Below are positions 1-64,000 of a DNA stretch of 64,000 bases, in pieces. The first letter of the stretch is position 1, and the number at the start of each line of letters is the position of its first letter. The translations under genes were made by a program, and so were the position numbers. This stretch comes from Mobula hypostoma (Eukaryota): positions 11,594,001-11,658,000 of the forward strand of contig NC_086100.1 in the NCBI RefSeq assembly GCF_963921235.1. Direction: 5' to 3'. The notes under the pieces are model-generated. The model had not been told where the DNA came from, ran no database searches, and worked only from the letters and a program-made list of their open reading frames with translations.

Positions 1-102
1 CTGTAGCCCAGTGTAATATTTGGAAGGAGGACGGGACTCCTGTTTATCTCCTGAATCGCAAATATCATAGCCTGAATGTAGCGGAACACTTGGAATTCCA
101 AA
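1..102 (-). CDS. V2R/OlfC-like receptor gene A, exon 2 (partial, continues beyond window)
   Basis: cag acceptor at 103-105; reads (S)[33 protein letters not shown], closely matching exon 2 of gene B; phase joins exon 1 (AG|T = Ser). Confidence 0.93.
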
Positions 103-557
103 CTGCAAGGAGATGCTTGGTAAATTAGCAAATCAGTACCACATTACTGCCACATGTACAGTGTAAACTGTGCTTTGCAGGCCAACCACACAGAGATTTT
201 TATAACAACAGTGCATTAATGTAGATCAAAAGAAAACAAGGGAGGGAGGTCGGCAGCCCACAGTAGAAATAAAGATGTGTAGGCATGGCAGGTTATAGAA
301 CTTAGTAACATTATAAAGCTCACTACTAAGTAGAGCTGTCAATAGCTCGGCCGTTCATAACCCTCAGGAGCGCCTGTAGTTTAGCTGTTCAATTACATCA
401 TGAATCTCAGTCCGGTGTACAGAAAGAAATTTGCTGCTTTGCTAGCTGCTAAACTTTTGAATGACTGAGTTCAAGAATCCATCCTATCCTACAGGAGACA
501 GCGGAGAGGCACGAATCAACATCGTGATACGAGTTGTACTGGAGCCTGTCCTTGTGT

Positions 558-637
<80 letters not shown>
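558..637. repeat. (GA)n microsatellite
   Basis: About 40 GA units with one interruption. Confidence 0.97.
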
Positions 638-639
<2 letters not shown>

Positions 640-1302
640 TTTATAAGTTAGAAGAAAGTTTTAATTTCCCATTTTGCAGCATTTTCTATTTAATTTAAAT
701 TCGTAGCACTTTTGGAATCATTATTAATTCTTTTCGGAACACAAAAATTTTGAGCCATTTTTGCCACAACGCCCAGGGAAAGTGCTAGTCAGGAGCAAAA
801 GGTGAGCTGCTGGAGGAACTGAGCGAGTCTGACAGAATCTATGGAGCGAAATGGACTGTCAACGTTCAGGATTGAACCCTTTAGTTGGCTTGTGTGATCT
901 GCTGTCATTGTGGACACGTTCTCCCACAATGCAGATATTGAAGAAAAACACATTGTTCCCCACTTAACGCCATTCTGTACGTACTTTACAATTCTGAATT
1001 TATACACGGTAAGTATTGACATCAACTTGATTATATGTTCTTGCATATGTATTAATTCTATCTGGTTTTAAGAGAATATCAATGAATTATTCGGCACGGA
1101 ATTTGGTTCGTATGTCACTAAAACTGCCAAAGTTACAAAATCCAGCCTAAATTCTCTCAGTTCTGATTATTGTAACCTCAAACTTTGTATTCCGATTCCA
1201 GCATCGAATCAGGAACTTCCGAATCGTTTGGTGTAATTCATTTATAAATATCATGAAGGAAATTGTCGAGACTTGAAGACCTTAGTATGGAGGGAAAATA
1301 TG

Positions 1303-2011
1303 TGTAAGGGATTTCTTTTTTTGTGTGTCACTGCGTACTCTAATTAAAATGGCTTCTTTGTTATGTTATAATTGAAAGGGCTTCTTTGTTATGTTAACTG
1401 CTGAGAAAGTCCCTCCCACTAGCAGTTGTTTGAATCACGTTACTGATAAGAAGATGTTATGAACCAATTGCGATAGTTGTTATGTTTTTGGTGTATTTGT
1501 AAGATATTGTATGCGCGGGGTTTTGGGAGAGAAGGCGGGAGAGGGAGCCAGAGGATGGATCAGGTGCTGTGAGTCCGCTAACGGGGTCGGACCCCGAGCG
1601 GGGCGTTCTGCGAGGAGAGGAGTCGGAGACGCAGACGGACTCGTGTGGAGCGTCTAGTCGACCACCGTTGATGGTCCCAGGCGGCCGGTCGAGGTGGTCC
1701 GAGGGGTCGCAGGGTGAAGAAGAAGGGTCCTGAGCTCCAACTGTTTGTGCACGAAGAGATTGAACTTTGACAAATGTGGTGCCTTTTATTTCCCTTTTAT
1801 ATTTTATTCTCTATTAATTATATAGTTCCAGTAATATCTATAAAACTGCAAATCATTTAATCATATCTCGTGTATTGTCTGTTATTTGGGCGGGGTGGGG
1901 TACATCACACAGCATCCACACAAACTTATTACCCAGTTTGGTGGGGCCGAGGGCTGTTTCCCTAAACGACAGTGAGCCGAACGACCCTAGGGCTGGCCAG
2001 GGGGGGCTACA
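1303..2011. mobile_element. Probable solo LTR inserted in an old CR1 3' fragment in gene A intron 1
   Basis: TGTA...TACA termini, imperfect 4-bp TSD (tatg/gatg), ~710 bp; flanks rejoin into a CR1 RT C-terminal-like sequence. Confidence 0.6.
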
Positions 2012-3661
2012 GATGAATAGTTTAGGACTTTTTCTGTGGAATGTAGAGGACTGATAGGGAATACAAAATTATTAGGGGTATAGATAGGGGTAGAAACAGG
2101 ATAGTCTCACTGCAATTTGGTGAGAGGACAACTATTGTTCTTGGGTTGAGGGAGAAAGGTGAAACATTTAAAGGAAGGTGAGGAGGATATTCACTCAGAG
2201 AGTAGTGAGTATGGAACGAGTAACGAGGGCAAATAGTGGATGCGGGGACTATTTCAACATTTAATTTAAATTTCGACAGGTAGTTGGATGAGATAGCAAT
2301 AGAAGGTTATGGAGGTGCAGTTCGATGGGACTTGAGAGATGAATGGATCGGGATAAACTATATGGACCGAAGGGCCCGTCTCTGTTATGTCGTTCGAGGA
2401 CTCTATGGCTCCATAAAATGATTTGTCAGTGTTGCGTCGATCCTACTAAAATAATTATCACTTATTCTTGTCATATTATCTAAAAACTGTGAGAAGCCTA
2501 TCTTGCATACTGATCGTACAGATGAAATCATTGAACAGTGCATTGAGGTAGAACAAGGCAAAACAAAATGCAGAATAGGGTGCAACATTTACAGAGAAAA
2601 TCCAGTGTAGGTAACTACTAAGATGCAAGATCATAGCGATGTGGATTATGAGGTCAAATGGCCATCTAATCATATTTGGGAACTATTTAGCAATCTCATA
2701 ACACCAGAGTAAAATAGTCTTTGAGCTAGTCGGTCCGTACGTTCAGGCTTTTGTATCTTTTGCTTGATGGAAGAGGGGAGAAGATGTGTTTTTGGGACTG
2801 GGGTCTTCGATTATGCTAGTTGCTTTACTGAGTGAGAATGGAGTATTGACAGAGAATGTAGGGGACACTGGTGTCCGCGTTCTGATGAGATGTGTCCACG
2901 ATTCTCTCCATTTCGATGCCACCATGTGGAGAGCAGGTAGCCTAGCAAACCATCATCCAGATAGGATGATTTCTGTGGTGCATCGAGATAATGAATCATG
3001 TTGAGTGCGATTTGCTTTGTAACGGGAACTATTCGGTCACTATCACTAATGATTTCTGACATTTTTATTGAGAATACAATTCACCAAACAGAACAACTAT
3101 TAGCTATTTCTCAAAATACTCTTCAGCTTCATGGTTTGTGGAGTAGGTTTCAAACATCTGCATTTCTGTTATAGATTAATTGGAAATAAAATATATACTA
3201 AAAGAAACCATTTTGTTTCCTTCTCTTTATCATCACAATAAATACAATTAATGCCAAGAACGATCGTATTGGTGGAATCTATAGAAGCATCTAGTCTAGT
3301 AAACGATGTTGGCTCTATGAGAACACATCCATGCTAATAACAATGTCGAAACGTGATTAAATTCTGGACTAAACTTTTAGAGAAACACTCCGGAACGAGA
3401 AACAGGCAAACAGACAGAAACTGAAATTGATTCTATCGCACCAAATGTTACTCCAGCTAACGAACTCAATATCGAAACCAGTAAAGGCTGGAAATACTCT
3501 GTCGGGAGATAAAGCGTATTTCCAGCAACTTCTGTGGAAAGAGATTCTGGGTTAAAGATCCAGGTCTAAGACTCCCCACTAGAACACCATAAGGGAGAAG
3601 GTTAAGTTAGTTTTAAGTTACAGAGAAACGATAGACCCGGCACTCAGCGCACTAATCTGAC

Positions 3662-3867
3662 CTTTCACATTTCACAGTTCTCGGTTTGATTTCAAATGGA
3701 AGCTCCGAATCTTCTGTACGAGAGTGCAGACCAAAAATTCCACCGATGTCGATGTCTCCTTCCTTCGATAAACTAGACAAATCAAACATTTCTCTGCGTT
3801 TACATATCAGGCTGCCAGTGGACACTGCAAGGGGTAATAATAACCTCCAAAGAACCACACAGCACAT
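3662..3867 (-). CDS. V2R/OlfC-like receptor gene A, exon 1 (signal peptide and start of Venus flytrap domain)
   Basis: MCCVVLWRLLLPLAVSTG...SKEGDIDIGGIFGLH...VKCE; GT donor at 3661-3660; 206 bp, same length as gene B exon 1. Confidence 0.92.
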
Positions 3868-4500
3868 ATTTGCTTTCGTTCTCACTCTTGCTGACAAAGG
3901 ACCACGGGGTTTTGTCGCTGAGCTCATGCTTGGGCGAGCAATGTTATTTCCCCTGACGAAAGAAATGACAAATTGGCACTTTAATCTAATTCGAAACATA
4001 AACAAATATACCGTGTCACGCTATATGACCATAAATAGGGACACATGATTACGGCTGTGTTGATGTTCTCGAAAACAGTTAAATAGCCAATTGGGCACAG
4101 CTGAAAGCTAGTGTTCACAGGGATCATAATAACTCCATCTTTCGCTTTATTGCTTCCTATCTCACTAATAATTTTATTGTGAAACACCATAGCCTATGTT
4201 AAAGGGAGCGAATCGATTGTTGAGTCAGTCGAAACCTCAAAATAACATTGCAAGGAGTAACCTGCGTTCTGTAGTACTATGATGAACACACTAAAGTTGG
4301 AACCGATAGTGGTGAATTCACGTTAGTTATATATTTCCTGCTGGATTAAATGTCAATTTGATGGACTAGATTTGCGTATTTCCTTCAGAATAGTAAGGCC
4401 ACATGCTTTACAGAAATGATAAATCTGGAATTTTGTAGCTTTTTGTTGGCTCTACATATCACCTTCCAGTTTCTTTCACAATACCCACTCTTCCCTCCGC
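3868..4500 (-). promoter_or_regulatory. Putative 5' UTR/proximal promoter of gene A, homologous to that of gene B
   Basis: Aligns by eye with 30055-30690; shared minus-strand TATTTA (4032-4037), TAATCA (4046-4051) and CCAAT (within 4087-4094). Confidence 0.6.
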
Positions 4501-4539
4501 ATCTGCCTATCACCTGCTTTCAGTAGACACTGTGGACTT

Positions 4540-7500
4540 GAATGGGACAGTCGAATGATGTGCTCTCTCCCAGGTGCCAAGGTTAGGGACGTCTTGGATC
4601 ACGTCCGCAGCATTTTGGAGGGGGATAGATAGCAGCCAGATGTTTTGGTACATATTGGTGCCAATGACAAAGGAAGGAAAAGCAAAGATGTTTTCAAAAG
4701 AGAAATTAGAGAGCTAGGCAGGAGGCTGCGAATCAGGACCTCCAGGGAGATAATTTCTGGATTGCAGCTTGCGCCCCGTGCCTGTGAAGGTAGAAACAGG
4801 ATGAAATGGCAGATTAATCCGTGGCTGAGGAGCTGGTGCAGGGTGCATGGTTCAGGTTCTTGGATCATTGCATCTCTTCTGGGGGAGGTATGCCCTGTAC
4901 AAAAGTGACTGTTTGCACCCGAACTTGAAGGTACCAGTACTCTAGCGGGCAGATTGATAGAGCTGTCGGGGAGGGTTTAAACTAATTTGGCAGGGGTGTG
5001 GAAACCGAATTGAAGGGACTCAGGATAGGACGGATGGTAATAAAGCAAAGATTGCAGACTGTGAGGTAGGACAGGCAGATGATAGAACAAAATTGCAGCC
5101 AGCAGGATGAGTATCAGTGCATTAGGGATGCAAAATTAAAAATGGTAGTATATACAGTGCTGGAAGTGTTATATCTCAATGCACGGACTATTACAAAAAA
5201 GGTGGATGATCTTGTTGCATTATTACAGATAGTCATGAATGATGCTGTGGCTGTCACTCAAGCGTGGCTGAAAGATGGTTGTAGTTAGAAACTGAAAGTT
5301 AAACATTGCCTCGGAGGGATACGAAGGTAGTCAGGGGGTATGGCTCCGCTGGCAAAGAATGGCATTAAATCAGTGGAAAGATTGCATTAGATTATGAGGA
5401 CACTCAGTCCTCGTTTATTGTCATTTAGAAATGCATGCATTAAAAATGATACAATGTTCCTCCGGAGAGATATCACAAGAAACACCTGGCAAACCAAAAC
5501 TAAAATTGACAAAACCGCATAATTATAACATATAGTTACAACAGTGCAAAGCAATACCGTAATTTGATAAAGAGCAGACCATGGGCACGGTAAAAAAAAA
5601 AATCTCAAAGTTCCGATAGCCTCATCATCTCACGCAGACGGTAGAAGGGAGAAACTCTCCCTGCCATGAACCTCCAAGCGCCGCAAACTTGCCGATGCAG
5701 CACCATTGGAAGCACCCGACCGCAGCGGACTCTGAGTCCGTCCGAAAACTTCGAGCTTCCGACCAGCCCTCCGACATTGAGGACCGAGCACTATCCTCTG
5801 CCGAGCGCTTCGACACTGCCCCGGCAGCCGAACAACAAGCAAAGCCGCGGACTCGGAGCCTCCCCCTCCAGAGATTCTGGATCACACAGCAGTAGCAGCA
5901 GCGAAGCAGGCATTTCAGAAGTTTCACCAGATGTTCCTCCGTGCTCTCACGTCTGTCTTCATGAAATCAGGATTGTGCATGGCACCCTACTTTACAGATA
6001 ACAGACATCACCACCGCAGTGGCCGCTGCGAGCTGCGTCGTGCCACCATCTTCTTCTGCCGCCCATAGATGTGACATAGGATGGGAAGATGTTGAATTCT
6101 TCAGGGTCGAGTTAAGAAACTTCAAGGGGACAAGGATCCATGATGTCAGTTATATAGAGACCTTCCAACAGTAGGTAGAATGTGGACTACCGATTACCGC
6201 GGGAAATAGAAAAGACGTGTCAAAAGGGCAATGTTGTGATACTCATGGGGGATTTCAACATGCAGGTCAGTTGGGAAATTGGGATGGTAATGGACATCAA
6301 GACAATTAGCTTGTTGAATGTCTACGAAATGGTGTTTTTTGAGCAGTTTGTCGTTGATCCCACTAGGGGATCAGCTATACTGATTTGGGTTTTATGTAAT
6401 GAACCGGATTCGGGAGCTAAAGGAAAATAATGTAAAATGGAGGCTATGGGTAACCCCAGGTAATTTATAAAATAAGTACATGATTGGCACAGTGTCGGTT
6501 GCCGAAGGACCTGTGTTTTGCTGTAGTTTTCTATGTTTCTATGTCTAACATTAAGGAGCCAGTGAACACAATATGATTGAGGTAACTTGAAATTTGATAG
6601 GGAGAAAGTAAAGTCTAACGTAGTAGTATTTCAGCAGAGTAAAGGAAATTACTCCACTGAAATTAAAGGTATGAGAGAAGAATTGGAAGGAGATGTTGAC
6701 AATGATGACTGCAGAGCAGTAATGGCATGAGTTTCTGGGAAAAATGAGGAAGATGCAGGATAAATGTAATGCAAAAAAAGAAGTAATGCTGAAATGGCGA
6801 AATAGTATGTCTGTGGCTCACAAGGGAAGTAAAAGCTAATGTAAAAGCAAAAGAGAGGACATACAGAAAAGTATAAATTTGCGGGAAGTTAGAGGATTGG
6901 GGATCTTTTAAAAACCTACAGAGGGCAACTAGAAGAATCATTAGCGGTGAAATGACGAAATATGAAAGAAAGCTAGCAAACAAAGTCAAAGAGAACAGTA
7001 AAGTCTTTTTCAAGTATGTAAAAAAATAAAAGAAAGATGAGCGTGGATATAGGAGTGCTAGAAAATGAGGCCAGAGAAATATTAACAGGGGACAAGGAGA
7101 TGGCAGATGAACTAAATAAGTATTCTGCAACAGTATTCGCTGTGGAAGACACTAGCAGTGCGACAGATGTTGAAGAGTACGGGGGAAGAGAAGTGAGTGC
7201 AGTTACTATTACAAGAAAGAGTTTGCCCAGAAAATTGAAAAGCCTGTGGGTAAGTAATTCACTCGGACCAGATGAAGTACGCCCTAGGATTCTGAAAGAG
7301 GTAGCGGTAGAAATTGTGGAGGCATTGGTAGCAACTTTTCAAGAATCATTGTCTTCTGGCATGGTACTAGAGGTTGGAAAATTCCAGATGTCACTCCCCA
7401 CTCTAAGAAAGGAGGATGGCAGTCGAAGGGAAATTATAGACCAGTGAGCCTGACCTCACTCGTTGGGAAGATGTTGGAGTCAATTGTTAAGTATAAGGTT

Positions 7501-8120
7501 ATGGATTACTTGATTACACGGGGCAAGATAAGACAATGTCAGCATGTTTTTCTCAAGGGAACCTGTTGGACTTCTTTGAAAGATTACAAGTAGGAAAGAT
7601 AAAGGGTATGTAGTGGACGTTGCATATTTGTATTTTCAGAAGGCCCTTGATAAGGTGCCACACATGAAGATGCTTAGCAAGTTAAGAAACCATGGCATTA
7701 CAGGAAAGCTACTGCCTTGATTAGAGCATTGGCAGATTGGCAGTGAGTTGGAATAAAATTATTCTTTTCTGCTTGGCTGCCAGCGACTAGTGGTGTTCTG
7801 ACTGGGGCGGTGTTGGGACCGCTTCTTTGTATGCTATATATATATCAATGATTCAGATGATGGAATAGATGGTTTTGTGGGCAAGTTTTCAAATGATAGG
7901 AACATTGGTGGAGGGGAAGGTAGTTTTGAGGAAGCAGGTAGACTACAGAAGGACTTAGACAGAGCATGCGAATGGGCAAGAAATCGGTAAATGAAGTATA
8001 ATGTTGGAAAATGCATGGTCATGCACTTTGGTAGTAGAAATAAATGTGCAGACTATTATTTAAACGGGGAGAAATCCAAAAACCTGAGATACAAAGGGAC
8101 TTAGGAGTCCTTGCGCAGAA
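4540..8120 (+). mobile_element. Degenerate CR1 LINE (ORF1 esterase end, endonuclease, RT), interrupted by younger insertions
   Basis: VHIGAND esterase motif, YLNAR, GDFN, GPDEVRPRILKE and RT-like sequence, with many stops and frameshifts. Confidence 0.88.
5386..6062 (-). mobile_element. Non-autonomous retroposon (~670 bp), copy 1
   Basis: Clearly homologous to 20070-20742; minus-strand 5' end with an AAGATGG YY1-like motif, AATAAA near the 3' end and an AATCT tail; splits a CR1 with a short agat duplication. Confidence 0.75.
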
Positions 8121-8685
8121 CAGCCACCCACTTCAACTCTGCTTCCCACTCCCATTCAGATATGTCCATACATGGCCTCCTGTACTGCCATGATGAGGCT
8201 AAATTCAGGTTGGAGGAGCAACACCTCATATACTGTCTAGGTAGTCTCCAGCCCCTTGGTAGGAGCATAGAATTCTCCAACTTCTGGTAATTCCCTCCCC
8301 CTCCTTTCCTCTATCCCTATGTCACTCTGCCCCCTCCCCCAGCTGCCTATCACCTCCCTCATGGTTCTGCCTCCTTCTACTACCCATTGTGTTTTCCCCT
8401 ATTCCTTCTTCAGCTTCCCTGCCTATCACCTCCCTGCTTCCCCTCCCCCACCCCTTTATCTTTCCCCTTACTGGTTTTTCACCTGGAACCTACCAGCCTT
8501 CTCCTTCCCACCCTCCCCCCACCTTCTTTATAGGGCCTCTGCCCCTTCCCCCTACAGTCCTGACGAAGAGTTCCAGCCCGAAACGTCGACCGATCTTTTC
8601 CGCGGATGCTGCCCGACCTGCTGAATTCCTCCAGCGTGTTGTGAGTGTTGCTTTCACCCCAGCATCTGCAGATTATTTTGTGCTT
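8121..8685 (+). mobile_element. 5'-truncated Penelope-like element: GIY-YIG C-terminus plus 3' terminal repeat
   Basis: 8123-8290 reads ATHFNSASHSHSDMSIHGL...RLEEQHLIYCLGSLQPLG...FW*, typical of the end of the Penelope endonuclease, followed by a pyrimidine-rich UTR and a hammerhead motif. Confidence 0.85.
8555..8592 (+). ncRNA. Minimal type I hammerhead ribozyme motif (core intact, stems imperfect)
   Basis: CAGTC-CTGACGA-agagttccagccc-GAAAC-GTC-GACCG. Confidence 0.65.
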
Positions 8686-8921
8686 ACGAATCTTTCATCA
8701 GGATCCATACCTATCACCTGCCGTTGTTGGTCTACTGCTAACCCCTCATCTCCTCACGCTTGCCATTTCCCCTCGATCTTTCAGACTAGACGAAAGATCT
8801 CAACCTAAAATCTGGACTGTCCATTTCCCTGCGCAGACTATGCCTGACTGTTGTGTTCCTTCAGCGTTTGTATTCTTGCTTTGAACTCTATGCACCGGGC
8901 AGACCCAGTTATCTGTGGGAA

Positions 8922-10115
8922 TGTCACGGTCCCGATCGGTTATTCTCTGGTACCCTTTAAATTTCCTTCGTGTCATGTTCGGGACCATTGACTCCATGTT
9001 TTCCTTTAATTCATTGTTTTCTCGTGTTTCTTAAGCTCTGTAATTAAAGACACTTGATTCTCTGCTGAACGGTCATTATACAGTGTCGCGCTAACTGCTG
9101 CTCAGGGCTTGACCGTCACGCCAATGAAGCAAGTGCGAGCAAGTTACATCGCCGGAGCAATCAAGTCTCCTCTCGGAAGCGAGTGCCAGTAAGTTGCCTC
9201 TCCTCGCTGGAGCGTTCCCATCCGGTTACCGCGCCTCAGCGAGCCTGCTATGCTGCCTCGCCGGAGCAGATCCGTCAAGTTAACCCGCCAAAGTGAGTCA
9301 ACAGCCGCTGTCTGTAGTTCCGGGGCCGAGTCGCGAGCTTGCCGCTACTGGGAGCCATTTCGTTCCAAGACAAAAGAAATGTCTATCGTTGTGTGGTTTT
9401 GTCTCTTCGTGTCCCAGTCTCCAGTAGGTAGGTACGGCCGTTTGCCACTATCTTGAGATGAAAACTGTCTCTCTATGTCCTCGCCTCCGCTGGGTAGGTC
9501 CGGCTGTTTGCCACTACCTGCAGTTGGGAACTGTCTCTTTGTGTCCTCGCCTCCACTGGGTAGGTCCGGCCGTTTGCCGGTACCCTGAGTGGGGAAATAT
9601 AACTTTGTATTCTGTGTCCTGTGTCCAAGGAAGAGTCCCAGCTCTGTGTCCTGTGTCTAAGAAGAGTCCCGGCTCTGTGACCTGTGTCCCCGAAGAGTCC
9701 CGGCTCTGTGACCTGTGTCCCCGAAGAGTGCCGGCTCTGAGTCCTATATCCAAGGAAGAGTCTTGGCTCTGTGTTTCGATGTTCCGAGTTCCAAGTCCAG
9801 GCTCCGATGTTCCGAGTTGCAAGTCCCTGTCCAAGTCCAAGTTCGGGTCTCGAGTCCCAAGACCCAGCCCAAGTCCAAGTCCGGGTCTCGAGTCACAAGC
9901 CAAGCCACGTCCTGAGTCCCAGTCTAAGTCCAATGACCGAGCCCAACTTCAGACCTGCATATTCCCGCTTCACTTCATTCACTCCTTGATGTCTCTCTGT
10001 AAAATCCTTGCTTCCATGCTTTCCTAGTTAGTATTAATATACTCTATTTTTGTTAACACTCCAAAACGTGTTTGTGTCCTACATTTGGGTCCACCCTTGC
10101 TCCGCACTTGTGACG
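8922..10115 (+). mobile_element. Solo LTR (Ty3/Gypsy-like) with internal tandem repeats
   Basis: TGTCA...TGACG termini, exact 5-bp TSD GGGAA (8917-8921 and 10116-10120), internal GAGTCCCGGCTCTGTG and CCAAGT repeat arrays. Confidence 0.75.
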
Positions 10116-10306
10116 GGGAAGAGGTAACTGAGGACAATGACATGTGTATACACCCTAATAGATGATAGCCCAGAACGCATTTTGTCTTTAATGTGGGGCA
10201 ATGAAAGAGCAATGTGTTGCAAACAAGCAGAGTTTAACTAGAATAGAGGAAGCATATGTTACAAGAATTGCCCCTTGTAATCATGATCAGTGAGGCACAG
10301 AGAATC

Positions 10307-11036
10307 TGTTGTTACCGACAAGTAACTTTTATTGTTTCAACTAAAAGCACGTGGGTTCACAAACTGTCGCTGTGTGTATCCTACTAGAACTCCCTGACAG
10401 TCCATGAACAGTCAATGAAGAGAAAAGAATATTACCCGGGAAAGGGGTCTACACTGGCCAGGCTTTCCTCGTGGTCCCGATCTCCATGTGTCCGTGGGGT
10501 CCTCCTTATCCGCGATGGTTGGTCTCTGGCTGCTGGAGAGTTGTCGCCCCTGAGTATTTCGAGCTCCTGAGTCTTGTACTGCTCCTCATCAATTGAACCA
10601 TTGGATCTCCATCCCATTGGCTAAGGGTCACCAGACCCACCTGGGGCACCTTCTTACTGGTCATTGTACAGGGCTACAGCCAACATTGTTTCGTAGCGCT
10701 GCCCACCCCAGCCTTGTGTATTTGTGTCTTTACGCTCTGACTGGACTAAACCAGTTAAATGAGGCAGCCAAGACACAGTGTAACGAGATTACCTATTGCA
10801 GGTCTGGCATTTTACGAAACAAGTAGCTACTCCCCTGAGAAAGGTCTCAGGCATATTGCTCTGATTAGATTGTTCCAGAGCAAGGACTAGTTCAGAGTCT
10901 ATGTCCTTTACTTAACAAATGGCTATTTGTTTGAGAATGGTCTCAGGTTTAGAAGATCATTACCTGAAGCTTCCCGTGTCCACATTCAGTTTCTCTGATT
11001 AGATTATCCAAGAGCAAAAAACTGCTTAGAATCTAC
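10307..11036 (-). mobile_element. Possible ERV-type solo LTR
   Basis: Minus strand: TG start, duplicated blocks (10840-11030), tandem CCAAT boxes near 10600-10620, AATAAA ~20 nt before a CA end; no convincing TSD. Confidence 0.4.
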
Positions 11037-12304
11037 AAAATGGGGGAAACAAAGTAATTTGTCTTCTTCCCCTGTCCTTGATCAGACTGCAGTTTCTTCT
11101 GGCCAACACACAGAGCAGCTGGGTTGGACACAGGAATCACATGTAACCTTTGTTCCGGAAAAAAAAACTTTCCAAATTTACTCCATTTTGACACAATTTG
11201 CAAGTGAAAGTTGTAATGGTGACGAACATATTAATTTCCAGCCCAGATATTATCGACATCCCCTTCTCTCCGATCTGCCAGGACACCTAAAAGCCTGAAA
11301 ACTTACTGCCAGTCGCTATCCCGGGCTTATAAGTCTATCGCACGGTTCCGCAATACGACAAGATGGACTCCTGACCTCAGAATTTGGCTCGAAATGGCCC
11401 TTACACCTTGTTGTTTGCTTTCTCCGTAAACTTTCTCTGTAACTGAAGCAATTTATTCTGAATTCAGTTATTCCTTTTGCATGCTGTGCTGATGTGAAGA
11501 AAAGAACTGTACGGATGGCGTCATCCGAGAAGTGTGCTATTTCTTCACTTAAGAACGCACTCAAGACGAAAAAAGCAGGGCTTCGAGGCATTCTATCAGA
11601 TTTGGTCTGCATCCGATCCGTGAGCAGGAATCATTAGAAAGGGCGAATAAGAATAAGGCAGAGGCAAGTGGAACGGCTATTGTTGTGAGCGGACCAGTGT
11701 CAGAGTCTGAGGCTTTGGCGAGATCACGCTTGGGGGAGGTAGATATCTGTTCAGTTTCTTTTTCTTCATTCTTATTCTTCGTCTGTTCAGGCACAGTTAG
11801 TACCGTGAGAATGGCTCCATGGGGCTGTGGTTTGCCCGCTCTGTGAGATGGGAATGCTGGGCGACCTCCGGCCTTTCGAATAACTTAACCTGGACCAGGC
11901 ACACCGAGCTACAGCTCAAGAACGTGTTAAGGAACTGGAGCTGCTGCTCAATAACCTTTGGCTCAGACGGGAGACTGGAAAAGTGATAGGTAGGAGCTAT
12001 AGTGAAGCTATCACCTCTAGGTTACAGGAGGCAGGTAACAGGGTGACTGTCAGCAGAAGAGTTCCCCACGTGGCTGTTCCCTCCAATAGTAAGTATACCA
12101 CTTTGGATACTGTTGAGGGAGACGAACTACCGGGGGAAGCCGCAGCAGATGACATGGAGTGGGAATTTGTACAATTTGTACAATTGCTATAGGTAGAGCT
12201 AAGCAACTGCATAGGTAAAATGACCTCCATGGAAGTTATATACAGACCCCTAAAGAACGGGAGATAGAAAATAAATATCAAAAGAGCAATGATACGGCAG
12301 TCCG

Positions 12305-12670
12305 AGCAACACACACAAAATGCTGGAGGAACTCGGCAGGCCAGGCAGCATTTATGGGAAAAAAGTACAGTCGAAGTTTCGGGCCAAGACCCTTTGCAGG
12401 ACTGGAGAAAAAAAGCTGACGAGTAGATTTAAAATGTGGGGATTGGTGAGATGAGGTGAGAGTGGGAAAAGAGGATGGGAAATGGAGAAGGTGGTGGGGG
12501 AGGGGGGGCAGTGGTTGGTCGCATTACCGGACTTTTCAAAAATCGATGTTTATGCCATCAGGATGGAGGCTACACTAAAGGAATATAAGGTGTTTCTCCT
12601 CCAACCTAAGCGTGGCTTCATCTGGAGAGTGGAGGTCATGGATGGAAATATCGGAATAGGAATGGGAAAT
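12305..12670 (-). mobile_element. Penelope-like 3' terminal fragment with decayed hammerhead
   Basis: Reverse complement gives CAGTC-CTGCAAA-GGGTCTTGGCCC-GAAAC-TTC-GACTG (12368-12404) downstream of a GIY-YIG C-terminal remnant. Confidence 0.7.
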
Positions 12671-12899
12671 GTAATTAAAATGGGTGTCTGTTCCAGAGAT
12701 GCCGATTCTGAAAAAGTTTAAACCTTCCCTCCAACGGGAGTTCAGTTAAATTCTCTTTCAGTGCTCCCCCGCTGTGTCCCTGCTGCTGTCCAAATCATTG
12801 ACCACATAGTTTTAAAAAGGAGCATTTGCCGGGCTCCTTGTATTAGCGGCGGACCAATCAATTCGCGGAGAGATCGAGATTCGCACGGGTGCAAGTAAA

Positions 12900-14970
12900 A
12901 GTAAAGCAGGATTAAAGCAGAGCGGCCATTGTGTGAGGGGACCAGCTTAGGAGTGGGAACGAGACTTTGGCGAGGAGGAGCAGGCAAGTTGCAAGTAAGG
13001 CTTTTGTAGTGATTGAATAAAAAGTTGCTAAATTACAGCTAATTAAATAAAGTAGGGATGATGAAGGATCAGGCGATCTGCCACAGCTGCATAATGTGGG
13101 AGCAGATAGAGTCTATTGTGGATCCTGGTGACCACATCTGCGGCAAGTGTTGGCTGGTCGAAGAATTCAGGCTCAAAGTTGATGACCTGGAATCTGAGTT
13201 TCAAACACTGCGGCCCATCAGGGGTGGGGAAAGTTTAACCTCTATTCTCTGTTTCAGGAGGTAATTACAACCATTAGATAAGCTGCCTCAAATTCAGCTT
13301 AGGCAGGTAGTGATATCTAAGAGACCATGCTGGAGGAGCTTCGGCCCTTGAGCTTGTCCAACATGTCCGAGATTTTTGCTCCCTGTATGCATGAGAGTTG
13401 GGGCTGTAGGAAGGATGAGCCGCCTAACTGTGACACCGTAGTTCAGGGAACCATTCAAGAGGGGGAAAAGAAGAGAAATGTGGTGGTAATTAGGGATAGT
13501 ATAGTCGGGGGAATAGGCGGAATTCTCAGTCGCGAGAATTGAGCGTCTCGAAGGCTGTGTTGCCCGCCCGGTGCCCGGATTCGGGGCATCTTACCTGAAC
13601 TGCAGAAGAATTTGCAGAGCGAGGGGAAAGATCCAGTGTCATGGTGCATGTGGGTACCAACGACTTCGGTAGAACGCGGAAAGAGTTTCTGCCGGGGGAA
13701 TTTGAGCAGTAAAGGACGAAATTAAAAAGTAGAACCAAAAAGGATTACTGCCTGAGCCGCTGCAAATTGTAATAGGGTCAAGAAAATTAGAGAGTTAAAT
13801 GTGCGGGAGAACATGGGTTTGAATTATTCGGAAATTGGCACCAGTATTGGGGAAGAAGGAAGTGTACCAATGGGACGGGCTCCGCCTGAACCGTGATGGG
13901 ACATGGATCCTAGCGAATCGCATGACTAGGTCTGTGGATATGGCTTTAAATTGAACAGTGGGGGAGGGGTGTATTCAACAGATTGGTGAAGTATGGATAA
14001 AGTATAAAAGAAAAGTGTAGTGGATGAAGATAAAGAAAAAAAACAGAAGATAAAATGAGACAAGTAAGAGTGATTTGAAGAAAATTCAAGTGCAAAAGAG
14101 TAAAAGATTACAGGATTTTAAAAGGACAATGAGTGTAAGGGCACTTTACTTGCATGCCAATAGGTTTCGACACAAGGTCAGTGAACTAGTGACTGAAATC
14201 AGTACAAAGAGGTATGATTTAGTTGCCATTACTGAGACGTGGTTGCAGGAAGGAGAGGATTGGGAATTAACTATCCAAGGATATCAGGAAACAGGGAAGG
14301 ATAGGCAGGAAGGTAAGAGAGTTGTGGTGGCGCTCTTAATTAAAGACGAGATCAGAGCAACAGTAAGAGACGATATAAGATCTAAGGAGCAGATTGCTGA
14401 ATCCTTCCGTGTACAGTTGAGGGACAGCAAAAGGAAAAATCAATGGTGAGAGTTGTTTATCGGTCACTGAATAATGACAGTACAGCGGCACAGGCAATAA
14501 ACAGAGAAAAATCTGAGACCTGTCAGAATGGAACAGCAGTTATCATTGGGGACTTTAACTTGTATGTAGATTGGGAGAATCGAGTTGGTCGAAGCAGTCT
14601 TGAGGAAGGCTTCATAGAATGCATATGTGATGGCTTTCTTGATCAGCGTTTTACTGAGCCTACAAGAGCACATGCTATCTTACATCTGCAATGACACAGG
14701 AAACATTAGTGACCTTGTAATTTGGGATTCTCTTGGAAAGAGAGAACTCAGTAGGAGCGATTGTTCGATTGAAAACCAGTGTATTATGCCTAAACAATGG
14801 AGACAACAATGGGGTGTGGGAAGATTTAGCTAGCGTAGATTGGGGACACAGGCGGTTGAGGAACAGTGGAAGAGTTTCAAAGAGATTTTTCACGGTGCTC
14901 AGCAAAAGTATATTCCAGTTAAAAGCAGGGACAGAAGGGGTGGGGAGAGCCAGCCTTGGATTTCTAAGGA
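12900..14970 (+). mobile_element. Degenerate CR1 LINE (ORF1 zinc finger/esterase and endonuclease)
   Basis: CHSC...CGKC zinc finger, RDSIV, HVGTND, AITETWL and GDFN motifs. Confidence 0.85.
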
Positions 14971-16144
14971 AACATTTTGGAGAGAGAGGGAGAGCAGCCA
15001 GGCGACTTGGTACATGTTGGTACCAGTGACATAGGAAGCAAAGAAGTCCTGAAAAAAAAAAGAACTTAGAGAGCTAGGTAGAGAGTCAGGGCTTCCCGGG
15101 TAGTAATTTCTGGATTGCTGCCTGTGCCACGTGCCAGTGAGAGTAGAAACAGGATGATTTGGCAGATAAATGCGTGGCTGAGAAGCTGGTACAGGGGCGG
15201 GCTTCAGCTTCTTGAATCATTGGGGGAGGTATGACATGTTCAAAAGTGAAGGGTCGCATCGGAACCCTGGGGCGACCAATATTTTTGCGGGCAGGTTTGT
15301 TAGAACTGCTGGAGGGTGTGTAAACTAATTTGGCTGGAGTGTAGGAAGCGGAATGAAGGGATTCCGGATAGGACGGATGGAAAGAAAGTGAAGATGGCGT
15401 GCAGTCAGGCTGTCAGGAAGGGCAGACAGGAGACGGGACTTAGTTGTAGCCAACAGGCTTAGTATCAAAACATTAGGGATGCAGAATCAGATAGGCTCGC
15501 GAATACGGTACTCAAGGTGTTGTATCAAAATGCACGTAGTATAAGAAATTAGTTGGATGTTCTTGTTGCACTATTGCGGATGACCAGGTATGATTTTTTA
15601 GCCATCACTGAATAGTGAACAGGAATGGTTGTAGTTGGGAGCTGAATGTCCAAGGTTACACGTAAATCGGAGGGATAGGAAGGTAACAGAGGGGGTGGTG
15701 TGGCTCTACTGGTAATAATGGCATAAAATCAGTAGAAAGATGTGACATAGGATTAGAAGATGTTGAATCCTGGTGGGTTGAGTTAAGAAACTTCAAGAAC
15801 GTTGATCGCAGCTGTATGCAGGGCCCCCGACACGGTTGGGAGGTGGACCACCGATTACAACGGGAAATAGAAATGGTGTGTCAAGGGCAATGTTATGGCA
15901 GTCGTGGGAGATTTTAACATGCAGATCGATTGGGAAAATCAGGTTGGTAATGGATCTCAAGAAAGTGAGTTTGTTGAATGCCTAAGAGATGGCTTTTTAG
16001 AGCAGTTTGTCGTTACACATGCCAGGAGATCAGCTATACTGGACTGGGTGTTATGTAATGAACCGGAGGCGGTTGAATGGCGGAGCAGGCTCGTCGGGTC
16101 CTACTGCTGCTCCTATTTCTTCTGTTGTTATGTACGTGATTACC

Positions 16145-18660
16145 CAGACCCGATACTACAGCCATGTATCCTTTCTGGGAGCATGTCTTCACCTCCAGCT
16201 TATAGCACCACACGGTTTACAGGTTGGTTTTCAAGCTGCTCGATTTACATCCTCCAAGGACCCCAGGTACGCACATTCAATTGGCTTCTTCTCCCGTTGT
16301 TTCTCCGTCGCGTTTTACGCGCCACACTTTCCGCCATGAGGAGGTACCTGGTGTCCCTATTCCAGTCACTTGCATAACTCCGGGATTCCTTCTCTGCCGC
16401 TGGTAATGGACCTGTCCTCTTCTTTAACCACCGCCTGATCCACGCTTTCAATCGCCAGTTCTTTGACTTCCTCCTGTCCTTCACGGATCGGAAGATTGCT
16501 CGTCTACAAACCACCGAATCTGATGATTCCAACGCCGGCAGGCCTTGACGTCTCTGGACTGCGATCCCTACTGATGACCTGAACAGCTCTAACAATCCAC
16601 AGGAGACTCATAAACCGGCTCCACTACCATTAATGCAGGCACCAAACACCTCGGACACCACCGAAGTGCCGATTGCGCAACCTCCAACTCCAACTCCGAC
16701 CTTGATCTCCAGGCCGGGTCCTCACGAGCTGCCGCTGGAACCTCCGTCTCTTCTTCCCCCAACACTACTCCACAGTCCCCTCTCTCTCCCAGCTCCTACT
16801 GCCAGCTCTTGGATCCTCGGAGACTCCATCTTCCTCTCACACCTCCATCCCTGAACACCCCAAACTTATTTTCCCCCTCTGATCCCATCTCTTATCTGTG
16901 CCAGGTTTTGACCACTCCCACCAACCTTCCCCTCTCTGAGGCAGAACGTTCTGTCCTTTATAAGGGCCTCACCTTTGTTCTGCTCTGTCCACACCCCATT
17001 GAGTTCCGCGTTCTCCACGACACTGAGCTCTTCCTCCGACTCCTCCGTTTTCGAGTCTTTTTTTTTGGCAAAGACTCTCCACCTCGCCCCGATGACCCCT
17101 TCTCCCGGTTTCAACCCTGCTGCTCTTTCTGGACGTCCCGCCTTGGTCTGCTGCCTGCTCTAGACCTTTTTTATTGCCAGGTACTGGCGGCACATTAACC
17201 ATCTCTAGACTTCAACGCTCCTATCTCCTATTCCAACGTCACTCTTTCCGAACGCTCTGCTCTTCATTTTCTCCGCACTAATCCTAACTCCACCATAAAA
17301 CCCGCAGATAAGGGAGTGCTGTAGTAGTCTGACTTACTGATCGGTACATTGCTGAGGCCCAGTGTCAACTCTCAGATACCTCCTCTTACTTACCCCTTGA
17401 ACAGGACCTCAGTAAGGAACACCAAGCCATTGTTTGCCACACCATCACCAATCTTATTGACTCTGGAGATTTCCCATCCACCACCACTAACCACATAGTT
17501 CACGCACCCCGCACTTTCCGTTTCTACCTTCCTCCCAAGATACACAAACCCGCATGTCCAGGTAGACCCATTGCTTCGGGTTATTCCTGCCCCTCTGAAG
17601 TCATATCGGCTTACCCCGACTCTGTTGTATCCGGCCCCCTAATTCAGTCCCTTCCCACCTACATCCGTGACACCTCACACACTCCTGATCTTTTCAAGGA
17701 TTTCAAGGACCCTGTTCCCCATCATCTCATTTTTACCATGGATGTCTAGTCCCTATACACCTCCATCCTTCACCAGGAGGCCTCAAAGCTCTCCGTTTCT
17801 TTCTGGACCTAAACAGTTCCCCTCCACCAGCACTCTCCTCCGCCTAGCGGAACTTGTTTCCACTGTCAATAATTTCTCCTTTAGCTTCTTCCACTTCCTT
17901 CAAACAAAAGGGGCAGGCATGGGTACTCGCATGGGTACCAGCTATGCCTGCCTGTTTGTTGGCTACGTGGAACATCCTATGTTCTAACCTACACTGATGA
18001 CCGTCCCGCACTTTTCCTACGCTACATCGACGACTACATTGGTGCTACTTCCTGCACTCGTCAGGAACTCTGTGGACTTCATTCACTTCGTCTCCAACTT
18101 TCACCATGCCCTCAAATCCAACTGGTTCATTTTCGACACCGCCCTTCCCTTTCTCGATCTCACTGTCTCTATTTCTGCAGGCAACTTATCCACCGATAAC
18201 TATTACAAACCCACGGACTCTCACAGCTACTTAGACTACTCCTCGTCCCACACTGCTACCTGTAAAACCGTCATCCTCTTTTCTCAAATCCCCCGTCTCC
18301 GCCGCGCCCGCTCTCAGGATGAGGCTTTTCATTCCAGTATGAAACAGATGTCCTCCTTTTTCAAAGAAAGGGGCTCTCCTTCCTCCAGCATCAACGCTGA
18401 CCTCAACTGCATCTCTTCCATTTCACGCATGTCTGCTCTTATCTTATCCTCCCGCCACCCTACCAATGATAGAGTTTCTGCTGTCCTCACCTACCACCCA
18501 CCAGTTTCCGCGTCCAGCATATAATTCTCCGAAACTTCCGCCACCTCCAACGGGATCCCACCACCAAGCACATCTTCCCACCCCTCTTTCTGCTTTCCAT
18601 AGGGATCGCTCCCTGTGCGACTCTCTTGTCCACTCGTCCCTCCCCACTGATCTCCCTCCT
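16145..18660 (+). mobile_element. Penelope-like retroelement RT ORF, frameshifted, lacking the GIY-YIG end
   Basis: SHVSFLGACL N-terminus, LSEAERSVLYKGLTF, IKPADKG, PKIHK..PGRPI, GAGMGTRMG, RYIDD (18020-18034), LPFLDL, YKPTDSHSYLDYSSSH. Confidence 0.9.
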
Positions 18661-19779
18661 AGTAGTTGTCACATTTGTGAAGGAGAAGCTAAAGTCTGGT
18701 AAAGTCAGTGAGGTAAAGAGAATTTCAGAGGCACGAGAGAGGAGCTGGCCAAAACTGACTGAAAGTGAACACTATCCGGATGAAGGCAGAACAGTAATAG
18801 CTGGGATGTCTGGGAGCAATTCGGAAAGCGGAGGATATATTCATCCCAAAGAGAAGTATTCTAAATGACGGATGACATAACGGGGTCTGCCAAGAGAAGT
18901 CAAAGGCAACATAAAAGTCAGAGAGATGGCATGTAATAGAACAAAGTTTAGTGGGAAGTTAGAGGATTGGGAAGCTTATAAAAACCAACAGAAGGCCACT
19001 AAAAAGGCATAAAGAAGGAAAAGATGGAATACGAAAGTTAGCTAGGCGATAATATTAAAGAGGATACCGAAAGTTGCTTTAGACAATGAAGTGTAAAAGC
19101 GAGGCCAGAGTACTGTACCGCTGGATATGTTAGTGGAGAGGTAGTAATGGGGGACAAGGCGTTGGCGGGACGAATAGAATAAATACTTTGCATCAGTCTT
19201 CATCTTCGAAGACACCAGCAGTATGCGGGAAGTTTGAGAATCACGGGGCAGATGTGAAGTTGAAATTACTAGGGAGAGGTATCTGAGAAAGAGAAAGGAA
19301 AGGAAGGTCGATGAGTCACCTAGACCAGATGGTGTACCTGGACCAGATGGTGTACACCACAGCGTTCTGTAAAACGTGGCCAGAGAGTCCGTGGAGGCAT
19401 TGGTAATGATCTTTCAATAATAAATTGATTCTGGCATGGTTTGGAGGACGAGAAATTTGCAAATGTCATGCCACTCTTCAATAAATGAGAGAGGCAGAAG
19501 AAAAGGAAATTAAAGGCCAGTTAGCCTGACCTCAGTGTTTGGAAAAATGTTCGAATCGATTGGCAATGATGTGGTTTCAGAGTACTTGGAAGCACATAAT
19601 AAAATAGACCGTAGCCAAAATGGTTTCCCTTAGGGAGAATCCTGCCCGACGAACCTGTTGGAATTCTGGAGGGGCACATAGTTTTGAGGAAGCAGAAAGG
19701 CTACAGAAGGACAAGTGAGAATGGGTAATGAAGAGGGAGATATATTCCATTTCGGGGATTCCTAAATGGACATTGAAGC

Positions 19780-20012
19780 TTTGCACACTGCCTCACTTTT
19801 TTAATATACAGTATTTCTGTTTTTGCACATTTTAAAATAATCTATTCAATATATGTAATTGATTTACTTGTTTATTTATTATTATGTTTTATTTTACTTA
19901 TTATTTTTTTCTGTCTCTGCTAGATTATGTATGGTATTGAACTGCCGTGGCGAAGTTAACAAATCGCACGTCACATTCCGATGATAATAAACCTGATTCT
20001 GATTCTGACTCT
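19780..20012 (+). mobile_element. LINE 3' end (L2/Rex1-like) with (ATTCTG)n tail
   Basis: AT-rich UTR, AATAAA, then CCTGATTCTGATTCTGA. Confidence 0.6.
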
Positions 20013-20069
20013 GGGAACGATCATGCAGTTTATTGGAAGAAATAAAAGCGAAGACTGTTTTCTAAATTT

Positions 20070-20742
20070 AGATAAGATTAGATTAGATTATGAGGACATG
20101 CAGTCCTCTTTTATTGTCATTTAGTAATGCATGCATTAAGAAATGATACAATTTGTTCCCCCAGAATGATATCATAGAAACACAAGACAAACCAAGACTA
20201 AAAAAACTGACAAAAAACACATAATTATAACATATAGTTACAACAGTGCAAGCAATACCGTTATTTGATAGAAGAACAGACCATGGGCAGGATAAAAAAT
20301 TCTCAAAGTCTCTCGAAAGTCCCATCATCTCACGCAGACCGTCTTCCTGCCATGAGCTTCGAGCGTCGCAAACTTGCCGATGCAGCATCCTGGAAGCACC
20401 CGACCACAGTCCGACTCCGAGTCCGTCCAAAAACTCCGAGCTTCTGACCTGCTCTCCGGCAGCGAGCACCGAGTACCATCTCTGCCGAGCGTTTCGACCC
20501 CGGTCCCGGCAACAGGCAATAGGCAAAGCCGAGGATTTGGGGCCTTCCCCTCCGGAGATTCTCGATTGCACAGTAGCAGCGGCAGCGAAGCAGGCATTCC
20601 AGAGGTTTCTCCAGATGTTCCTCCGTGCTTCTCACGGCTGTCTCCATCAAATCAGGATTGTCCACGACATCCTACTTCACAAATATGATATCAATTCTGA
20701 GCGGCCGTGCGCGCTGCGTCGCGCTGCCATCTTCTCCTCCAC
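20070..20742 (-). mobile_element. Non-autonomous retroposon (~670 bp), copy 2
   Basis: Homologous to 5386-6062; 5' GGAGGAGAAGATGGCAGCG, (AATCT)n tail, tttaga repeated on both sides. Confidence 0.75.
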
Positions 20743-21048
20743 TCTTTAGAGAAAATTTAGAGAAAATTTAAAAATCTGAGGTATAAAATGACTTGGAGGT
20801 CCTCCATGCTTCCCTAAAGGTTCATTTGTAGGTTGAATCTGTGGTGAGGAGCGCAAAGCAATGTTAACTTTCATTCCTAGAGGACTAGAATATAAAAGCA
20901 GGATGTAATGTTGAGGATTTATAAAGCATTTGGAGTATGGTGAGCAATACTGAGCCCCTTATCTAAGAAAACATGTATTGACATTGGAGAGGGTTCAGAG
21001 GATGTTTACGAAATGAATCCTGGATCGAAAGGCTTATCATATGAGGAA

Positions 21049-21778
21049 CATAGAACATATAACATAGAATAGTACAGCACAGTACAGGTCCTTCGACCCA
21101 CAATGTTGTGCTGACCCTCAAATCCTGCCTCCCATATATAAGCCCCCACCTTAAATTCCTCCATATACCGGTCTAGTAGTCTCTTAATCGTCACTAGTGT
21201 ATCTGCCGCCACCACTGACTCAGGCAGTGCATTCCACGCACCAACCACTCTCTGAGTAAAAAACCTTCCTCTAATATCCCCTTTGAACTTCCCACCCCTT
21301 ACCTTAAAACCATGTCCTCTTATATTGAGCAGTGGTGCCCTGGGGAAGAGGCGCTGGCTATCCACTCTATCTATTCCTCTTATTATCTTGTACACCTCTA
21401 TCATGTCTCCTCTCATCCTCCTTCTCTCCAAAGAGTAAAGCCCTAGCTCCCTTAATCTCCGATCATAATGCATACTCTCTAAACCAGGCAGCATCCTGAT
21501 AAATCTCCTCTGTATCCTTTCCAATGCTTCCACATCCTTTCTATAGTGAGGTGACCAGAACTGGACACAATACTCCAAGTGTGGCCTAACCAGAGTTTTA
21601 CAGAGCTGCATCATTACATCGCGACTCTTAAACTCTATCCCTCGACTTATGAAAGCTAACACCCCATAAGCTTTCTTAACTACCCTATCCACCTGTGAGG
21701 CAACTTTTAGGGATCTGTGGACATGTACCCCGAGATCCCTCTGCTCCTCCACACTACCAAGTATCCTGCCATTTACAG
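21049..21778 (-). mobile_element. Young 5'-truncated CR1 LINE (RT C-terminus open)
   Basis: QRDLGVHVH...RPHLEYCVQFWSP...LGLYSLERRRMRGD; TTCTATG-type tail at 21049. Confidence 0.92.
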
Positions 21779-22524
21779 TTTTTCAGTCGAATCTCTTTTA
21801 GTAAATAATATGCACACTGTTCATTAAAAATAAGTCACTTTACAATGAATAAAAATGGGGGTGGTGATAGCGGTGTGGTTCTGTATTCTTAAAAAAGAGA
21901 GAATATTCAACACCTGTGGAAACTGTTCCATTGTGTCTGTCCTTTAAAATATTTATTTTGTCCCGTCGTCTATTTGATAAAATGATAACGCTAATATGTT
22001 TCCAGTATAGCTGCTCACTATAAGTCTATTGCCTGTCAGACAATGCATTATATTCTCAATATTTGAATCATGGATCTAATCACCAATAACTAAATCGAAG
22101 ACACTTTTTGACTGGAAATGAATTAAATATATATTTACTGCACTGTAACAACATGGGTGCATTCACAGTATATCTCAATATTCCCCATTTACAGTCCGCA
22201 ATAGCAGTACCCTTGAAGCAGCACAGAATAAGTAAAGCGGAGAAGATTTCATATTAGAAGTACTCTTTATCAACACATTTACTTCGCAGTCTCATATTCA
22301 CATCATTATGATCTTGTGCTTTAATGTCTACTTGTATTGCACTTTCTCTGCAGCTTTTAAGCTTTATCGTGCATTGTCGTTGTTTTATCTTGTTCTACCT
22401 CAATGCAATGTGTAATAACGTGATCCGTAAGACGAATATGCAAGACCCGTTTTAACTGTGTCGAGGAACTTGTGACAATAATAATCAAATACCAGTAAAT
22501 TAACATCAATGCCACTTAACGCTT

Positions 22525-23429
22525 TTATGAAGACACTTTCCCCATCAAATGTTTCCTTGTATTTCTCTCCGGCTTTAACAATATGATGTAACATTTAGGT
22601 GCAAAGATACAGAAAAGTAAACCGAAACTGGAAGCCAAAATTGCAAACACTTCCACCGCCACAGTGAATTTCCCGGGCGAACTGACATAAGCTGGAAAGA
22701 AAGATATCCAAACAGCGCAGAAAATTAGCATGCTAAATGTAATGTATTTCGCCTCGTTGAAATTGTCTGGCAGATTTCGTGCCAGAAAGGCAACAGCAAA
22801 ACAAACCAATGACAGGCAGCCAATGTAACCCAGGACGCAGTAAAATGCTACTTCCGACCCCACGTTACACTCCAGAAGGATCACTTCATTCGAATACGCC
22901 ATGTTTTTGACCGGGAGGGGTGGGGATTTGATGAGCCAGACGGTACATATTAAGCATTGTAACAGTGTAGGAAGAAACACAGTCAGGCGTTGTTGAATGG
23001 GACCAAACCACTTGGCCACATTACTGCTGGGTAGTTTTGCCTGAAATGCCATCACCACAACAATCGTTTTGCCCAAAACACAAGAGACACAAAGGACGAA
23101 AGCAACACCAAACATAGTGTGGCGTAACATACAGGACCATGCAGACGGCTCGCCAATGAATGTGATTGAACAGAGGAAGCAAAAGCTCAGTGCGAGGAGA
23201 AGAAGGAAGCTGAGCTCAGCATTGTTTGCTTTCACGATCGGAGTGTCTTTGTGAAACAAGAAAATGCCAGCAATCGTAGCAGTGAAGCAAGTTCCGATCA
23301 GCGCCAGCGTCGTCAGAACAATCCCCATCATCTCGGCAAATGAGAGAAAGTCAAGATGCTTCTGTATGCATTGGTCTTGTCGGTCGTTGGGCCAGGAATC
23401 GCTGGGGCACCTCATGCACTCAATTGAAT
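22525..23429 (-). CDS. V2R/OlfC-like receptor gene B, exon 6 (end of cysteine-rich domain and 7TM)
   Basis: aag acceptor; (G|AT)DSIECMRCP...[16 protein letters not shown]...[19 protein letters not shown]...APKCYIIL, then stop; 905 bp. Confidence 0.96.
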
Positions 23430-23516
23430 CTTGAAGGAGGAAAGGGAAAGCTGATTTATAAGCGGACTGGTGACACCTGCGGCCACATGAACCATAAAGA
23501 TGTTACTTGTCCATAC

Positions 23517-23640
23517 CTGTGGCGTTACTGATCGTACCTTCGGCGCACGGAATGCAATCGAAGCAACAAATAGGCTGTCCCTTGCGAGCTGCTTTTCTTG
23601 TTCCAGGGGAACAGTTGTTGGAACAAACTGCCCGGGGAAT
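23517..23640 (-). CDS. Gene B exon 5 (cysteine-rich domain)
   Basis: [41 protein letters not shown]; 124 bp as in gene C; GT donor; acceptor is GAG. Confidence 0.93.
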
Positions 23641-24509
23641 CTCGTGGCAAAGAACAATAACGCATTAGTGTCTATTTTTTGGAAGTAAATTATCACTCGG
23701 TGGGACGGAAAAGCTACTGAGTTTAAAGTGTAGCGTGGACACATTTAACTGGGACCTGAGGGGCAATTTCTTCACGCCGAGGAAATATCACTACCGGAAT
23801 AAGTTTAATGTGAGGTGTGAGGCAGAGTTTAATTGACTTGAGAGGCATCTTCTTCGTCCAGAAGGTTAGAGGTTTCGGGAAAAAAACTGACAGAGGAGGC
23901 GGTTTAGCCAGCTGTAATAATTGGTTGATCTTACCGTTTAGACGCTTAGGTGGGTCCATAGATGGGACAAGTTTATAGCGATGTGGGCCGTGCGGACAAA
24001 TAGGCGGGTACCTTGCTTAGCACGGGCGAGTTAGATCGAAGAGCCTTTGTCTCGACTGTATAACTCTATGGCTCGGAATATCAGTACCTTGGTCGATCTT
24101 AAAGACTTTCGTATACGGAGAATAAATCATCAGCAAACTCGTCGTATATTTTTCTGGGTGTAATTCGGGGGAATTGTAAGCGCCTAGAATTTTTTTCCCC
24201 AATATTTTTCAACTGGAAAATATTTGTCCCCCAGGTAATTACAGTTTGCCTGTATTACCGCATGCCTTTCTTATACAACGATGTCTGCCAGAGCTTTATA
24301 GCTCCGGGTAGACTCTATATCTGCCAACATTCGTCTACTTTTAGCAACCTGGCCTTTCGTTATCCGCGGACCGCCTATAGTTCAGCGGTATTATTACCTC
24401 ACGAATCTGAATCATGATGTTATGTAACAGAAAGAAATTTGGCCCTTCGTTAGCTCTTAAATGCCAAAATTATATTGTGAAAACAGGAAGCATATTTTTT
24501 ATGTATTAC

Positions 24510-24737
24510 CTCTTTGCGACCACCAGTCCAAACAATAGATCCGACATTTATCATGACCTGTTCTTCTGAAGGCGCGGATCCGTCATAATTTCCGACTATC
24601 GAAACAGCGGCAATCCCTTCGCTGTTCACCTGCCAGTTCACAATATCGTACGTAGGCACCGAATCTCCGTTTTCGTTGAAATTTACCCTTTCGTCTACCT
24701 TAGTTGTGAAGTTTAGTGATTGCATGTAATGCAATAC
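24510..24737 (-). CDS. Gene B exon 4
   Basis: tag acceptor, [10 protein letters not shown]...FNENGD...YDIVNWQ...[11 protein letters not shown] donor; 228 bp as in gene C. Confidence 0.95.
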
Positions 24738-24846
24738 CTACTAGAGGAAGACACAGACGATAAAACATGACATTGGTCACCCAAAATTTTGCATAAATCT
24801 CGAGTTTTAATTGGACTTCCTGGACAACTTGGTCAATTCTACGTAC

Positions 24847-25683
24847 CTGCCATGGCTGAAAGTCTGAAATGTTTGCACAAGACTGATTGACAAATGGACC
24901 TTCGCCACTTTTACACGAAAATATATTGTGAAGTGCATGGGCTATAGCATAAGTAGCCTCATAAACTTTGTTGGTCACCCTCAGCTGAGATGCGTCCGTG
25001 TAGGTGTTAGACACAGTCTTTAGGCTCTCCGTTCCTGTACATTGACGAAGCTGTGAGGTGGACATTGGGATTCCTGTGATATTGTCTATTCTTTTCAGGC
25101 GACAGCCAAAGGTCTTCTCCCAAAATTCTTCAACTAAAAGATTACCGGGATAGGCAGAGGGATGGAGATCCGTTAAGAAGTATTTGAAGCCCGGGATATT
25201 CACTTTACGGATGGCGATCCCGATGGATCCAGTAACGAATCTTTTGTTCTCCTCTGGAGATAAGAGCGAAGTTGCGATCCACGCTTCACTGCCCACCCAC
25301 TGGATTCCAGAAATGTTTTGTCGAACAATTTCCTTCAATAAGCTGTCCATGACCGCCTGAGTGAGAAAAGCCACCACGACTTTCGTGGACGATGTCCGAA
25401 TAACGCGAGTAACATAAAGTATCCTTTCTCTCGAATACGTCCTGTGGAAAGACTCGGAGAAGGCAATGCAAACCCCAAGCTCCTGAACCGTCTCAGTAAA
25501 GGCCTGCATCCCAAAGTTGCCGTAATCGTTGTCGCTCCTTACCGTTCCAATCCAAGTCCATCCAAACCTCCTGACAAGTTGGGCCAACGCTTTAGCCTGG
25601 AAGTAATCGCTTGGGATCGTTCGAAAGAAGGAGGGGAATTTTCGCCTGTTGCTGAGACAGGCACACGTGGCGAAATAGCTCAC
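24847..25683 (-). CDS. Gene B exon 3 (Venus flytrap domain)
   Basis: [11 protein letters not shown]...FFRTIPSD...FGWTWIG...DNDYG...GSEAW...AIAHALH...FQPWQ; cag/GT boundaries; 837 bp. Confidence 0.96.
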
Positions 25684-26820
25684 CTGTCAGAAACCACAAG
25701 GGAACCAGGGAAAAAAAAACAGCGGCATTATTTCGGTGTCGGGGAATAAAGTTCCGCCGGAGACCTGTATCTACGTTCACAGTGCTACACTGGCGTATTC
25801 CATGCAATTATAGTATAGCATGGACACGGATATTTCGGCCCAACTACTGTATACTAACCTATATGCCCACTAAGCATTTTGTTCCCATTTAGCTCCATTT
25901 GACCTATATCCCTCTCACCTGTTCCATACAGGTATAAGGCCATAGTTTTGTACAGTATGGACACAGACCTTTCGGCTCAGCTCCTCTACGCTAACGCTAA
26001 CCTACGCCCACTCATTCACCAACATTTGGCCTATATGCTTCTAAACCATTCCAGTTTATGTATCTGTTCAGTCTTATTTTAACGTTTTTAATTGTACCTG
26101 ACTCAGGCACTTCCATCGACAGCTCGTTCCCGACACCCGCTGTCCTCTGTGCGAAAGGGCAGCCTCTCACGTTCCTTTGAAATCTTTCTGTCTTATATTA
26201 AGTCTATGCTTTTTGGATCTTGATTCGCTTCCCCTATTTCTGACATATCGATTTTATATGGAGAATGGTGGAAATAATGTCAGCTGATCAGAGAGAGATT
26301 GCGAGGTAACTTCCGATTCAATAACCCATCACCACATTTGTATGAATACTGTCAGTATTTGCTAATTTAAAATTCCAGATCTCCTATGTCGACAGCAAAC
26401 TGGTTTATTTAATTTTCCTTCCGAAACTGAGTAATGTTCGAATTATTGTCATTCCAACGTGCGTATATGCACGGCCATCGAAAAAAATTCCTCCGGATCA
26501 AGGTGCGTATTGAGTATATATAACGTACAAAATGTATATAATATACATATAGAGCAGATAAAGTAACGTTACCACAATGAATTAACAAATAATTAGGTGC
26601 ATTTACGATCCAAGTTAAGAAATGTATACAGCTACTGGTAGCCAGCCAATTGCGGCATCAGCGCGGGACTTCGAGCGTTTGATTCTGGCCCGCTCCCTGC
26701 ACGCTTTAAATCTGTGCTAGCTTGAGCGTCGAACTAGCAACTCAGACAAATGCGGAAGAAACGGCAAAAATACCACCAAATGCGTAACAATGGGCGAAAA
26801 AGAGCAACAACAATAAGGCT

Positions 26821-27039
26821 CACAACAGGAATTCTGCAGATGCTGGAAATTCAAGCAACACACATCAAAGTTGCTGGTGAACGCAGCAGGCCAGGCAGCA
26901 TCTCTAGGAAGAGGTGCAGTCGACGTTTCAGGCGTTTTAGTCCTGACGAAGGGTCTCGGCCTGAAACGTCGACTGCACCTCTTCCTAGAGATGCTGCCTG
27001 GCCTGCTGCGTTCACCAGCAAATTTGATGTGTGTTGCCG
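26821..27039. mobile_element. Palindromic Penelope-derived mini-element with hammerhead ribozyme, TSD-flanked
   Basis: 79-bp inverted arms 26855-26933 and 26959-27037 (one mismatch); 10-bp direct repeat CAATAAGGCT at 26811-26820 and 27040-27049. Confidence 0.88.
26938..26975 (+). ncRNA. Minimal type I hammerhead ribozyme
   Basis: TAGTC-CTGACGA-AGG(GTCTCGG)CCT-GAAAC-GTC-GACTG: stem I, full core, stem II and a palindromic ACGT in place of stem III. Confidence 0.8.
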
Positions 27040-27640
27040 CAATAAGGCTACTCGCGCCATATATGTGATGAGACTAAATTGGTGGCAGGGCGCTCCGTAG
27101 TCTCAAGGCCTGTGGGAAGAAGCCGTTTCCCACCCTATCATTCATTGTCTTAATGCTACGGCATTTCCTCCCTGATGTTAGGGAGCCAGGGAGATTGAAG
27201 AGCAGATGGGAGGGTTAATTGATAATGCGTACGCGCCTCTCCTGGAAGAGAGAGTCCGATAATCCTCTCTTCAGTCATCGCAATTTATTGTAGGGACCTG
27301 CGATAAGATATATTTTAACTCATAGAACCCACCCTTATAAGTTGAACATTTCGGCCTAGCTGCGCAAGGAGCAGGCAGTATGGTCTCCCTACCGTCGGAA
27401 GATTTACTTTCCTTCTCTCCCACCAACATTCCCGCACCAAAGCCTCTTCTGCAAATTCACCCAGCTTCCAATGGCGGAAATGTGTGGAAGATGCAGAGAG
27501 AAATCACTGTCCAGCATCCTCAGCTCCCTAAGCAAAACTCTACCGATCACTTCTTTGCAGCTGAGGACGGCGAGCTCACTTAGTGAAAGCACCTTACCAT
27601 CCACCTGATAGCCACCCAAACCGAGGGGGTGGGGTGATAA

Positions 27641-27667
27641 ACACACACACACACACACACACACACA
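27641..27667. repeat. (AC)n microsatellite
   Basis: About 13 AC units. Confidence 0.95.
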
Positions 27668-27827
27668 ATTGAACCATTGAATCACTCGGGAGTAATAAAC
27701 TACTATCTTGTATTGAAAACCGTTATTCACCACGATAAAATAAGGGCAACGTGTTTTGCATCTGGAGCCGCAGTCTTCCGTTCAGAGATAACTATGACGG
27801 CTTGAGATGATAAAAGACTTGTCTTAC

Positions 27828-28119
27828 CACGGGGACTCTGAAAGGACCTATTGACGCCGCAACCGCCAGGGACTGCGAGGATCCCGATTCCGCCACGATG
27901 GCAGGGACGGGTGAGCCTGGGGGACAGGACTGCTGCGTGTATGCTGCCTCCTGCCCGTTGAACAGTTCGAAAGCTGCTTTCACTGAGAAGTGAGGTAGAT
28001 TGCACGAATCATAAATCCTGTAGCCCAGTGTAATATTTGGAAGAAGAACGGGACTCCTGTTTATCTCTTCAATCGCAAATATCATCGCCTGAATGAAACG
28101 GAATGGACGAAATTCAAAA
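27828..28119 (-). CDS. Gene B exon 2
   Basis: cag acceptor, [39 protein letters not shown]...ESGSSQS...FRVPV, GTAAGA donor; 292 bp. Confidence 0.96.
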
Positions 28120-29848
28120 CTGCAGGATAGAGATAAATGGCAAATTAGTGAACTGGGAAATAGGTTTATCCTTGTCACATGTGCATGGGAATTGTGTATT
28201 CGAGACAGGCAATAAGGTCTAACGCCATAACGAGGTAACTGTGAGGTCAAGATTCCATTTTATTGTTCAATAGTCTTAGAACAGTGGGGTAGAAGTTGTC
28301 CTTGATGCTGGAGTTTCATGTTTTCAGACTTTTCGATCTTCTGCCTTTTGGGAAATTAGAAAAGTGAGAATGTCCAGGCTGTGTGGGCTCGTTGATTATA
28401 TTGGCTATTTTACCGAAGCATGGAACGGCGTAAACAGATTATTTCTGCTCCTAAATCCCATGGTTTTAAGGTTTTATTAGATTGCTTTAAGAATGGGACT
28501 AATGAACAACGAGTATTTCTCTGTGGTGTGCTTCTTCAAGTAGACGTACTCGTCCGATGTATCATGTGGACGATTTTTGGAATTAATAGATTGTGGGCAC
28601 TGAAAAACGGCACTCTGAAAGCACATTCGTTATATGTCTCTAGAAAGTACTGGTTTCAAGCTAAAAATGAACTGCCTCGTGAACAGCGAGTCAACAGCAT
28701 CTGTAGAGGGAAATGGACTGTCGATGTCTGGGGAGGAACCCTTGGGTGGGCTGTCTGGACTGCTGCCTTTGTGGCCACGTGCGGCTATAATTTGCCACTT
28801 AGCCTCATTCAACACGTATTTAGCAAATTTGTACAAGGTAACATTTAACAGAAATTTAATTTAATTTTCTGGCATTTGTATCATTCTTTTCTGGTTTCCA
28901 GACAACAGACACGAGTGATTCAGCACAGTGTTTAGTTTCTAAGTCACGAAAACGGCAAATTTTACAAAATCCAGTCAAAAACCTTTCAATTCCGATGACG
29001 GGGAACCGAAATACTTCATTTGGACACTGTACTCAAAACAGGGCCTGCCTGATCGTTTAGTGCAATTAATTTGTAAAAGTAAGCAGAAATTCCACTGCTG
29101 GGTCAATACTACTAGAATTATTAGTATTGGTGATAGACATTTAATGATGTTTTCCTGTCAGAAGATGAATTTATTTTGTCTTGTAATGCGAATTATTCAG
29201 TTGCTATCACAAACCATTTTCACAAGGTTTCGGCACTAATCTTCGACTGTTTATTTTCGTCCATTAATGTTGTCTGACCTGCTGATTTCCTGCAGAATTT
29301 TGTGCGTAATGCTGAGGAATCTGTTTTGGTATTTTGACATGAAGTGTGCAGGTGACTAATCTACACGATTTCGTAAAATACTCCCATAATGTAAAAGGGG
29401 ACTTCTTTTGCAGAATATATATTGACTCATTATCTGTGTCTGTTAAGGATATATTTCTATGTTTCCTTATGTTATCATCGGAATAAGTACAATTATTGCC
29501 AGTATTACTCATGGGGGAATCAATTGGTTGACTTTAAACGATAAACGATACATGCTAAATACGTGACTGAATCCTGGATTATAATGTTACAGGTAGCGAG
29601 CAACAGACACCCAGACAGAAACTGAATTTGATTGTGTCGCCAGAAATATTATGCCTCTCTTGTCTTCCAGCAATTAAACTCAATAACACATCCAGAATAT
29701 GTTCGAAAAACCCAGGATCTGTGGTAAATGAATCTTGGCTGAATTATCAGGGCGAACACCCTTCAATAGAACATGAAAAGAAGGAAGATCAAAGCAGCTT
29801 TAAATTTCAAAGAAGTTATAAACCCGTCGCTCGGCTCATTAAACTGAC

Positions 29849-30054
29849 CTTTCACATTTCACAGCTCTCGGTCTGGTTTCAAATGAAAGATCCTTTATCT
29901 CTATACGGGAGTGTAGACCAAAAATACCGCCGATATCGATGTCTCCTTCCTTTGATAAACTGAACACATCAAACATTTCTCTTTTTTTACATAGTAAGTT
30001 GCTAGTTGACACTGCAACAGGTAGCAATAAACCCCAAAACGCAATACAGCTCAT
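29849..30054 (-). CDS. Gene B exon 1; the six exons give an intact 863-aa class C GPCR
   Basis: MSCIAFWGLLLPVAVST signal peptide, GDIDIGGIF; exon sum 206+292+837+228+124+905 = 2592 nt, in frame. Confidence 0.93.
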
Positions 30055-30690
30055 ATTTGCTTTCGTTCTGACTCTTGTTGACAAAGGAGCATGCAGTTTT
30101 ATATTGGAGCTCATGCTTGGGCGAACATTGTTGTTTCTCATGATTAGGGAGATGATGCTCAGCAGGGAATAAATTGGCACTTTAACCTAAATTGGCGACG
30201 TAGAAAAAGACACTGTGTCACGCTATATGGTTGTAAATAGGGAAACATGATTACGACCCTATTGATCTTTTTGGTAAAAGTGAAATAGCCCATTGGGAAC
30301 AACTGAAGGCGAGAATCCATAATAACCCCATCTCTTGATTTACTTCTTCCCCTGCCCTACGGGCGATATAATTTTATGTTGAAACACAATGAGAGCGAAA
30401 CGATTGGCGATTCAGTTAAAACGCAGAATAACGTTGTCGGGGTAATATGCATTCTGCAGGAATATGACGGATAGCACTTCAGTTGACAGAACTTGTGGTG
30501 AATTCATGTTAATTATATATTTCCTGCATGATTAAATGCGAAATTGATCTACAAGATTTTACTGTTTCCCTCAGAACTGTAACGTCGCATGCTCGACAGA
30601 AATTAAAAGTCTGAACTTCTGTAGCTCTTTATTGGCTCCAAATATCACCTTCCAGCCTCTATCACTCGTCATACTCTTCTCTCCCCCATC
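30055..30690 (-). promoter_or_regulatory. Putative 5' UTR/proximal promoter of gene B
   Basis: Homologous to 3868-4500; minus-strand TATTTA (30234-30239), TAATCA (30248-30253), CCAAT (30292-30296). Confidence 0.6.
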
Positions 30691-31361
30691 TGAGTAAAAC
30701 TACCCTCTGAACTGGACCCCCCATCCCCTCCCAGACCCTGTCACTATTCCCACTTTTCCCTCAGCTATCTGCTTATAACTCCCTCCTTAAATGCCAACAG
30801 TCGTTCCACATCTTACTCTTCATTTCTTCATGTTTGGAATGTCTTCTCCCTCTATCTTTCTGTGCAGATGCAATGTCTCGACTTGAAGCGGGGACTGTCC
30901 ACTTCGCTAAGCGGATGCTGCCTGACCTGGTGAGTTCGTCCAGCGTTTGGGTTGTTGCGTTAATATCCGCGCACAGTGTAGATCTAAGTACCTGGGAGCA
31001 GAACTAATAGAGGACGACGATTTGGGCGTAAACCCCTGAAGATGCTGGACCAGATTGCATCTTGCATTTAAAGAGCGGCAGTGCTCTGCTCTGCAAACAA
31101 GTGGAGCTTTAACTGGAATTGAGAAAATACAGAGCAGCTGGGTCCAACACAGGAATAACATCTGACCAGCCTGCTTGGGGAAAGATAAAGAGTCCAACTC
31201 GACTTCTTTGTGACATAATGAGTGAAAGTTGTATTCTTCAGTAACATATTGTTTCGCTCCCGAGAGATTATTGATACCCCACCCCCACATTTGAAAGTAC
31301 ATATAAAAGCCTGAAAACGTACCACAAGTCCCTATTGCGCAATTGTAAGTCTTTTGAACCA

Positions 31362-32140
31362 TAATAAGACCATACGACCATAAGATATAGCTGAAAAATT
31401 AGACCATCTGGCCAATCGAGTCTGCTCCACCATTTCTTCATGGCTGATCCAATTTTTCTCTCAGCTCCAATCTCCTGCCTTTCCCGCCTATCCCTTCATG
31501 CCCTGCCCATCAAAAATCCACAAACTCTGCCTCAAAATAACATAAACACTTGGCCTACATAGCTGCCTGCGTCAAAGAATTCCACAGATTCAACAGATTC
31601 TGACGAAAGATATTCCTTCTCACCTCTTTTCTAAAAGGACGCCTCAGTATTCTGAAGCTGTGTCTTCTGGTCGTAGACTCTCCCACCATAAGGAAGATCC
31701 TCTCAACATCCGCTCTATCAAGGCCTTTCACCATTCATTAGCTTTCAATGTGTTCACCTCTCATTCTTCTGACTTCTAGTGTGTACAGGCTCAGAGTCAT
31801 CAAAAGTACTTCATATGACAAGCCATTCGATCCTGAAATCATTTTTGTGAAAGTACTTTGAAACCTCTCCAATTTTAGCATATCCATTCTAAGATAAGGT
31901 GCCCAAACCTGATCACAATACTCCAAGTGAGGCCTCACCTGTGCTTCGTAAAGTTTCAACATTACATCCTTGCTTTTATATTCAAGTCCTCTTGAAACGA
32001 ATGCTGATATTACATTTGCCTTCCTCACCACAAACTCAACCTGATAATTAATCTTCAGGAAATCTTGCACAAAGACTCCCAAGTCCCTTTGCACCTCAGT
32101 TTATTTTTGTATTACCTCTTCATTTGAAAAAATAGTCAAG
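31362..32140 (-). mobile_element. 5'-truncated CR1 LINE
   Basis: QRDLGV...RPHLEYC.QVWAPYL; TCTTATGG-like tail near 31362-31385. Confidence 0.88.
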
Positions 32141-32392
32141 TCTTTCATTAGCGTTTCTCTAATAAGACAAGATGGACTCTTGACCCCATAGTCTTCATCA
32201 TCATGGCCCTCAGCTTTTGTCTGCTTTCACTACACTTTCTCTATAACTGATACAATTTATGAATTCTGTTATTGCTTTTCCCTTGTATTACACGGATGGA
32301 CTAATGTGATGAAAGGAATTGTATGGATAGCAGGGAAAACAAAGCTTTCCACAGTACTTCGGTACATGTGAGAAGAACAAACTAATTTAACC

Positions 32393-32692
32393 AACATACA
32401 TCAAAGTTGCTGGTGAACGCAGCAGGCCAGGCAGCATCTATAGGAAGAGGCGCAGTCGACGTTTCAGGCCGAGACCCTTCGTCAGGACTGATTTAACCCT
32501 CTGTTTCTTCATCACAGTTCGGCGTTCCACACCATTATATCCTCAGAATTACACAACAAGCACAAACTCGAAGGGTCTCGGCCTGAAACGTCGACTGCAC
32601 CTCTTCCTACAGATGCTGCCTGGCCTGCTGCGTTCACCAGCAACTTTGATGTCTGTTGCTTGAATTTCCAGCATCTGCAGAATTCCTGTTGT
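32393..32692. mobile_element. Pair of oppositely oriented Penelope-derived terminal fragments forming an inverted repeat
   Basis: 32393-32490 (minus, flanked by ATTTAACC direct repeats) and 32569-32692 (plus); same family as 26821-27039. Confidence 0.85.
32453..32490 (-). ncRNA. Minimal type I hammerhead ribozyme (best-preserved copy)
   Basis: Reverse complement CAGTC-CTGACGA-AGG(GTCTCGG)CCT-GAAAC-GTC-GACTG with a perfect 5-bp stem I. Confidence 0.82.
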
Positions 32693-32744
32693 TCGAGGGC
32701 TATAGTTGGATTTTTAACTTTATTTGTTTAGGGATACAGCTCGT

Positions 32745-32942
32745 GCCGCACAAATGCACCCAAGTGACCAACTAACATATGAGAATGTACGTTTTTGGAA
32801 TGTGGGAGGCAATCGGAGCACCTGAAGGAAACCGACATGCTCACGAGGAGAACATGCATTCTGCTTGCAGACAACGGCAGGAACTAAACCTGGGTTCCTG
32901 GCACTGTAATGTGCTAAGTTAGCCGTAATGCTAGCATGGCAC
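32745..32942 (-). mobile_element. Degenerate V-SINE-like element
   Basis: TGTGGGAGGCAATCGGAGCACCTGAAGGAAACCGAC...GAGAACATGCA resembles the V-SINE central domain in reverse orientation. Confidence 0.6.
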
Positions 32943-32944
32943 CC

Positions 32945-33900
32945 TGACGGATCCTTGAGTCAGCGGATGTTGTCTATATGGACACGAGCAAGAACATTGT
33001 CAAGGTTCAGCATGGGAGATTGGCCACGAAACTTCAGTCGCTTGGCATTTAATATGAATGTGTAAATTGTATTGAGCGTTGGCTTTGTGGACGAAGTCAG
33101 TAAGTGGTTGTAAATGCATTAGGGTTAGGATTGAATGCCTGCCTCTCTGACTGAAAGTTGCTGGCTGGCGGTGTGCCTCAGGCATCGGTGCTGGGCCCGT
33201 CGTTGTCTGCCATCTGTATCAAAGATCTGGATCTGGATCTGAATCAGCAAATATGCGGATGACGCAAGGATTGGTGGTGGAATAAATAGTGAGAAAGTCA
33301 TAGGGATCTAAGCCAACTGAATACTATGGCTTAAAATTGGCAGATGAAGTATAATGAGGACAATTGTGATGTGCACAAATTTCGAAGGACCACGGAGACA
33401 GGTCTTACACCGTGAGCAGTGAGGCACTGAGGATAGTGGTGGAGCTTGGTGAGTTGAGAACGAGATTATATGAGTTAAGGGTAAAAGGTGAAATGTTTTC
33501 GGGAACATGATGGAGAACTTCTTCACCAAGAGGCTGGTGAGAGTGTGGAACAAACTATAAGCTGTAGTGGTTGATGCAGGTTCAATTTCAACATTTAAAG
33601 ACATTTGGATAGGTACATCGGCGTAGGGCAATGGAAGGCAATGCCTGTCAATGGCCTTAGCGTAAGTCAATAGGACTCAGCATAGACCAGCTAGGCCGAA
33701 GGGCCCGTATCAGTACTGCACCCTCTGCAGAGGCAAATGTGAATAACTAGAGAACATGTATTCAAGGTGAGAGAGGGAAACTTTAAGAAAATAAGGGAAC
33801 TTTTTTTAAATAGCAAATGTGGTTGCCTGCAGTGTGTTTTCTGAGGTAGTGGAAGAAGCAAATTCGATGCAGGTACTGAAGAATTTTTCTTAATATTCTG
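32945..33900 (+). mobile_element. Old CR1 RT fragments
   Basis: Recognisable VPQ.SVLGP, YADD and 3' motifs with many lesions. Confidence 0.65.
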
Positions 33901-35732
33901 ATTGCTATGAAGAGAATTGGAGGCGGTAGTTGATTCGCAGCTAGAAGGTACTTGGTTTAAATATAGCGTTTTGATCAGAGGAGGTATCATAGGACAAAGG
34001 GCTCTTTTATGTCTAGTAAATAGCGGAGCCTGTAGGAGGTGGCATTCATCAGCAAGGGTCCTCACTCTTCAGGGTGTGTACCCACTTCGATGTCAGAAAG
34101 AAATAAGATCATTATAAGAGTTTGAATTTAGTCATTAGAATAAATAGTTCGGTAAAGTTAATCTAGATGAAAAGTTTACATAATACTTCATGGAGTGTTT
34201 CTTACAGCAGAATGTTCTGAAGTCAATCAAGATCGGGCTTGAAGGTGCAATGTTGTATCAAGAGTTAATTAAAAAGCTCATACTGAAGGGACACTATTGT
34301 AAAATACGTCAATCTCGGGTTACATTTTACATCCAATTCGAGGGAATGTGGAATGACGCAAGCAAAGAATATTAAAGAGTCAATAGATAGTTGTAAAAAC
34401 AGATCAAGCTTCCAGAGGATTCCTCAAAAAATCTCAGCAATTTGGAGGGCACTTAGCATATATACAGTGAGATAAAGTAAAGGGATCTATCGAGTTACTG
34501 CCCTGATATTGTTTAAAATTGTTTAAAATTCCTAATATGACTGAAGGTGGCCTGATGCGGGGTTTTCTCCTCGAACTACCTATAGTTCCTTCTCTTAACA
34601 CCTCAGAGGTGCATTTAAATTTCATCCATGAAAATTAATGAGATTCTTCATTTTTGTCATGTCGGTACTTGGACAGGTAAATAGAAAGAATATATATATA
34701 CACACAACTGGACATAGGCTAAACATATGCAGGGAGACTTTATTTGATGAGTATCCTAGTTGACGTAGACATCAAAAAATCTTCTCCGTATATACGCAGT
34801 ACAAGTTTCCATCACCTAAAAGATATCTATCGATAAACCGACTTTAATCTGAACAAATTATTAAGGTTTCCGTTCTCCTTATCACATTACAACTTTTAGA
34901 TTTTTCATAAATTCACTTTGACTCAACACAACCGTTTTATACTATTCTTGGTATCTTTATATCACGGACTTTATGCTATATTCCAGCATTTTCCAATTGT
35001 TATTCGAATTGTTCTCTTCAAACCTGCAGATTGGATGGCGGCGTGTGTTTGCTTTATCTTTTGCCGTTATTTTTTCTCACCACAGGAACCTATAAGAATC
35101 CATATAATTGTGGAAGTCGTGAAGTAAATTATCCATCTCTTTCGAACCTCTGGGACTGAGGCCACCAGGTTCTTTGAATAAACGTCCATCATTGCAGCAT
35201 AGCCAGTGCTGTACTAGGTGTTGATTGTGATATTATTGAAACACTTGTTCAAACTGAGCACTTCCGACAATACCTCCAATATATTTGATCTCAGCTGCGT
35301 TAGATATTTTTTTGTTATCGCTTAATATCAGTAACACATAAAGAACTACCCGATAACTATGTTAATTGACTTGAACAACACAATATAAACATCTGTCGAT
35401 TTTTTTTATCAACTCCAAATTCCAGACTAATAAGACGGCACATATTTTGTGTAAACTTAAGAGCAGAAGTTTCGACATGGCAAGTTTGACAGTGCATTCA
35501 CCATAAATATACTGTAAATTGGACGTCAAGTTAGCTGTTGATCGCATACTAGGGTTAAACATTTTGTGCCCGCTTGGTCTAATCTGAACCATTTGGAGCA
35601 TACTGTATACAATTTTCAAATGACTGCCTTCCCACTAAATTAAACTGCCGATAGGGCAAAAAGGTTAAAATCGGCATTTAATAATCTCTAATTACACACT
35701 GTTGCTACAATTATACAAAGGGCTGCTGCTAG

Positions 35733-36640
35733 TTAAGGTAAAGTTCCTTTCGCCATCATTTGCTTCTTTGTATTAAATTCCGGTTTCAGTAAGATAATGT
35801 AACATTTCGGTGCAAAAATACAGACGAGCAGACCGAAGCTCGATGCCCAAATAGCGAACACTTCTACGGCCACGGTGTATTTTCCCGGAGAGCTCACATA
35901 AACTGGAATAAAAGTTATCCAGACAGCGCAGAAGATGAGCATGCTGAAGGTGATGTACTTGGCGTCGTTAAAATTGTCCGGGAGTTTCCGGGCAAGGAAA
36001 GCAAGCACTAAACACACAACGGACAACAGAGCAATATAGGCTGACACTAAGTAAAATGCTGTCAATGAGCCTACGTTACATTCCAAAATAATTATGTCTC
36101 TGTAATGTTTCATATTTTTCAGGGCATAGGGAGGTGACACACTGAGCCAGCCAACGCAAACTAATCCTTGTAAAAAGGTAAGGAGGAAGACGCCCATGCG
36201 TTGCTGCGCCGGTCCGAACCAGTTCATCGTGCTACTTTTGGGTAGAGTTGCTTTAAAGGCAACCACGACAAGGATGGTTTTACCCAAGATGCAGGAAATG
36301 CAGAATACGAACACAACCCCGAAAGTCGTGCGGCGCAACATGCAAGACCAGCCGGACGGTTCGCCAATGAAGGCGAGCAGGCAAACAAAACAAAACAAGA
36401 GGCCGAAGAGGAGCAGGAAGCTGAGCTCTGAGTTGTTCGCTTTGACCATGGGTGTTTCTCGATACCGGTAGAAAATCGCAGCAGTGGCCAATGTAAAACA
36501 CACGCCCACTAGAGCAAGCAACACTGATACCAACCCGAGAACTTCTCGAAATGAAAGGAACTCAACTTTCTTGAGAACACATTGGGTTTTTGCCTCATTA
36601 GACCAATATTCCGAAGGACACTTGATGCAATCCGAGGAAT
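35733..36640 (-). CDS. V2R/OlfC-like receptor gene C, exon 6 (7TM)
   Basis: cag acceptor at 36641-36643; DSSDCIKCP...[16 protein letters not shown]...[19 protein letters not shown]...APKCYIIL, then stop; 908 bp. Confidence 0.96.
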
Positions 36641-36669
36641 CTGGAAAAATAATCATTTCACAGACAAGT

Positions 36670-37190
36670 GAAAATCTACACATGCTGCAAATACAAGCAA
36701 CACGCAGTAAATGCTGGCGGAACTCAGCAGGCCAGCTAGCATCTATGCAAAAAAGCAAAATCGACGTTTCGAGCTGAAACGGTTTGGCAGGACTGGAGAG
36801 AAAAAAACAAACTGAGGAGTATATTTGAAAAGTGGGGGTGGGAGAGAGAGAAACACTAGGCGATAGGTGAAACTTGCAGGGGAAGGGATGAAACACTCCG
36901 CTCGGAATTTGACAGGTAAAAGAGACAGATGGCCATGGACGAAAGGAAAAAAGGAGGGTGGAGTATGTGAGGAGTGCCGAGCGCACGACGGACTGTCAAG
37001 GAGATAACATCAGAGAGGAAAAAAAGTGATGGGAAATTGTGATGGTGGGGTCTAAAGCAATTGGCGTCGTTGGAGGCAACCCAAACGGAATGTAAGTTGT
37101 TGTTCCTCCACTCTATGTGTAGCATTATCACGACTGTGAAGGAGGTCATGGATGGACATATCATAATGGGAATGGGAAGTTGCATTCAAA
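36670..37190 (-). mobile_element. Penelope-like 3' terminal fragment filling most of gene C intron 5, hammerhead decayed
   Basis: Reverse complement CAGTC-CTGCCAA...GAAACGTCGA at ~36758-36795 plus a GIY-YIG end remnant. Confidence 0.7.
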
Positions 37191-37295
37191 TTTCGCTGGT
37201 TCTAGTGGATAGAGCATAGAAGGTACATATTAAATAATCATTTAATACACAGAACTGCCGCATTGAGAAACATGGTTGTTGATCTCAGCACTTAC

Positions 37296-37419
37296 CAGTG
37301 GCGTTGTTGAACTCACCATCGGCGCACTCTGCACAGTCAAAACAACATATTGGCTGCCCTTTCCTGCTTACTTTTCTTGTTCCAGGAAGACAGGTCTCTG
37401 AGCAAATTGCTCTTGGGAT
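37296..37419 (-). CDS. Gene C exon 5 (cysteine-rich domain; not in the ORF track)
   Basis: [41 protein letters not shown]; cag and GTAAGT boundaries; 124 bp. Confidence 0.95.
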
Positions 37420-37659
37420 CTGAGGTTAAGGGAAAGTTACAGATAGTTTCCATTGGATGTGTAAAAACATCCTTAAAGCATGCTGAACAGCAAACAAAAA
37501 ACTTTTGAAAGGGAGCCAGAGAAGTTTGAAAATATCAAATATAGGTGAACATTGAAGGAAGGTATAATTGCGCAATATATGCTACAGGACCTTGAAAACT
37601 GAGGGGATGGCGTACAGCGGACTGCAAAGCTTGAACGTATAGACATTAGTAAAGAGAAT

Positions 37660-38170
37660 GTGTTCAGTTCTGGTAACCTCACTACAGGAAGAATGTGTAT
37701 ACTATAGAGAGAATTCAGTAGAGTTCACAGCGATGTTCCCTGGATTGGACAGCATCCCTCATGATAGTAGGTTCAGTAAACATGGCCTTTTACATTGGAG
37801 TGGTGGAGGATGACAGGTGACCTGATAGAGGTTTATAAGATGATGAGGGGCATTGATCGTGTGGATAGTCAGAGGCTTCCCGCCCCCCCCCAGGGCTGAA
37901 ATGGCGAACACAAGGGGAATGTTAGAGGTAAGTTTTTAACACAGACAGTGGTGGGTGCGTGGAATGCTCTGCCAGCGATTGTGACAAAGGCGGATACAGT
38001 ACGATCTTCTAAGGGACTCAGAGCTAGCATGCAGCTGGAGCTTTGAAAAATAGAAGCCTATGCGTGGTGTAATCTCTGGGCTGTTTCTGGAGTAGGTTAC
38101 GTGTTTGGAACAACACTGTGGATCGAAGGGCCCCTAATGTGCTGTGGATCTCCCTGTTCTATGTTCTAAT
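37660..38170 (+). mobile_element. CR1 3' fragment
   Basis: GDLIEVYK-type RT end and a TTCTATG tail. Confidence 0.75.
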
Positions 38171-40062
38171 ACGATAGAGAAACATAGAAACACAGAAATC
38201 CTACAGCACAATACAGGCCTTTCGGGCCACAAAGCTGTGCCGAATATGTCCTTACCTGAGAAATTACCTAGGGCTCCCCATAGCCCTTTATTATTCTAAG
38301 CTCCATATACCTGTCCAGGAGTTTCATAAAAGCCTCTATCGTATCCGCTTCCACCACTGTCGCCGGCAGCCCGTTCCAGGCACTCACCACTGTCCCTGAG
38401 ATCTTCTCTGTATCTATTTCCAAGCATCTTAAACTATGCTCTCTCGTGCTAGCCATTTCAGCCTTGGGAAAAAAACCTCTGACGTTCGACAGGATCGATG
38501 CGTCTCATCATCTTCTACACCTTCACTAGGTCGCATCTGATCCACAGTCGCTGCAAGGAAAAATGGCCGAGTTCACTCAACCTAATCTCATAAAGCATAC
38601 ACCCCAATACAGGCAACATCATGATAAATATCCTCTGCACCTTTTCTATGGTGTCCATATCCTTCCGGTAGTGAAGCTACCAGAACTGAGCACAGTGGTC
38701 CAAGTGGGATCTGACCAGGGTCCTATAGCTGCAACATTACCTCTGGGCTCCTAAATTCAATACCACGGTGTTGCATCCTATCGGAGTCCCACTGTAACCT
38801 CTGACAGCCGTCCATACTATCCACAACACCTTTAACCTTTGTGTCCATCAGAAAATTTACTAACCTATCCTCCTATTTCCTCATCCAGTTCATTTATAAA
38901 AATGAGAAAGAGGAGGGGTCCCAGAACAGATCCCTGAGGCACACCACTGGTGACCGACATCCACGCAGAATATGACCCGTCTCCAAACACTCTTTGCTTT
39001 CCCTGAGCAAGCCAGTTCTGGATCCACAAAGAAATTTCCTCGTGGATCCCATGCCTCCTTCCTTTCGCAAAAAGCCTTGAATGGTGTACCTTATCACATG
39101 CCTTGCTGAAATCCATATAAACTATATCTACTGCTCTACCATCATCAATGTGATCAGTTACACCCTCAATCAGGCTCGTAAGGCACGACTTTTCTTCCGC
39201 AAAGCCATGCTGACCATTCCTAATCATATTATGCCTCTCCAAATTATAATAAATCTTGCCTCTCAGGATCTTCTCCATCAGCTTACCAACCACTGAAGTA
39301 AGACTCACTTGTCTATAACTTTCTGGGCTATCTCTGCTCCCTTTCTTGAATAATGGAATACACCCGCAACCCTCCAATCCTCTGGAACCTCTCTCGTCCC
39401 CATTAATGATGCAAAGATCATCGCCAGACGCTCAGCAATCTCGTCCCTCGCTTCCCACATTGGTCTGGGGTACATTTCCTCCAGTCTCGGTGATTTATCC
39501 AACTTTATGGCTTCCAAAAGCTCCTGTACATCCTCTTTCTTAATCTTCACATTCTCAAGCTTTTCAGTCTGCTGTAAGTCATCCGTACAATCGCCAACAT
39601 TGGTTTCCATCGTGAATACTGAAGCAAAGTACTCATTTAACTACCGTTGTTATCTCCACGGGTTTCATACACACTTTTCCACTTTCAACCTTGATTGGTC
39701 CAATTCTTTCACACCTTATCCTCTTACTGTCAGCATACTTGTAGAATGCCTTGGGATTTTCCTTAATCCTGTCCGCCAAGGCCTTCTTATGGCCCCTTCT
39801 GGCTCTCCTAATTTTTTATTCAGCTCCTTCCTGCTAGCCTTATAATCTTCTACATTTCTATCATTACATAGCTTTTTGAACCTTTCTTAAGCTCTTATAT
39901 TCTTCTTGACTAGATTTACAACAGCCTTTGTACACGACGGTTCCTTTACACTATCATCCTTTACATAGAAACATAGAAACATAGAAAATAGGTGCAGGAG
40001 TAGGCCATTCGGCCCTTCGAGCCTGCACCGCCATTTATTATGATCATGGCTGATCATCCAAC

Positions 40063-43062
40063 TCAGAACCCAGCCTTCCCTCCATACCCCGTGACCCCTG
40101 TAGCCACAAGGGCCATATCTAACTTCCTTTTAAACATAGCTAATGAACTGGCCTCAACAGTTTGCTGTGGCAGAGAATTCCACAGATTCACCACTCTCTG
40201 TGTGAAGAAGTTTTTCCTAACCTCGGTCCTAAAAGGCTTCCCCTCTATCCTCAAACTGTGACCCCTCGTTCTAGACCTCCCCAACATCGGGAACAATCTT
40301 CCCGCATCTAGCCTGTCCAATCCCTTTAGGATCTTATACGTTTCAATCAGATCCCCCCTCAATCTTCTAAATTCCAACGAGTACAAGCCCAGTTCATCCA
40401 GTCTTTCTTCATATGAAAGACCTGCCATCCCAGGAATCAATCTGGTGAACCTTCTTTGTACTCCCTCTATGGCAAGGATGTCTTTCCTCAGATTAGGGGA
40501 CCAAAACTGCACACAATACTCCAGGTGTGGTCTCACCAAGGCCTTGTACAACTGCAGTAGTACCTCCCTGCTCCTGTACTCGAATCCTCTCGCTATAAAT
40601 GCCAGCATACCGTTCGCCTTTTTCACCGCCTGCTGTACCTGCATGCCCACTTTCAATGACTGGTGTATAATGACACCCAGGTCTCGTTGCACCTCCCCTT
40701 TTCCTAATCGGCCACCATTCAGATAATAATCTGTTTTCCTATTTTTGCCACCAAAGTGGATAACTTCACATTTATCCACATTAAATTGCATCTGCCATGA
40801 GTTTGCCCACTCACCCAACCTATCCAAGTCACCCTGCATCCTCTTAGCATCCTCCTCACTGCTAACACTGCCACCCAGCTTCGTGTCATCCGCAAACTTG
40901 GAGATGCTGCATTTAATTCCCTCATCCAAGTCATTAATATATATTGTAAACAACTGGGGTCCCAGCACTGAGCCTTGCGGTACCCCACTAGTCACCGCCT
41001 GCCATTCTGAAAAGGTCCCGTTTATTCCCACTCTTTGCTTCCTGTCTGCTAACCAATTCTCCACCCACACCAATACCTTACCCCCAATACCATGTGCTTT
41101 AAGTTTGCACACTAATCTCCTGTGTGGGACCTTGTCAAAAGCCTTTTGAAAATCCAAATATACCACATCCACTGGTTCTCCCCTATCCACTCTACTAGTT
41201 ACATCCTCAAAAAATTCTATGAGATTCGTCAGACATGATTTTCCTTTCACAAATCCATGCTGACTTTGTCCGATCATTTCACCGCTTTCCAAATGTGCTG
41301 TTATCACATCCTTGATAACTGACTCCAGCAGTTTCCCCACCACCGACGTTAGGCTAACCGGCCTATAATTCCCCGGTTTCTCTCTCCCTCCTTTTTTAAA
41401 AAGTGGGGTTACATTAGCCACCCTCCAATCCTCAGGAACTAGTCCAGAATCTAACGAGTTTTGAAAAATTATCACTAATGCATCCACTATTTCTTGGGCC
41501 ACTTCCTTAAGCACTCTGGGATGCAGACCATCTGGCCCTGGGGATTTATCTGCCTTCAATCCCTTCAATTTACCTAACACCACTTCCCTACTAACATGTA
41601 TTTCGCTCAGTTCCTCCATCTCACTGGACCCTCTGTCCCTTACTATTTCTGGAAGATTATTTATGTCCTCCTTAGTGAAGACAGAACCAAAGTAATTATT
41701 CAATTGGTCTGCCATGTCCTTGCTCCCCATAATCAATTCACCCGTTTCTGTTTGCAGGGGACCTACATTTGTCTTTATCAGTCTTTTCCTTTTTACATAT
41801 CTATGAAAGCTTTTACAGTCCGTTTTTATGTTCTCTGCCAGTTTTCTCTCATAATCTTTTTTCCCCTTCCTAATTAAGCCCTTTGTCCTCCTCTGCTGAA
41901 CTCTGAATTTCTCCCAGTCCTCAGGTGAGCCACTTTCTCTGGCTAATTTGTATGCTACTTCTTTGGAATTGATACTATCCCTAATTTCTCTTGTCAGCCA
42001 CGGGTGCACTACCTTCCTTGATTTATTCTTTTGCCAAACTGGGATGAACAATTGTTGTAGTTCATCCATGCAACCTTTAAATGCCTGCCATTGCATATCC
42101 ACCGTCAATCCTTGAAGTGTCATTTGCCAGTCTATCTTAGCTAATTCACGTCTCATACCTTCAAAGTTACCCCTCTTTAAGTTCAGAACCTTTGTTTCTG
42201 AATTAACTACGTCACTCTCCATGTTAATGAAGAATTCCACCATATTATGGTCACTCTTACCCAAGGGGCCTCTCACGACAAGATCGCTAATTAACCCTTC
42301 CTCATTGCTCAAAACCCAGTCCAGAATAGCCTGCTCTCTAGTCGGTTCCTCGACATGTTGGTTCAAAAAACCATCCCGCATACATTCCAAGAAATCCTCT
42401 TCCTCAGCACCTTTACCAATTTGGTTCATCCAGTCTACATGTAGATTGAAGTCACACATTATAACTGCTGTTCCTTTATTGCACACATTTCTAATTTCCT
42501 GTTTAATACCATCTCCGACCTCACTACTACTGTTAGGTGGCCTGTACACAACTCCCACCAGCGTCTTCTGCCCCTTAGTGTTACGCAGCTCTACCCATAT
42601 CGATTCCACATCTTCCCGGCTTATGTCCTTCCTTTCTATTGCGTTAATCTCTTTTTTAACCAGCAACGCCACCCCACCTCCCCTTCCTTCGTGTCTATCC
42701 CTCCTGAATATTGAATATCCCTGAACGTTGAGCTCCCATCCCTGGTCACCCTGGAGCCATGTCTCTGTGATCCCAACTATATCATAATCATTAATAACAA
42801 TCTGCACTTTCAATTCATCCACCTTATTACGAATGCTCCTTGCATTGACACATAAAGCCTTCAGGCGCTCTTTTACAACTCTCTTAGCCCTTTTTAATGC
42901 TTGCCCTGGATTTGTCGGCCTGCCACTTTTACTTTTCCCCTTTGTACTTTTTGCTTCTACGCTCACTTTACACCCCTCTGTCTCTCTGCACTGGTTCCCA
43001 TCCCTCTGTTGTGAACTAACCTCCTCACACCTAGCCGCTTTAATTTGATTCCCACCCCCCAA
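40063..43062 (-). CDS. CR1 ORF2: APE endonuclease plus reverse transcriptase
   Basis: NARS, ITETW, YRPP, SDH endonuclease motifs; [31 protein letters not shown] motifs; 999 codons with no stop; frame also open upstream through 43077. Confidence 0.95.
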   Translation of the reverse strand: MGGGNQIKAARCEEVSSQQRDGNQCRETEGCKVSVEAKSTKGKSKSGRPTNPGQALKRAKRVVKERLKALCVNARSIRNKVDELKVQIVINDYDIVGITETWLQGDQGWELNVQGYSIFRRDRHEGRGGGVALLVKKEINAIERKDISREDVESIWVELRNTKGQKTLVGVVYRPPNSSSEVGDGIKQEIRNVCNKGTAVIMCDFNLHVDWMNQIGKGAEEEDFLECMRDGFLNQHVEEPTREQAILDWVLSNEEGLISDLVVRGPLGKSDHNMVEFFINMESDVVNSETKVLNLKRGNFEGMRRELAKIDWQMTLQGLTVDMQWQAFKGCMDELQQLFIPVWQKNKSRKVVHPWLTREIRDSINSKEVAYKLARESGSPEDWEKFRVQQRRTKGLIRKGKKDYERKLAENIKTDCKSFHRYVKRKRLIKTNVGPLQTETGELIMGSKDMADQLNNYFGSVFTKEDINNLPEIVRDRGSSEMEELSEIHVSREVVLGKLKGLKADKSPGPDGLHPRVLKEVAQEIVDALVIIFQNSLDSGLVPEDWRVANVTPLFKKGGREKPGNYRPVSLTSVVGKLLESVIKDVITAHLESGEMIGQSQHGFVKGKSCLTNLIEFFEDVTSRVDRGEPVDVVYLDFQKAFDKVPHRRLVCKLKAHGIGGKVLVWVENWLADRKQRVGINGTFSEWQAVTSGVPQGSVLGPQLFTIYINDLDEGIKCSISKFADDTKLGGSVSSEEDAKRMQGDLDRLGEWANSWQMQFNVDKCEVIHFGGKNRKTDYYLNGGRLGKGEVQRDLGVIIHQSLKVGMQVQQAVKKANGMLAFIARGFEYRSREVLLQLYKALVRPHLEYCVQFWSPNLRKDILAIEGVQRRFTRLIPGMAGLSYEERLDELGLYSLEFRRLRGDLIETYKILKGLDRLDAGRLFPMLGRSRTRGHSLRIEGKPFRTEVRKNFFTQRVVNLWNSLPQQTVEASSLAMFKRKLDMALVATGVTGYGGKAGF

Positions 43063-43067
43063 CCATT

Positions 43068-44003
43068 CTAGTTTAAAGTCACCTCAGTAGCCCCCGCTAA
43101 TCTCCCTGCCAGGATATTGGTCCCCCTAGGATTTAAGTGTAACCCGTCCTTTTTGTACAGGTCACACCTACGCCAAAAGAGGTCCCAATGATCCAAAAAC
43201 TTGAATCCCTGCCCCCTGCTCCAATCCCTCAGCCACGCATTTATCCTCCACCTCATCGCATTCCTACTCTCACTGTCGCGTGGCACAGGCAGTAATCCCG
43301 AGATTACTACCTTTGCGGTCCTTTTTCTCAACTCCCTTCCTAGCTCCCTATATTCTTCTTTCAGGACCTCATCCCTTTTCCTACCTATGTCATTGGTACC
43401 TATATGTACCAGGACCTCTGGCTCTTCACCCTCCCACTTCAGGATATCTTGGACACGATCAGAAATATCCCGGACCCTGGCACCAGGGAGGCAAACTACC
43501 ATCCGAGTCTCTGGACTGCGTCCACAGAATCGCCTATCTGACCCCCTTACTATCGAGTCCCCTATCACAACTGCCCTCCTCTTCCTTGCCCTACCCTTCT
43601 GAGCTACAGGGCCAGACTCTGTGCCGGAGGCAGGGCCACTGTCGCTTCCCCCGGGTAAGCTGTCCCCCCCAACAGTACTCAAACAGGAGTACCTGTTGTT
43701 AAGGGGCACAGCCGCCGGGGTACTCCTCATCACCTGCCTTTTCCCCTTCCCCCTCCTAACCGTGACCCACTTGTCTGCCTCCCGTGGCCCCGGCGTGACC
43801 ACCTGCCTTCCACTCCTCTCTATCACCTCCTCGCTCTCCCTGACCAGACGAAGGTCATCGAGCTGCAGCTCCAGTTCCGTAACGCGGTCCCTTAGGAGCT
43901 GCATCTCGATGCACTTGGCGCAGATGTAGACGTCCGGGAGGCTTGGAGACTCCAGGGCCTCCCACATCCGACACCGAGAACAGCAAACTGCCCTCACAGT
44001 CAT
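43068..44003 (-). CDS. CR1 ORF1: zinc finger/leucine zipper plus SGNH esterase
   Basis: ATG at 44003; CSRC..CAKC, LRDRVTELELQLDDL, GDS, GTND, DGLH; 311 aa. Confidence 0.93.
   Translation of the reverse strand: MTVRAVCCSRCRMWEALESPSLPDVYICAKCIEMQLLRDRVTELELQLDDLRLVRESEEVIERSGRQVVTPGPREADKWVTVRRGKGKRQVMRSTPAAVPLNNRYSCLSTVGGDSLPGGSDSGPASGTESGPVAQKGRARKRRAVVIGDSIVRGSDRRFCGRSPETRMVVCLPGARVRDISDRVQDILKWEGEEPEVLVHIGTNDIGRKRDEVLKEEYRELGRELRKRTAKVVISGLLPVPRDSESRNAMRWRINAWLRDWSRGQGFKFLDHWDLFWRRCDLYKKDGLHLNPRGTNILAGRLAGATEVTLN
43071..43077 (-). promoter_or_regulatory. Candidate -1 ribosomal frameshift slippery site U_UUA_AAC
   Basis: ORF1 ends ACT TTA AAC TAG; the -1 frame TTT AAA CTA GAA TGG TTG is ORF2. 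Confidence 0.7.
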
Positions 44004-46469
44004 AATGCCCCTCTCCTCAAATAGCAACAGAAAATGAATGTTACCTGTCTCACTGGAACGTATCTTCGCAGAACTGCACGCAAATATCCCCTGAACATTT
44101 GTCACATTTCTTCCGTAAGTTTTCCTGAGAACAGGTTTTTCCCATTTATGCTTCCGAGTTCCTGCCTGATAGCCTCATATTTCCACTTACTCCCCAAAGC
44201 TATGATAAACGAATAAAATTCTGATCGCCATATTCAAATTGCTGTCCCACTGTGAGATCCCACAGCAGACCAATACCAGATCAGGAACAGCTTCTCCTCT
44301 TGTAGACTAATCTACATACTATGTGAAGAAACCTTCTGGAACACACCAAACAGGCTTCAACGCATCTAAACCCCTCGCTCTCGGAAATGACAATCAATAT
44401 TTGGGAAATTTAACTCTCCTACCTCGACAACCCTGTCATTATTACATCTTTCCAGAATCTGTCTCCCTATCTGCTGCTCAATGTCTTCCCCTTTTCTGCA
44501 ACCGTGAATCTATCTCTGATTAACAGTGCCACACTCCCACCTCTTTTGCCTCCTTCCATGTTCTTTCTGAAACATCTAAAGCCTGGCACCCGAAGTTACC
44601 ATTCCTGCCTCTGAGGCAACCAAGTCTCTGTAATAGCCAGAACATTATACCTCCGAGTCCTGATCCACGCTGTAATCTCATCTGCTTTGTTCATAATACT
44701 CCTTCCCTTAAAATAGACATGTCTCAAACCATCGGTGTGAGCGCGACCCTTCTCTATCACCTGCCTATCCTCCCTCTTGGACTGTCTCTAAGCTTTCTCT
44801 ATTTGTGTGCTAACCGCCTCTTCCTCCGTCTGTTCTGTTTGTTTCCCACCCCGCAGCAATCCTTGTTTAAATTCTTCCCCGTAGCCTTAGCAAACCTCCC
44901 CGCCAGGATATTTATCACCCTGGGATTCAAGTGCAACCCGTCCTTTTTGAACAGGTCACTCCTGCCCCCAAATAGGTCGCAATGATCCAGAAAACTGAAA
45001 ACGCTGCCCCCTGCTCCAGTCCCTCAGCCACGCATTTATCCTATACTTCACTCTATTCCTATACTCACTGTCGGGTGGCACAAGTTTTAAACCAGAGATG
45101 ACTACTTCTGTGGTCCTGCTTCTCAACTTCCTTCCTAACTCCCTGTAGACCTCCTTCAGGACCTCTTCCCTTTTCCTGGCTATGTCGTTGGTACTAATAT
45201 GTACCACGGCCTCTGGCTGTTCTCCTTCCCACTTCAGTATATCTCGGACGCCATCAGAAACATTCCAGACCCTGGCACCAGTGAGGTAAACTACCATCCG
45301 TGCTTCCATCTGATGTCCACTGAAATGCCTCTCTGATCCGCTAACGATAGAGTTCCCCATTACTGCTGCCACCCTCTTCCTTTCCCTACACTTGTGAGTC
45401 ACAGGGCCAGACTCCGTGTCAGTTGCACAGCCACTGTTGCTTCCTCCGGGTAGGCCGCTGCCCCCAATAGTACTCAGGCAAGAGTACTTATTGTCAAAGG
45501 GTACAGCCAGTGTAGTTCTCTCTTGCCTATGATTACTGCCCTTCTGTTTCATGAATGTTATCCACTTGTCTCTCTTCTCAGGCCCCGTTGCGGCTACCTG
45601 ACTATAGCTCTTCTCCGTCACCTCCTCACTCTCTCTGACCAGACGAAGGTCATCGAGCCTGATCTCCAGTTCCCTAACATTGTCCCTAAGGAGCTGCAGC
45701 TCGACGCACCTGGCGCAGATGTTTCCGCCCGGGAGGCTGGGAGTCTCCTGGACCTCCCACATCTGACACCGATCACAGATCATCTGCCTCATACACATTC
45801 TTCCTGTCGGTATTCTACAGATTCAACCTACCTCGCCTCGTCCCGTTATCGCCGAAGCCCTGTTAAGCCAAAACCTTCCTACTCTGTCTCCCTCTACTCC
45901 GTCGCCCACTCCTCCAATACCAGGTCTATTGAATCTGTCTTCTTTTAAACTCTTCTCGCTGTTCTCACTAGCCTAATTGTGCTTGCGCAGTCGTGCCCCG
46001 ATAAAACAGCTGAAGAAATAAATCACATTATACGTATAAAATGTTTAGCCACAAAGGGGAGATTTTGCGAAAACAACTACTTGGCGAGAGTGGAGAAAGA
46101 GGGACGCTTTGTCTCACAACAGAGGGCATGAATTCTGGAGTTCCAAATCATGAATAGTTTGCCCGAAATAAATTAATCTGGAGAATTAAATATCCACAGC
46201 TCAAATTATTCGCATGGCACTCAGACCATATAAGAAAAGAAGTCTGTAAACCACGTTTAATTCTATGAGCCTGGGAAGTTGATTGCCAGTACAGGGTGCC
46301 GACTGTTGTATCTTGTTGACGGTCAGGATGGAGAAAGGCTATAGGCTGGTACTGCAGAACACGCTTATGGCCATTCCTTTCAACAACCGGTATACTGCTG
46401 TTGATTCTGAGGGTGTTCGGATGGTGCGGCACAGGAAAACCAGGTAGCTTCTGACACTGAGCCTTCGAT

Positions 46470-48000
46470 GTGAATGAGTTGAGCGATGTCGTGAAGTAGC
46501 GGCTGTAGCGATAGGTCATCGATGGGTTAAGGGAACAGAGAGGTGGTTTGTGGACAAGCAGATTTCCAGGTGGTATATTCCTTCCCAGATTCCAGGGTCA
46601 GGGATATATTCTGAACGAGTCCACAACATTCCGAAGTTCAAGGGTGACACGTCAGAGGTCGTGGTCAACATCGGCATCAATAATATGTGTAGGAAGCGTA
46701 CGAGGTACCGCAAACTGGGTTCAGGGAGATATAGTAATGGATGGGAGTCCCATGGTTCTTATGTAAGGGTTGCTACCCGTTGCACGCACAGGCAAGACTA
46801 GAAATAGGATGGCTGTACAGTTTAACACGTAGGGAAGAAGTTGGTGCAGGAGGGATGGTTTCATCAGGAGGGATGGTTTCATAATTTTGGATTGTTGGTC
46901 TCTTCCAGGGTAGATGGGACTTGAAGAAAACGGACGTGTTGCATTTTAATTTGTTGTGCCTAACATCCTTGCGAGAAGGTTGAATGGTGCTGCATAAGAT
47001 GGCTATAAATATAGTTGCAGAGTGATGTAAATCAGAACTCTAGTGCAGGTTGTAGAGTGGTTATACGTAACGATGGTGTTCAGCCTACATGTCAAGTGTG
47101 CAATGGAATTCTTTACCATGGTGAGGATAATGTTCTGCCTTGTATATATTTATTTGAAACGTGTATTGTAGGAAAGGTGGATGGATCTGCCCGTGGAACT
47201 ATGCATTGCGGCCATTTGTATAGTAGCTCAATGCTCCAGGTTTACATTGACTTAGACATGATTATAGGAGGAGGGATGGCATTACTAGTCATGCAAAATG
47301 TCAGGGAAGTGCCCAGATAGGACCTACTACAGAACCCGTTTACTGAAGCTATATGGGTGAAAATGAGGAATAAGGGGATGAGCACATTAATGCGATATTA
47401 TAGACCACCCAACACCCTAAGGGATTTAGCATAGAAATTTTGTAGAGAAATCACAGACTGTTGTAAGAAACATGAGGTTGTGATAGTTGGTGATTTCAGC
47501 TTTCCACATATTGAATGAGACACTCATACTGACAAAAAAAACTGACTGGGACAAACAGGATAATTTCCTTCATCAGCAAACAGTGGTCCCAGCTGCAATG
47601 AGTATGACTCTAGATCTTCTAATAGGGAATGAGAGTGGATATGTGACCGATGTCTGTGCAGGTAAACACTGTATCTAGTTTCAAAATAATTATGTAGTAA
47701 GATAAGTCTGGTCCGTGGTTTGAGATTCTAATTTGGAGAAAGCTCTGTGTTAATGAGATTGAAACGATCTGGCAAGTGTGGATTATGAGAGGTGTTTTTT
47801 TTCCCGACAAAAGCGTTCTCAGTAAGTGGGAGGCCTTCAAAAGTGAAACTTTGAGCGTACAGTGTGTGCATGTTCCAATCAGAATAGAAGGTTCATTTAA
47901 CTTTGGTCCTGGTGAGATATTGAGGCCAGGTTAAGAAACGAAGATGGCGCAGAGCTGGTATAGGCCTAAAAGCAAATTGGGAAAGAAAGTAAGAAAATAA
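46470..48000 (+). mobile_element. Highly degenerate CR1 (esterase and endonuclease)
   Basis: VVVNIGINN, YRPPN and GDF remnants. Confidence 0.7.
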
Positions 48001-51000
48001 GTCCACAAAACCGTAAGACGTAGGAGCAGTTTTAGAATATCGAGTCTTCTCCGTCATTCCAACACGGTTGTTCCAGGATCCCGTTCAAACGCGTACACCT
48101 GCCTCCCCCTGCATATCGTCTGATCCTACGACAATTAACTTCCGCCTTAAATATATTCACTGAATTGGCCTCCAATGCAGAATGTAGCAGAGCATTCCAC
48201 AGATTCACTACACACTGGCTGAAAAAAAGAAATAATATTGCCTTTCCGCTTTTCTAAAAGGTCACTGCTCAATTTTGAGGTTGTGCATACCCGCACGACA
48301 GAAAACGTCCCTTCCACTTCCACTCCATCTATTCTTTTCAACATTAGGCAGGTTTCAATGAGATCACTCTGCGTTTCTCTCAAATACCGCGTGTATACGC
48401 CCAAGGCTGGCAAACGCCCCTCATATATTAAACCCTTCATGCCTGGAATAATCGTCATTCATCTCCTCTGGACACTCTCCAATGACTATACATCATTTCT
48501 GAGATATGGGTACCAAAACTGTTGACAATGCTCCAAGAGGGAACTGGCATGTATCTTATAAAGACTCAGCATTATCTCCTTTTTGATGTCCTTTTTTCCT
48601 TTTTCCCGATTTTATTTTGAATATTAGGAGTCTTGCACGAGGGCTAGTGATCTTTGAAACTTCACCCCATTCAGATACTCGTCCGCACAATGATTCCTTT
48701 TATCAAAATGCATAGTCATGCACTTCCCAACGCTATATTCCGTCTGACAATTTTTTCCTATTTATTTACAATTTGCTGAAGTCATCCTGTAATCCCGTTG
48801 CTTCCTCAGCACTACCAACCCCTTCCATCTTTCTTTGTATCATCCACAATCTTTGCCGCAAAGCCATCAAGTCCGTTACTCCAAATCATTGAAAAGCAAT
48901 GTGAAAAATTGCGGTCCCAGTGCTGATCCCTGAGGAACATCACTAGTAACTGACAGCAAAACAGAAAGGGCTCCTTTTATTCCTAATCACTGACCCCTGC
49001 CTCCACTCCGCTATCGATGTCAGTACCTTTTCTGATCGGATTTAAACTTGTTAAGCAGCCTCATGTGTGGCACCTTCTCAAATGCCTTGTGAAAACCCAA
49101 GTAAATTTATTCCACTGGCTCTCCTTTTTCCACCATGCTCGATACTTACTTGAAGAAATCTAACAGATTTGAAGGCCAAAATTCCTTTACAGAAACCATG
49201 CTGACTTTCACGTGTTTTATCAGTAGTCTCCAAGTACCTCGAAACCTCATCCTTAATAACAGACTCCAACATTTTACCAACCACAGAATTTAGTCTAACG
49301 GTGCTGTCGTTTGGCTACCTCTCTCCACTGAAGAGTGGAGTGATATTTGAAATTATTTGGTTCTCCAGGTCCATGCCTGAATCAAATATTTCTTGAAAGA
49401 TTATGACTAACGCATCCGTTAACTCCTCAGCAAACTCTCTCAGAACTCCGTTAGGTAGTGCATCTGGCCTAGGTGACTAGTTCACCTTTAGATCTTTGCG
49501 TTTCCCTTGCACTTTTTCTTTTGTATAGAAATGATACTCATTCCGGCTCCCTGACACTCACTGGCATATGGCACACTGCTAACGTTTTCCACAGTGAAGA
49601 CAGATGGAAGGTACTAATTTCTTTGTCCCCTATTACTACCTCAGCAGCATCATTTTTCAGTGGTCCAACATCCCCCCTCCCCCCTCCGTTTTACTCTTTA
49701 TATAACTGATAAAAGCTTTTGGTATCACGCTTTATGTTATTGGCTATTTTGCCTTCATATTTCATCTTTTCCACTTTATTGCTTTTCTAGTTGTTTTTTG
49801 TGGATTCAAACAACCTCTCACTCAGTGTTGCTACCATATATACGCTTTAATTGGCTTTCATGCCGTCTTTAACTTCCAGTGTCAGCCACGGCTGCCTCCC
49901 TCTGCCATTTGAGAACGTCTTCCTCTGTGGGGCATATCTATCCTGCGCCGTGTGATCTATTACCAGAAACTTCAGCCATCTCTGCTATGCCGTCATCCCC
50001 ACCAGTATCCTCCTCCAATCTACCTGGGCAAGCTCCTCTCTCATGCCTCTGTAATTCCTCTTATTTCATTGCGACTCTGATACATATGACATCCGCTTCT
50101 CCTTTTCAAGTTTCCGTATGAATTCAAAGATATCATGATCACTGCCTCCTAACGGTTCCTTTACATTCATCTCCCTAATAAGATTTGCGTTATTACACAG
50201 CACCCAGTTTAATATAGTCTTTCCCCGAATAGCCTCAAGCACAAACTGCTCTAAAAAGCCATCTGATAGGCATTTAACATATTCTCTCTGTTGCAATTGG
50301 ACTCCAACCTGATTTTGCCAATCCCCTTGCATATTGAATTCACCATTTCAATGGTGTCATTACCCTTATTACACATCAGTTTCAGCTCCCTTTGAAATCT
50401 CAGCTCCACATTTTGGCTACTATGTGAGGGCCTATATATGATTCCCAATTTTTTTTTACATTTTCAATTTCTTAACTCCACCCACAAAGATTCAACATCC
50501 TCTGATCCGATGACATCTCATTCTATAGATGACATACAATCTCCGAACTATGGCCTTCTTATAACCACGACTCATGATGCCCCGTCCATGATACTTCCCA
50601 ATCTGTAAATGCGCCAAGAGTCTGTCCACTTCATCCCAAATGCTGCGCTTATTTAAACACAGCACCTTCAGTACTACATTCTTCGTCCTTTTGAATTTTG
50701 CCCCTGTAGAACAAGTTAACTCTTTGCTCTGTCTGCATTTGTACCCAATCAGTGGATTGTCCGTCATTACATTCATGTCACATCCTGCTGGCTAATCCAG
50801 AGCACTACGATACGGGTTCCAATCCAACTAGCATATTATTTTAATCCAAGAGCTCCAGTAAATCTTCCCGCAAGAATATTGGCGCTCTTTTGTTTCAAGG
50901 GCAACTCGTCCCTTTTGTTCAGGTCCCACCTGCCCCGGAAAGAGGTTACAATTAAATCTGAATCCAGAAATCTGAATCTCTGCTTGCTGCTCCAATTCCT

Positions 51001-51730
51001 CAAGCACACGTTGATCTGCAACTTCATTCTATTTCTATCCTCACTGTCGCGTGGTACAGGATGCAATCCCGAGAATTTCTCCCTTGAGGTCCTGTTTCGC
51101 AGCTTCCTTCCTAACTCCCTGTATTCGTTCTCCAGGATCTCCTCAATTTTTCCAGCTATGTCTTGTTACCAATATGTACCACAAATTCTGATTGCTCAAG
51201 CTGCCTTTTCGGGATATTCTGGACGCGTCCGGAAATATTGTGGATACAATCTACTATCCGTGCTTCCATTTCACGTCCTCATAGTCGTCCATCTCTCACC
51301 CTGAACATTGAGTCCCCTATTACGGCTGCCATCCACTTCATTTCCCTACCCTTCTGAGATACAGAACCAGACTCAGTGCCAAAGGCTCGGCCACTATTTC
51401 TTCCCTAGGTATGTCGTCCCCCGCCAACAGTAGTCAAAATGGAAAAATTATTGTTTCGGGAGACCGCCACAGGTGTGCCTTCCATTTTCCGATGTTCTCC
51501 CTTCCCTGTCCTGAAAATCACCCTTTTATCTGAGGCCTGTAGCCTTGGCCTGACCATCTCCCTGTAGCCTGTCTACCGCTGCTTCACTTTCCATAATTAG
51601 CTGAAGGTCATCGAGGTGTAGTTCCAGCTCCCTAACATTGTTTTTGACGAGCTTCACCTCAATTCACCCAGCGCAGATGTGGCAGATCGGGGTGGCTGGG
51701 AGTGTCCTGGACATCACATAATACCCAGAA
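48000..51730 (-). mobile_element. Degenerate near-full-length CR1
   Basis: ORF1 remnants near 50836-51700, YRP, GSDH, SQHGF and RT C-terminus. Confidence 0.82.
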
Positions 51731-51869
51731 CAGAACGCTTCTGTTGTATCTGGACAGTACTCCAATCAACTCTTTAGGCAAGCTTCCATGTCAGTCCCCG
51801 TGAAAGGCTTTGCAAAGGTCCAGAAGATAGCAATCACTGTCTTGCCGTACACGAATAGTATATGACATA

Positions 51870-53040
51870 CAAGAGTGCAATTAATAAGGATGTCAGGAGG
51901 GCTAAAAACTGGCTGTACTAGACAAGGTGATGGAGAATCCCAAGGGCTTCTACAGATACATTAAGAGAGAAAGGGGCAATGATCGTCTTTTGGGAGATAT
52001 CGTGGTAATCTAATATGGAGCTAAACGAGATGGGGGAGATTAAATGGCGACAAGGTGGTAGTATATGATTGCCTAACTGCCTCTAGGTCTGTGAATGGTG
52101 GCATGCTGCATGGGTCGGCGGTGGATCCGTTGTTGCTTGTCATCCGATAGGACAATCTGGATGATAATTTTGTAAACTGGATCAGTAAATTTGCCGATGA
52201 CACAGAGATGCGGGTGCAATGGACAGCGAGAAAGACCGTTAAAGCTTGCAACCTCATCCGGGCAGCCTGGAAGTATGAGCTGAGAAATGGCAGATGTAAT
52301 TTCCTACTGAGAATTGGGAGTTGTTGCACTTTGAGAAGGCAAACCCGGAAAGCACTTATGCCGTGAGTGGTAGGGCACTGCGGAATGCGGTAAGACAGAA
52401 GGATCTAAGCATACAGTTTCAAAATTCATTAACAGTGGCCTTATAGGTAGATAGGCTGATAAAGAGAAGTTCTGAAATGTTGGTCCGAATAAATCAATAT
52501 ACTGACTACAGGATTTCCGATGTTATGTTGAAGCCGTGCAAGACGTGTTGGATATTTAATTTAGAGTACTATGTACAGTTGTTGTAAACTACTTATAGGA
52601 AATGTATCAATAAGATTTAAAACGTGCAGAAAAAATTCACAAGAATGTTGCCAGGACTTGAAGACCCGAGTTACAGGAAAGGATAAGCTAAGTTAGCGCT
52701 TTATTCACTCAAGCATAAATGAATGAGGAGAGTTTATGTAGAGTAGACTAAATCATGAGTACAGACAGGATAAATACAAACAAATTTTTTCAACAGAGTT
52801 TTGGTGAGACTATAACTGGAGGTCATGGGTTTGAAGGGAAAGATGAAATATTTAGGTGGACCATGAGACGGGTGGTGAGATCGTGAAACGAGCAGCCAAC
52901 GGAAGTGTGGACGTGTTTAATTTCAAACTTTAAGTAAATTTTACATAGTTATTCAAGGCTATTGTGCGGGTACAGCTCGATGGGACTAGGATGAGCAATA
53001 GCTCTGCATGGGCTAGATGGACAGAAGGGCCTGTAGTGTT
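51870..53040 (+). mobile_element. Degenerate CR1 RT fragment
   Basis: ISKFADD at ~52181-52201 and CR1 3' motifs. Confidence 0.7.
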
Positions 53041-53658
53041 CTTTGAATCGTCAAAGCCAGTCTGGCATTGTAACGCTGTTCTCAAGATTAGTAAATATTA
53101 TTGGGCGAAGAGAAATGGAAAACATAGTCACACAAGATCGCAGCGTGTAGAAATAACCCACTCGGCTCTTCCAGCCTGTCGTAACATTCAATCTGATCAT
53201 ATCCGAATTATGCCGTCTTCAACTTCCTTTTTCTGACAAATCCCCGTTATCTTCAATTCTTTTCGAATATCCATCTGCATTTAATACATAACCTATCATT
53301 TACCACCCTCTTGCAGAGAATCCCGGAGATTCACCAACATTTTGGAGGCTTAGTAACGACGGGTACCACAGTTTAAATGATGAGCGTCTTACCTCGTGAG
53401 TGTTTCCCCTTGTTCGATCAGCCCTAACTGTTCAATCAATCTCAAATCTACCCTGAGGACCTATATCATTGAAAAATATCATCGCTGGTTTTCTAAACTT
53501 TTGAGCAAACAGACTAAACTCTGGAGACTGCACTTTAATATCAATACATTAGGCTAGAGCATGATTAGCAATATGTTTCTATATTATCACCCATATCCAA
53601 GGTATGCAACCATTTTTCATTTTGCCAACGGGAGTAGATGGTAAAAGAAGGACCATAC

Positions 53659-53886
53659 CTTATTTCGCTTCGTGTTCCACCTGATTTTCTCGACATTCAA
53701 AACGAGCTCGTGCCCTAACGGTGCCGAGCCGTCATAATATCCGACGTATACAATGTCAACGCTCCCCTTGAAATTCGCTTGTAAGTTCACGAATTCGTAT
53801 CGTGGAACGGGGTCTCCATTTTCATCAAAGTATGTTGGTTCTCCTGTCTTTGCTGTGAAAGTCACCTTGCGGAGGTAATGCAGTAA
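53659..53886 (-). CDS. Gene C exon 4
   Basis: LLHYLRKVTF...FDENGDPVPRYEFVNLQ...IRWNTKRNK; cag/GT boundaries; 228 bp. Confidence 0.95.
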
Positions 53887-54169
53887 CTGGGGGAGGGGGT
53901 TTTGGAGAAGAAAGCAATGGAGACTATTCCTTAATCTGGGTGTGGATTCAGCCTACTTAAGTGCAGACATACACATTTGCGATAAACGTAAATTATTGAT
54001 TTGTGCTGCATGATAAGCACCGCATAAAGACGAGAAATATATTTAAGACTGCCAAGGGAAGGTTGCAGCTACTTTAGAAATATTATAGGGGATTCCCCAG
54101 ATATTACCACCAAATAAGATACTGTGGTTTTAGATCCGAGGGAGGTCCTCAAACCCGTTCTCTAAACTT

Positions 54170-54450
54170 GCATACCATTGCAGTACCACGGGAGTGGAAC
54201 CCTGTTCGATATACAGTCAGGTGCTGACCTCTCACACTACCTAATAAAGAGTAATAAAGTCCCCAGGGAGCTACTATAGAGAAAGCAGGAGAGTTCTACC
54301 AGTGATCTTGCAAATATTCATGCTTGAATCATTATCCTCCGTAAATGAACTCAGCGTGCATCGCAGTTATTGGAAGAAATTGTTATCCTGTACATTAGAT
54401 ACTGCATTCCCCACTGATTAAGATATTGACGTACTAAACATTTGAAACCA
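54170..54450 (+). mobile_element. Possible ancient DeuSINE-like fragment
   Basis: GCAGTACCACGGGAGTG and GCAGGAGAGTTCTACCAGTG..CAAATATTCAT resemble the Deu domain as I recall it; heavily diverged. Confidence 0.35.
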
Positions 54451-54624
54451 TTTTCTGAGAATAAGTGTTTGGCCATCACAAAGGGAATCTATTGCTGAAC
54501 TATAGAAGATAGTGGTTGCATACTCGAAAACGAAAATGGAACACGATATATGATTCAGAATATTCTCATGACTGATGGCCTTCAAAATGGGGTTCTTGCT
54601 TTATAAAGAGAATTGCATGCCTAC

Positions 54625-55458
54625 CTGCCATGGCTCGAAATTTGCAATATGTGCGCATGTATGATTCCTAAAAGGTCCGTCGCCCTCTACACAGGTTAAC
54701 AGATTGTGAAGTGCATGAGCGATGGAGTAGACAGCTGTATACACGTGGTATGAACTCCCATCCGTTATTGCCGAAAGGTACGCATTTTCCATCCCTTCCA
54801 TCCGTTCCTTCCCTGTACATTGCCTAGTTTGACCCGGAGACTTCCCCAGTTTTGCCCCGTTGTCTGTGGCAAAAGAGCAGGAAAACACAGTTTCCCAAAA
54901 TTCCCTCACCAAATTATTGCCAGGAAACTTAGAAGGATGGACGTTATGGAGAAAATCTCTGAGATCATCTATCTCTGTCCGTCGGGTGGTTGGACCGATT
55001 GTGCCTCCGAGATAAATTACTCTTTCTTCAGGGAGGAGAAGATCGGCTGTCACCCACGCCTCACTCCCAATCCACTGTACACCGGTGACATTTTGACGCA
55101 CAATTTCATTCAATAAAATTCGCATATCACCAACGTGAACAAAGGCCACCACTACTTTAGTGGACGCCTGCTTAATCACCTGGACAATTTTTGTGATTTT
55201 CTCTGGAGGGTCTGTCCTGTAAAATGACTCAGAGTAGGCAATACAAACACCAAACTTTTCCACATGTTCCACAAATCCTTGCATTCCAAAATTACCGTAT
55301 TCGGTGTTACTCCTAATTGTTCCAATCCAAGTCCAGCCAAAAGTTCTCACAAGCTCAGCGAGGATTTTGGACTGGTACTGATCGCTGGGAATAGTTCGAA
55401 AAAACGTGGGATATTCACTTTTATCACTGAGGCAGGAGCAGGTGGCGTAGTAACTAAC
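54625..55458 (-). CDS. Gene C exon 3 (Venus flytrap domain)
   Basis: [26 protein letters not shown]...FGWTWIG...GSEAW...SIAHALH...FEPWQ; 834 bp. Confidence 0.96.
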
Positions 55459-56328
55459 CTGTTGAGATGAAGGTAAATTAATTTTGAAATTTGAATATAC
55501 AGCATTAAAAAATAGAGCGTTACTTGCACAATTTACAACGTTGCATAAACTGCTTACTGATTACTCTGTTTATAAAGCTAAGGTTAGCCACATCAGGTTC
55601 ACTGCTGTCAATTTTGGTCGCTCGATTACCTGAACGATGCAGTGGCTTTCGATAAGCTGCAGGCTGGGATTACAAAGTTGCTGCCTGCATCAGACGACCT
55701 GTGCTATAAGGAGAGTTTGGTCAAACTTCACTTCACCAAAGTGAAACTTCATTTGATCGGGAGGATTAGGGGATAAGTGATAGAAATATGTAAGATTATT
55801 GAGAGTCACAGGTAGGGTGGAATGTCGGTGTTTCTTTTTTTTTTTTATCTCCAGCAGTTCTTATATCACATACAGGCATTTGAGATGAGAGCCAGGAAAT
55901 ATCAAAGGAGGTATACACCACTTTTTTTCTTTCACAGTGTTCCATGTCTTGACTGTGCTGCCTATTGTGGTGAAGGAGGTAAATAGGAGAAAGACATTTG
56001 AGAACTTCTCAGATGGGTACTTAACTGTCAATAGAAAGGAAGAAGATGTATATTCTGCGGACGATAAGGACTAGTTCAACTGATTATTTAAATAATACTT
56101 TAATTATACCAGCTCAACACATCAACCAATTGGAAGACTCCTGGGTTGTATTGTTCTATGTTTAGTCTTCTACGTTCTATTACAGCAAAATGTAACAGAG
56201 GATATGTTAACATGTGTACAATGAATGCAGCATAACCACTTTTTGCATATTTCAAAGACTATAAAATCTCACGATATAAAGTAAATTTTTTGTTGTTATT
56301 TTATCCAAGTTAAAGCATCACTGTTGAA

Positions 56329-59300
56329 GACCATATGACCATAAGACAAAGGAGCAGAAGTAGGCCATTCGGCCCATCGAGTCTGCTCCGCCATTTTATC
56401 ACGAGCTGATCCATTTTCTCCTATTTAGTCCCACTCCCCTGCCTTCTCAGCATAACCTTTGATGCCCTGGCTACTCAGATACCTATCAATCTCTGCCTTA
56501 AATACATCCAATGACTTGACCTCCACTGCTGCCCGTGGCAACAAATTCCATAGATTCACCACCCTCTGACTAAAAAATTTCTTCGCATTTCTGTTCTGAA
56601 AGGGCGCCCTTCAATCCTTAAGTCATGCCCTCTCGTACTAGACTCCCCCCATCATGGGAAACAACTTTGCCACATCCACTCTGTCCATGCCTTTTAACAT
56701 TCGAAATGTTTCTATGAGGTCTCCCCTCATTCTTCTAAACTCCAAGGAATACAGTCCAAGAATGGACAAACGTTCCTCATATGTTAACTCTCTCATTCCC
56801 GGAATCATTCTAGTGCATCTTCTCTGTACCCTCTCCAACGTCAGCACATCCTTTCTTAAATAAGGAGACCAAAACTGCCCACAGTACTCCAAGTAAGGTC
56901 TCACCAGCGCCTTATAGAGCCTCAACATCACATCCCTGCTCCTATACTCTATTCCTCTAGAAATGAATGCCAACATTGCATTCGCCTTCTTCACTACTGA
57001 CTCAACCTGGAGGTTAACTTTAAGGGTATCCTGTACGAGGACTCCCAAGTCCCGTTGCATCTCAGAACTTTGAATTCTTTCCCCATTTAAATAATAGTCT
57101 GCCTGTTTATTTTTTCTGCCAAAGTGCATAACCATACACTTTCCAACATTGTACTTCATTTGCCACTTCTCTTCCCATTCTTCCAATCTATCCAAGTCTC
57201 TCTGCAGACTCTCCGTTTCCTCAGCACTACCGGCCCCTCCACCTATCTTTGTATCGTCAGCAAACATAGCCACAAAGCCATCTATTGCATAATCTAAATC
57301 GTTAATGTACAATGTAAATAGAAGCGGCCCCAACACTGATCCCTGCGGAACACCACTAGTAACCGGCAGCCAACCAGAATAGGATCCCTTTATTCCCACT
57401 CTCTGTTTCCTGCCAATCAGCCAACGCTCTGTCCACGTATGTAACTTTCCCGTAATTCCATGGGCTCTTATCTTGTTAAGTAGCCTCATGTGTGGCACCT
57501 TGTCAAAGACCTTCTGAAAATCCAAATATACAACATCCACTGCATCTCCCTTGTCTAGCCTACTGGTAATTTCCTCAAAAAATTATAATAGGTTTGTCAG
57601 GCAGGATTTTCCTTTAAGGAATCCACGCGGAGTTCTGCCTATCTTGTCATATGCCTCCAGGTACTCTGTAACCTCATCTTTAACAATCGACTCCAACAAC
57701 TTCCCAACCACGGGTGTCAAGCTAACAGGTCTATAATTTCCTTTTTGCTTCCTTGCCCCTTTCTTAAATAGCGGAGTGACATTTGCAATCTTCCAGTCCT
57801 CCAGAACCATGCCAGAATCTATCGACTTTTGAAAGATCATCGCTAATGCCTCCACAATCTCCACAGCTACTTCCTTCAGAACACGAGGGTGCATTCCATC
57901 TGGTCCGGGAGATTTATCTACCCCTAGACTATTCAGCTTCCTGAGTACTTTCTCTGTCGTAATTGTGACTGCGCACACTTCTCTTCCCTGCCACGCTTGA
58001 GTGTCCGGTATACTGCTGTCTTCCTCAGTGAAGACTGATGCAAAAAACTTGTTCAGTTCCTCTGCCATCTCCTCATCTCCCATTACAATTTCTCCAGCAT
58101 CATTTTCTATCGGTCTTATATCTACTCTCACCTGTCTTTTACTCTTTATATACTTGAAAAAGCTTTTAGTATCCTCTTCGATATTAATTGCTAGCTTCCT
58201 TTTATAGTTAATCTTTTCTCTCTTAATGACCTTCTTGGTTTCCTTTCGTAAGGTTTTAAAAACTTCCCAATCCTCTCTCTTCCCACTAATTTTTGCCTCC
58301 TTGTATGCCCTCTCTTTTGCCTTAACTTTGGCTTTGACTTCTCTTGTCAACCACGGTTGCATCCTTTTCCACTCAAAAATTTCTTCTTTTTTGGAATATA
58401 CCTGTCTTGCACATTCCTCATTTCGCGCATAAACTCCAGCCACTGCTGCTCTGCTGTCTTTCCCGCCAGTGTCTCTTTCCAGTCAACTTTGGCCAGTTCC
58501 TCTCTCATGCCACTGTAATTTCCTTTACTCCACTGAAATACCGACACATCAGATTTCGGCTTCTCTTTTTCTAATTTCACAGTGAACTCAATCATTTTAT
58601 GATCACTGTCTCCTAAGGGTTCCTTCACCTCAATCTCTCCAATCACCTCCGGTTCATTATACAATACCCAATCCAGTACAGCCGATCCCCTAGTGGGCTC
58701 AACAACAAGCTGTTCTAAAAAGCCATCTCGCAGACATTCTACAAATTCTCTCTCTTGAGATCTGGTGCTGACCTGATTTTCCCAATCTACTCGCATGTTA
58801 AAATCCCCCACAATTATCATAACACTGCCCTTCTGACAAGCCTTTCTTATTTCCAGTTGTACTTTGTAGTCCACATACCTGCAGCCGTTTGGAGGCCTAT
58901 AAATAACTGCCATCAGAGTCCTTTTACCCCTGCTATTTCTTAGCTCAACCCATAAAGATTCTGCACCTTCCGATCCTATATCACCTCTTTCTAATGATTT
59001 AACGTCATTTCTTACCAATAAAGCCACGCCTCCCCCTCTGCCTACCTTCCTATCCTTCCGATACACCGTGTATCCCTGGACGTTCAGCTCCCAGAGACAT
59101 GCATCCTTTAGCCAGGTCTCAGTGATGGCCACAATATCATACCTGCCAATCTGTAGCTGAACAACAAGATCATCCACCTTATTCCTTATGCTGCGTGCAT
59201 TTAAGTACAACACCTTAAGACCAGTATTTGATACTTTTTGCTTTGATTTCACTGGAACTTTATTGCACTGCAACTCATCCCAATGGCTACAAATTTGCCC

Positions 59301-59830
59301 CATCACCTGCCTGTCTTTCCTGACATCTTTACTGCTCACTATCTTAGATTTATTTCTGTTTTTCCCTTCCTCCGCTCTATCATTCCGGTTCCCATCCCCC
59401 TGCCAAATTAGTTTAAACCCTCCCTAACAGCTCTATTAAACTTTCCCGCCAGGATACTTGTCCCCTTCGGGTTCAGGTGTAACCTGTCCTTTTTGAACAG
59501 GTCATACTTCCCCCAGAAAAGATCCCAATTATCCAAAGAATCTGAAGCCCTGCCCCCTACACCAGTCTCTCAGCCAGGCATTCATCTGCCTGATCCGACG
59601 ACTCTTGCCCTCGCTAGCACGTGGCACAGGTAGCAATCCCGAAATTACTACCCTGGAGGTTCTGCTTCTCAGCTTCCTTCCTAACTCCTGGAAATCGCTC
59701 TTCAGGACCTCCTCCTTTGTCCTATCTATGTCATTGGTACCAACATGTACCAAGACAACTGGCTGCTCACCCTCCCCCCCTTTAGAATATTCAGGACCCG
59801 ATCAGAGACATCCCATACCCTGGCACCTGG
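56329..59830 (-). mobile_element. Young CR1 LINE, 5'-truncated within ORF1, ORF2 broken by a few frameshifts
   Basis: HVGTND; ORF2 pieces 58347-59339, 57583-58443, 56638-57540 with GDFN, SDH, FADD; TCTTATGG-like tail. Confidence 0.94.
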
Positions 59831-59913
59831 GATGGGATCTTATGTATGTATTGGTGCTAATAAGGAGACGGTACCATGATAATAAAAATGCAATCGAATA
59901 GTTGAGACGTTAC

Positions 59914-60205
59914 CAGCGGTATCCCGAAGGAACCGATTGTCCTGGCGGTTACGATGGAATTTGTAGATAGTTCGCAACCTATAATGGAGGCGACGTTGGA
60001 GGAACCTCGACATTGAGGGTATTCAATCGATTCGTCTTCTCCGTTGATCAAAGCGAGCGCTGCTTTCGAAGCGATCGCGGGGGACGAGCAGTCATCATGG
60101 ATCTGATACCCGAGTGTGATCCCCGGAAGTAGATTCTCATTTTGGTTTATTTCTTCAATGGCAAAGATCATCGTTTGCGCCAATCGGAAATTTGCTAGCC
60201 AAAAA
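59914..60205 (-). CDS. Gene C exon 2
   Basis: FWLANFRLAQTMIFAIEEINQNENLLPGITLGYQIHDDC...FGIPL; cag/GT boundaries; 292 bp. Confidence 0.96.
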
Positions 60206-60489
60206 CTGTGGGGTGATTGCAGCAGGAGGTGATAAATATCTTCAGATTACCAATTCAATCAGGAAATTGCATTAGAGAATTTTGAATTTGAAATTTTAAA
60301 AATTTAACAATTTTCTTTCTATCGATACAGGGTGTCACAACACTGACGTCGAATTCGGATGCACACAATTTCACCAGCTCAATAGACATAATTCGTTCCA
60401 TTTTACAATAAACAGGTTTCAAGAGACGACTCGAATGGAATCATATTCCTTGAAGTTTGTGCCCGACCTCGACGTGAATAACAAGGTCA

Positions 60490-60770
60490 AAGCAACACAG
60501 AAAAAATGGTGAAGTAACTCAGCATGTCAGACTGTGTCTACGGAAAGAAAGTCAACGTTTGCCGTTGTCGGTCGAGACCCTTCGTCAGTGTTGGATAGGA
60601 AAGGGGCATACTTCACATGGTCATCGAGCCGGAAGACAGCAGCCTTTCCAGTTCTGATGAAAGCCCCCCCGCCCCCAAACACCGGCCGAATATTCTCCTC
60701 CTTCCGTCGGCCTTGAGCTCCTCCAATACTTTGTGTGGGCCGTTCAAGATTTCCAGCAGCTGCAGAGATT
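60490..60770. mobile_element. Old inverted pair of Penelope-derived termini with decayed hammerheads
   Basis: Minus-strand CTGACGAAGGGTCTCGACC (~60570-60588) and plus-strand CAGTTCTGATGAAAG (~60649-60663). Confidence 0.55.
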
Positions 60771-61334
60771 CTTTTCCCTTATAGCAAGAACGCAGTGCGC
60801 TCAGGTGATGAGAATCTCTGCAGCCGCTCTGCATTAGTCAGTTTACTCATGCGAATAATCGAAAAGTTTTGTGAGATGTTGTGCTCAGATAACTCTGATT
60901 AGAAATATTACGGACACAAACTGGAGGAATTTTAAGTGTTAGTGGACAGAATCTTATTAGAAATGCCAAATAAAGGTGCTGGAAATCTTTACTCACGCAC
61001 AGAAAACGCAAGAGGAACTCACTAAATAGTCTACATTTCCGGCTGAGTTCCCACATCAAGACTCATCATGATATACGTGTCTTCAAGTGATTTTCATCAT
61101 TATCTCTGAACTGTATTCAAATTGGGTGATATCAATTAAATTTAAAGACACATAGAACATAGAAAAAATTAGCATAGGTCATAGAAAAGTTGTGCTAAGT
61201 AATTGCCCTGCTTATTCAATGCCAAACTAAACGAATCGCTTCTGCCTACACAATATCCCTCTCCCTCCATTTATTATACATTCACCGAAGTACTATTGAA
61301 ATCGTTTATCATGACATTAGAAAACAGCAGTATA

Positions 61335-61850
61335 CTGCCCCAACTCTGGTAATGAAAGGCCAGCGGATAAAGCGTGTTGGAGAATACAAGTACCTCAGCG
61401 GAACTACGGATAGCAAAATCACCTTTAAGATCAATGGTGGGATGATATTCTTCAAGTGCCAACAGCAGCTGTTTTTCCTTCGGAAGATGCAGAAACATCA
61501 GGTGCAGCCATCATTTTTCCAGACATTTTATAAATGATCCATGGAATCAGCATTATCCTCGTCATCACGGCACGGCTTGCCGCAATGAGCGCTATCAACC
61601 TCACTCAGTAGAATAGTCAGAGTAAGTAGGAAAATCATTGGCCAGGAATAAGATTCACTCATGAGAGAAGGGCAATAAAGACGGTTCAACAAATAGTACG
61701 GGACATTACACATGCACATCACACATAACACACACTCTCATGCTATTTGGACGCCGCTACAGATCCCTGCCATCAGCAGAGGAAGAGCCTTATCCAGTGT
61801 TGTACCTGCGTACATTCACCGCCTGAACACCCAGTTCTCAATATAAAATA
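61335..61850 (+). mobile_element. Rex1/L2-type LINE RT C-terminal fragment
   Basis: RVGEYKYL...KCQQQLFFLRKM..V...FQTFY pattern. Confidence 0.65.
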
Positions 61851-62108
61851 TACATAGAAGCTGTGGCAGTAAAAAGAGTCAGTTTTAATACGGGTACTTA
61901 CATTTTAAATACATTCTTTCATTTTTAGTATTTACTTTATACTGAGAGTATTTTCGTTGCGTTTCACTATGTATAGTGTGATGTTTTATATCTTAAGTTC
62001 TGTGACGTTGTCCTTACAACTGCACAAACGAAGCAGCTACTTATTTTTAAAACATGAACAGGAAGTATATGGGTCCAATAAAAGGTCTCCATTGTTCATT
62101 TGCTTCAT

Positions 62109-62667
62109 TGTGTGCAGTTTTGGTCCCCTAATCTGACAAAAGACATCCTTGCCAAGAGGGAGTACAAAGAAGGTTCACCAGATTGATTCCTGGGATGTCA
62201 GGACTTTCATATGATGAAAGACTGGATCGACTAGGCTTATACTCGTTGGAATTTAGAAGATTGAGGGGGGATACTATTGAAACATATAAAATCCTAAAGA
62301 GACTGGACAGGCTAGATGCAGGAAGATTGCTCCCGATGTTAGGGAAGTCCAGAACGAGGGGTCACAGTTTGAGGATAAAGGGAAGCCTTTTAGGACCAAG
62401 ATTAGGAAAAACTTCTTCACACAGAGAGTGGTGAATCTGTGGAATTCTCTGCCACAGGAAACAGTTGAGGCCAGTTCATTGGCTATATTTAAGAGGGAGT
62501 TAGATATGGCCCTTATGGCTAAAGTGATCAGGGAGTATGGGGGGAAGGCTAGTACAGGGTTATGAGTTGGATGATCAGCCATGATCATACTGAATGGTGG
62601 TGCCGGCTCGATGGGCCGAATGGTCTACTCCTGCACCTATTTTCTATGTTTCTATGTTTCTATGTTT
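62109..62667 (+). mobile_element. CR1 3' fragment, same subfamily as the intact element
   Basis: Closely matches the reverse complement of ~39965-40515; (TTTCTATG)3 tail. Confidence 0.93.
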
Positions 62668-63395
62668 TCCAAATACTCTGCCTGACCCGCTGAGTTCCTA
62701 CAGCAGTCCTGTGGGGACGTCTTTTATTCTGTTTGTCAAAAGTCAGTTCCATTGTGATTGGTTAGTTCAGAATCTGCAGCGGCATTTCCCATTGGATGGA
62801 TGCCTGGTTTCCAATTTCAAATATCCTGGGTTTTAAAATTGCATGTGAAAGAGACTTTCTCTCTTCTTCCTTTGCTTAAGACATGACCATTGGGAAGGTA
62901 TGCTCTGTGCTCATTTTTAACTAAGTATGTTTGTTTAATGTACTGATGTCTGTTGAGAATTCAGATTTCTAGTGTCTGTAACTTGGGGAACATGAATATT
63001 TGGCGTATTTTTTGCCGTGTAATTTTGGTGTAATTTTTGCCTGAGAGTGTATTCTGTATCACTTGCCAGACTCTCGAACCGGATTATATCGCTCTCAAGG
63101 GATGAATAACATCTCATAAATAAGAAAACCGAGCATCACAGTGGACAAATTCCTTTCCAGTGGATTGAATGTACTGTATAATGCCTTGAATTAGACACAT
63201 CACTGAATGTTCCATTCCATTTGACTAGAGAACTCCCAGACTGGCGCTGTGGGATCTAATTTACCACCATCCCCAGCGATAGTGCACAATCAGCTGGGAA
63301 AAAAAGAGAATATTTAATGTGTTTTTTCCAGAATTTCTGATCTGGAGAAAATAACAAGAATAATATTTAAATAAAACCTCTGTTTTCGCGCCATA

Positions 63396-63402
63396 GTGTG
63401 TT

Positions 63403-63450
<48 letters not shown>
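63396..63450. repeat. (TG)n microsatellite
   Basis: More than 20 TG units. Confidence 0.95.
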
Positions 63451-63453
<3 letters not shown>

Positions 63454-63680
63454 TTGTACAAAGGACTGTTTATGACCGATAATTCTATATTTCATGTTGA
63501 TGCAACAAGCTTAGTTATCATTATACCATGCTATTTCAGCAGAAATATAAGCCATGAATAGAATTAGGTAAAAATAATTAGGCGATCATTAGCTCTGAAA
63601 TTGAAAGTACTTTTGAATGGGTAAAAGCAACATGCTCTCAGAGAGATTAAGAATTGCCAAACTATAAGAGGTAAACTCAC

Positions 63681-63883
63681 CTTTTGCACAGAGCGGGTTT
63701 AGGTGTAAAGTTAAATGAATGGATGTCATGAATCAGATCCAAATGCATGGTGAATATTCCGCCGAGGATGATATCTCCATCTTTGGACAAATCAGGCAAA
63801 TCAACTTTTGCTCGCCGTTTACAGAGGATTCCATGCGTTTCTGGTAAAGCGGTGAGGAACAGCAAAAGCAGAAACGGAGACAT
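63681..63883 (-). CDS. Gene C exon 1; the six exons give an intact 862-aa class C GPCR
   Basis: MSPFLLLLFLTALPETHG signal peptide, KDGDIILGGIF, GTGAGT donor; exon sum 203+292+834+228+124+908 = 2589 nt. An alternative in-frame ATG lies at 63913. Confidence 0.92.
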
Positions 63884-64000
63884 CACTCTCTCGTAGCGAC
63901 TTGTTACTATCATAGGGAAGAACACTTATGTTGTCTCATTGGAGACATGAAGATGTATCAGGACTATTTGAAGCTGCTATAGCTATTATAATGTATCAAG

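Follow-up and report, generated by a model that had tools for sequence, protein, structure and literature searches.

The two ORFs of the CR1 LINE on the minus strand of the window (the whole 64,000-nt stretch of DNA that was analysed) are very probably joined by a programmed -1 ribosomal frameshift, giving a predicted fusion protein of 1313 aa. A slippery heptamer and an adjacent stop are conserved at the end of ORF1 in related elements from rays to birds, and ORF2 lies in the -1 frame without a usable start, so that the copying enzyme is likely to be made by -1 slippage. The majority of ribosomes would terminate after ORF1 and release a 35-kDa product, while a smaller fraction would shift into the -1 frame on U_UUA_AAC, with the Leu and Asn tRNAs probably moving in tandem, and continue into a predicted 149-kDa esterase-endonuclease-reverse transcriptase; the ORF2:ORF1 ratio is expected to be low and fixed. 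The features of the copy are listed in Table 1.

Table 1. Features of the CR1 copy and of its ORF1-ORF2 junction (positions in the window).
Feature	Position	Strand	Basis or remark
5' UTR remnant	44004..44041	-	copy 5'-truncated ~38 nt before ORF1 start
ORF1, 311 aa, ends Leu-Asn-stop	43068..44003	-	Cys motif N-terminal and coiled-coil region, then SGNH esterase
Slippery heptamer U_UUA_AAC	43071..43077	-	phase and conservation
ORF1 stop abutting heptamer	43068..43070	-	TAG here; TAA or TGA elsewhere
Conserved G motif, candidate unstructured stimulator	43051..43060	-	conservation; function inferred
Segment between heptamer and endonuclease motif NARS	42847..43071	-	spacer analysis
ORF2, APE-type endonuclease and reverse transcriptase	40063..43083	-	frame analysis; PF03372, PF14529, PF00078
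3' UTR and 8-base tandem tail	39963..40062	-	tail of short tandem repeats

The last codons of ORF1 are ACT TTA AAC TAG, so that the heptamer stands in X_XXY_YYZ phase with the stop immediately 3' of it. ORF2 is in the -1 frame relative to ORF1, is open through the site as far as its stop at 40065-40063 and, in this family, has no start of its own: 204 codons without AUG follow the shift, and the earliest in-frame AUG (42459, residue 205 after the shift) lies inside the endonuclease with the motifs NARS (42846), ITETW (42771) and YRPP (42549) all upstream; the family lacks a usable AUG. A further AUG, at 43066, belongs to the third frame and opens just eight codons. A preliminary description of the locus had reported the heptamer, the frames and both AUGs and had put the fusion at about 1313 aa; its coordinates all hold, and the predicted length is 311 + 1002 aa. 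The heptamer by itself is frequent, with 20 matches over both strands of the window.

The element is a canonical vertebrate CR1 LINE, as assigned by its ORF1 esterase, ORF2 domains and tail rather than by a reverse transcriptase tree; canonical vertebrate CR1s encode an SGNH esterase in ORF1 or cluster with those encoding it (PMC13343379). The esterase matches Pfam PF13472 (E 2.9e-16), and a profile built from ORF1 relatives matches the ORF1 esterase of PDB 4C1B (E 2.4e-44). In ORF2 the endonuclease precedes the reverse transcriptase; the nearest matches to ORF2 are gene models from ray, frog and bird, and a single-sequence search with the endonuclease region gave no PDB match. Other CR1 traits are the short-tandem-repeat 3' tail, the lack of LTRs and the presence of 5'-truncated copies. 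The family is young: at least 40 copies are identical (100%) across 501 nt of the junction and the -1 frame is stop-free over its first 592 codons in 29 of 30 retrieved copies, so this is not a decayed copy.

From this genome and from amniote-type contigs, 128 distinct CR1 junctions were collected, with the ORF1 protein ending 12 residues upstream as anchor. The exact heptamer occurs in 107 of them, at most 16 nt from its predicted place (chance rate 0.3%), and in 100 of these 107 the stop follows directly; the identity of the stop varies among lineages (TAG, TAA, TGA) and the heptamer is invariant. In all 16 lineage representatives, which were chosen from exact-heptamer copies and are mutually related, Leu is encoded by TTA and Asn by AAC (11% of Leu and 37% of Asn codons, respectively, in these ORF1s), and the codon before Leu-Asn ends in T under several different amino acids. 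A single codon is kept by none of the 16 control columns with four- or six-fold degeneracy and by one of the 9 with two- or three-fold degeneracy, and three of the four invariant third positions among 125 columns belong to the heptamer. Judged by these codon choices, the heptamer is conserved at nucleotide level across deep lineages, beyond protein needs, and fixed at synonymous positions. It is missing in exact form from 21 junctions, 13 of them from one old decayed family in which four of the 13 carry an identical A-to-G change. In 13 of 21 representatives the -1 frame closes before the heptamer, at a distance of 1-5 codons, and ORF2 cannot begin earlier in those lineages.

The position of ORF2 is consistent with the same reading. 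The start of the endonuclease was located in 106 distinct copies, and 80 of these have the domain in the -1 frame; the 26 with it in another frame are read as decay. The spacer from heptamer to endonuclease measures 38, 49, 50, 52, 67, 68, 72, 77, 86, 89 or 110 codons, depending on the family, within-family differences are multiples of three, and the -1 phase is constant. The spacer is typically AUG-free in the families with 49, 50, 67 and 77/86 codons. The programmed frameshift first suggested for this copy is thus supported by synonymous fixation of the heptamer, by a constant -1 phase despite spacer variation, by several families without a usable AUG, and by closure of the -1 frame just upstream.

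Termination-reinitiation of the SART1/L1 type, with a restart at a nearby -1-frame AUG or, where there is none, at a non-AUG codon, and with a separate ORF2 protein, would make the heptamer and the G motif reinitiation signals. It has been proposed for the two LINEs that were tested (PMC2881922), it would suit a stop that so regularly adjoins the heptamer, and it is kept as a rival because an in-frame AUG stands beside the stop in 7 of 20 lineages, at codon 4 or 5 (at the stop or 2 nt after it), in two of the seven as a UAAUG stop-start. In another six of the 20, codon 5 is TTG or ACG, but it is TGG, TCG, GAC or GAA in other lineages, and some of the lineages with the AUG are closely related. 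In the present family an in-frame AUG overlapping or adjoining the ORF1 stop, as in SART1, is absent. Reinitiation is improbable overall, since it predicts neither an exact in-phase X_XXY_YYZ nor the apparent exchange of slippery heptamers in distant relatives.

That exchange is suggested by the protein ends of ORF1. In 80 ORF1 homologues the catalytic motif is followed by a short tail only, and 73 of them terminate in Leu-Asn (LN); those with a named source belong to rays, sharks, coelacanth, frogs, turtles, squamates and one bird; lineages named as amphibian, turtle or squamate, and those ending in GN or KN, are represented by protein ends alone. Whether the residue before LN has to permit a T-ending codon was examined at protein level, with 1 of 30 against 38 of 270 (p = 0.06). 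Among 93 ORF1 tails of a 50%-identity library, retrieved with a query profile that itself ends in LN, 48 end in LN, 10 in GN (after Gln or Ser) and three in KN (after Ser or Ala), while 32 end in none of these; KN occurs at one internal position in seven further tails. With codons inferred from protein, these ends fit U_UUA_AAC, G_GGA_AAC and A_AAA_AAC, and the slippery pattern is fitted by 103 of 1646 background dipeptides. The three heptamers are among the shiftiest in mammalian ribosomes, according to the part cited of Atkins 2016 (PMC5009743). A poison-frog family has VKL in the -1 frame, which would imply G_UUA_AAC, a weaker fit. Searches for DNA of the amphibian, turtle, squamate-named and GN/KN lineages gave none in viral contigs and two short matches in prokaryote genomes; one weak match came from a search for longer fusions, and a KN-type protein as query had no match in this genome.

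A constraint on the proteins themselves (Leu-Asn ending ORF1, Phe-Lys-Leu opening ORF2), with ORF2 expressed by splicing or by internal non-AUG initiation, is very unlikely. Codons can be fixed where constraints from two reading frames overlap; the tail before LN, however, is between 25 and 39 residues long in distant relatives, so that LN goes with the position of the stop and not with the fold. In stork gene models, which are predictions, exons lying further upstream are joined to ...SFKL in the frame of ORF2. Against this stand the closure of the -1 frame within a few codons before the site in most lineages and a poor acceptor, with only 7-13 pyrimidines in the 25 nt upstream. No joint across the ORF1 stop was seen among those listed (four assemblies of guessed type; three joints lay outside these), which says little either way, and no RNA containing the junction was among the matches listed. 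An extra base added at the T3A3 run by transcription or editing, which would fuse the frames in some RNAs with the same phase and almost the same product, is the least credible route, as the runs are just three bases long, known polymerase slippage uses longer ones (9 A or T in the part cited of PMC5009743), and the contigs listed, all assemblies, show no insertion at the site.

The preferred reading, -1 slippage on the heptamer, leaves the question of a stimulator. The preliminary description had pointed to a G-rich tract at the usual spacer for a stimulator. In this copy the tract does begin after a 6-nt spacer; what lineages share, however, is only G5 at +11..+15 and Gs at +18..+20, so that with the conserved element at +11 and no conserved fold the usual spacer is not the conserved feature. 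G5 is perfect in 80 of the 107 exact junctions and has at least four of five Gs in 101. Most -1 frameshift sites have an RNA structure 5-9 nt downstream, as stated in the part cited of PMC5009743; folding without pseudoknots across 20 lineages showed neither a hairpin nor a G-quadruplex conserved 3' of the site (z -1.44 to +2.29, none below -1.5), and in such folds the junction lacks the downstream structure that marks the structure-stimulated type. A G-quadruplex appears in the lowest-energy fold of only 5 of 20 lineages (45-nt span). Long-range pairing of the G motif with a pyrimidine-rich 3' UTR segment ranked 3-27 of ~170-180 sites and never first in the 9 of 12 elements with the site correctly placed; no covariation was seen, the segment is already paired inside a 3' UTR stem, and such pairing is not supported. 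The position and nucleotide-level conservation of G5 match the type with a linear motif at 11-15 nt, for which trans-factor binding is a candidate only. G5 is a candidate unstructured stimulator that may act unfolded, through a bound protein or the mRNA entry channel of the ribosome.

The working model for LINEs is reinitiation. To our knowledge few unstructured frameshift stimulators are known, and the G5 motif offers a short, testable candidate. If the conserved frameshift is true, the predicted enzyme changes from an ORF2p quoted at roughly 95 kDa for chicken CR1 to the 149-kDa fusion, the puzzling esterase is physically tied to the reverse transcriptase, and the criterion for an intact CR1 changes. 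Retrotransposons of the CR1 group predominate in most vertebrates and account for 22-34% of the genome in sharks and rays (PMC13343379). A bolder reading is tentative and rather doubtful: the CR1 frameshift would predate the jawed-vertebrate split, canonical slippery heptamers would have been swapped in more distant lineages, a G5-bound protein rather than a fold would drive slippage, and the fusion would stay uncleaved. The bound protein might be a host factor that recognises G tracts or the ORF1p of the element itself; if true, a resident vertebrate retroelement would use protein-activated frameshifting and carry its reverse transcriptase in an uncleaved esterase-endonuclease-reverse transcriptase fusion.

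The full-text literature searched describes no CR1 ORF1/ORF2 frameshift and the reviews searched do not address CR1 ORF2 translation; key older papers, which may already suggest it, lie outside that coverage. The earlier contrast between retroviral frameshifting and LINE reinitiation is too sharp, since a -1 frameshift is already stated for the Dictyostelium LINEs TRE5-A and TRE3-A in the part cited of a review (PMC5911963). Like CR1, these are two-ORF APE-type LINEs whose ORF2 is stated to need the shift; unlike CR1, they belong to an amoeba and to another clade, and the cited passage names no slippery site or stimulator. SART1 and L1 share with CR1 a bicistronic LINE RNA, and their ORF2 depends on ORF1 translation (PMC2881922), but they are thought to reinitiate and make a separate ORF2 protein, whereas this CR1 family has no near-stop AUG in the ORF2 frame. 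ZfL2-1 ORF1p (PDB 4C1B) is likewise an SGNH esterase, but in the part cited of PMC3905857 it is treated as a free protein and no signal at the junction is discussed. Retroviral and LTR gag-pol and coronavirus ORF1a/1b have, like CR1, an X_XXY_YYZ heptamer and, as predicted for CR1, more structural protein than polymerase. CR1 differs from them in that neither a conserved stem-loop nor a pseudoknot was found 5-9 nt downstream, that the stop abuts the heptamer, and that Pfam showed no protease domain, so that the predicted fusion may stay intact. With the -2/-1 frameshift in nsp2 of the arterivirus PRRSV, CR1 shares a linear motif at an offset of 11 nt on the 3' side of the shift site; in PRRSV, according to the part cited of PMC5009743, the motif is C-rich and its binders, nsp1beta and PCBP, are known, whereas the CR1 motif is G-rich and its trans factor hypothetical.

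An older CR1 has the young CR1-type LINE of the window inserted in its ORF2, and a duplication of 3-4 bases marks the ends of the insertion; at 44871 the junction of the older element itself retains the heptamer U_UUA_AAC and has lost the stop. The end of ORF1 given in the preliminary description, ACT TTA AAC TAG, is present in the window copy, and ORF2 does lie in the -1 frame with a late first AUG, at 42459, after three endonuclease motifs. The predicted ORF1-ORF2 fusion has 1313 aa (148.8 kDa). Among the matches listed, the nearest named match of ORF1 is a devil-ray gene model (98%), which places the host among cartilaginous fishes.

Features of the young CR1 element and its host element
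Feature	Position	Strand	Remarks
CR1-type LINE	about 44041-39963	minus	5' end missing, break within 5' UTR
ORF1	44003-43068	minus	311 aa, SGNH esterase
ORF2	-1 frame, opening two codons ahead of heptamer	minus	APE endonuclease and reverse transcriptase
Older decayed CR1	45822-44100 and 39960-38860	minus	carries the young element in its ORF2

At least 40 scored matches (1418 candidates) are 100% identical to a 501-nt junction query. In 29 of 30 fetched copies of this family the -1 frame has no stop over 592 codons, and 16 of the 30, one of them the window's own locus, have a whole ORF1. The family is young, and its ORF1/ORF2 arrangement is a working one and no accident of a single copy.

Junctions were gathered from the Mobula hypostoma genome and from metagenome contigs containing CR1 of amniote type (41 loci, the majority ending before the junction), using as anchor an ORF1 protein stopping 12 residues ahead of the stop. 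The heptamer proved conserved well beyond chance (0.3%), being exact in 107 of 128 distinct junctions (171 gathered): 78/81 in younger ray families, 18/31 in one old decayed family, 9/11 in metagenome contigs and 2/5 elsewhere in the window. In 100 of the 107 the heptamer is immediately followed by a stop. Four old-family copies (loci L033, L041, L047 and L051) have an A-to-G change in the heptamer in common, which would mark either a subfamily or a hotspot of mutation. Two copies of more distant CR1 families, at window 59417-59397 (-) and 4976-4996 (+), show this heptamer, the stop and the G run as well, the former with a 72-codon spacer open in the -1 frame.

Twenty-one representatives, one natural copy per lineage, were chosen by hand, every one with an exact heptamer; their ORF1 stop may be TAG, TAA or TGA. 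Sixteen keep an unbroken ORF1 frame (five were dropped), and in every one of these the Leu codon is TTA, the Asn codon AAC and the base ahead of them T. None of 16 control columns with four- or six-fold degeneracy keeps a single codon, so synonymous sites elsewhere are well shuffled among the lineages. No p-value is attached to these counts because the lineages are related. The CR1 junction is a real, deeply conserved recoding-type signal.

The protein records extend this range. The catalytic motif is found in 83 of 120 ORF1 homologues listed, 80 of them with a short tail, and 73 of these 80 end in Leu-Asn, as do 84 of all 120. Named examples come from rays, sharks, coelacanth, frogs, turtles, a snake, lizards and a hummingbird. 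A frog CR1 family, judged from its protein, probably has G_UUA_AAC instead, a heptamer that equine arteritis virus uses. FKL, the -1 frame reading of the heptamer, lies 71-98 residues upstream of the endonuclease start in 22 of 94 ORF2 homologues with a recognisable start (21 stork and one stingray gene models); most remaining models start further downstream, past this position. Some vertebrate-type CR1 proteins (matches P0022, P0128, P0083, P0026 and P0124) stand under bacterial or flatworm names, likely through host contamination, or within host gene models, which have swallowed CR1 sequence.

Distant relatives were sought by a profile search of a 50%-identity library. The best 150 listed include 101 with the catalytic motif and 93 with a tail of 20-45 residues; with a profile that favours LN, these 93 tails gave 48 LN, 10 GN and 3 KN ends, an internal KN at one position in seven, and a few GF or FF, while a substantial minority have no LN/GN/KN-type signal. 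Judged from the protein ends, GN and KN relatives may carry slippery heptamers other than U_UUA_AAC. A residue encoded only by T/C-ending codons stands before LN in 17 cases and before GN/KN in none; a residue encoded only by A/G-ending codons stands before GN/KN in nine cases and before LN in one. In a quick tree, LN, GN, KN and GF/FF ends fall together in one supported group, and LN ends recur in several groups differing in tail length.

The spacer between heptamer and endonuclease varies by family from 38 to 110 codons. In intact copies it has no stop in the -1 frame and 1 to 14, usually at least five, in each other frame; in four ray families it typically lacks an AUG. Of 106 distinct copies where the endonuclease was located, 80 have it in the -1 frame (one of the 80 a spurious motif match), and 26, taken to be decayed and to contain indels, do not. 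Upstream, the -1 frame is closed 1-5 codons before the heptamer in 13/21 representatives. Taken together, the spacer frames and this closure imply, as judged from sequence, that entry of the ribosome into the ORF2 frame has to take place at the heptamer or immediately downstream of it. The L104-L118 family has an ORF1 unlike that of the window family, but its spacer, ORF2 end and 3' UTR are close to those of the window family; ORF1 exchange near the junction is suggested. A 3' UTR stem (L104-L214) differs in sequence between ray families, its arms by eye appearing still complementary.

Entry there would very probably occur by programmed -1 frameshifting, as first proposed. Reinitiation after the ORF1 stop is an improbable substitute, although seven of 20 lineages have an in-frame AUG at codon 4 or 5, two as UAAUG, and six further ones TTG or ACG; in such lineages it could act alone or together with frameshifting. 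The probable frog heptamer and the A-to-G change shared by four old copies likewise weigh against frameshifting. All remaining explanations jointly carry even less weight. UAAUG is the stop-start of SART1, according to a title cited in PMC2881922. The heptamer is followed by UAAUG in L104, L116, L117 and L120 (a ray family) and in L078, where the two signals coincide and offer a natural test case for both mechanisms. Our literature search, set outside the founding CR1 papers and supplements, found no report of a CR1 junction frameshift signal; 'CR1' is absent from the first 300,000 of 449,034 characters of a recoding review (Atkins et al. 2016, PMC5009743), and 'frameshift' and 'translation' from the text of PMC13343379 covered here.

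Counting from the heptamer, +11 to +15 are G in all 20 representatives with sequence, as are +19 in 20, +18 in 18 and +20 in 17. In the ORF2 frame the third base of codon 6 is G whichever of five amino acids it encodes, and codon 7 reads GGG in 20/20, while in an endonuclease control (seven representatives) one of 26 columns with four- or six-fold degeneracy keeps a single codon. The conserved 3' element is, on this codon evidence, a nucleotide motif. No fold common to the representatives was found for this tract, nor any convincing long-range pairing partner. In the portion of the review by Atkins et al. (2016, PMC5009743) covered here, structural stimulators usually follow a 5-9 nt spacer; arterivirus and cardiovirus shifts have 11-14 nt, a minority of stimulators lie 12-15 nt downstream and work with trans factors, and for unstructured stimulators an action within the entry channel is proposed. 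The CR1 G motif matches the arterivirus/cardiovirus, trans-factor and unstructured stimulators by position only.
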